DNA from: Stylophora pistillata
Taxonomy: Eukaryota
Length of the DNA: 64,000 bases
Direction: 5' to 3'
Assembly (NCBI RefSeq): GCF_002571385.2
Contig: NW_019217784.1
Location: 1,709,297-1,773,296 of the forward strand
Below the pieces are notes generated by a model. The model was not told where the DNA came from and did not search any database. It was given only the letters and a program-made list of their open reading frames with translations. This document shows, piece by piece, positions 1 through 64,000 of the stretch (within the stretch, counting starts at the first letter, position 1; each line of letters opens with the position of its first letter). The position numbers and the translations under genes are program-made.

Positions 1-12000: not shown

Positions 12001-15000
12001 TGTCATGAATATAGTATGTCTAGCGTGACACACCATACATGGTGTGTCACATGATGTGTCTACATAAGGCAAGCATGCTTCAAGTAACTTTATTTTATAT
12101 CATACTTATCGTTACAGTTCATTAAACGCAAAATCCTAATATGGTGTCAGGAGTGGGATCCTGTGAAGACATTGGATCCTCCAGGAGAAGCATTTAACAC
12201 GTGAGGACATACCTTTTAACCAGCAAGAGTAGGGGCGCAAATAAAGCTCAATTATATCGAAGATTCGCAAAAAACATGGCCGATCGATTCAAACCACCGT
12301 CTATGGATTGGACCACCCCAGGGGACATTCACAAGCGTTTCAAACTCTTCTAGCAGAAATACGGACTCGTTTTCGCAGGACCACTTGACAAAGTTGAAGA
12401 GGCGAAAAAGGTGAGATTGCTGCTGTTATGGATTGGCGACTGAGGCCTCGAAATCTATAATACGACCACGTGTGCCAGCGATGGCGACAACCTCAAAATC
12501 GTCCCAGTTATGGCGGCGCTTGAAGCTTATACAAAGCCCCAAAATAATCATATCCTCGCTAGGTATCAACTCCGATGCCTAAGGCAGGGAGACAGACCAC
12601 TTGAAGAATTCGTAACCGAAGCGCGGCTATTAATAGAAGATGGCGGATACGATCCTGCCGTTAAAGAAAGAACCCTCCGAGACACACTTGTACTTGGTGT
12701 GACATCTGATAAAGTAATCAAAGATGCGATAGCACTCGGCAACCAGCTAACCTTCAAGCAAGTCTACGACCTAGCAAAGGTTGAGGAAAGCACTAAAGCC
12801 CATATGAAAATAATTAGCAAAGGCGAAGAGAAATCAGACCTTCACGCAGTTGATAGAAGACCCGCCCGTCCGACTAAAAACACTTCAGTTCACACACCAA
12901 ACTCCCCACCACGACCAAAGCCAAAGAGATCCTCCAAGCAGAAAACCTCGCCGATTGCAGTTCAAATCAAAAGGGTGCTTCAGATGCGGAAACACTCATG
13001 ACGAACAAGCAAGTTTCTCTGCAAAAAATTCAAAATGCAAGCACTGCAGCAAGACCGGCCACTACGCAGGAGCGTGCATGCAACAACGCCTCCAAAAGGT
13101 CCATCAAATCGTGAGTACCCAGAGTATCAGGGCCAAGACATCCACCTAAAGGATGAGTATCCCCACAAGGAAGGTTACGCTTACGCTCGTGATGAAAGCT
13201 CAGACGATCGAGGAAACTAGCGACACAGAACCCATTACTGTGTTCTTCGGAACTCTCCCTTCAGCAAAGGGCCGACAAACCCAAGGAATTTCACTTAACG
13301 CTATCAATAGCCACCCAGACAAAATCTTCGCCAAAGTCACGATTAACGAACGCCACGACATGAGCCTTAAAATAGATACGGGGGCGGACGCCTGCATAAT
13401 CACCACCACAGACCTCCAACACTTCCCCTTCCCAATCGCCATCGCTCTATGCAATAACGTTCTTAGAGGCTATGGAGGTTCTGAGATAGAAAACCTTGGA
13501 GTCACCACATTAAAGGTCTCTTTCAAGGACAAGACAGCCGATATTAGATTCAACATTGTGGAAGCCCCAGAAAGCTCATCCATGCTGGGGTGCCGAAAGA
13601 GCCAAGACCTGGGAATAATATCAACAAACTTATATGAAGTGAAGGTGTAGTCTGATCGTCCGGGTGAGTGTAGTCCTGAGAAGGACTGTTGTCGGTGGTA
13701 GTGACTGACGTTTCGACAACCTGTGCGGAAGTCATCATCAGAGTCAACTTATATGAAGTTAGCACCATCTCCCCAACCAGGACCGAAACGGAGGCACAAC
13801 GTGGTCAGCTATCCAAACTGACTGTCCTGGAAGAATAGCAAGATTGCTTCGACAAGCTGGGCTGCTTTCCAGGAGAGAAGTACCATATTCAGCTAATTCA
13901 CCACCCCGTTCCAGTCATCCACCCGCCACGCACCGTTCCAGTACACATACTACCCTTATACAAAGAGGAACTCAGCAACATGATTGCCGACGGCGTCATC
14001 ACAGCCGTAACCCAACCAACTGACTGGGCAAACTCAATCGTATGTAACATCAGAAAAACTCCCGAGGGCAAGAGAAAGATCAGATTTTGCCTCGACCCCA
14101 AGGAACTCAATAAGAACATACGCCGAGAGCACTACTACACCCACACCATCGATGAACTCCTGCCGCAGCTACATGGTAAGAAGTTCTTTTCCGTGGTCGA
14201 CACGAAGAAAGGTTATTGCTATGTGGCCTTAGACCACGAGTCAAGTTTGTTGTGCACATTTAACACCCCCTTCGGACGTTACCGTTTCAGACGTTTCCCT
14301 TTCGGGATCACGCTCTCCCAAGACATCTTCCAACGCAAGCTCGATGAAGTCTACAGGGGCATCCCCAATGTAATGGGGATTGCAGACGACATCTTCGTAT
14401 GTGGTTCAACCGAAGCAGAGCACGATCAAGCCTTCCGCGAAATGCTCAAGGCTACTCGTAAAAACAATGTCAGCCTAAATTCTGAAAAGCTACAGTTCAA
14501 GCAGACACTAGTCACTTTCTACGGACACACCCTGACAGAGAATGGGTTACAATCAGCAAAAGAGAAACTTGAGGCAATTCGCAATATAAAGAGCCCGTCA
14601 AACACAGGGGAGCTTCAGACTATTTTGGCGATAATCACTTACCTGAACCGTTTCTCGACAAAGTTGACAGACCTCACATCACCACTAAGAGAACTAACCA
14701 AAAAGCACGTGCGTTTCAGCTGTGAACTCCACCATCAACAGGCTCTCGATAAAATCGAGCAAGAACTCTGCACATCCCAACTTATCTCTTATTGTGACCC
14801 AGAACCGAATACACCCACAATCCTTCAGTGTGACTCAAGCAAAACAGGCATCGGGGCCTGACTGAGGCAGTTGGATTCCCAAGGAAATGAGCGCATCGTT
14901 GCGATGGCGTCCTGGTCACTCACAGACGCTGATTCAAGATATTCAAATCTTGAGCATGAATGCCTGGCAGTTACCTATGGATTGGAAAAGTTTGAGAACT

Positions 15001-16555
15001 ACCTACTCGGCCGAACGTAATCGTCGAAACTGACCATTCCCCTTTGGAACAAATTTTAAAGAAGAACATCAATGAGGCCCCGAGCCGGTTGCAGAGACCG
15101 CTCCTTAGATCGATGCTTACGATTTGACGTCAATGTGCAGTGCAGGCAAGGAAGGACCATTCCAGTCGCTGACGCCCTAGCGCGAGTTTGCCACAAGAAA
15201 ATCACACCCTCTGCCAAAAATATGACGGAAGACTCCATACCACAGCGTAATATCCACTTCACATCCACCCCTATTGACCTGACAGCAGTGAAATCCTCTA
15301 CCACATTAGATCCTACAATGAACCTACTGAAGGATATCATCTTCAGTGGCTGGCCCCCCTACAGAAAGCAATGCCCGTAGGAACTATGGGAATTTTGGTT
15401 CTTTCGGTGCGACCTCACAGTAGAAGATGGCCTAGTACTCAAAGGTGACAGGATCGTTGTCCCACCAACCATGAGAAATGAAGTCCTCCAAGCAATCCAC
15501 CAAGGGCATCAAGGAGAGAACAAATGTATTCTTCGAGCTAGAGAATCGGTGTTCTGGCCCGGCAACTCCACTGACATCAGGCAGATGGTGAAGACCTGCG
15601 ACCCATGTAACAAGCACCAACCAACTCAGCCAAAACTACCCCTCATACAACCAGACCTCCCTACCCGGCCATGGGAAAAACTCGGTACAGACATTTTTTA
15701 ATTCAACGGGGCGAAATACTTAATGGTCGTTGATTACTTTTCAAGATTTCCCTTGATAAGACTCCTCAACAACATGACCAGTCACACTGTGTGCAACCAC
15801 TTCGCAAGCATCCTAGCAGAATACGGCTTATCAACCCCTATCGTTGCTGACTTCGGATCTCAATACATCAGTGAAAGGTTCCAATCAAAATGCAAAGAAA
15901 GCGGCATCACATTATGTTGCAGTTCCCCATACCATCATCAAGCCAACAGCCTGGCAGAAAGAGCAATTGGAACCTGCAAGTCGCTATTGTTGAAAGCACT
16001 AGAGGAGAAAGAATGCCCGTACACAGCCCTATGGACGTACCGAATGACTCCTCTTGATGACCAAACACCATCACCCTACGAATATCTGTTTGGACGCAAA
16101 CCCCAAACAACACTCCCAGACCGAAGAAGTGCGCTGAAGTCCAAACACCCAAATAATGAGCTCCACCGGGAAGCTAACCAGGGACGACAAGAAAAGCAGG
16201 TAATATTCTACAACAGAAAGGCCGGCAGTGACAAGCGACCCCTTACCAACCGGGAATCATTATTTGTCTGGAACACCTTCAAGAATATCTGGCAGCCAGG
16301 AACCGTGCTGAATAGGCCAAAACCAACAGAACGCCCTCGAACTTACGCAGTAGACATCCAAGGAACAATCTACCAGAGGACTAGGGAACATCTAAGACCA
16401 AGGAATCAGAGCGAAACACATGTAACCCCACCAACCGGTAGCAACCTTCCACTTACAGTGGCCCCGGTACACAGCCCCAGGGATACACGTGCGTCCAATG
16501 CCAGAACAAACAGCCCCCCTTAGCCGGCAGAAGCCAGCCCTGAAAACAGCCATTA
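12001..16555 (+). mobile_element. Degenerate Ty3/Gypsy LTR retrotransposon (5' LTR, PBS, gag, PR, RT, RNase H, integrase; no 3' LTR seen)
   Basis: TG-started LTR 12001-12141; PBS TGGTGTCAGGAGTGGGAT (12142-12159, tRNA-Leu type); gag ATG 12276 with Zn knuckles CFRCGNTH/CKHCSKTGH; protease KIDTGAD; RT IADD; integrase HQGH..CDPC and ANSLAERAI in Gypsy order; many stops and frameshifts. Confidence 0.92.
13641..13745 (-). ncRNA. Short retroposon carrying an intact-looking minimal type I hammerhead ribozyme, inserted in the Gypsy pol
   Basis: Minus strand UGACU-CUGAUGA-UGAC...GUC-GAAAC-GUC^AGUCA, with stem I UGACU/AGUCA. 14-bp direct repeat aacttatatgaagt at 13627-13640 and 13746-13759; removing the insert restores the pol frame. 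Confidence 0.75.
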
Positions 16556-17581
16556 AGAACACAGTATTTTTCGCTCAGTTTACTTAGGTTTCTAGATCAT
16601 ATGTACTTGTGCGTACTTGAAAAAATGACCACGCTACGCGCCTGGTATTACGTTAGAAAAAATTGACTCAACGCTGCAAGGAGAATCTCTCTCGGACTTT
16701 ACTTTTTAAGAGACGAAGTTACCGTCTAAAATTCAAACATTACTGTTAGGTTTATTGGCACATTGCCAACCTTGTAAATTAGCTCAAACATACAGAAAAC
16801 ATTTGTATTAGCTTTTGTCAGCTTTTGTATATCTTTTTATTATGTGGCTGTGTCTCACAAGGACTGTGAACTACCGAATTCACGAATTTGATTGGCTGAA
16901 ATCAATATTGAAAGCGGTCTAGATTTTCCCATCTAGACCGGCATCTAGAACTGTCTAGAAAAAAAAGGTACAAAGAATATAAAAAATTGGCATATAAGAC
17001 ACAGCCACATAATAACAGCTCCGACGCAGGGCTAACGCTCGAAACGTCAGCTTTTATAATCGTAACGGTGGCCAACTTCCCATTTCAACTTTGGTGATAG
17101 GTTTCAAATTATTTCGTTACCCCCACCGACGCAGCCCCAAACAGTTTCTTTAGAAACTATCAGCCTTTATTCATATAATAAACATCTTATTAACCGAGCT
17201 AGGTCGGTCTGTAGGGGAGAATCTTGACCTCGGTCGCTCTGTACTGGCNGTTGTTGTATTTTTAGTAGAATAAGTGTGAATAAAAGAATGAATGAATGAA
17301 TGATTGAATACACATTCCGGATTTGAACTTTGCGTGGGGAATAAGTGCTACTGCTTACATAAGGTATTTTTAACGACCGCTGTACTATAAATTTGTGTGT
17401 TCGACCCTCGACGAACGCCTTCGATCCTTCGAGATAGCGTTACCGAGCGTTACCCGTGTCACACCCTAGAGCCTCATCAAAGAGGCTAGAAGGGCGTTAT
17501 CATCATAATTTCTTGCTGCTACTTTTACTGTGAGTCAGCCGAACCATAGCATTTGTTGATGCTCAACTCAACGCGTCCAAC

Positions 17582-20500
17582 ATGATGAGCACAACATTTG
17601 CCACAATTTTCGTGTTGGCAATTTCGTATGTAACGATGTGCACTGCATATGAAGACGACAAAGAACCGATTTGGAATTTTGACGACATCCTATCCCAGAG
17701 ATCTCATGCTGAAAAGCAGCAAGATAGAGATGAGTCATCAGAAATTTTGAAATTCGCCTTGCCCGGTGTCCACCCGACGAAGGTAAAGAGAGCAGTGCGG
17801 TCTGGTTTATCAATGGTTTCTCGAAATTCAAACAGTGAGGGGTTCAATAGTCGTGAAATTTTATGTAAATGAAGTGTTTGTCTTCATTACATGCACGAAA
17901 TATATCACTCGTTTCCTGGCAAGATTTATGTACATCCTCATATTTGATCGATGTCGTTATCTGGCTGTTTATCTGTTATTATTACTTTTTTTTATCGAAA
18001 TTGGAAGTAATGCTTAAGAAAGAAATATTTTCGTTTCGTTTACTTTGTCGGGAACGAGTTGTTACAAGTTTGGACTATGGAGGAGACTAGGACGAGCTCA
18101 AGTTGCCCCTAAACTTCAGAATACCCAGCCACTCATTTAGTATATATTATTTTAATTTATACAGGATAGCCCCTTCAGTGAAGTAAACACTGGTATCAAC
18201 GGGGGTCCTGTTACCCACCCATCCCACCCGTGGGGNNNNNNNNNNNNNNNNNNNNNNNNNNNNNNNNNNNNNNNNNNNNNNNNNNNNNNNNNNNNNNNNN
18301 NNNNNNNNNNNNNNNNNNNNNNNNNNNNNNNNNNNNNNNNNNNNNNNNNNNNNNNNNNNNNNNNNNNNNNNNNNNNNNNNNNNNNNNNNNNNNNNNNNNN
18401 NNNNNNNNNNNNNNTCAATGGATAGAGCATGTCATTAAATAACACGTCATTAAATAAGAATAGGGTCTATCATGTTATGCCTCATTCTTCAAAGTTCTGA
18501 CACATGTACATGAGGTGGACGGGTATTCTGAAGTTGCTCCCAAGTTGCGGTGGATCCTTTCAAAGCAGTTTGCTTCTGCTCTCACCCAAAATGGTATTGA
18601 CTTGACAATCATAAAACCGTTCTTTTAAGAGTATTACTCAAAACAAATGGTTCCTTTAAAAACCATTGAAATAGAAAAGAAATATCACCAACATGTAACT
18701 TGAGTGTGATAATTTTTATTAGCATTATAGCTTATCACAATTTTTATTAGCATTATAACCACATCAATAACAATCAGGGCTCGACACTAATGGTAGCCAA
18801 GTAGCCACCGACTAGTAGAAATTCAGTTTTGGCTTATGGTTTTCCATTTCCACAATCCAGTTTGGCTAGTAAACAAACTGAAATTGTCATATCATCTAAG
18901 TTGTCACTAGCCACTTGGTTAGTAAGTTGAAAAGTTAGCATCAAGCCCTGACAATGCATGCATCATACATAGCTGCCACAACTTATTGAGCACAAAATAT
19001 TCCACATTGCAGGAAGACATGCACCTCTGTACTGCTGTGGATCTCCGTAGAAAGGAAGAATATATTGGTAGAGTGTTTTACAGTACATAACATTATGTCT
19101 AACAGAGCTCTAATTTTCCTATAGTAAAAAAATTAATACACAAAGATACTGACTAATTATTTTCTTTTTAAAAATAAATCGGTAGATCATGCAGTTCCCG
19201 TTCTTTTAACAAACATTTATCAAAGAGACCTAAAATCTTCAAGCACTTTAGGGTCAATACTTTTCAAAAGAAAATGTGTTTGACTTCACATCAAAATGCA
19301 TCAATAATTATTTAAACAAAATTAATATTACACATCATTACACTATGGAAAACAGGCAGAAATGTGTCACTGATGATTTGGCATTCTTTTCAGTTGCAAT
19401 TAAACCCCTTGTTGACATGCACACAGTCCACCATTTGATGATAGTTGGATGCTCAGAGCCAGCAAATTATGCTTTTGCTAATGATGGAAAATATTGGTAT
19501 GTTGATTAAAGGATAGTATAAAGTCAATAATGCTCTTACGATAACTAATGTTTTGCAGATGGCCTTCAATTGTAGCAAAGAAAAGCTTGGTTCAGTAGGT
19601 TTTGCCATGCAAGTACAGATCTTATTGAGGATAATACTTGTAAAATTAATAAATGAATTCCATGTTTCTGTGCATGTGTTCAGTAATATATGGCAGATAA
19701 TGTCAAAATGTGGTAAAACCATAATGGTGGCACACGAGGTGTCGCTGAGTATGTTGCCGTTATTTCCACAGACTCTGTAAACCCACAGCAACATGCAATT
19801 AGAATCAATTTGTTTTATATAAAAAAAAAGCAAAATGTTGGTGATGCATGGTGACACAAACCAATCAAAATGCACATTTAATTCACCTTATCATAAATAA
19901 CGTAATTACTTTTTCTGACTCATAACTAGCCATGGAGGGTTTTGAGTGACACAAAGTATAAAAATTACTGGAGTTCAAAATAGTTTTTGGCTTTGTGTCT
20001 TCTTGTTTGCTGTAAATGTTCTCAGTTAATACAATAACAGGTATTTGTTAATTAAGTATACAATTTTTTTGTTGTTTTTTTTTTTAGGACATGTGGAGAA
20101 AGTGGACTCAAAAAATGCAGCCATGGTTCTACTGATGAAATACTGTATGCTTGGGGAAGAAATGCCCCAGAGTTGGACTTACCACCTGGTACTGCATGTC
20201 AATATTCACCTATATCGTAGTGGTGTTTTCATCATTACTAATAATAGGAATGCTTAATGCCATTTTCACTGTGATGTGGTGGCATTTCTTAACCTCTTTC
20301 TCCATTACCAACTTCTGCAACAATACCTGGTAATTGCATGTTATATATCTTTGATCTGAGATAGTACATTAAATACGCTGAGAGAAAAAGTCATTCGAAA
20401 GTCACCTAAAAGACTCTTGTAGTACAAATAAATGTTGTGGCAATCAAAAATTAAATGTTTTTGGAGAATTTCTTAATTTAAATTTTTTATTTCTTCAACT

Positions 20501-23500
20501 CCTGCTGAAGAATTTGTTGCTAATTTTCTAGACACTGCCATTGAAGTGGGTGGCAAATCTGATCATAGTTACCTTGTCCTTGAAGTTCACTATGCAAGTG
20601 TAGACAAGTTTTTAGGTGAGTTTCATGTTTGGTCAATGGTGTTTCCTTCAGGTCCTTCTTGGTGGCAAATAAATGCAGATGCTAAGTTTAACAGTCTTTT
20701 AATTTCAGTTTTTTTTTGAGAGTTACAATTACATTTATGATTTTGTTTCCCCATCTTTATTGTTTCCTAGATTACAGCTGGTAAAAACTACATGGTTTTT
20801 TTTCAGGCCTTATTTCAACTACTACATAAGTAGGGTGCAAGGATCCCTTTTATACATTTTATGAAACGACAGTACACATATATGATCTTGATATGTTCAA
20901 ATTCATTGTTATCACTTGGATGGGTTCAAGACAAACCAATGTAATGACCAGATCCCAGCTGGCTTGTTGGCTCAGTTGTTCAAGCACTACACCAGCATCA
21001 CAGAGGCCATGGGTTCAAATCCTGTATGGGCCTGAATTTTTTTCAGGGCTTATATCCACTATTACATAAGTAGGGTTCATTACTGCGAGGATCACTTTCA
21101 TACATTTCATGAAGCCACAGTACACAGATGGGTATATGATTTTCACATATTCAAATTCATTGTCATCACTTGAACCAGTTTAATATGAACCAACATAATG
21201 ACCAGCTCCCAGTTGGCTCATTAGCTTAGTTGGTTGAGCCCTGCAACAGCATCACAGAGGTCATAAGTTCAAATTCCATACAAGCCTGAATTTTATTTGA
21301 GGCCTTATTTCCACTACTTCTTTGCTCCACTGGCTGCCGGTGGAGCAAAGAATAATCTTTAAGATTAATCTTACTTGTTTTAAGTTACTCAAGAATTTAG
21401 CTCCTGATTATTTTGTTGACCTAATTCATGTTTATGAACTTACGAGGTACCTTCGCTCATCTTCAGACAAGTGGCGTCTTATTATCAAACCCTATAACTT
21501 AAAGACATATGGTTTAAGGGCTTTCTCAGTTATTGCCCCTATACTTTGGAACGATTTACCTCTTGACATTTGTTCAATCGACGATGTAAACAAGTTCAAA
21601 TCTAGTTTGAAGACCTTTCTTTTTATGAAAGTTTATGAACTATCCTAGGTTCTCCATTTTGTAATTTTGTCATTATGTATAGTTATACGATTTTAATCCC
21701 TTTAAAAGCATTGTAAAGCGCTTAGCACTAAAAAGGATAGGCGCTATATAAATATTTTATTATTACTATTATTATTACTACATATGTAGGGTTCATTACT
21801 GTGAGGATCACTTTTGTACATTTCATGAAACCGCAGTACACATACATGATTTTCATATATTCAAATTCTTTACTATAGGACTGTGTTAATGAATCTTCTA
21901 ATATCAAATCTATAACTTAGAAACTTGCTTTTTAAGGGACAGGGGATTCTAACCAGTTGTTGATAACTGGGATTAGATGGAGCTCATGGTCTAAAATCAA
22001 TCCTTATCTGACTTGTAATATTGATTGTTCAACCTCTCCACAGCTGATCCTACTCTAAAAGATTACGCTGGGGCAGAATTGCACATGACGTCAGTACGGT
22101 GAGTAACTGTAGTTGAAAATTATTTCAGTTCCTCAAGGTGTTGCAACAATGTAAGCCTTGTTCAAAACTTATAAGTGCAAATAGGGGGAACTGAAAAAAC
22201 ATTTAACATCATAATGTTGGAGTTTGTAAAGTCTGTTTCATGCTTCAACCAACTCAGCTTTGAGCAATAGCAAAATCAAAAAACATTAATACTTGCCACA
22301 ACAAAAATATGAAGAGGAAAAAGTTTATTAATTTTCTCAATTACTCCTTGTCTTTTTCTTCCTTATTTTTTTCCCTTCTTTTTTTTCTCCCCTCCCCTCC
22401 CTCAGATCTTCATGTGGTTTCTTGTCTTTCCCTCCAATTCAATTTCTTTTCTTGACCTTCTCCTCCCTTTACTGCATTATAATTGGAAAAGGTTATGAAC
22501 CTATGAAATGAATTCATTACCTCCTGGCCCTAGGGTGGTAATTTGTTCTTCCTAAAAATAATTTGCATGTAGTTAGCTGTCACAGTTACTGTAGGTACTT
22601 GTTTGAAGTGACTTTTAGCTAAACCTAGCCTCTACATTCCTAATCTCAGCCATGAAACCATACCTCAGCCATGACACAATACTTTTTACATTCTCTTCCT
22701 AGTCCTGGTGGAAAAGAATTAATGGGAAATCTAAATAATCAAGTGAAATGAAACCTTCTTAAGTTCAACATGAACAAATGAGTAAAAAAATTCATTACTG
22801 TTCCCAAGGTTTCAGTGGTTCTGCTTCTCACTTTTGCTTCACAGACCCAGTCAACTGGCTGCTGTATTTCTCTTACAACCATTTGGAGACATTCCACCAA
22901 AGAAGAAAGGTAAACTAAAATCTTTGAGGTCACTCTCCTGCCTGCTCAGCAGATCACCTGCCTTTTAACTAAATACTGTGTTTCTTCTTTATCCAGCTTG
23001 GCATTTTGACATTGGATGTCAATATCATGATGGACCAGTCTTACATCCTTTTGACTTTAGAGTCCACACTCATGGCATCGGTGAGTTCCACTGTGCTGAT
23101 AACATTTTAGACCATATTCAGTTTCCAGTCATATGAAGGAGGGAAGTTTTTCCCATCTTGGGGTTAAGGGTTTTCTTTTTTTCCCCTTTTACCCATTAGT
23201 ATGACTAGCATCAAGTTTCTGAAGGGTTTGTGAAGGGTTTATAGGGCTAACAGAGGGTTCATAAACAGTGAATTCCCTTTACAAGTGACTCCTTTTATGT
23301 TCCTTTAGGGGTATTTTAGGGGTATTAAGGGTATTTTAAAGTCCTTTTAGAATAATGGTACATATGAGTCATGAATATGTAGCATGTTGCTACAGATGTT
23401 TTTTAGTTGATAATTTGCAGATGAATGATTATTAATGGGCAAAATTTACAGACTGAACAAGATTGGCAAATTCAGTATTTCAAAAATTATTTGAGAGGGA

Positions 23501-25289
23501 TTCCTGAAATCCAAGGTCTTCCGAGGGATTCTTTCAATCAGTGTACCTTTGTGACAGATAAAGAATTCTGTTTATCACTTATCACTCTTCTGGTCTCTAA
23601 AAATATTTTGGCGATGTTTCTGTGTGTGGTTCTCCGTTCTTTTAAGGTTTTGAATTCTGGTTTTCAGATTTAATGATATTAATGCTGGCATTTGATTGTA
23701 AATCCACTTCTGTGCCTTGTAACCTGTTAATTTGAAAACACTTATTTGTATAAATTAAGAGAAAAGTAACTGATTCAAAACAACTTTTCAAGTTTAAAAA
23801 GATTTAAGGATGCTGGTGTAAAGTTTGGATATCATATTTGCATACTAAGTTGAGCTTAATTCTGGAATTGCTCCAGGGACGGTAGTGACTGGCTACAGAA
23901 TACGTGATGGAAAATGGACTCTAATAGGTAAAATGGATCCACAGCGACCACAGGTAAGTTAATTCTTCAGCAGTTGCATAATTGACTTCCATGTAAAGTA
24001 AAAATATAAATTTCAAGTTTGTATAAATTACCCATCACCTGTAGGAAATTTGGCACTGATAAGTAAATATTCATCCACTCTCAAAGATCCTCTCTGAAAG
24101 TCTGTACACAGTAAACAGAATTATAGAGGAAACAAATGGTTTATTTCATTACAATCTCATATTTGGTTTAATTTTTCAGGCATTTTACCCAGTTGATAAT
24201 CTAGTGGATATAAAAAGTGGAGACACTATAGTAAGCACTGGTATTCTTAAACAGTATAAAGAAACTATAATTCCTACCTAATCTTTTAAGTCTCCTGCCT
24301 TGTTTTTTCCATCTCCTCACCTCTCTAGCACTCGACTCTCATGTTTACTCTCCAGATCTCCATTGTCACCTCTCCTGTTCTTCCCAACCATACATATCCA
24401 CCCTCTTGTTTTTCATTTCTTGTAAATTTCATTCATTTTGTCCCATGTGTGGTGCATCTCCAACTTCAGACTTTACAACTGAATTTTTTGGATGTGCTTC
24501 TAGAAACATAGATTAGGTTTGCTTCTTTTTGTTAAAGCATAAAATAATCGTTATTTACAGGCTGCCCGTTGCACTTTCAATTCAATGCAGAGAAACAGAG
24601 TAACACACTCAGGGTATGCTTGTTTAGTATCATTGTGACCATCATCTTACCAGACCAGACCAGACTAGGGAAAAGGAACTGTGGTGTTGAACTAGTTAGG
24701 GTATTACAAAATAATTTGGTCTCATGAAAAGAGTTGATAAAGTAAATTGCTTGGCCACGTAGTTTGGTGGCAGTGTGGTAGGGTGCTGGACTTGTAGTTC
24801 AATGTCCTAGGTTCAAGTCCTACACCCTGCTACTCACTGGATTTGTTCTCGGTAGCCCCAAGTTCAACTCCCCAGCTGCACTTTTTAAATAACTTAATGG
24901 TCTTCCTCCTGCCAGTGGGGATTTTCAAGCACTTGTTGTCTAGGCTCGAAGATATTGCCTTGTTAGCGCTCTAAAACTTGAGTATACATAAAGTTTATGT
25001 ATGTATGTTTTATGTAGAGAGTTTCTTAAGTTGATGTTTTGAGTACTTAACTTAGAAGTGTATTTACTTGCACAAACTAAGGGATTCTATCTCTATTTCT
25101 GTGACCAGATTAACCCATGAAGATGAAATGTGCAATTTTTACATGATGTACTGGTATGATCCAAAACAAGGAAAGGCAGCCAGCAATCACAGAGACTTCT
25201 GTCAGCTTCTGGATCCAAAGTACCTTGATTACCCAGCAGATTCTGATGTTCCACTACCAACTAAAAGAGCAAAACTGGCAATGAAATAA
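17582..25289 (+). CDS. PHM: Monofunctional peptidylglycine alpha-hydroxylating monooxygenase paralog B (369 aa, secreted)
   Basis: GT-AG exons 17582-17782, 19013-19067, 19394-19496, 20088-20188, 20532-20615, 22044-22098, 22845-22909, 22997-23080, 23877-23953, 24180-24230, 24561-24613, 25109-25289 join to 1110 nt in frame. Signal peptide; CuH HH and VHY; CuM RVHTH and EMCNFY; LYAWGRNAP; PQRPQAFYPV. Confidence 0.92.
18236..18414. other. Assembly gap (N run); single-N joins also at 17249 and 45507
   Basis: Seen directly. Confidence 1.
20790..21870 (+). repeat. Old tandem tRNA-derived repeat array interrupted by a LINE tail
   Basis: Units ccagctggcttgttggctcagttg...ggttcaaatcctgta...cctgaattttttcagg with degenerate A/B boxes; related to the 25864-26407 and 31333-31838 elements. 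Confidence 0.6.
21322..21780 (+). mobile_element. 3' fragment of an L2/CR1-group LINE
   Basis: LHWLPVEQRIIFKI...RAFSVIAPILWNDLP...FKSSLKTFLF* followed by a 3' UTR and (att)n tail. Confidence 0.8.
22521..22562 (+). pseudogene. Dead remnant of alternative exon 7a in PHM-B
   Basis: LLALGW*FVLPKNN aligns codon by codon to ILAVSWSLVPPKKQ of PAM exon 7a (TCA>TAA). Same position between exon 6 and exon 7b, after a pyrimidine-rich tract; no donor GT. Confidence 0.7.
24765..24930 (+). repeat. tRNA-derived SINE (Nin-domain-like body)
   Basis: A box-like tggcagtgtgg, B box ggttcaagtcc, then ttcaactcc...tcctgccagtggggatt. Confidence 0.5.
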
Positions 25290-25863
25290 ACCTTGACAAA
25301 AGTATGGGTAAGTGGTTCCCCAGCAAGACATTGTTACCTAAAAGTTATGAGAAAAAATTCTCATCCTCAAAAAACTTACCTGTGTGGGTGTGGAGTGAAA
25401 AGAGTTTTGATATTGTATATACCATGTTTTAAGCTGTGAGGGTGGGATTAGCTAGTGTATGGGACATTTCAATTCGTATTAATGACATAGAGGAAGTTTC
25501 AGGTGAGGCACGGTATGTTTTGGGTTTTGTGCGGAACATTAAGCACAGCAACCAGTAATTTAAAGTAGAACTGTACAAAATATTTCATATTCAGTGGTTC
25601 AGTCTGCAGAGTATGGCAGAACTTAACAAAGTCTTGTGCATGCAAAACGGATTCTTTAGCGAGAAATGTGTAGCAAGACAGGAAAAAATCATGCGTGCAT
25701 CTGCCATACTCTGAAGACAGGTCAGTGGTCATGTTTACTATATCCAGTTCATCTCCAGGCAGTTCTTTAAATTAATAAAGGCTGATAGTTTCGAAAGAAA
25801 CTGTTTGGGGCTGCGTCGGTGGGAGTAACGAAATAATTTGGATATATCAACAAAGTTGAAATG

Positions 25864-26407
25864 AAAAAACAAAACATATGAAATACATATATATGAACTG
25901 CGGTTATGAAACGTATATGTGCACGATCCTTCGCAGTAAAGCACCATTTAAGCAATAGTGAAAATCAGACCTGAAAAAAATTCAGGCCTGTACGGGATTC
26001 GAACCACTGACCTCTGCGATACTAGTGCAGCGCTCTACCAATTGAGCTAACAAGCCAACTGGGAGCAGGCCATCAAATTAATTCGACATAAACCCGTAAG
26101 ATGATAAATCAAACAACAAACATATGAAATACATATATATGAACTGCGGTTATGAAACGTATATGTGCACGATCCTTCGCAGTAAAGCACCATTTAAGCA
26201 ATAGTGAAAATCAGACCTGAAAAAAATTCAGAATTAATTTGGTGGCCTGCTCCCAGTTGGCTTGTTAGCTCAATTGGTAGAGCGCTGCACTAGTATCGCA
26301 GAGGTCAGTGGTTCGAATCCCGTACAGGCCTGAATTTTTTTCAGGTCTGATTTTTCTCTATTGCTTAAATGGTGCTTTACTGCGAAGGATCGTGCACATA
26401 TACGGAT
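25864..26407. mobile_element. tRNA-containing foldback retroposon inserted in a hammerhead/Penelope-type repeat (25788-26590)
   Basis: Inverted copies of a tRNA-like unit (tagctcaattggtagagcg...ctagtat...ggttcgaatcc); 12-bp direct repeat aaagttgaaatg at 25852-25863 and 26408-26419. Confidence 0.7.
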
Positions 26408-26710
26408 AAAGTTGAAATGGTAAATTGGCCACCGTAATGATTACAAAAGCTGACGTTTCGAGCGTTAGCCCTTCGTCGGAGCGAATAGAGGAATTGTGGG
26501 TTGTTTACGAAGGGCTAACGCTCGAAACGTCAGCTTTTGTAATCATTACGGTGGCCAATTTACCATTTCAACTTTGTTGATATATCCAAATTGTTCTTTA
26601 AATTATGCATGCTGTCCTTTAATCTTCCCGACCACTGAGCCAATATCATCAGGTCATGGTAAAGAGAGCAGTAACTTTTGTTTCATCGTCATTATTCGAT
26701 TTGTTTGCAG

Positions 26711-26760
26711 GTCAGCTGTGAGCTCAGATGAAACTGATCGATATTAAAAGGAACTCCCAA
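26711..26760 (+). other. Now non-coding homolog of the PHM-only terminal exon, downstream of the PHM-B stop
   Basis: gcag|gtcagctgtga...gatgaaactgatcgatattaaaagg matches gcag|gccagctttgatgaaagtgatcagcattaaaagg at 42700; both read xQL* in phase 1. Confidence 0.6.
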
Positions 26761-28209
26761 GAACTACCTTTTTATATTTTCGCGTTAGTTGTACCTTACC
26801 TGTGATCAGATTTAAGGCGGAGCAAGGACCTCTATGGGACATTCTGTCTAAGAAATCATGTGTTGTCAGATGTATGCCTATAACTTGCTTTTGGTGATAC
26901 CAAGAGAAAATCAGTTCAACTAGGTTCACATGTCCACCTCACAAAATCAAAATTGGAAACTATACTTGCCCCTTTGTACAGAAAAAGATATTACGTCTCA
27001 GCTTCAGACCCCAGTTTTTAGACTAAAAAATCACTTCTATGGACCAGTTTCATGGAAACCGTACGAAAACTACTCTCTGGCGCGTCGGACCGCCAGCGTG
27101 GATTTGCAAGACAGAGGAAAGTTGGGGAGAGGATAAATTTCCACCGGAGCGGGGTCCCTACGAAGTGGCTGATGAGGATATAGGAAAGATCCAACTCAGA
27201 AAGTATACCTCATTGTTAAAAAGAAAAGAAAATTAAAAAAGAATAAGAAATTTTGAGGACTATTTTTGAAATTCGGCATTATTGCACATTTTTCCGGTAA
27301 GTTTATCAACAAGCAAATTATGTGTAGTCATAATTTATTCCCCCTTTCTGGAGAGAAAAAAATGATACCTCCTTGTCGATCAGTTGAGTACCAAAATCAC
27401 AGCTTCTGTTTTAGTGTGTTTTTTCAGGAAGATGTTTCCAAGTTTAAGAAAAGAAACAAAAATTTTCCTTTGACTTCCAGCTGTGCAGTATTATTAGTGT
27501 AGCTCACCCAACTATTTTTTCATACAGAACTGCTAACTTGCCTCTGTTGTTGGTGTTTTGTCTCACACTTACGAATTGGTCAACAGACGTTAACAAGCGA
27601 TTTCTTTGAAATAAACTTAAAGTTTTTAATTTTAGGAAGTGTCGAGTATTTCTGTTACCTTCCGTTATGAGGGTCTAAATCTCACTATCATATAAGTGCG
27701 AGGTTTCCCTTCCTAGCGTAAATATAATGGATACTGGCATCAGCTGCTCGAATGGTTTAATTATGCTTTTTAGTATTATTGAATTTATTATATTATATTT
27801 TAGTATTATATGTTTTGTAAATAGCTCTGTAATTCAGCCATTTTGTATATTGCTGCAATGAGTCTTAATAAACAGTTTATAACTGTTTGATATCACTGGT
27901 AGTGAGCACAGCTGATATGGGGATAAATATCATTCGAGTTTCGCAATAAACTGGTACATTTAAGGTAAGTTTCATACGAGAGGCTATACATAACGCCCTG
28001 GTCATATCGCCACCGGTGGCGATTAGACTCTCAGTGGTGGCGATTGGACTCTCAGTGGTGGCGAGTTTGTTAGAGGCGATGTTATTGCAAAGGCAAATTG
28101 ATTGTTTAGACCTCAACAGCTTGGGAAATATGTGGAATTTATTTCTGCACTCCTTCTTTCTAGAAGCAAATAGAGTCAAACTGAAATAGACAAATTACAA
28201 TCGCTTTCA

Positions 28210-28762
28210 GGCACTGTGCCGTAGTGTGCCTGAACTAATTCAAACAACAATTCGCCGTACCAGTATGGCAATCAATTCCACGTTATCTGTCTGACAGAAT
28301 TGAATCCATACAGAAGAGGGCGCTTAAGATAATTTTCCCATGTACCGATAGTTACTCAGAAGCCCTCGAGTTAGCACGGGTGGAGAACCTTGCGTATAGA
28401 AGAGATAAGATATGTAAAGAGTATATGTGCAAAATGAAGGACTTAAACCATCCTCTCCATCCTCTTCTACCAACACGCTAAGACGATATCTGTCCCTATA
28501 ACCTCAGGCATAAATCAGACCAGTTGTATCTTTACAGAAACGTTACTACCTGTAGAACGAAGCGCACCGAAGACTTTTTAACTTTTAAGTGTTTTTAACA
28601 AATGTGATGTATGTTCCGTGTAGTGTATATAACTTGTACTTAATGTATGCAGAAATGTACCCAGTCGTTCTTAGTAAGTTTTCATTGTATCATAACTGGT
28701 TAATTCAGTAAGTTACTGCAAGGGAGTTTAATAAACTACTACTACCACTACTACTACTATTA
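28210..28762 (+). mobile_element. 3' fragment of a CR1/L2-group LINE
   Basis: IESIQKRALKIIFP...YSEAL...HPLHPLLP...YNLR...CRTKRTEDF, then AATAAA and a (cta)n tail. Confidence 0.7.
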
Positions 28763-30105
28763 ACAACTATGTTTTAATTGTACTTACAATTCTGTATTCC
28801 TTTCCCGGAGTAAACCTTGTCCCCTGTGCAGTTTCGAAGTGCGTGTTCTCTTTTATAGAGATATACCCCTTGGGATGTTACATAACTAGACAGGTCACGT
28901 GGGTGAAACCCAAGGATAATTTCGTGCAAAACATTGATCGTAAACCAGCGTTTTTTTCGTTAAAGCGATCCGTACTCTGTTTCATAATCTACTCAAATTC
29001 ATGCTTTTTCGCATCTTCTGATTTCCTAACATCCTGAGTGTGTGGGCGTTGGACGAAAAATCGAGGGAAACTATGGAGATCTACCACGCAGGGTAAAAAA
29101 CGCGATTAGCTGACGCAAATAAGGATTCAATGAAAATATCGGAAGCTAATTTCGTGTTAATCAAAGTTTAAATTCGCGCTTCCTTGGCAGCCAAGTCTTA
29201 AGATAAAAAAGTATAAGTCAAAATGGTTGAGGAGAAATTTTATGCTTCAAAAACTTCAGAGTAGAATTGAATAAAAAGAAAGGAGACTTATGTGATGGGT
29301 TTTGAGCGCTCAAGTATTTTATCTTTTGCTTTGTCGAAATATGGATGAAGGAGACAGATTTTTGTTAGCTGGGATGGGAATACAGATGTATAAACAGTTT
29401 TGTTGGATGAATATCGATCTGGAAGCCGAATTTTAAGTCACAAATAAATTTCGAATTATCTCAAAAGCCGAAAATGGCTTGGAACAATTGGAGAATACAA
29501 TACAGTTTGAATACAGGGCAATCATGAACGCCATAGGAAAATACTAAATAGTATTTTACTCATTTGCTTGCTATGCGTCGTATCTAGGAAGATCAAACAG
29601 CTAAGAAATTGCGTCGTATCTAGGAAGGTCAAGCAGCTAAGGAGTTGCAAAATTTCACCCAATTTTTTATTTTTAGAAGAGTGTTTCGTCTTTAATTTCA
29701 AATTCGAAAAAAGAAACTACTTTTACAGCGATCAAAACACTTCGATATTCCCCCGTAAGCTGACGATTACGCTCATCAGCTGTCACAGGTGAGAAACCTT
29801 CAACAATGGACCAATCACAGGTCTGTCTGATTAATTTTTTTTTCCGCTCCACTGCATCATTTCGCGATGAGAGTTCGCATACATAACTAACAAAGGGTAG
29901 AATGGGGTACATTGGCGGGTGTCTTCGTAGATCACAAATTAATAAACAGAGAATTGTTCTGTTTCCCTTTTCATATTAGAAGAAGATATGTTGTGGAACA
30001 TCAAGGGAATTTAACGCGCTCTCGGATTCAACGATATTCTACGGTATTTTACGAACAGGGAATTGAACGGTGTTAATTTTTGTTTCCCTGTTATACAAGA
30101 TCAAA

Positions 30106-33100
30106 ATGATCGGGAAATTCGCCTCCGTTTTCTTTTGGACCGTTCCATTAATAACGATGGCTATCTCCTACGGAGACTACGATGAACAGTTGAGAGATTA
30201 TTACGATAATCTGTACCAAAGATCGTCTGTTAAAGAGCAAGAAAGTGAAGGCAAATCTTCAGAAATACTGAAGCTTACCATGCCTGGCGTTCATCCAACG
30301 AAGGTAAGCGGTGCTTTCTTTAATTATCCCTTTTACAGATTATTTTTCGAGCTCTTCGAGTTGATATCTCAGGGAATTTCATTTTGGAAACAGTTAGAAT
30401 TTTTTATAAGATGTTATAGCTGAAAACGAGCCCGAAGGATTCATTTTACGGGAAGAAATGATTAGTTTGTTCCACTTAATCTTCCCGACTCATCCGAATC
30501 TCGATCGTCTTCCATGGTTCAGTTATTTTCTATCACCTGGTTTCGATGGGCGGCTAATTATTTTTTATATATTTCGCCTTGTTACACTTGAAGAAAAGCT
30601 AATCCGGAGTTTTTAAAATTTTTTCTTGAATCTTATAGAAGGACATAAAGAGGAAAAGACAGAGTGTACATAGTAGTTTTGTGAACGTCAAGATCGTGTC
30701 CTGAAATTTTTTCCATGTTTGTGCGCCAAAATTAATTGCTCGAAAGTGCAAATCGTACGTAAAAGTTTAACAGAGAATGATTTAAAGCCTCGATCTTTGT
30801 GAGTACAACAGTTTCTCCGTTTTAACCAAATAGCTTGAATTTCAACAATAATAATAATAAAATGGAGGAGATGTTTGTCGAATGAATTTGGCAGTTGACC
30901 GCAGGCATATTCATAAGCTAAGCTTTTCATGTGCTGTCAATTATATTTCATTCAATTAGCATAATCATTTTCCGTACAGCTGTTTCTCTTAATTTATTCT
31001 TGTGTGAGCGATTTTTTTTATTTTTTGGAAACCGTATGAACCACAAATGGAATGAGAAAAAAAAATTACGCAACCTAAATATGATTGATTTTAAGTGAAT
31101 TCGAATGAGAGGTTTATTTTTTTAATAAAAATCCAGTGAGTTTGACAAAGTGATGCAAAACACCACCGAAAAATTAAACTTTCTTCATGCAACAAGAGAT
31201 AACAATAACTCAAGTGCTGGATGACCGTGAAGAAACTGTTTTATATCACGCTTGCTTGCTTTGTTTTTTTGTGGAAAAGCTCGACACTTATTTCACCAAA
31301 TAAATATTGTTTTACTCAATATTAATAACTTTACATATGATGCACGATCCTTTGCAGTAGATAGCGCTATTTATGCAATAGCGAAAATCAGACCTGAAAA
31401 AAATCAGCCCTGTACGGGATTCGAACCACTGACCTCTGCGATACTAGTGCAGCGCTCTACCAATTGAGCTAACAAGCCAACTGGGAGCAGGCCATAAATA
31501 GCGCTATCTACTGTGAAGGATCGTGCATCATACGTATTTAATACCGCAGTTCAAAATATATGAACTTCATACATTCATTGTATCTCATTTATCATCACGG
31601 GTTTATTACGAATCAACTTAACGGCCTGCTCCCAGTTGGCTTAATTGTTAGCTCAATTGGTAGAGCACTGCACTAGTATTGCAGAGGTCAGTGGTTCGAA
31701 TCCCGTACAGGCCTGATTTTTTTCAGGTCTGATTTTTGCTATTGCATAAATAGCGCAATCTACCGCGAAGGATCCTGCATCATAGGTATTTAATACCACA
31801 GTTTAAAATATATGAACTTCATATATTCATTGTATCTGATTAATAACTTTCCTGCAAGTCTTTACCAGTTCAACTTCTGTGCCATTAACATAGATTATTT
31901 AATAGAAATGGAGAGCTTTATCCTAGTGATAAAAAGAGGATATTTATACCAAGAGATGTGAATTGAAAAATCTTGTTTATAACATCTGGGCTCATCACTA
32001 ACGTTTCAACTTACTAGTCAAGTGGCTAGTGACAACTTAGATGTTACAACAATTTCAGTCTGTTTACTAGTCAAACTGGCAAGTGGAAATCGAAAACCAC
32101 TGGCCAAAACTGAATTTCTATTAGTCTGTGACTAGTGGGCTACCATCAATGTTGAGCCCTGTACGTGCATTAAATTTAAAAATAATTTGTAAATAATGTT
32201 AAGATATATACATGATATGTGAAATTCTTGAATGAATGAAAATGAATTATTTTTTAGGGATGGTTATCAGTCATTCAGTCATATTGTAGATATATTGGGT
32301 GCTGCAGTTTTAGTTTGCAATTCATACAATATAATTATATTGCAGCATGATACCTACCTATGTACTGCTGTGGATCTCAGGAACAAGAAAACATACATAG
32401 GTGGGATATTTATTATTAATTTTACTTTTGTGTAACTGAGACTAAGTTTTTGATGAGAAGGAAAAAAGTAAAGATCAGGGTTTGGTTCTAAAACAATATC
32501 TGTGCATTATTAATCATTGTGGACGAATACAACGGGGCAGGTTACCAAGAATTTGTTGATAGATAAGAAGTTCAGTGTTGTTGATGTGAAATGTATGAAG
32601 AAGAGCTGAAAATTGAAGGATGATACAAAGGCTGATAGGATACAGTTCTAACGGGGAGGAGTTGGACAAGCATAGCTCTGGGGTGAACATTATATGGCAT
32701 ACATTTCTATAATGTTAGAACATAACCATGTCATTATAAACACCTTTGCACAGAGCTGAACAACACCACAATTAACAGCTTTCTGTCTTAATCATTTCAG
32801 CTGGATTTAAACCTCATGCTGAAATGCACACAGCACATCATATGTTATTGTTTGGATGTCCAACACCAGGACAAAATGCTTTAGCAAGTGAAGGAAAATA
32901 TTGGTATGTTAAATTCTTAATCAAATGTCGATATGCTAGAGGCATTAAAATTTGTATGGCCAAAATGTAGTAAATTTTATGGCACATGGCTTTCATTGTA
33001 GGAGAAAGCACTGGTTGAAAGATTTTGCTTTCCGGTTCCTCTTTACACTGCTTCTAATAACGTACCCTGTTAAGACAATTTTTTAATTTATTCAGTGCAA

Positions 33101-36100
33101 TCACATTTTCTCAGATCACCATTCTGACAAGAAGAGCTTTAATTTATAGAAAGTAAAGCCAGGTATGAGTATTGCTCAAAATGTTTTGAAAGTTCTTGCT
33201 CTCTGATCAAGTCATCTCATGTAAACAGTGTTGTTGTGCAATTAAAGTTATTAAAAATAAATAAATACATGCAATATGCAAAGCTTTTATTCCCCAGTAC
33301 TGTTTATTTACATTCTTAAAAGAAAACTTAGTTTAAATGTTGCAATATTGTGATGAAAAGTGTTGTAATATTGCAGTACAGGCTTTAAACAATAGTTGAC
33401 TATTGATAATTTGTTAAATGAATGCTTATTAAATATATACTTAGATAATTGTAAGAAATAGACAACTTTTTTGAGAGAAATGTTTCGGCATGCTTATGCC
33501 ATCTTCAATCAATGAGTAACAGAATGTGAGTAGATGATAAGTGGATGAATAAAATATTTACAGTATGATGTAATACAAAAACAGGTACTAATTGCAACGT
33601 GACACCAAACATCAAAGGTGTGAACTAAAATGCAAGAAAAGTGTATAATGCTGTAATTGTTTGCTAAGTTCAGGTTTGATCTTATTTATATAAAAAGCTT
33701 CTTTGAGTTTGACATCAATTGAGTTGTTAGCAGAATCCAGAATACTAAAGCAAGAAAGGGAGTATTTGTTCTTGCAAGAAGGAGATGTGTTGAAATGCTT
33801 AAAAATATGTGAGCTTTTATCGCTCTCCATGTGCTCCTTTATCCTAGTAGAGAAGTGGCGACTAGTTTCGCCAATATAACGGGAATTACATCCTGCACAA
33901 GAAAATTGATAAACTACCATGGCTTTTAGATTTTTGCCACTACTACGACCTTATGGAAATACTTAGATAAGTTCTTAATTTCTAGGAACTGCGGTGATAT
34001 GGGATCTGGTGTATGTCGTGGTGCTGGGGAGAGAATATTGTATGCTTGGGGAAGAAATGCTCCTGTATTGAAGCTGCCAAAGGGTAAGGCCAGGAAATAA
34101 CTTGTTCCTGTTGTCATCATCATCACATCACATATCTTCCTAAAGGTAATGGAGTGTTGGCGGGGGAGGGGGGGGGTTGAAGTGGCTCACTGTATACCCT
34201 GCCAAACACATTCCTCCACTCAAATTACAGTTTATTGGCTTAAGAAAACCTTTTTGCATTCTTTGTAAGCAGTAGTGTCTAGTTTGTCAACCATCTGTTT
34301 TTCTTGAAAAGAATTCATTAACAGGCAGTCTTTCAAATGCAGTTGTTACTTGTACACAATGGCAGTCAGGCAGATGAAAATGTCATAATTACTAAAAGAA
34401 GGAATGATCTAAAACCACCTACAACCATCTAAAACCACCTACAACCACCCACAACCACCACCTGTAACCATCTAAAACCACCTACAACCACCTTCAGGAT
34501 ACTATTGTGTGACAATTTGTGACAATGTAAATGCACACTGGAAATGTTGTTGCATGTCTCGCATGTCATGACCAGGGAAAACAAGAGAATTTTTTACACG
34601 TAGTTACTAAAACAAGGAATGACCTACAGTGAGCTACTGTAAGATCCCTGCAATGAAGTAAATGAAGATTTTAGAAAAAAGGCGAAAAAAAAAAACAAGA
34701 GACGTGTGCATTAATGTAACGTATTTGAATTATGTGTGCATTAACATAACAGAATTTTTAGCTTGGAGATAAATTTACGGTGTATTATAATGAGACATGT
34801 CTAATGACGATAATGATAAAAAAATGCGAAAAACCTTTGGCTCAAGATGTCTTTGAGGGTCTTATATAAGAAGCCTCCCATAATTTTACACTTTCATGAG
34901 GCTATGAGTCATATTTGGCCTGTCAACACCTTTTTCTCATTGATATTTTCATATCAAAACCCTTAATAAGGTCACATCACAGCACCGCGAGACTATGAGA
35001 TGTATTTGGCCTGCCAACACCTTTAACTCATTGATATTTTTAGAGAGCAAAACAAAAAGGCCATCACACCATCATGGGGCTAGAAAGTCACGCAAGCCAC
35101 GCCACAATTTTTCGTAACACTCACAATAGCTCCCTGTAGGTCATTGTAGCTCATTGTAGGTCATATTGTAAATCGTTGTGGATCATTTTAGGTCAGTCCT
35201 TGTTCCCACGGTAGCTCATTGTAGGTCATGGTAGGTCATTCCTTGTTTTAGTAAAAAATTCTCTTGGTGTTTTTCCCTGGTCATGACATGTGAGACATGG
35301 GACAACATTTCCGGTGTGCATTTAAATTGTCACAAATTGTCACACAATAGTATTCTGAAGGTGGTTGTAGGTGGTTTTATATGGTTGTAGGTGGTGGTTG
35401 TGGGTGGTTGTAGGTGGTTTTAGATGGTTGTAGGTGGTTTTAGGTCATTCCTTCTTTTAGTACTTACGATGAAAATGTAGGTTAAGAACATATATTATGT
35501 TTTTGGTCACAAATTCTTCAACTGCAGTAGACTTTGATAATTACAGTTGTTGATTTGATTTTATAGATGTTGCCTTTGAAGTGGGTGGCAAAGTTGGTGT
35601 CAATTATCTTGTACTTCAAGTTCACTATGGAAAAGTGGACAACTTTGTGGGTGAGTTTTATGATAACTGTCTACTTCATGTCCCTCCTGACAGGGATTTA
35701 AGGCCAACAGAAAAATTTTTTAAAATTTCTTGTGAGTGTGCATCTGAGGTATATGTTTGAACTTTCCACAGCAAATACTTCTCTAAAAGACTACTCAGGA
35801 GTGGATCTTCAAACTACAAGAGTGCAGTAAGTACTTTTATGGGTTAATTGCTTCCTAGGTAGTGCAGGAGTCAGGGCAGAGTGACACCTAAAACTCACCT
35901 TAAGTAGCTGGTCATACATTGTTTAACCTATTAGTTGTCATGGAAAGATAATCACAAACTGAAGACTGAGGTAAAAAGACTTGGTGTTGTCCAAGTGCTG
36001 GTTTAAGTACCAATAACTAGAGAAAACAAATACTTGCTGTATCAAAGACAAATGGGCTGCTATTATTTTCTGAAATAGCTTTATAAGATTGCTTCCCCTC

Positions 36101-39100
36101 CCATAAATTTCTCTTTCTGTCGTCTTCTCTTCCTTCATATTTAGCCATTCTAATAGCCATTTGTACACAAAGCTTACAAATGACTATTAGAATGGGGCAG
36201 AATATGCGAATGTGTCACTTACTCAGATGTAAACAAATCGATATGTCAACAGCAGACCAATAATTTTGATAGCAACCTTCCAAAATTATATGGGAATGCC
36301 TCTATCACATTTCCAAAGTATTATGCTGCAACATTAAAATTTAACTCAACCTTTTTGTTCAAAGGAGTTTCGAGTTTAATTAAAATACTCGTAGCAGTTA
36401 GCACATGTGTAACCGAGTTAAAGCTCTTTGAAAGACTAAAGGTGTAACTATGAGTGAAGACGCTTAATGCAATTGCTTTTCCGCGATCATCTTTCGCCAT
36501 CATTTGCATTATTGTGGAATATTCTTCGCCATTCCTGGGTATATTTTGTTTTTAACAAAGTGTCCAAGCCATAGTCATTCTTAAATACATTTTTAAGCCT
36601 TCATTCTTCTCACTGCGAGCTGAAAATGCTTAATGCAATCGCTTTTCTGTGATTATCTTTCACCATCATTTGCATTATTGTGGAATATTCCATGCCATTG
36701 CTGGGCATGTTTTATTTTTAACAAAGTGTTCAGGCCACAATTGCTCTACAATTTCAAGCCTTCATTCTTCTCACTGTGAGCCGTCAGTATTTATATCGTT
36801 ATCTATCGCTAAAATGAGTAAGCGGCGAATTTTTATAGGGGAATGCGAAACATTGTTTTCGTGACTGGCCAGTTGTTTACTTTTCTGATGGTTTTACATC
36901 TGATCTGTTTGGTGACTACACAAACATTAATTTGTAAAAATCATTGTGTGTACACCCCTGAACGTTAAAAATATATCAAGTCGAAGGAACAGTTTTGGTC
37001 CAAGTCCACATTTTTGACAACAAAATTTAAAATATATTCATATTGGTTTAAAAGGTGAAGAGTTCGTAACACATACAAAAGCTGTCTTTTTTTCTCAATA
37101 CTGACATCTCGCGCACAAAATGAGAAGACTATATGACAGCTTGAAATTCTATTTGAGAACGATTGTGGTCACTTTTTTAAAAACAGAATTCAGTGGTCAC
37201 CTTGTTAAAAACAAAATATGCAAGGAAACAGGCAAAGGAATATTCCCAAATAGTGCAAATGATCATGAAAGTGATTGCTAAAAGGCAATTGCATGACACT
37301 CAGTAAGTTGTAAGATGACAAGTCATATGTTATCAAGTGTCTGACAAAATAACAGTTTTCAAAATTTCCAGTCTATATTCTGTGCCCAATCTGCATTCTG
37401 CAGTCTGCATTTTGTACCTAGTCTGCATTTCGTACCCGGTTTGCAGTCTCTATTTTGTACTGACCGATAGCTAAAATGTGAATTCTGACCATTCACCCAA
37501 CATCACCCCAGCAGTTCAAAGTAATACCAAGTAGTTTCAACTGTATCTGGGAGTCACTCATTGGAATTTAATTATGTTCAAAACTCATTCAAATGCAATG
37601 TGTCCATGACTTATTCATAGTTTCCTTTGATTGTTTTCTGTTACCTTTCCTCCCTTCCTTCTTTTTCTCTGTACCCTTCCCTCCCTCCTGTTCTTTTTTC
37701 TTCACTCACCCCCCTGTCTTTCCTACATCATCCCTTCATTTCAGTTTCTGCTTCTTTTCACCTTGCTTGCTTCCTTCCCTCTTTCTTTTTGTTCCCTTCT
37801 TTACCACTTTGTCTTGTGAGGAAATAGTCACAAATAAAACAGATTCCCTTGCACCTCCTGCTACATGTAGGCCGCAGTACAAGGCTGGCATCAAGATCCT
37901 GGCTGTTAGTTGGTCACTTGTTCCACCTAAAAAACAAGGTTGAAATAATGAATTAAATTACTATGAATGTATTTTGAATTATAACATAAAATCAGTCACT
38001 ATAAAACAAGTAAACTATTTTTAAAGTGACAACTTCAAAGTATAAAATGTTTATTTCAGAAATTAAACGCGACAGTAAAACTCAGGTTTTAAAAAATAAA
38101 GATCAATTTTTTATTGCATGATATTAAGTGTATAACTTGCCTAATGCTCTCTCCTTTTCTTTGACTAAAATGTCTAAATTGTTTTCTGAAACTAAATGTT
38201 GTTTGGACATGACATAAACTAAAATCCACAAATTTTCAAAAATGCATTCAATTGAAGGACTGGTATTTAAACTATACATATAAAAGTTCTAAAATCTAAA
38301 AATGTTATTTATGACTTTTCATCCTGTTGTCAAATTTCCATTCATCAGTTAAGAGGTTCTTGTAGATCAAAATTACTGCAGTTGTTTCTGCAGTAAGTTG
38401 AAGATAAAAACATAATTAGTATTAGCTACATGGTGGAACACCAAAAAAGGCTAGTCAATGGCCAGTCTGATGCAAATCTTTGTAATTATAAAACTGTTGC
38501 CAACAAAATGAGTTGGTGATAATGTGGTGACTTATTCACTTTCCTCTTTGAGATGCCAAAGAAATCATTTCCACATGAAGTCTGTTAATCTAGGTATAAG
38601 AGCTGGATTTTACTCTTAAATTTGCACTTTCTATGGTGATTACACCATCCTTCAAAGAACTTTGAAACCTAAAATGTGGCTTAATAGCCAGATTGGACTG
38701 GTTGTGTGTTTGCAAGATATTCTTCACTTCAATCTTTCTGTTTTTTTATTTCTGACAGTCTCCTCTCCAACAAAGTACATAAATGCTTTCCCATTCACCC
38801 ATCAAAATTGTCAGCATCTTAATTTTGGTGTCAGTTAATGGCTGACCTGTTGTCTGGGGCAATGCAAACACTGTGACTTTTTGGTCTAAAATAATCATTC
38901 CTCTTCTAGCCTGCAGTTAGTTTTTTTTTTTGTGTGTGATTTTGCTTGTAGTTTTAGGTGTCTTAATTGCTGTTGTTACTATTTGTTTGAATGTAGCATT
39001 GTTATATTTGTTAGTGAGGAAAGTTTCTCATGATATCATGATTGGATTTGTGAAACAGCTTAATACTTCACACTAGGGCCAAATAAAGCCACAACTGAAT

Positions 39101-51309: not shown

Positions 51310-54183
51310 CACGAGTGAAGTGGACCTGGGGGTCGAAATAAATAACACTTCAGTCAAGATTTGGTAATGAGGTGTTCATTCTCAAATTAAATACTTCTTT
51401 GGGTACTTAGATTTTGACTTTCTTTTTTGTTCCAAAATAGGTGACTTACCTCCCACATGTAAGAGGTGTCTGTGTTGGGTTTGACGTCATCATATTTGAC
51501 GAGTTTTCCCTCATATGGTCCAATCCACGTGCCTACAGGAATATGTTGCTTTGCGCAGACCCCACAACCTGCCCCAGGAATACTCGACACACAGAGCTGC
51601 ACTTCCTCAGGAAAGGACGCAATGGCGTAACTTAATTTGACTGGTTGTTTCTGTCCTGGAATAAGAAGTTTCCTCCCAGAATTTGGAACTTTATGCATTG
51701 GGCATACGTCTTGCTTTGAACGACACGCATCACAGTCTGAGAATTCAAAAATGAAAAATTATCATCTGATTTTACGGCAGTAAAAAGAGGTATCTTTCAT
51801 TATTGTACAAGCAGCGTTTGTATTGGTAGCAAAATCTCCCCACCCCTTGGGTACGGAGTCACCCCCTCTCTCCCACCCTCGCTTATCTCGGACGTGGTTT
51901 CTTTTGGCAGACAAACAAACCTGTTGGAGCTAATCCAAACTCACAACACAAAAAAAGTACTGTCGAGGAGAGTGAATTTAAGTCAGGTAAGACGAGAAAG
52001 TTTTGGCGCAAGTCATTCTAATCAACACCTTTTAAAACATAATGATTAAAAGAAAAATAAATATGCATTAGCCCACATTCCGCACAAGTTACCTTTGGTC
52101 AACATATGTTTACAGTCTTAACTACACGTGTTTAGTCTGATCAGGTGGAAACGCTTTTTTCCTGATTAAAATGTTATAATCATCAAAACACGACGTCAGA
52201 AAGTGCCAGAAAAAATTGACCTCTGATCCCTTAAAAAATGGATTCCACCACCCTTTCCGTTTTGTAACAGAATCTCACCGAACGAAAATGGCACAAAGTT
52301 CAGCAGAAAAATAGTTGTACTCAAGGTAAGTTCTCCATAAAAAACTAGGTCCACGGTACAAACACGAGACTAATCATTTTTATGCCATAATCCACGTCAT
52401 GCTAGTCACATTCGTGGTTTCAGCATTCTCATAGAACATATGGTAGTGCTCACGAAAAGGCTGTTCTGTGTCGTTTGAGTCAAACATCGAAGTTCACAGA
52501 AAAATTCTTGTCTTCAATATTACTTGTCCCGATAATTTTCAAACAGTGCAAACGCACGCAGACCGGGACAAAAAGGGAGAATCGTGGAGCTTTACACGAA
52601 GGAAGCTTTTGACGCAGTTCGGAACCATTTCTTAAGATTTGTTCATTCAGTTTAAAGGGAAAAGACGCTTTGTTGAAGGAACTACGAGAGTGACATTTTG
52701 TCAGGGAGTTACCTTTACAAAGCTAAAGAAAAAGAAGAGACAAAACGGATGAGAATGTAGTAACAGTTCAATTCTAAAATAGAGCTCCCAGCGTGAGGTC
52801 GTAAATATTGCTGGTGAATACCTCTCCTCAGTCTTACCTTTCTTTTCCTTTTTTTTTTTTACCTTTCTTTTCGAAGAGCAGTTGTTCAGGTTATTTTCAT
52901 AATCAGGGTAATTGCAAGAATTATTCACTTAGAAATCAAGAGAACGCTGTTAACGATAGATACTAATTCAGTTTCAAAGGTGCCGACATTGGCAAAGCTT
53001 AAAAATTTCTTCCGACATTGGATACGGAGAGTTATCTCCAGACACGTAATTGAAAAATGTTAAAAATTTCAACAAAGCGTTCTGTCATCTGCGTGTGCTC
53101 GCGCGCCATAATAGCTCCGCCCACCAAATCTTGCATCGTGGGGATTTTCAATGCAATGATGATAAAACAAAATTTGCCGAAGTTTCCGCTTGCCGGAAAT
53201 GTCGTGACCTTAAGTGGTAGATCGGTTCAAGCGAGCTTCACGGGCGATTTATTCGTCCAGTTGGGCGGGCGAAGCAAACAAGAGCAGACTTTGGAAATCT
53301 ATTAAAGAAAATCTGTCCAATTTTGGATTTTCGCTTTTAAGAAGATCCTTTCTATAAAGAAGGAAGTAATTACAATTTCTGTTTTAGCTACACTGTTGTC
53401 TACAATGGACAAAAACCGCTTTCACCATGGTATGTCTGGCGGCAGAATAAAGATTAACAAGTACTATTTTTATCACCACAACAAACAAAGTCTATTTTAT
53501 AAGAAAACGGTTTTTTTTCCTTCGAATGTTCTAGTTTCTCGTGTTCAATGCGGTATTTGTGTAATCATAACATTCTACTTCAGGGGGTCTTCCCCTGTAA
53601 CTAGCAAATACTCACAACTCACTTCCCTTTCGGTTGAAACCGGAAAAATGGGTTTTGAAAAAATAACAAATGTTTTACTTTTGCGGTTAAGAATATCCCT
53701 CCCTTTCTTGAACGCAAGCTGTCGATGTTCTTTTCTTATGCTACTTCTCCACAGCTTGTTTCTATGACACAAAAATGCACAGAGAGATTAACTTGCAAAA
53801 GGCCTTTGGATTACAAATTGACAGCAGCAATAAGATTAATGCAAGACAAATTTACCGGATGCAAGGTTGAATTCGAGCTAATATCGTTATTAAGTAATAC
53901 ATGACTTTTATAATATGGCACGCAATATAACGAAGATTAAAACGGTTTGCTTTGTTCACTTACTTGACGTTTCCTTTTGTTTTTCCGCCTCTGTTTGACT
54001 TGATTTTCTTTGTGCTTTGAATGCTTCAATATCGATGAGTTGCAGCTCGTTGTGGCGATATAAACAGTTGTATAAGTCGTCGTAAGTAAATGTAAAATGC
54101 TTGGAATTGTGCGGTGCAGTGTTTTGCAGAGATGCTTGACTGGCGGGAAAATGAGCTGTGAACGCCATCCCGTTTCGCGCCAT
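49825..54183 (-). CDS. PRDM6: PR/SET domain zinc-finger protein, PRDM6 ortholog
   Basis: Exons 54183-53964, 51736-51450, 51186-50928, 50570-49825 join in phase. N-terminal FTFTYDDLYNCLY motif; Zn knuckle CDAC..CPMH; PR domain (GTWIGPYEG, SWMRFIHCAR, ELLVWY); four Zn fingers incl. [27 protein letters not shown] and terminal HQRIPHECK, as in PRDM6. Confidence 0.9.
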
Positions 54184-57100
54184 TTTCGTGCGAATATGCT
54201 TCGGAAAACTAAAACAAAGAAGTTGTAACAGTAGAGAATGGCATTTTTTCAATGTAACATGAAAAATAATGATAAAATCAAATTCCCTGCTTATCTGTAA
54301 TAAGAAAATAAAACACATAACTCACAAATTCTCACTATCAATTAAAGCTTTGTCAAACAGATAACTGTTGCTAACGGAAGAGGTCGTAGTAAACACTATG
54401 CTGCTTAAATTTAGTTGTAGCCGTCAGAGAGTCGATGTGCTCAAGTCATCTATGTTTTTCGAGTCTCTCTATCTTGTATCTATCGCTGTCGTAATCCTGT
54501 CTGAAGCGACGCTAACGTAGATAACATCTATCAGTCAGTAACAAAACAATCAAGATAAGCTGTAGTGACGAGGTTAGTCTCTTTGGGAGACAAAATAAAG
54601 GACAGTTAAACAAAATGTATTTTTTTGGCGCTATATAAGCAAACCACAAAAAATCGCGACAAAAACGTCAAAAATAAAAGTATTATTTCTCAATGAATTG
54701 CCACCTTACGCAACAATCACGGGCGTAATAAGTTAAAAATCCACGATAATGAATGAAACGCTCAGGGTAAACAGCAACGTTCTTGAACTTACATAGAAGT
54801 TAGTTTAGTAAGTATTGCTTTCGATTTAGATCGCACCACTTTAAAATTGAGAGGGGCTGTTACACGATTCATTTTTTTACAATTTAATGTTATAACCAGA
54901 GGAACTTCAGCGATTTTCCAGTCTATGTCTGACAAATTCCATGAGTTTGTAAGCCAGGCCCCTAATGAAGCCCTCATGTGTGGTCATCCTATTAAATGAA
55001 AGCTGTACGTATGTTTGTGATAACATTCACAAAACCTTTCAAAGTGACTAGCATGTTAAGTCCAGCGTGGAACTTGACGCTGTACAATCTAGAACTTATG
55101 CTTTTCTACCAAAATTCAATTTAAACCTTTAAGGAGTTTCTTGTAACGACACTTTCACTCGAATACCCGATTTTTTTTTTGTAAAAACCAGTTACCATCA
55201 TCAATAATTCCTATAAAAAAATCAGTTTAAGAGAAAACCTACCAAGTGTTAGATTCGTTCCTACTGCAGAAGATGCGTCAATGAATCTCACAGGACTCGA
55301 ATTTTTCTTGCCTACTATGCAGGACAGTTCTTTATTTCTAATCTTACTGGATGGTTGAAATATTGATCTCTCCAGATGTTACGTCACTCTATTTTGAATG
55401 ACAAAAGTCGCGTTTCAAGACCAAAAAAGTTCAGACTCATGAGATGAGTTGATTAACTGCCAAGTTTGTTGTTTCAGCCGGAAATTGGACAATTTGATAA
55501 GGGTCGTATTTTCCAAGGAAAACTGAACCCAGGGGAATGGCAATCCGCTGGAAGATAAGTTCAAAGACTTGCCGCAATGAGAAGCGACTTCCTTAACACA
55601 TTTGAACACAATGGGTCGGTACTGAATAATTTGTGTCTTCTCAGATGCCAAAAGTGAAAGTGTCATAGTTTTTTTTTGTCATTTGTTGAAAAGCGGACAA
55701 GGTTTGATTGTCTTAATAAAGCGACTTTGAAATCAATTATGCATTGATGTTGAAATACCAAGCAATTTTGCGGCAAAAATGCTAGCTAGAGGGCATGAAT
55801 GAGATAAAGTTTAAGAACTTCCTCTATCATATGATTAAGCAGGTATTTAACAAAAGGACGGCTTCGTATTTCAGATAGATTTAAAAGTTCTGTCACAAGC
55901 AAATAAAGATTTGTTATCTTTAAAGCCTTGCTATTAATACCCCGGAACGAAAATGTTGGAATTTAGTCCGAATAAATACCGAAATCTACGAGTAGGCTGA
56001 TGAGCAACTAAAAATGGCCATTGAGAGAATCATCCGCTTTAGTTTACCTTTATTCAATTTATTGATATTTCCGCATGGAGACTCGATGAAAAACTTTTGT
56101 TTTTTTATACCTGCCAAACTGCGCGCGAGATCCGGCTGTGTCGGCAATTTCAAAGAAACAATAGGAGCTTAGAACAATATTTCTAAAGACTTCTTATATG
56201 CGCAGAGAAACATTCCTTTCTTAAATGTTTTACGCCAGATTAATTGGTGAATAAACTCCCGCAGATAACACAAGAACACCCTTTTATAGACAAACAGAGA
56301 TGGCTTTACTTACATTGAAGAGTTAAAAGTTAATCTTTTTTTTAGATATCTATATCAGTTGAGAGTACGAGAAGGAATTTGGCTTCAATGCGATAGGTTA
56401 GGTCCCGCCCCACGAGGTGCTGATGAGCAAGGCACAGTGAAAAACTCGCAAGCCACAATGTAATAACTGTTTACAGTATAAACTTTCCGCGGCTGAAACT
56501 AACCACTCAACGATTACAGAAAAAATGCATGATATGTCGCAAGATATAGCATCCAGGCTGAGAGTATAATCTTTAGAACTAAGAAGTTCGTGAAAGTTTT
56601 TGAAAAAAGTTTTGTACTCTTGTTTGCATGCGTGTCAGAAAATAAAACATTATGTCAAATATCGTAATTGGATGGACGCGCGGAAGTGAAAACCGTTTTA
56701 GAGCAGAAGAGGATTAGAACCGATCGATGTAGAACGCTCTTTTATCGCAGGGTAGTGCCTCTTTGCTGCACTGATATGGATAGGCTCAAGGCAAAAAAAG
56801 GCAGAAATGTAAAGAATACGCCCGGGCTGTTTATCACATTGAAACTTCTGAATACTCAGTAGTTACTAGAAAATCTGTTTCGACAAAAAGGGAAAAACAA
56901 TAAGAATTGAAATGAATTTAGCATCAAATTTATAGTCGAATACTCCACAAAGACTGGTTTGAATCGGGCACTTCTTAGGTCTCAACAAAGGAAAAAACAT
57001 GTGATGGCAAAAAGATAAAAGAGACAGTATTAAGATGCATGTGTGTGTCAAAGTTTTGATAACATTCTAATAGTGTAAGTCTGTCGCGAATTAGTTACAG

Positions 57101-60100
57101 CATTACTCACGCAAACATTACACACTTATTACTAAATGGCACATACAAACCTTATCTTTTCCAGGACGCCAGTTTTTCAAAGCGCAATTTCTTGCATCAA
57201 AGACCCAATTTAAGAACGGTCTGGTGTTCAGTTTGGCCACTCAAAACAGGCTTAGTTGGTTCTGCCAAACTGAGGGCCTTGTCACTTGATAATCACAACA
57301 AACATTTGGCTTGGAACAGTGAGCGGCATGTTCTTTCACTCGCGTTTTTCTCTGAACCTCGGTCGGGTATGTGTCAATCATTCTGGGTAAACGTCAAAAG
57401 TTTTTGACAGCTTGGGACACTGCCAAATCTCGTATCGCACGTTTGATATGGGGGCTGATATGTTATTCCGACATGTCTGCGACATAATAGGTTGTGTATA
57501 CGCGTCCCTCACCATGCTGAATTAGAATAACACTGTTATGAGACTGGGAAGTCTTTAAAGGCCAAACACCGCCATTACAATATAGATCATGACTTAGGGA
57601 CTTCAGTTCTAAAGGTAAGGGATTCTTTAGAGCTCTTAGCCGCGGCAGTCCTGTTTGCGTGCAGGCTTGTTTGGTATGGCGATCTGGATTTGCCGACATT
57701 ACCAATCATAAAAATTAAATGATGGAAAATTGATAACTCCAGACGACCATTATTTAAATGTCGCTTTGTTAATTAGATTTCGCGATATAATTTTGTGAAG
57801 ATAAAACTTCCAATTCCTAGCGCTCGGTCTGTCCGCTAACTTCAAATTTCAAAAGTCATCAAAAACTCCATTCCATTTTCGCTGATAAGGGTGTCTTGTC
57901 AATATTTACACAGCGCGTTCTGTGCGTCCTTCGCTTGGAAGAAGTGAGCTGTCACGATTTCCCCTTGAACTAACATATTAACAGCCAGTCGTAGGGTTAT
58001 ATGGTAAACAGTCCTTACAGCAGGATATGAAAGTAACCGTGCCGAGTCATTGCACAGGTCAGATCTACAAAAGCGCGAACGCTGCATGTACTGAATTTCA
58101 CCAATGCCATTTCTGACATCTTGCGCTAGATCTGCCGCATAATCTGCATGCAACCTGATAATTTGTTTTCTTGAAAGGTGGTAAAGAGGGTAAAGGTGCA
58201 CTGTGCTTGACCGTGACAGAATAAGCTTGTTGCTACATGCATTGCTTGTCGCGTGCACGTTGTTCGCTTCTGGAAACCTATAACTTCATGTTGGAGTTTA
58301 AAAAGTTGGTAAATCTGAGACATGACACCAGATTTGGTTTCAACAAAAATAGTTCTGCGTCACTTTGCGGTTTATTTCATTTATTAATTTTTTTTTCGCT
58401 ATCTGTCCTATTTATATTGCGAGGTGGTATTTATGAAATAAGTAAAATGTCCTTCTTGCGAAGTAATATACAATATAATAGATAATATGTAATATATCGA
58501 AATTTTGTGAATCTGTTTAATAGAAAATGCACAGCGGGTGGATTAGAGAAGATTAACAAGGTCAAAAGAAAAAAAAGTTTTAGATGGCTATAAATATTAC
58601 CAATTTTGAAAAAAAGGTTTAAAAATTAATTGCTTTTGGTCATTAAGTAAATTAGGCACTTCTTTTCATGCAACTATATACTCGTTATATTTTTGCGAAC
58701 TTTTCCTTTTTATGTGATAAATTGTTTTTTTGGATCAATGCAGGGAAAATTGCTATGTCAAACCTTCTGTTATGAAAAAGTACATGAAAATTCATATATC
58801 ACTGCAGTTTCAGCGTACTAAGTGTATTAAGTAAACTAATTCGTCCAGAAATGAAAAGCTTCAAGTGGTGTCATACCCAAAAGCTTAGAGATAAATCCTT
58901 TTTCTGTTTTGATAACCCGGAAATTATTACGTAACCGCAAACTTTAGTTTCACTTGGTGGAGTTTGGTGTTTGTCGGTGTGTTAGAGCCGGACACTTAAA
59001 AGATGAACACAAAACAAATGATAAAGTAAAAAATTAAGGTCGTATACAAACGTATTCTTTGTGCGTGTACACAATTCAGGCTTTGAAATAGCGTTTGAGC
59101 GCTACACTTGATGGGGTGGAGCAATTAGAAGCAAGTATGAGCAGACCAGCCACGGGGTTCTGTGTGAAAAAACCATTCCTTGTGAGGATCAGGAAACCAT
59201 AAATGATTCAAATAATAGTAATAATCACGATTATCAGTACATGAAGAAAGCAAAGCACCATGAAAGGCAATGATGTCGAAACCTGAAAGGAAACAAGGGG
59301 ATCGTCACGTTTGAGAACGATAAAGTCAAACCCGTGACCTCATCATCACATCTCTTTTTGCTTATCACTGTCCACTTTTTTTTAGCTCTGATGCTAATAA
59401 AGCTCCCACCGCAGTTGAGGCACTACCCAATGTAATTTATCTTTGTGTTTTCCTGACCTGAAACGAGGCGTTAGCAGAAAAAGGGTGTATGGTGTTGAGG
59501 CAAACACGACATCTTTGTAGTTATTTAAAATTCCATGAGACTGACAAGCTGGCATGGCATGGCCGAGTCAACGACTAAATGAATTCGCTTCATTGGATTG
59601 CTCGAACAGTTCGCTCGAGCACACCAGTACATATGCAGCCACCAGTGAGATATCAAAACGGGTACGCACGAAAATGGTGTTTCATGCGCAGCCGCAATTG
59701 AGTAGGGGGAGGATTAAGAGAAGTGGGTCAACAGCAGTTGGAAGAAAGCCAAGCACCAGCACTGGCGTTGAACTCTTAGCAAACATAGTTGGCCGTATTT
59801 GTTTTTGGGAGCTTCAGGAAATTAAAAAAAAAAAAAAAAAACCGAGCTGACAGTCTATGGAACTTTGAGCTGTCATTTTACTCCATCGCAAACCTCTCGA
59901 TACTCCACCGCTCAATGCATAAAAGGGTAGACAAAACCGCAAGCTATGCGGGCTATGAGAAACGGAAATCACGTTCGCAGGTCGCTGGCACTCGAGCCAT
60001 TGCTAAAAGGACTTAACATCTTTTGAGGGCCGGCATTCTTTCAGCAGATGATCTGATGAGTTGGGAAGGGTCGTCCTATATTTAGTCACAAACCACAGGA

Positions 60101-63100
60101 GGTGAATTAGTTAAAACTCTACTTTCCACAGTTAAGGTAAACTCATAGGAAACTAAAAATTCTAACTTGGATTGACTGTACTGCAACAGAAAAGAAAAGA
60201 AAAGAAAAGCGAAAGATTCAATCTTTATGGCTTTATCGTCGGAAATTGGATATTGGGAAAACACGCCAAAAACCGTTCTTCCATCGTTCGCTGTGGGTTA
60301 TTATTCCTGCCTGTGAACCGATGGAAAGTTCAGTTAGTTGAATAGTAGAGCCGCTCTGCCATGGATTTGATCCAGAACAAGATCCGAACCAAGAGAAAGT
60401 GAGGTGACTGTATTCCTATCGCTTAGAACTTCTTACTCAGGAGATCTAACCAGATTAAGACAAATTTCGAGCCACATTAGCTGCCAATATGCACAGCTAA
60501 ACTCGTCAAATTTTTCTCGTTTGCGCTTCATGGCCGCACAATCCTCAATCTGATGCCAGGTTTCCATTTGCCAAAACTTGCAATCAATTCGTCCCGTTCT
60601 TTCCATCGATTGGCTTTAGCCAAACTAACCCAGTGAGTGGGGTAGGGTCAGTCAGTTTCCTCGCTCTTGCAAAGACTGCTCGCGAAATTCGCGGTGGTTA
60701 TGAGCTTCTAATATTGGTGTGAAAATTGAATTCTAATGCTTTTCCATAAAAACAAAATACGTACAACGGATTTTAACATGTGTAAACGCCAAGAGTGAAT
60801 TTTTGGCTTCCATTAACCATGAAAAAAATTTATTTTTTTTAAAAAATCGGCACTGAGACCTGACAAATGGATAACGCCCTCAATCTAAATTCCATCCTCG
60901 TTTACCAGAGCCAATTGACTGCTAAAATGGTTCGACTTCGATCTCAGCGCGGCGCTTATCCCATTTTTCATTATTTCACTCTCTTAGTTTTGTGACTCAG
61001 GTATCTCAAACGATCTTACTGTCTGGTCCGAAACATTTAAAGAGTCATTATTCCGATCAGAAAATATCGTTAACTTTTCACACGAACTACAACGAACGTA
61101 AAATCTGCCTTAACGAAAAAGCAGAATTAATTGCTATTCGTATTTTTTAGTTGACCTTCGCAAGGCGGGAAGTTTTTTTTTTAAAAAAATAACAGAAAGC
61201 TTCATTTGCATGACTAACGAGATAAATTGTTGCAAAATCGTGCAAATATCGCTACAATGATAATATAACAATGTCCTCACTTGAAAAAAAGGTCCCGATA
61301 TACGTCCTAGCATGCCAAAAAAAAGTTTCCCATATCAAAAATTAACCAAGTAATCGGAAGGACTTTGTTGTTTGGCAGCATCTATTGACAGTAAGTGTTT
61401 GACACTCGGTAGGTGATATTCTGTTTTCTTAAAAACATTATTTCTTCGAGCATACATTTTTTTTTTTTTTAACAAAAAAAGTGAATGTACTTACCTAAAA
61501 TTCTATAGAGCCACAGGTAGTGGCCGCTACAGATCACGTACAGTTTGAGTTAACTTCCAAAACTTGAAAATATTCCAATCTGAACTCGCATACTCTTGAA
61601 AACAAGAAAGTCTGAGGCAAGTTGCTTAGATAAAGAAAATTTTTGTACTCGTTTTAAATTAACAGGAAGATGTGCAGAGGCGAAGTAATTTCGAAATCGT
61701 TGTGTTCTAAACTCCGTGGGGTGATCGCCCAAGCGTGTCAAATGTTGCGAAATAATTGACGTCATAGCCACTGTTTCGAGTAAGGCGCTGATATTATGTC
61801 TTTTGAAACTTCCGACATTGTTTTAAGAACCTACATAAAGAATATGACGTCAATACCCTAATACCTGCTGCTATCGAGTCGTTTATAAAATTTATTTTAA
61901 GTTATTCAAATATTGAGTAGAACGCTTGCTCTTGCCAGTTCCGCGTAGGAAAAAACAAGTTACCTGCAAAATGAACAAAATCAGCTTAAAACGTTAGAAA
62001 TTTTGCCGAGAGGCCTTTCACTGAGGCCGACAAGGTTATCAGTGACATACACTTGAACTCCAAGCATCGCGGGAAAGTTAGTGCACCGGAAGTGCCGACC
62101 ACCGGAACATAGAACAGGGTTAAAGTTTTAAGTACGGGTCATTGTTCAATTTACGAGAGAGATAAATGATTGATATCTTTCGAAATCCGGCGTCATTTAC
62201 ATATTACTCCAGGGATATACATGTCCATACCCAAGCTCGGCAGAAAACAGAATATCGTTTACATGGATAAATGCCACAAGAAATATTTCGGTGAGTAAGA
62301 ATAAGGCAATAGCACTAGACACGCACTAGGCTACTTAAAATTACACTCAAGCTGAGCTATGTATTTAGTTTTCTTATGTATGTTTTCTTACATTGAAATT
62401 AATTTCAGAAACAAACAAACATTGTTTCTTTGATTAAAATGTAAAGCTGTAGAAAGCTGTATTCACACATTCGGGTCTGTTACATGTAAATGAGTAATAG
62501 AGGATCTCAAAAGCGACGAAGGAAGGGTCAAATGTGTTTGACAAACGCTGGGTCGTATACATTTGTGCCTTCAAGAAGCAACTTTTAAAATTCTTATCAT
62601 TCACTTGGTTCACAAGGGAAACTTCCTAACGGTTTCAAAAACAAATACTGATAGCCAGGAACTACGATTTGTGACAAGCGTGGCTTAAAAAAAAAAAAAA
62701 AAACTCTGAGCTGCTTGTTATTTGTTTTTGCATTTATGATACAAGATAGAATCATCAGAGTATTGTTTAGTAAAGGTTGTGTCAATGTTAAACATTAATT
62801 TCGAATAACAGAACATAATTTGTCACTGGAAAACAAATATAACTTCAACACATTTTGGATTTTTTTTTCTTTATCAATGTGTCAGTCATTTTGAAATCAC
62901 CTTTAAATTTTTTTTTACGTACGAATTCGACGTATACATTTTTTTCGTTGCTCATCTTAAACCGGTTTCCTTAAGTTAAAGCTTTGTAAACTACGCAGTC
63001 AAATTCGCGCCTTCATCATTATAGCAACTGAAATTTCTTATCTATTTATGTCATCTCTTAACAAGAAGGTGATTTTTACACGATCATGGATAATTTTAAA

Positions 63101-64000
63101 ACAATTTGGATAATATGATCTGACCACCGTATTTTTATTGTTTGTTTTAGCTGTTATTTTAGAAGAGGTGTAGCCCGCACCATGTCATCAAACTTACTAA
63201 TGAAATTGTCATGAATATAGCAGAACTCTCTTTAATTCAATTTATATGTTTTGGGTTATTCAAATATTCTGCATTTTTGACAAACCACACGGTAAGTGAA
63301 TTTTTAACAGCATTTACATTAATTTTTTTTCTGTCTGCGTCAATCCCCATTCTCACGCGATAGCAAGGCTTGCCAATTTTATTCAGTTTTTTTAGTCACT
63401 AAAACGCAATCAGTTTGTGATAAAACAGGTTTTCGACGGAATTCACTAATTGCGTGGGAAAAAACCTGGAAAATAATGCACGTGTTATTGAAGTAGCTGA
63501 GGTAGCCATGGAACAGTGGTGCGTATTGTGTTAAACTGTCACTGACTTCCGTTCATCTCTTCCGACCCTTCTGGGTAAGACTAAATACGTCATTTATAAT
63601 TTTTCCATTGTTTTCGTTACCTCTTGGTGGAACCAACTTGAAAATCTGCTTTAAAAAAATCACCGAAGATCGTAAGTTTACTCTGGTAAAAAATTTTTGT
63701 AAGCTGATATTTGCGCTTCCTTAAAGAATTAGCAGTTTTCATGCTGACACTAAAGCATTTTACCATAGCAACTGTTAGCGTGAGGTTCCCAAGTCTTAGG
63801 CATAACGTAGCTTTCCACACATTGTTAATTTGCAATGCATGGATTACAATTCGACAAATACTTAGGCAGTTAAACTACGAATTGACGATGTGTGACTGAT
63901 GAAGGTTTTGTTTTGTGGTGAAACGACGCGAAGCCAATCGACTTTGATCTTGAAAACATATAAACAACTTCTTAATCGCACCAGCAAAAGTCTACAAACT

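Follow-up and report, generated by a model that had tools for sequence, protein, structure and literature searches.

PHM-B and its neighbouring genes

The window analysed is a stretch of 64,000 nucleotides from the stony coral Stylophora pistillata and contains PHM-B, the neighbouring PAM and the first exon of PHM-A. PHM (peptidylglycine alpha-hydroxylating monooxygenase) is the copper enzyme responsible for the first step of peptide amidation. PHM-B (17582-25289, forward strand) encodes a stand-alone PHM of 369 amino acids in 12 exons. AG/GT ends were found at all 12, the joined frame is open over 369 codons and the translation is identical, letter for letter, to RefSeq XP_022798394.1 (P0128). 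Residues are given in rat PHM numbering, transferred by a HMMER alignment, unless PHM-B numbering is indicated; an earlier sequence-only reading had mapped them by eye and agrees with this alignment.

Exon 1 (17582..17782, supported by spliced reads) contains the start codon, a hydrophobic N-terminus and the beginning of the catalytic domain. The only hydrophobic 15-residue windows are those that begin at residues 1-9, and this N-terminus is likely a signal peptide. Exon 2 (19013..19067) carries two private changes of PHM-B, T78M (19019-21) and Y79H (19022-24). Exon 3 (19394..19496) comprises the CuH ligands H107 and H108 (19429-34), the clade-wide changes M109L (19435-37) and L110M (19438-40), and three changes private to PHM-B: A106V (Val also in rat), F112V and a Pro to Ser replacement. 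Exon 4 (20088..20188) encodes the Cys loop, counterpart of rat 126-136, with the private charge changes N128K, A136D and K137E (PHM-B numbering). Exon 5 (20532..20615) holds the clade-wide Q170E (20582-84) and the CuH ligand H172 (20588-90), and exon 6 (22044..22098, spliced reads) the linker between subdomains. Exon 7 (22845..22909) is the pocket strand (rat Y205-S209) with Q208 at 22876-78. Exon 8 (22997..23080) includes D238 (23053-55), R240 (23059-61) and the CuM ligands H242 and H244 (23065-73). Exons 9 (23877..23953) and 10 (24180..24230) were placed by frame and spliced reads. I306S (24609-11) lies in exon 11 (24561..24613), while L308, H310, M314 (25128-30), N316 and Y318 lie in exon 12 (25109..25289); all these exons are on the forward strand. 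The stop codon (25287-89) falls at the point where PAM has the Lys-Arg pair preceding the linker to PAL, and Pfam detects two PHM domains only, the PAL (NHL-repeat) domain being absent.

The PHM half of PAM (30106..42242, forward strand) is also formed by 12 exons, shares all 11 intron phases with PHM-B and is followed by the PAL exons up to about 47600. PHM-B arose when the first 12 exons of this parent gene were duplicated. The two differ by a dS of 0.72 and share 64% identity over the catalytic domain, with a dN/dS of 0.36, not above 1. The parental motifs are DTYLC (32349), HHML (32836), LQVHY (35614), FLLAS (about 39396), FAFR (40323) and TDIG (41496); the differences from them listed in the sequence-only reading, and the codons of Y79H, M109L and Q170E, are as it gave them. 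PAM has two alternative exons for the pocket strand, 7a (37871..37938, forward), which annotated isoforms use instead of 7b, and 7b (39374-39438, forward), the source of PHM-B exon 7. PAM itself varies this pocket strand by splicing. No further exon 7, beyond the single one of PHM-B and of PHM-A and the two of PAM, was found by tblastn. The PAM gene also yields PHM-only isoforms (P0151, P0152 and P0155). PHM-A, a recent inverted duplicate that keeps Tyr79, has its exon 1 at 4932..5132 on the reverse strand and the remaining exons upstream of the window.

Reads on exon 2 in all three raw RNA runs show that PHM-B is expressed, on a par with PHM-A. Spliced reads support nine introns with GT..AG joints and a shifted joint between exons 8 and 9; the one between exons 3 and 4 was not among the spliced-read matches listed. 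The His79 codon was read in 40/41, 13/23 and 12/36 reads of the three runs, which belong to two studies; a fourth run, of unrecorded library type, yielded contigs with no other letter there. An assembly error or an allele private to one colony is ruled out by these reads. A search of the main text of the S. pistillata cell atlas (PMC8162421) gave no mention of amidation, and a literature search for this gene with five accessions gave no papers.

Active site and relatives of PHM-B

Among the closest known systems is the rat PHM core (EC 1.14.17.3; PDB 1OPM, 1SDW and 4E4Z), with which PHM-B shares 38% identity and the two-subdomain fold (TM-score 0.83 by target; Foldseek E 1.8e-29, from a predicted structure). 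Both contain PF01082 and PF03712 (76 and 132 bits in PHM-B, above cut-offs) and Q272. In PHM the copper ligands are His107, His108 and His172 for CuH and His242, His244 and Met314 for CuM (PMC12164859). These six are kept as H98, H99, H173, H245, H247 and M317 of PHM-B, and the substrate clamp R240/N316/Y318 as R243, N319 and Y321; the frame, ligands and clamp described in the sequence-only reading are therefore sound. PHM-B departs from rat PHM by Y79H, M109L, L110M, F112V, Q170E, M208Q, A238D, I306S, G308L and S310H, and from rat PAM by lacking PAL and the membrane anchor. In PHM-B numbering the main positions are H71 (Y79), L100 (M109), E171 (Q170), Q211 (M208), D241 (A238) and S309 (I306). 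At 208 coral PAM has Ala where rat has Met, so the change is counted as A208Q. The pocket had been described as polar. Judging from the residues it is remodelled rather than simply polar, having lost I306 and M310 and gained L308 and F213 (PHM-B numbering). Cleft-facing residues were assigned from strand alternation.

The scleractinian soluble PAMs, XP_022792772 and its orthologues in Pocillopora, Oculina, Desmophyllum, Acropora, Montipora and Porites, carry PAL and an alternative exon 7, whereas in PHM-B exon 7 is single and the reading frame ends at the dibasic site. The stand-alone PHM of Pocillopora (XP_027044886 and XP_058957446, annotated as PAM-like only) is an orthologue with 82% identity over the domain. 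It shares L109, M110, E170, Q208, S306, L308, H310 and the same C-terminal end, but keeps Tyr79 and Phe112 and has Lys at 238 instead of Asp. This gene is likely upstream of PAM, as two annotations fuse both genes.

Among dopamine beta-hydroxylase (DBH) and DBH-like monooxygenases (PDB 4ZEL), human DBH has Glu at the position of Q170, and the DBH-like genes of the S. pistillata genome have HHL, HHI or HHM, with E-[IM]-HY where the exon was captured. PHM-B nevertheless has 24% identity with DBH, no DOMON domain in Pfam and the peptide-carboxylate clamp; HMMER gives E 1.6e-13 for DBH against 6e-71 for PHM and Foldseek also ranks DBH far below. By these comparisons, by the intron phases shared with PAM and by its place in the trees within scleractinian PAMs, PHM-B descends from PAM/PHM and not from DBH-like enzymes.

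The PHMs of Stylophora and Pocillopora form a clade with support 100/100 and a stem of 0.53-0.67 branch length, far longer than that of the three pocilloporid-group PAM rows (0.05-0.14). The clade is nested within scleractinian PAMs (100/98, in trees without DBH rows). Its root within Scleractinia is ambiguous because of the long branch. The trees do not establish a dating of the duplication to the pocilloporid stem; sisterhood with the pocilloporid-group PAM is unsupported, though not rejected (AU p=0.41). M109L, L110M, Q170E, Q208, I306S/P, L308 and H310 are fixed in the clade, and all 18 clade rows retain R240, N316 and Y318. The charge at position 238 is not conserved, with Asp in 8 rows and Lys in 10 (Asp in Stylophora, Lys in Pocillopora). 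Y79, M109 and Q170 are kept in all 19 scleractinian PAM rows. Ten anthozoan PAM/PHM rows share 115 invariant columns; in 11 of these, including 109, 110, 170, 308 and 310, the clade has a different but constant residue. P0002 and P. verrucosa differ less often than expected at the PAM-invariant columns (8 differences against 17.1 expected, p=0.001), which indicates that the clade has been under purifying selection since its stem. Clade-wide fixation, a long stem and later purifying selection together form the pattern usually left by a specialised duplicate. Members beyond Stylophora, Pocillopora and one further cluster were not identified among the matches listed; three of these lists were word-seeded and the fourth clustered at 50%, so that absence is weakly shown. 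A metagenome scan for orthologue DNA gave 50 loci, none in the clade (best full-length identity 49%).

The frequency of each substitution was obtained from 123 PHM domains with full ligands. A residue other than Met at 109 is ordinary (51/123 domains; 32/107 non-clade PHM sequences), hence M109L, proposed earlier as a sign of a special pH profile, says little on that matter. L109 was found in 11 domains, E170 in 8, S or P at 306 in 3, H310 in 31 and Q208 in none. Glu170 occurs in 1 of 107 non-clade PHMs (a separate row set), and His79 in 3 of the 116 other domains with a letter at that column. Every single change of PHM-B has a natural precedent in the 123 domains except Q208 and D238, and consequently some may be neutral. 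The question of whether the substitutions are private or widespread thus has a divided answer: Y79H is private to PHM-B within the clade, and M109L, Q170E, Q208 and S or P306 belong to the clade as a whole.

Recent change in the CuH half of PHM-B

PHM-A and PHM-B derive from an inverted duplication (dS about 0.07) seen in one species. Y79H is present in 1 of 18 clade rows, PHM-B itself, while PHM-A and all Pocillopora rows keep Tyr; being private and later than the duplication, it is not part of the stem package, and the coordinated set of Y79H, M109L and Q170E suggested by the sequence-only reading is not supported. The dN/dS between A and B is 0.35 overall and 0.09 after residue 182, and that of the B branch in the CuH half is about 0.7. 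Of the polarisable amino-acid changes 11/12 fell on the B branch, synonymous ones being split 5:4. B-branch changes affect 10/104 codons of the CuH half and 1/157 elsewhere (p=0.0006); in the CuM core (residues 183-330) A and B differ at six synonymous sites, and no amino-acid change falls on the B branch. The ten CuH-half changes do not avoid invariant columns (4 seen, 3.5 expected); if blind, they would have a 52% chance of sparing H107, H108 and the four cysteines of residues 55-153. The ratio of nonsynonymous to synonymous changes is 11:5 on the B branch and 1:4 on the A branch (p=0.12, not significant). With counts this small, relaxation and positive selection on the B branch are indistinguishable. 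The idea that gene conversion conserved the 3' half is not supported, since A and B differ in introns and at synonymous sites over the length of the gene.

Proposed function and alternatives

The sequences indicate a history that begins with a partial tandem duplication of PAM ending at the dibasic site. A burst on the stem then fixed L109, M110 and E170 near CuH and Q208, S or P306, L308 and H310 near the side-chain pocket, purifying selection and an inverted duplication followed, and copy B gained its ten CuH-half changes including Y79H, with none in the CuM core. PHM-B would enter the secretory route, bind two coppers, grip the substrate carboxylate with R240, Y318 and N316 and hydroxylate it at CuM with O2 and a reductant, relying on a PAL supplied in trans, which the neighbouring PAM could provide. 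With Glu170 the inter-copper cleft would gain a fixed negative charge, and the remodelled pocket would prefer a penultimate residue that is not bulky and hydrophobic. The preferred reading, given about an even chance, is that PHM-B is an expressed stand-alone PHM, probably still glycine-directed, with a probable shift of peptide preference and a rate probably below that of PHM-A. The shift is likely inherited from the Stylophora-Pocillopora clade, whereas the lower rate is expected because the CuH half changed freely since the duplication. Q170E and Y79 substitutions are said to slow rat PHM, in the work of Bell et al. 2003.

Specialisation could instead have occurred in expression only, a PAL-less, separately regulated PHM being useful in some cell type with kinetics like those of PAM and with active-site changes tolerated or compensating (M109L with L110M, I306S with A308L). 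This is rather unlikely, although the frequencies of non-Met 109, His310 and Glu170 among the 123 domains and the variable charge at 238 favour it, as do the stand-alone PHMs known beside PAM in scorpions and crustaceans (PMC6669573). Against it, PAM already makes PHM-only isoforms, to which an unmodified duplicate would contribute little; the fixed changes are concentrated in the cleft and pocket, at positions that do not vary among other anthozoan rows, and Q208 occurs in none of the 123 domains. Somewhat less probable still is an adaptive retuning of PHM-B, in which the ten changes shift reductant use, redox potential or pH range and give A and B different jobs. The clustering in the CuH half beside an unchanged CuM core, the lack of signs of 3' gene conversion, expression on a level with PHM-A and the occurrence of His79 in 3 of 116 other PHM domains agree with it, but the branch dN/dS does not exceed 1, invariant columns are not avoided and the duplication is recent and was seen in one species.

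A shift of the whole clade to non-peptide substrates (N-acyl-glycines, small carboxylates) with a DBH-like second sphere is improbable: the clamp conserved in all clade rows, the place of the clade within coral PAMs and the Foldseek ranking oppose it, against the Glu of human DBH, the motifs of the DBH-like genes and the loss of a hydrophobic residue at 306. An early pseudogene or catalytically dead copy is slightly more improbable. The excess of B-branch change at conserved sites, including Y79 and F112, and a twin that retains the ancestral sequence would fit it; yet PHM-B is expressed, has no stop, frameshift or splice defect and, far from a uniform dN/dS near 1, shows a CuM core without B-derived amino-acid change. 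As a long shot, clade PHMs would supply the cleft charge themselves and serve lineage-specific amidated peptides, and PHM-B, its electron-delivery half released from constraint and its catalytic CuM half kept unchanged, would bypass the Tyr79/Gln170 electron path. Glu170 (plus Asp238 in Stylophora) would then stand in for the bound ascorbate anion on which domain closure depends in the open-to-closed model, substrates would be, for example, cationic defence peptides of the damicornin kind, and PHM-B would use the closed binuclear state, another reductant or a peroxide shunt. Damicornin is C-terminally amidated and cationic (PMC4881601); as a substrate of coral PHM it is a lead only.

PHM-B is a paralogue of a well-studied enzyme and its single changes mostly have precedent. 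Several PHM isoenzymes in Lymnaea and a stand-alone PHM in scorpion venom glands (PMC6669573) are precedents of independent origin, and Leu takes the place of Y79 in gastropod PHM paralogues as well (5 named rows of 6). The locus and its relatives offer a natural series, with Y79/Q170 in the PHM of PAM, Y79/E170 in PHM-A or Pocillopora PHM and H79/E170 in PHM-B. This series bears on positions disputed in the PHM mechanism, where long-range electron transfer via H108, Q170 and water is set against charge-driven domain closure (PMC12164859). If the specificity shift is true, these corals would possess an enzyme dedicated to amidating their own peptides, and a splice-level pocket variant would have turned into a separate gene.

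Gene model, duplication history and expression of PHM-B

PHM-B occupies positions 17582-25289 and is formed by 12 exons with AG/GT ends, whose joined open frame of 369 codons is identical to RefSeq XP_022798394.1; a second annotation, PFX34858, lacks exons 2 and 11. Both PHM domains were identified by Pfam above cut-off, with no other domain, and the AlphaFold model (mean pLDDT 76.9) matches rat PHM with E ~1e-29 and DBH with 3e-16. Alignment to rat PHM upheld both the residue numbering of the sequence-only reading and its claim of an intact site: all six copper ligands are present together with R240, N316 and Y318, residues whose roles are given in PMC12164859. The feature as such is real and had been mostly well spotted.

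The 11 intron phases of PHM-B equal those of the first 12 exons of the downstream PAM (PHM half at 30106-42242, plus strand), its stop codon lies at the position of the PAM Lys-Arg ahead of the linker to PAL, and the Pocillopora orthologues terminate at the same point, so PHM-B arose by partial tandem duplication, with loss of PAL (dS 0.72 and dN 0.26 against PAM). In two Pocillopora annotations the orthologue and PAM are joined as one 1088-aa protein, implying the same gene order and strand there, and PHM-B would thus have kept the ancestral position.

The inverted duplicate, PHM-A, has its exon 1 at 5132-4932 and the remaining exons upstream of the window. The upstream stretches examined contain neither exon 5 nor the end of exon 12; a synonymous variant at 20578, on RNA reads otherwise without differences, suggests that PHM-A does have an exon 5 with Glu170. 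In the assembled PHM-A (L004/L005 on G000:C1, ~1701000-1702600) exon 5 is missing, and exons 7-8 seem to occur twice together with the exon 6 acceptor; these doubled and absent exons are likely assembly artefacts beside gaps and likely underlie the garbled models P0003 and P0016. Broken retroelement remnants lie between the head-to-head copies (5923-7046 and 12444-16523), comprising a reverse-transcriptase fragment and gag/protease/RT/integrase-like pieces recognised by eye in ORF translations. Upstream of the ATG the copies resemble each other for only ~100 bases, which makes different promoters likely.

Spliced, correctly stranded reads from public RNA runs follow the PHM-B exon chain. The B letters of codon 71 (His) were carried by 40 of 41 reads in run X22, 13 of 23 in X23 and 12 of 36 in X24, the rest being A-type; X22 and X23 come from one study and X24 from another, and with few read starts these ratios are rough. 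Whole orthologue ORFs of the other two clusters were identified on Logan contigs of 1.4-2 kb, likely spliced transcripts. A non-synonymous variant at 19456 (Glu to Gln at residue 107) appears in otherwise B-type reads, at 32/52 and 6/12 in two RNA runs.

Substitutions common to the Stylophora-Pocillopora clade

The comparison started from 160 proteins, of which 14 that were fragmentary or mis-annotated and 2 fusions were removed. The clade set comprises 18 rows (PHM-B, PHM-A, six of a further cluster and ten of the Pocillopora cluster, the alleles among them not being independent). Its shared residues are L109, M110, Q208, P209, L308 and H310, found in all rows, and E170, found in 17, the exception being the PHM-A annotation without exon 5. 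Position 306 is Ser in 12 rows and Pro in 6, and position 238 is Lys in 10 and Asp in 8. Y79, M109 and Q170 are kept in 19/19 anthozoan PAM rows.

Among 107 other PHMs, 31 have Ile and one has Leu at position 109, and a single one has Glu170; none has His79, Ser/Pro306, Gln208 or Asp/Lys238. The 123 domains with all six ligands, drawn from 163 domains of 149 cluster representatives, include 51 with non-Met 109, 8 with Glu170, 3 with His79 (7 gaps), 3 with Ser/Pro306, 5 with Arg238 and none with Gln208 or Asp238. In this set the L109 and E170 pair is found in one other protein (P0280, in two domains) and the triplet with H79 in none. Rat M208 and I306 are presumably substrate-pocket positions; the available portions of the PHM papers searched for these labels do not contain them.

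Kline et al. 2013 reportedly found that M109I abolishes low-pH inactivation. Loss of M109 is common, so M109L, one of the changes read from the sequence as a sign of a shifted pH profile, is weak evidence for one. M109 faces away from copper and is the proposed low-pH ligand (PMC2988203).

In rat PHM, Vmax is said to be lowered ~20-fold by Q170E and ~200-fold by Y79W (Bell et al. 2003). Y79 we take to be TBM Y216, whose change to Ala reportedly makes electron transfer rate-limiting. Glu is found at the 170 position in human DBH and in DBH-like genes of the S. pistillata genome, and is thus compatible with catalysis in the wider family. Rat Q170 is placed in a water network tied to peptide binding (PMC6123673) and in a proposed electron path (PMC12164859).

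Support for the clade is 100/100. Its stem measures 0.53-0.67 substitutions per site, and that of the three pocilloporid-group PAM rows 0.05-0.14. More than one position of its root within Scleractinia is compatible with the trees: sisterhood with those PAM rows is not rejected (AU p=0.41), nor is it supported. Ten anthozoan rows share 115 invariant columns; the clade keeps the residue in 87 of these, has a different constant residue in 11 and varies in 17. After the stem the clade evolved about twice as fast as PAM (identity to P. verrucosa 82-85%, against 92% for PAM), and its changes still avoid conserved columns (8 seen, with p=0.001 against an expectation of 17.1). Rapid change on the stem and constraint afterwards are the pattern of a specialised duplicate, a pattern that does not reveal what the new job is. 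Attenborough et al. 2012 is said to be the main paper on early-animal PAMs. A literature search limited to one paper collection returned no description of the clade, and the portion seen of bioRxiv 10.64898/2026.10.05.756843 does not mention PHM.

Changes private to PHM-B

PHM-A and PHM-B are separated by dS 0.074 and dN 0.026 (omega 0.35, p=0.007), omega being 0.49 over residues 50-182 and 0.09 beyond 182. With three outgroup rows to polarise them, 11 of the amino-acid changes are assigned to the PHM-B branch and 1 to that of PHM-A (p=0.006), with 1 ambiguous; synonymous changes, with the distant PAM as outgroup, number 5 and 4 on the branches with 3 ambiguous, and the N:S contrast of the branches gives p=0.12. 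Ten of the 11 lie in the CuH half, among them T78M, Y79H and F112V as well as several in the 126-136 loop, one lies in the tail and none in the CuM core (183-330); the PHM-A annotation suggests three further tail changes. Omega on this branch is ~0.7 in the CuH half, and the changes land on invariant columns at the blind rate.

Y79H is therefore a late, private change in a CuH half-domain that is relaxed or retuned, the substrate-binding half being still constrained, which argues against coordination with M109L and Q170E and against a dying pseudogene. The proposed coordinated set thus comes apart: L109, E170, Q208 and S/P306 did recur across the clade, and Y79H is found in PHM-B only. A decaying copy, envisaged with dN/dS near 1 and no expression, does not agree with an expressed gene at omega 0.35 whose CuM core is free of amino-acid changes on the B branch.

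Pocket variants in PAM and the putative role of the clade

Two alternative forms of exon 7, the exon for the substrate-pocket strand, exist in PAM (7a, 37871-37938; 7b, 39374-39438). Annotated Stylophora and Pocillopora PAM isoforms carry either one, a Montipora PAM is of the 7a type, and the Calliactis gene has similar splice variation. Reading through the exon 12 donor (42047-42262) brings in a stop codon only a few codons on, and short PHM-only products of PAM occur among annotated and Logan isoforms (P0151, P0152, P0155). The PAL half is broken in the assembly at 45500-45510 and 47060-47830: PAL exons are seemingly lost at a one-base gap and a ~420-base stretch with late PAL exons is duplicated. 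The RefSeq PAM models are truncated at 475-476 aa, and those of Pocillopora have 702-703 aa.

P0015, a coral-type bifunctional PAM, has both CuM histidines replaced (Lys, Tyr) and a PAL half that looks intact, possibly a PHM-dead, PAL-only paralogue. Six gastropod paralogues (P0026, P0061, P0080, P0090, P0113 and P0293) have Leu79 and Gly238, with Met110 as well in the rows inspected; they form a separate lineage whose CuH second sphere was rebuilt independently. P0307 (labelled Oscarella pearsei) and P0313 are PHM-like domains with Glu170 that lost R240 and N316, and make stronger candidates for a genuine switch of substrate class.

Beyond the architecture, conserved ligands and clamp, expression and two-step history observed here, PHM-B would be secreted, bind two coppers, alpha-hydroxylate glycine and hand the product to PAL in trans. 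Its penultimate-residue preference might be shifted by Q208, P209 and F213 (PHM-B numbering), S306, L308 and H310. In PMC12164859 domain closure is modelled as driven by lost net positive cleft charge, ascorbate giving one negative charge, and Glu170 may, speculatively, bear on this. Equally speculative is a bearing of the released CuH half on the slow peroxide shunt described for rat PHM in PMC9064607.

PAM varies the same pocket strand through exons 7a and 7b; in this light the clade resembles a further pocket variant that has become a gene of its own. The unit of interest is the Stylophora-Pocillopora PHM clade, within which PHM-B stands out by asymmetric drift or retuning of its CuH half; both are variants of a known enzyme family.
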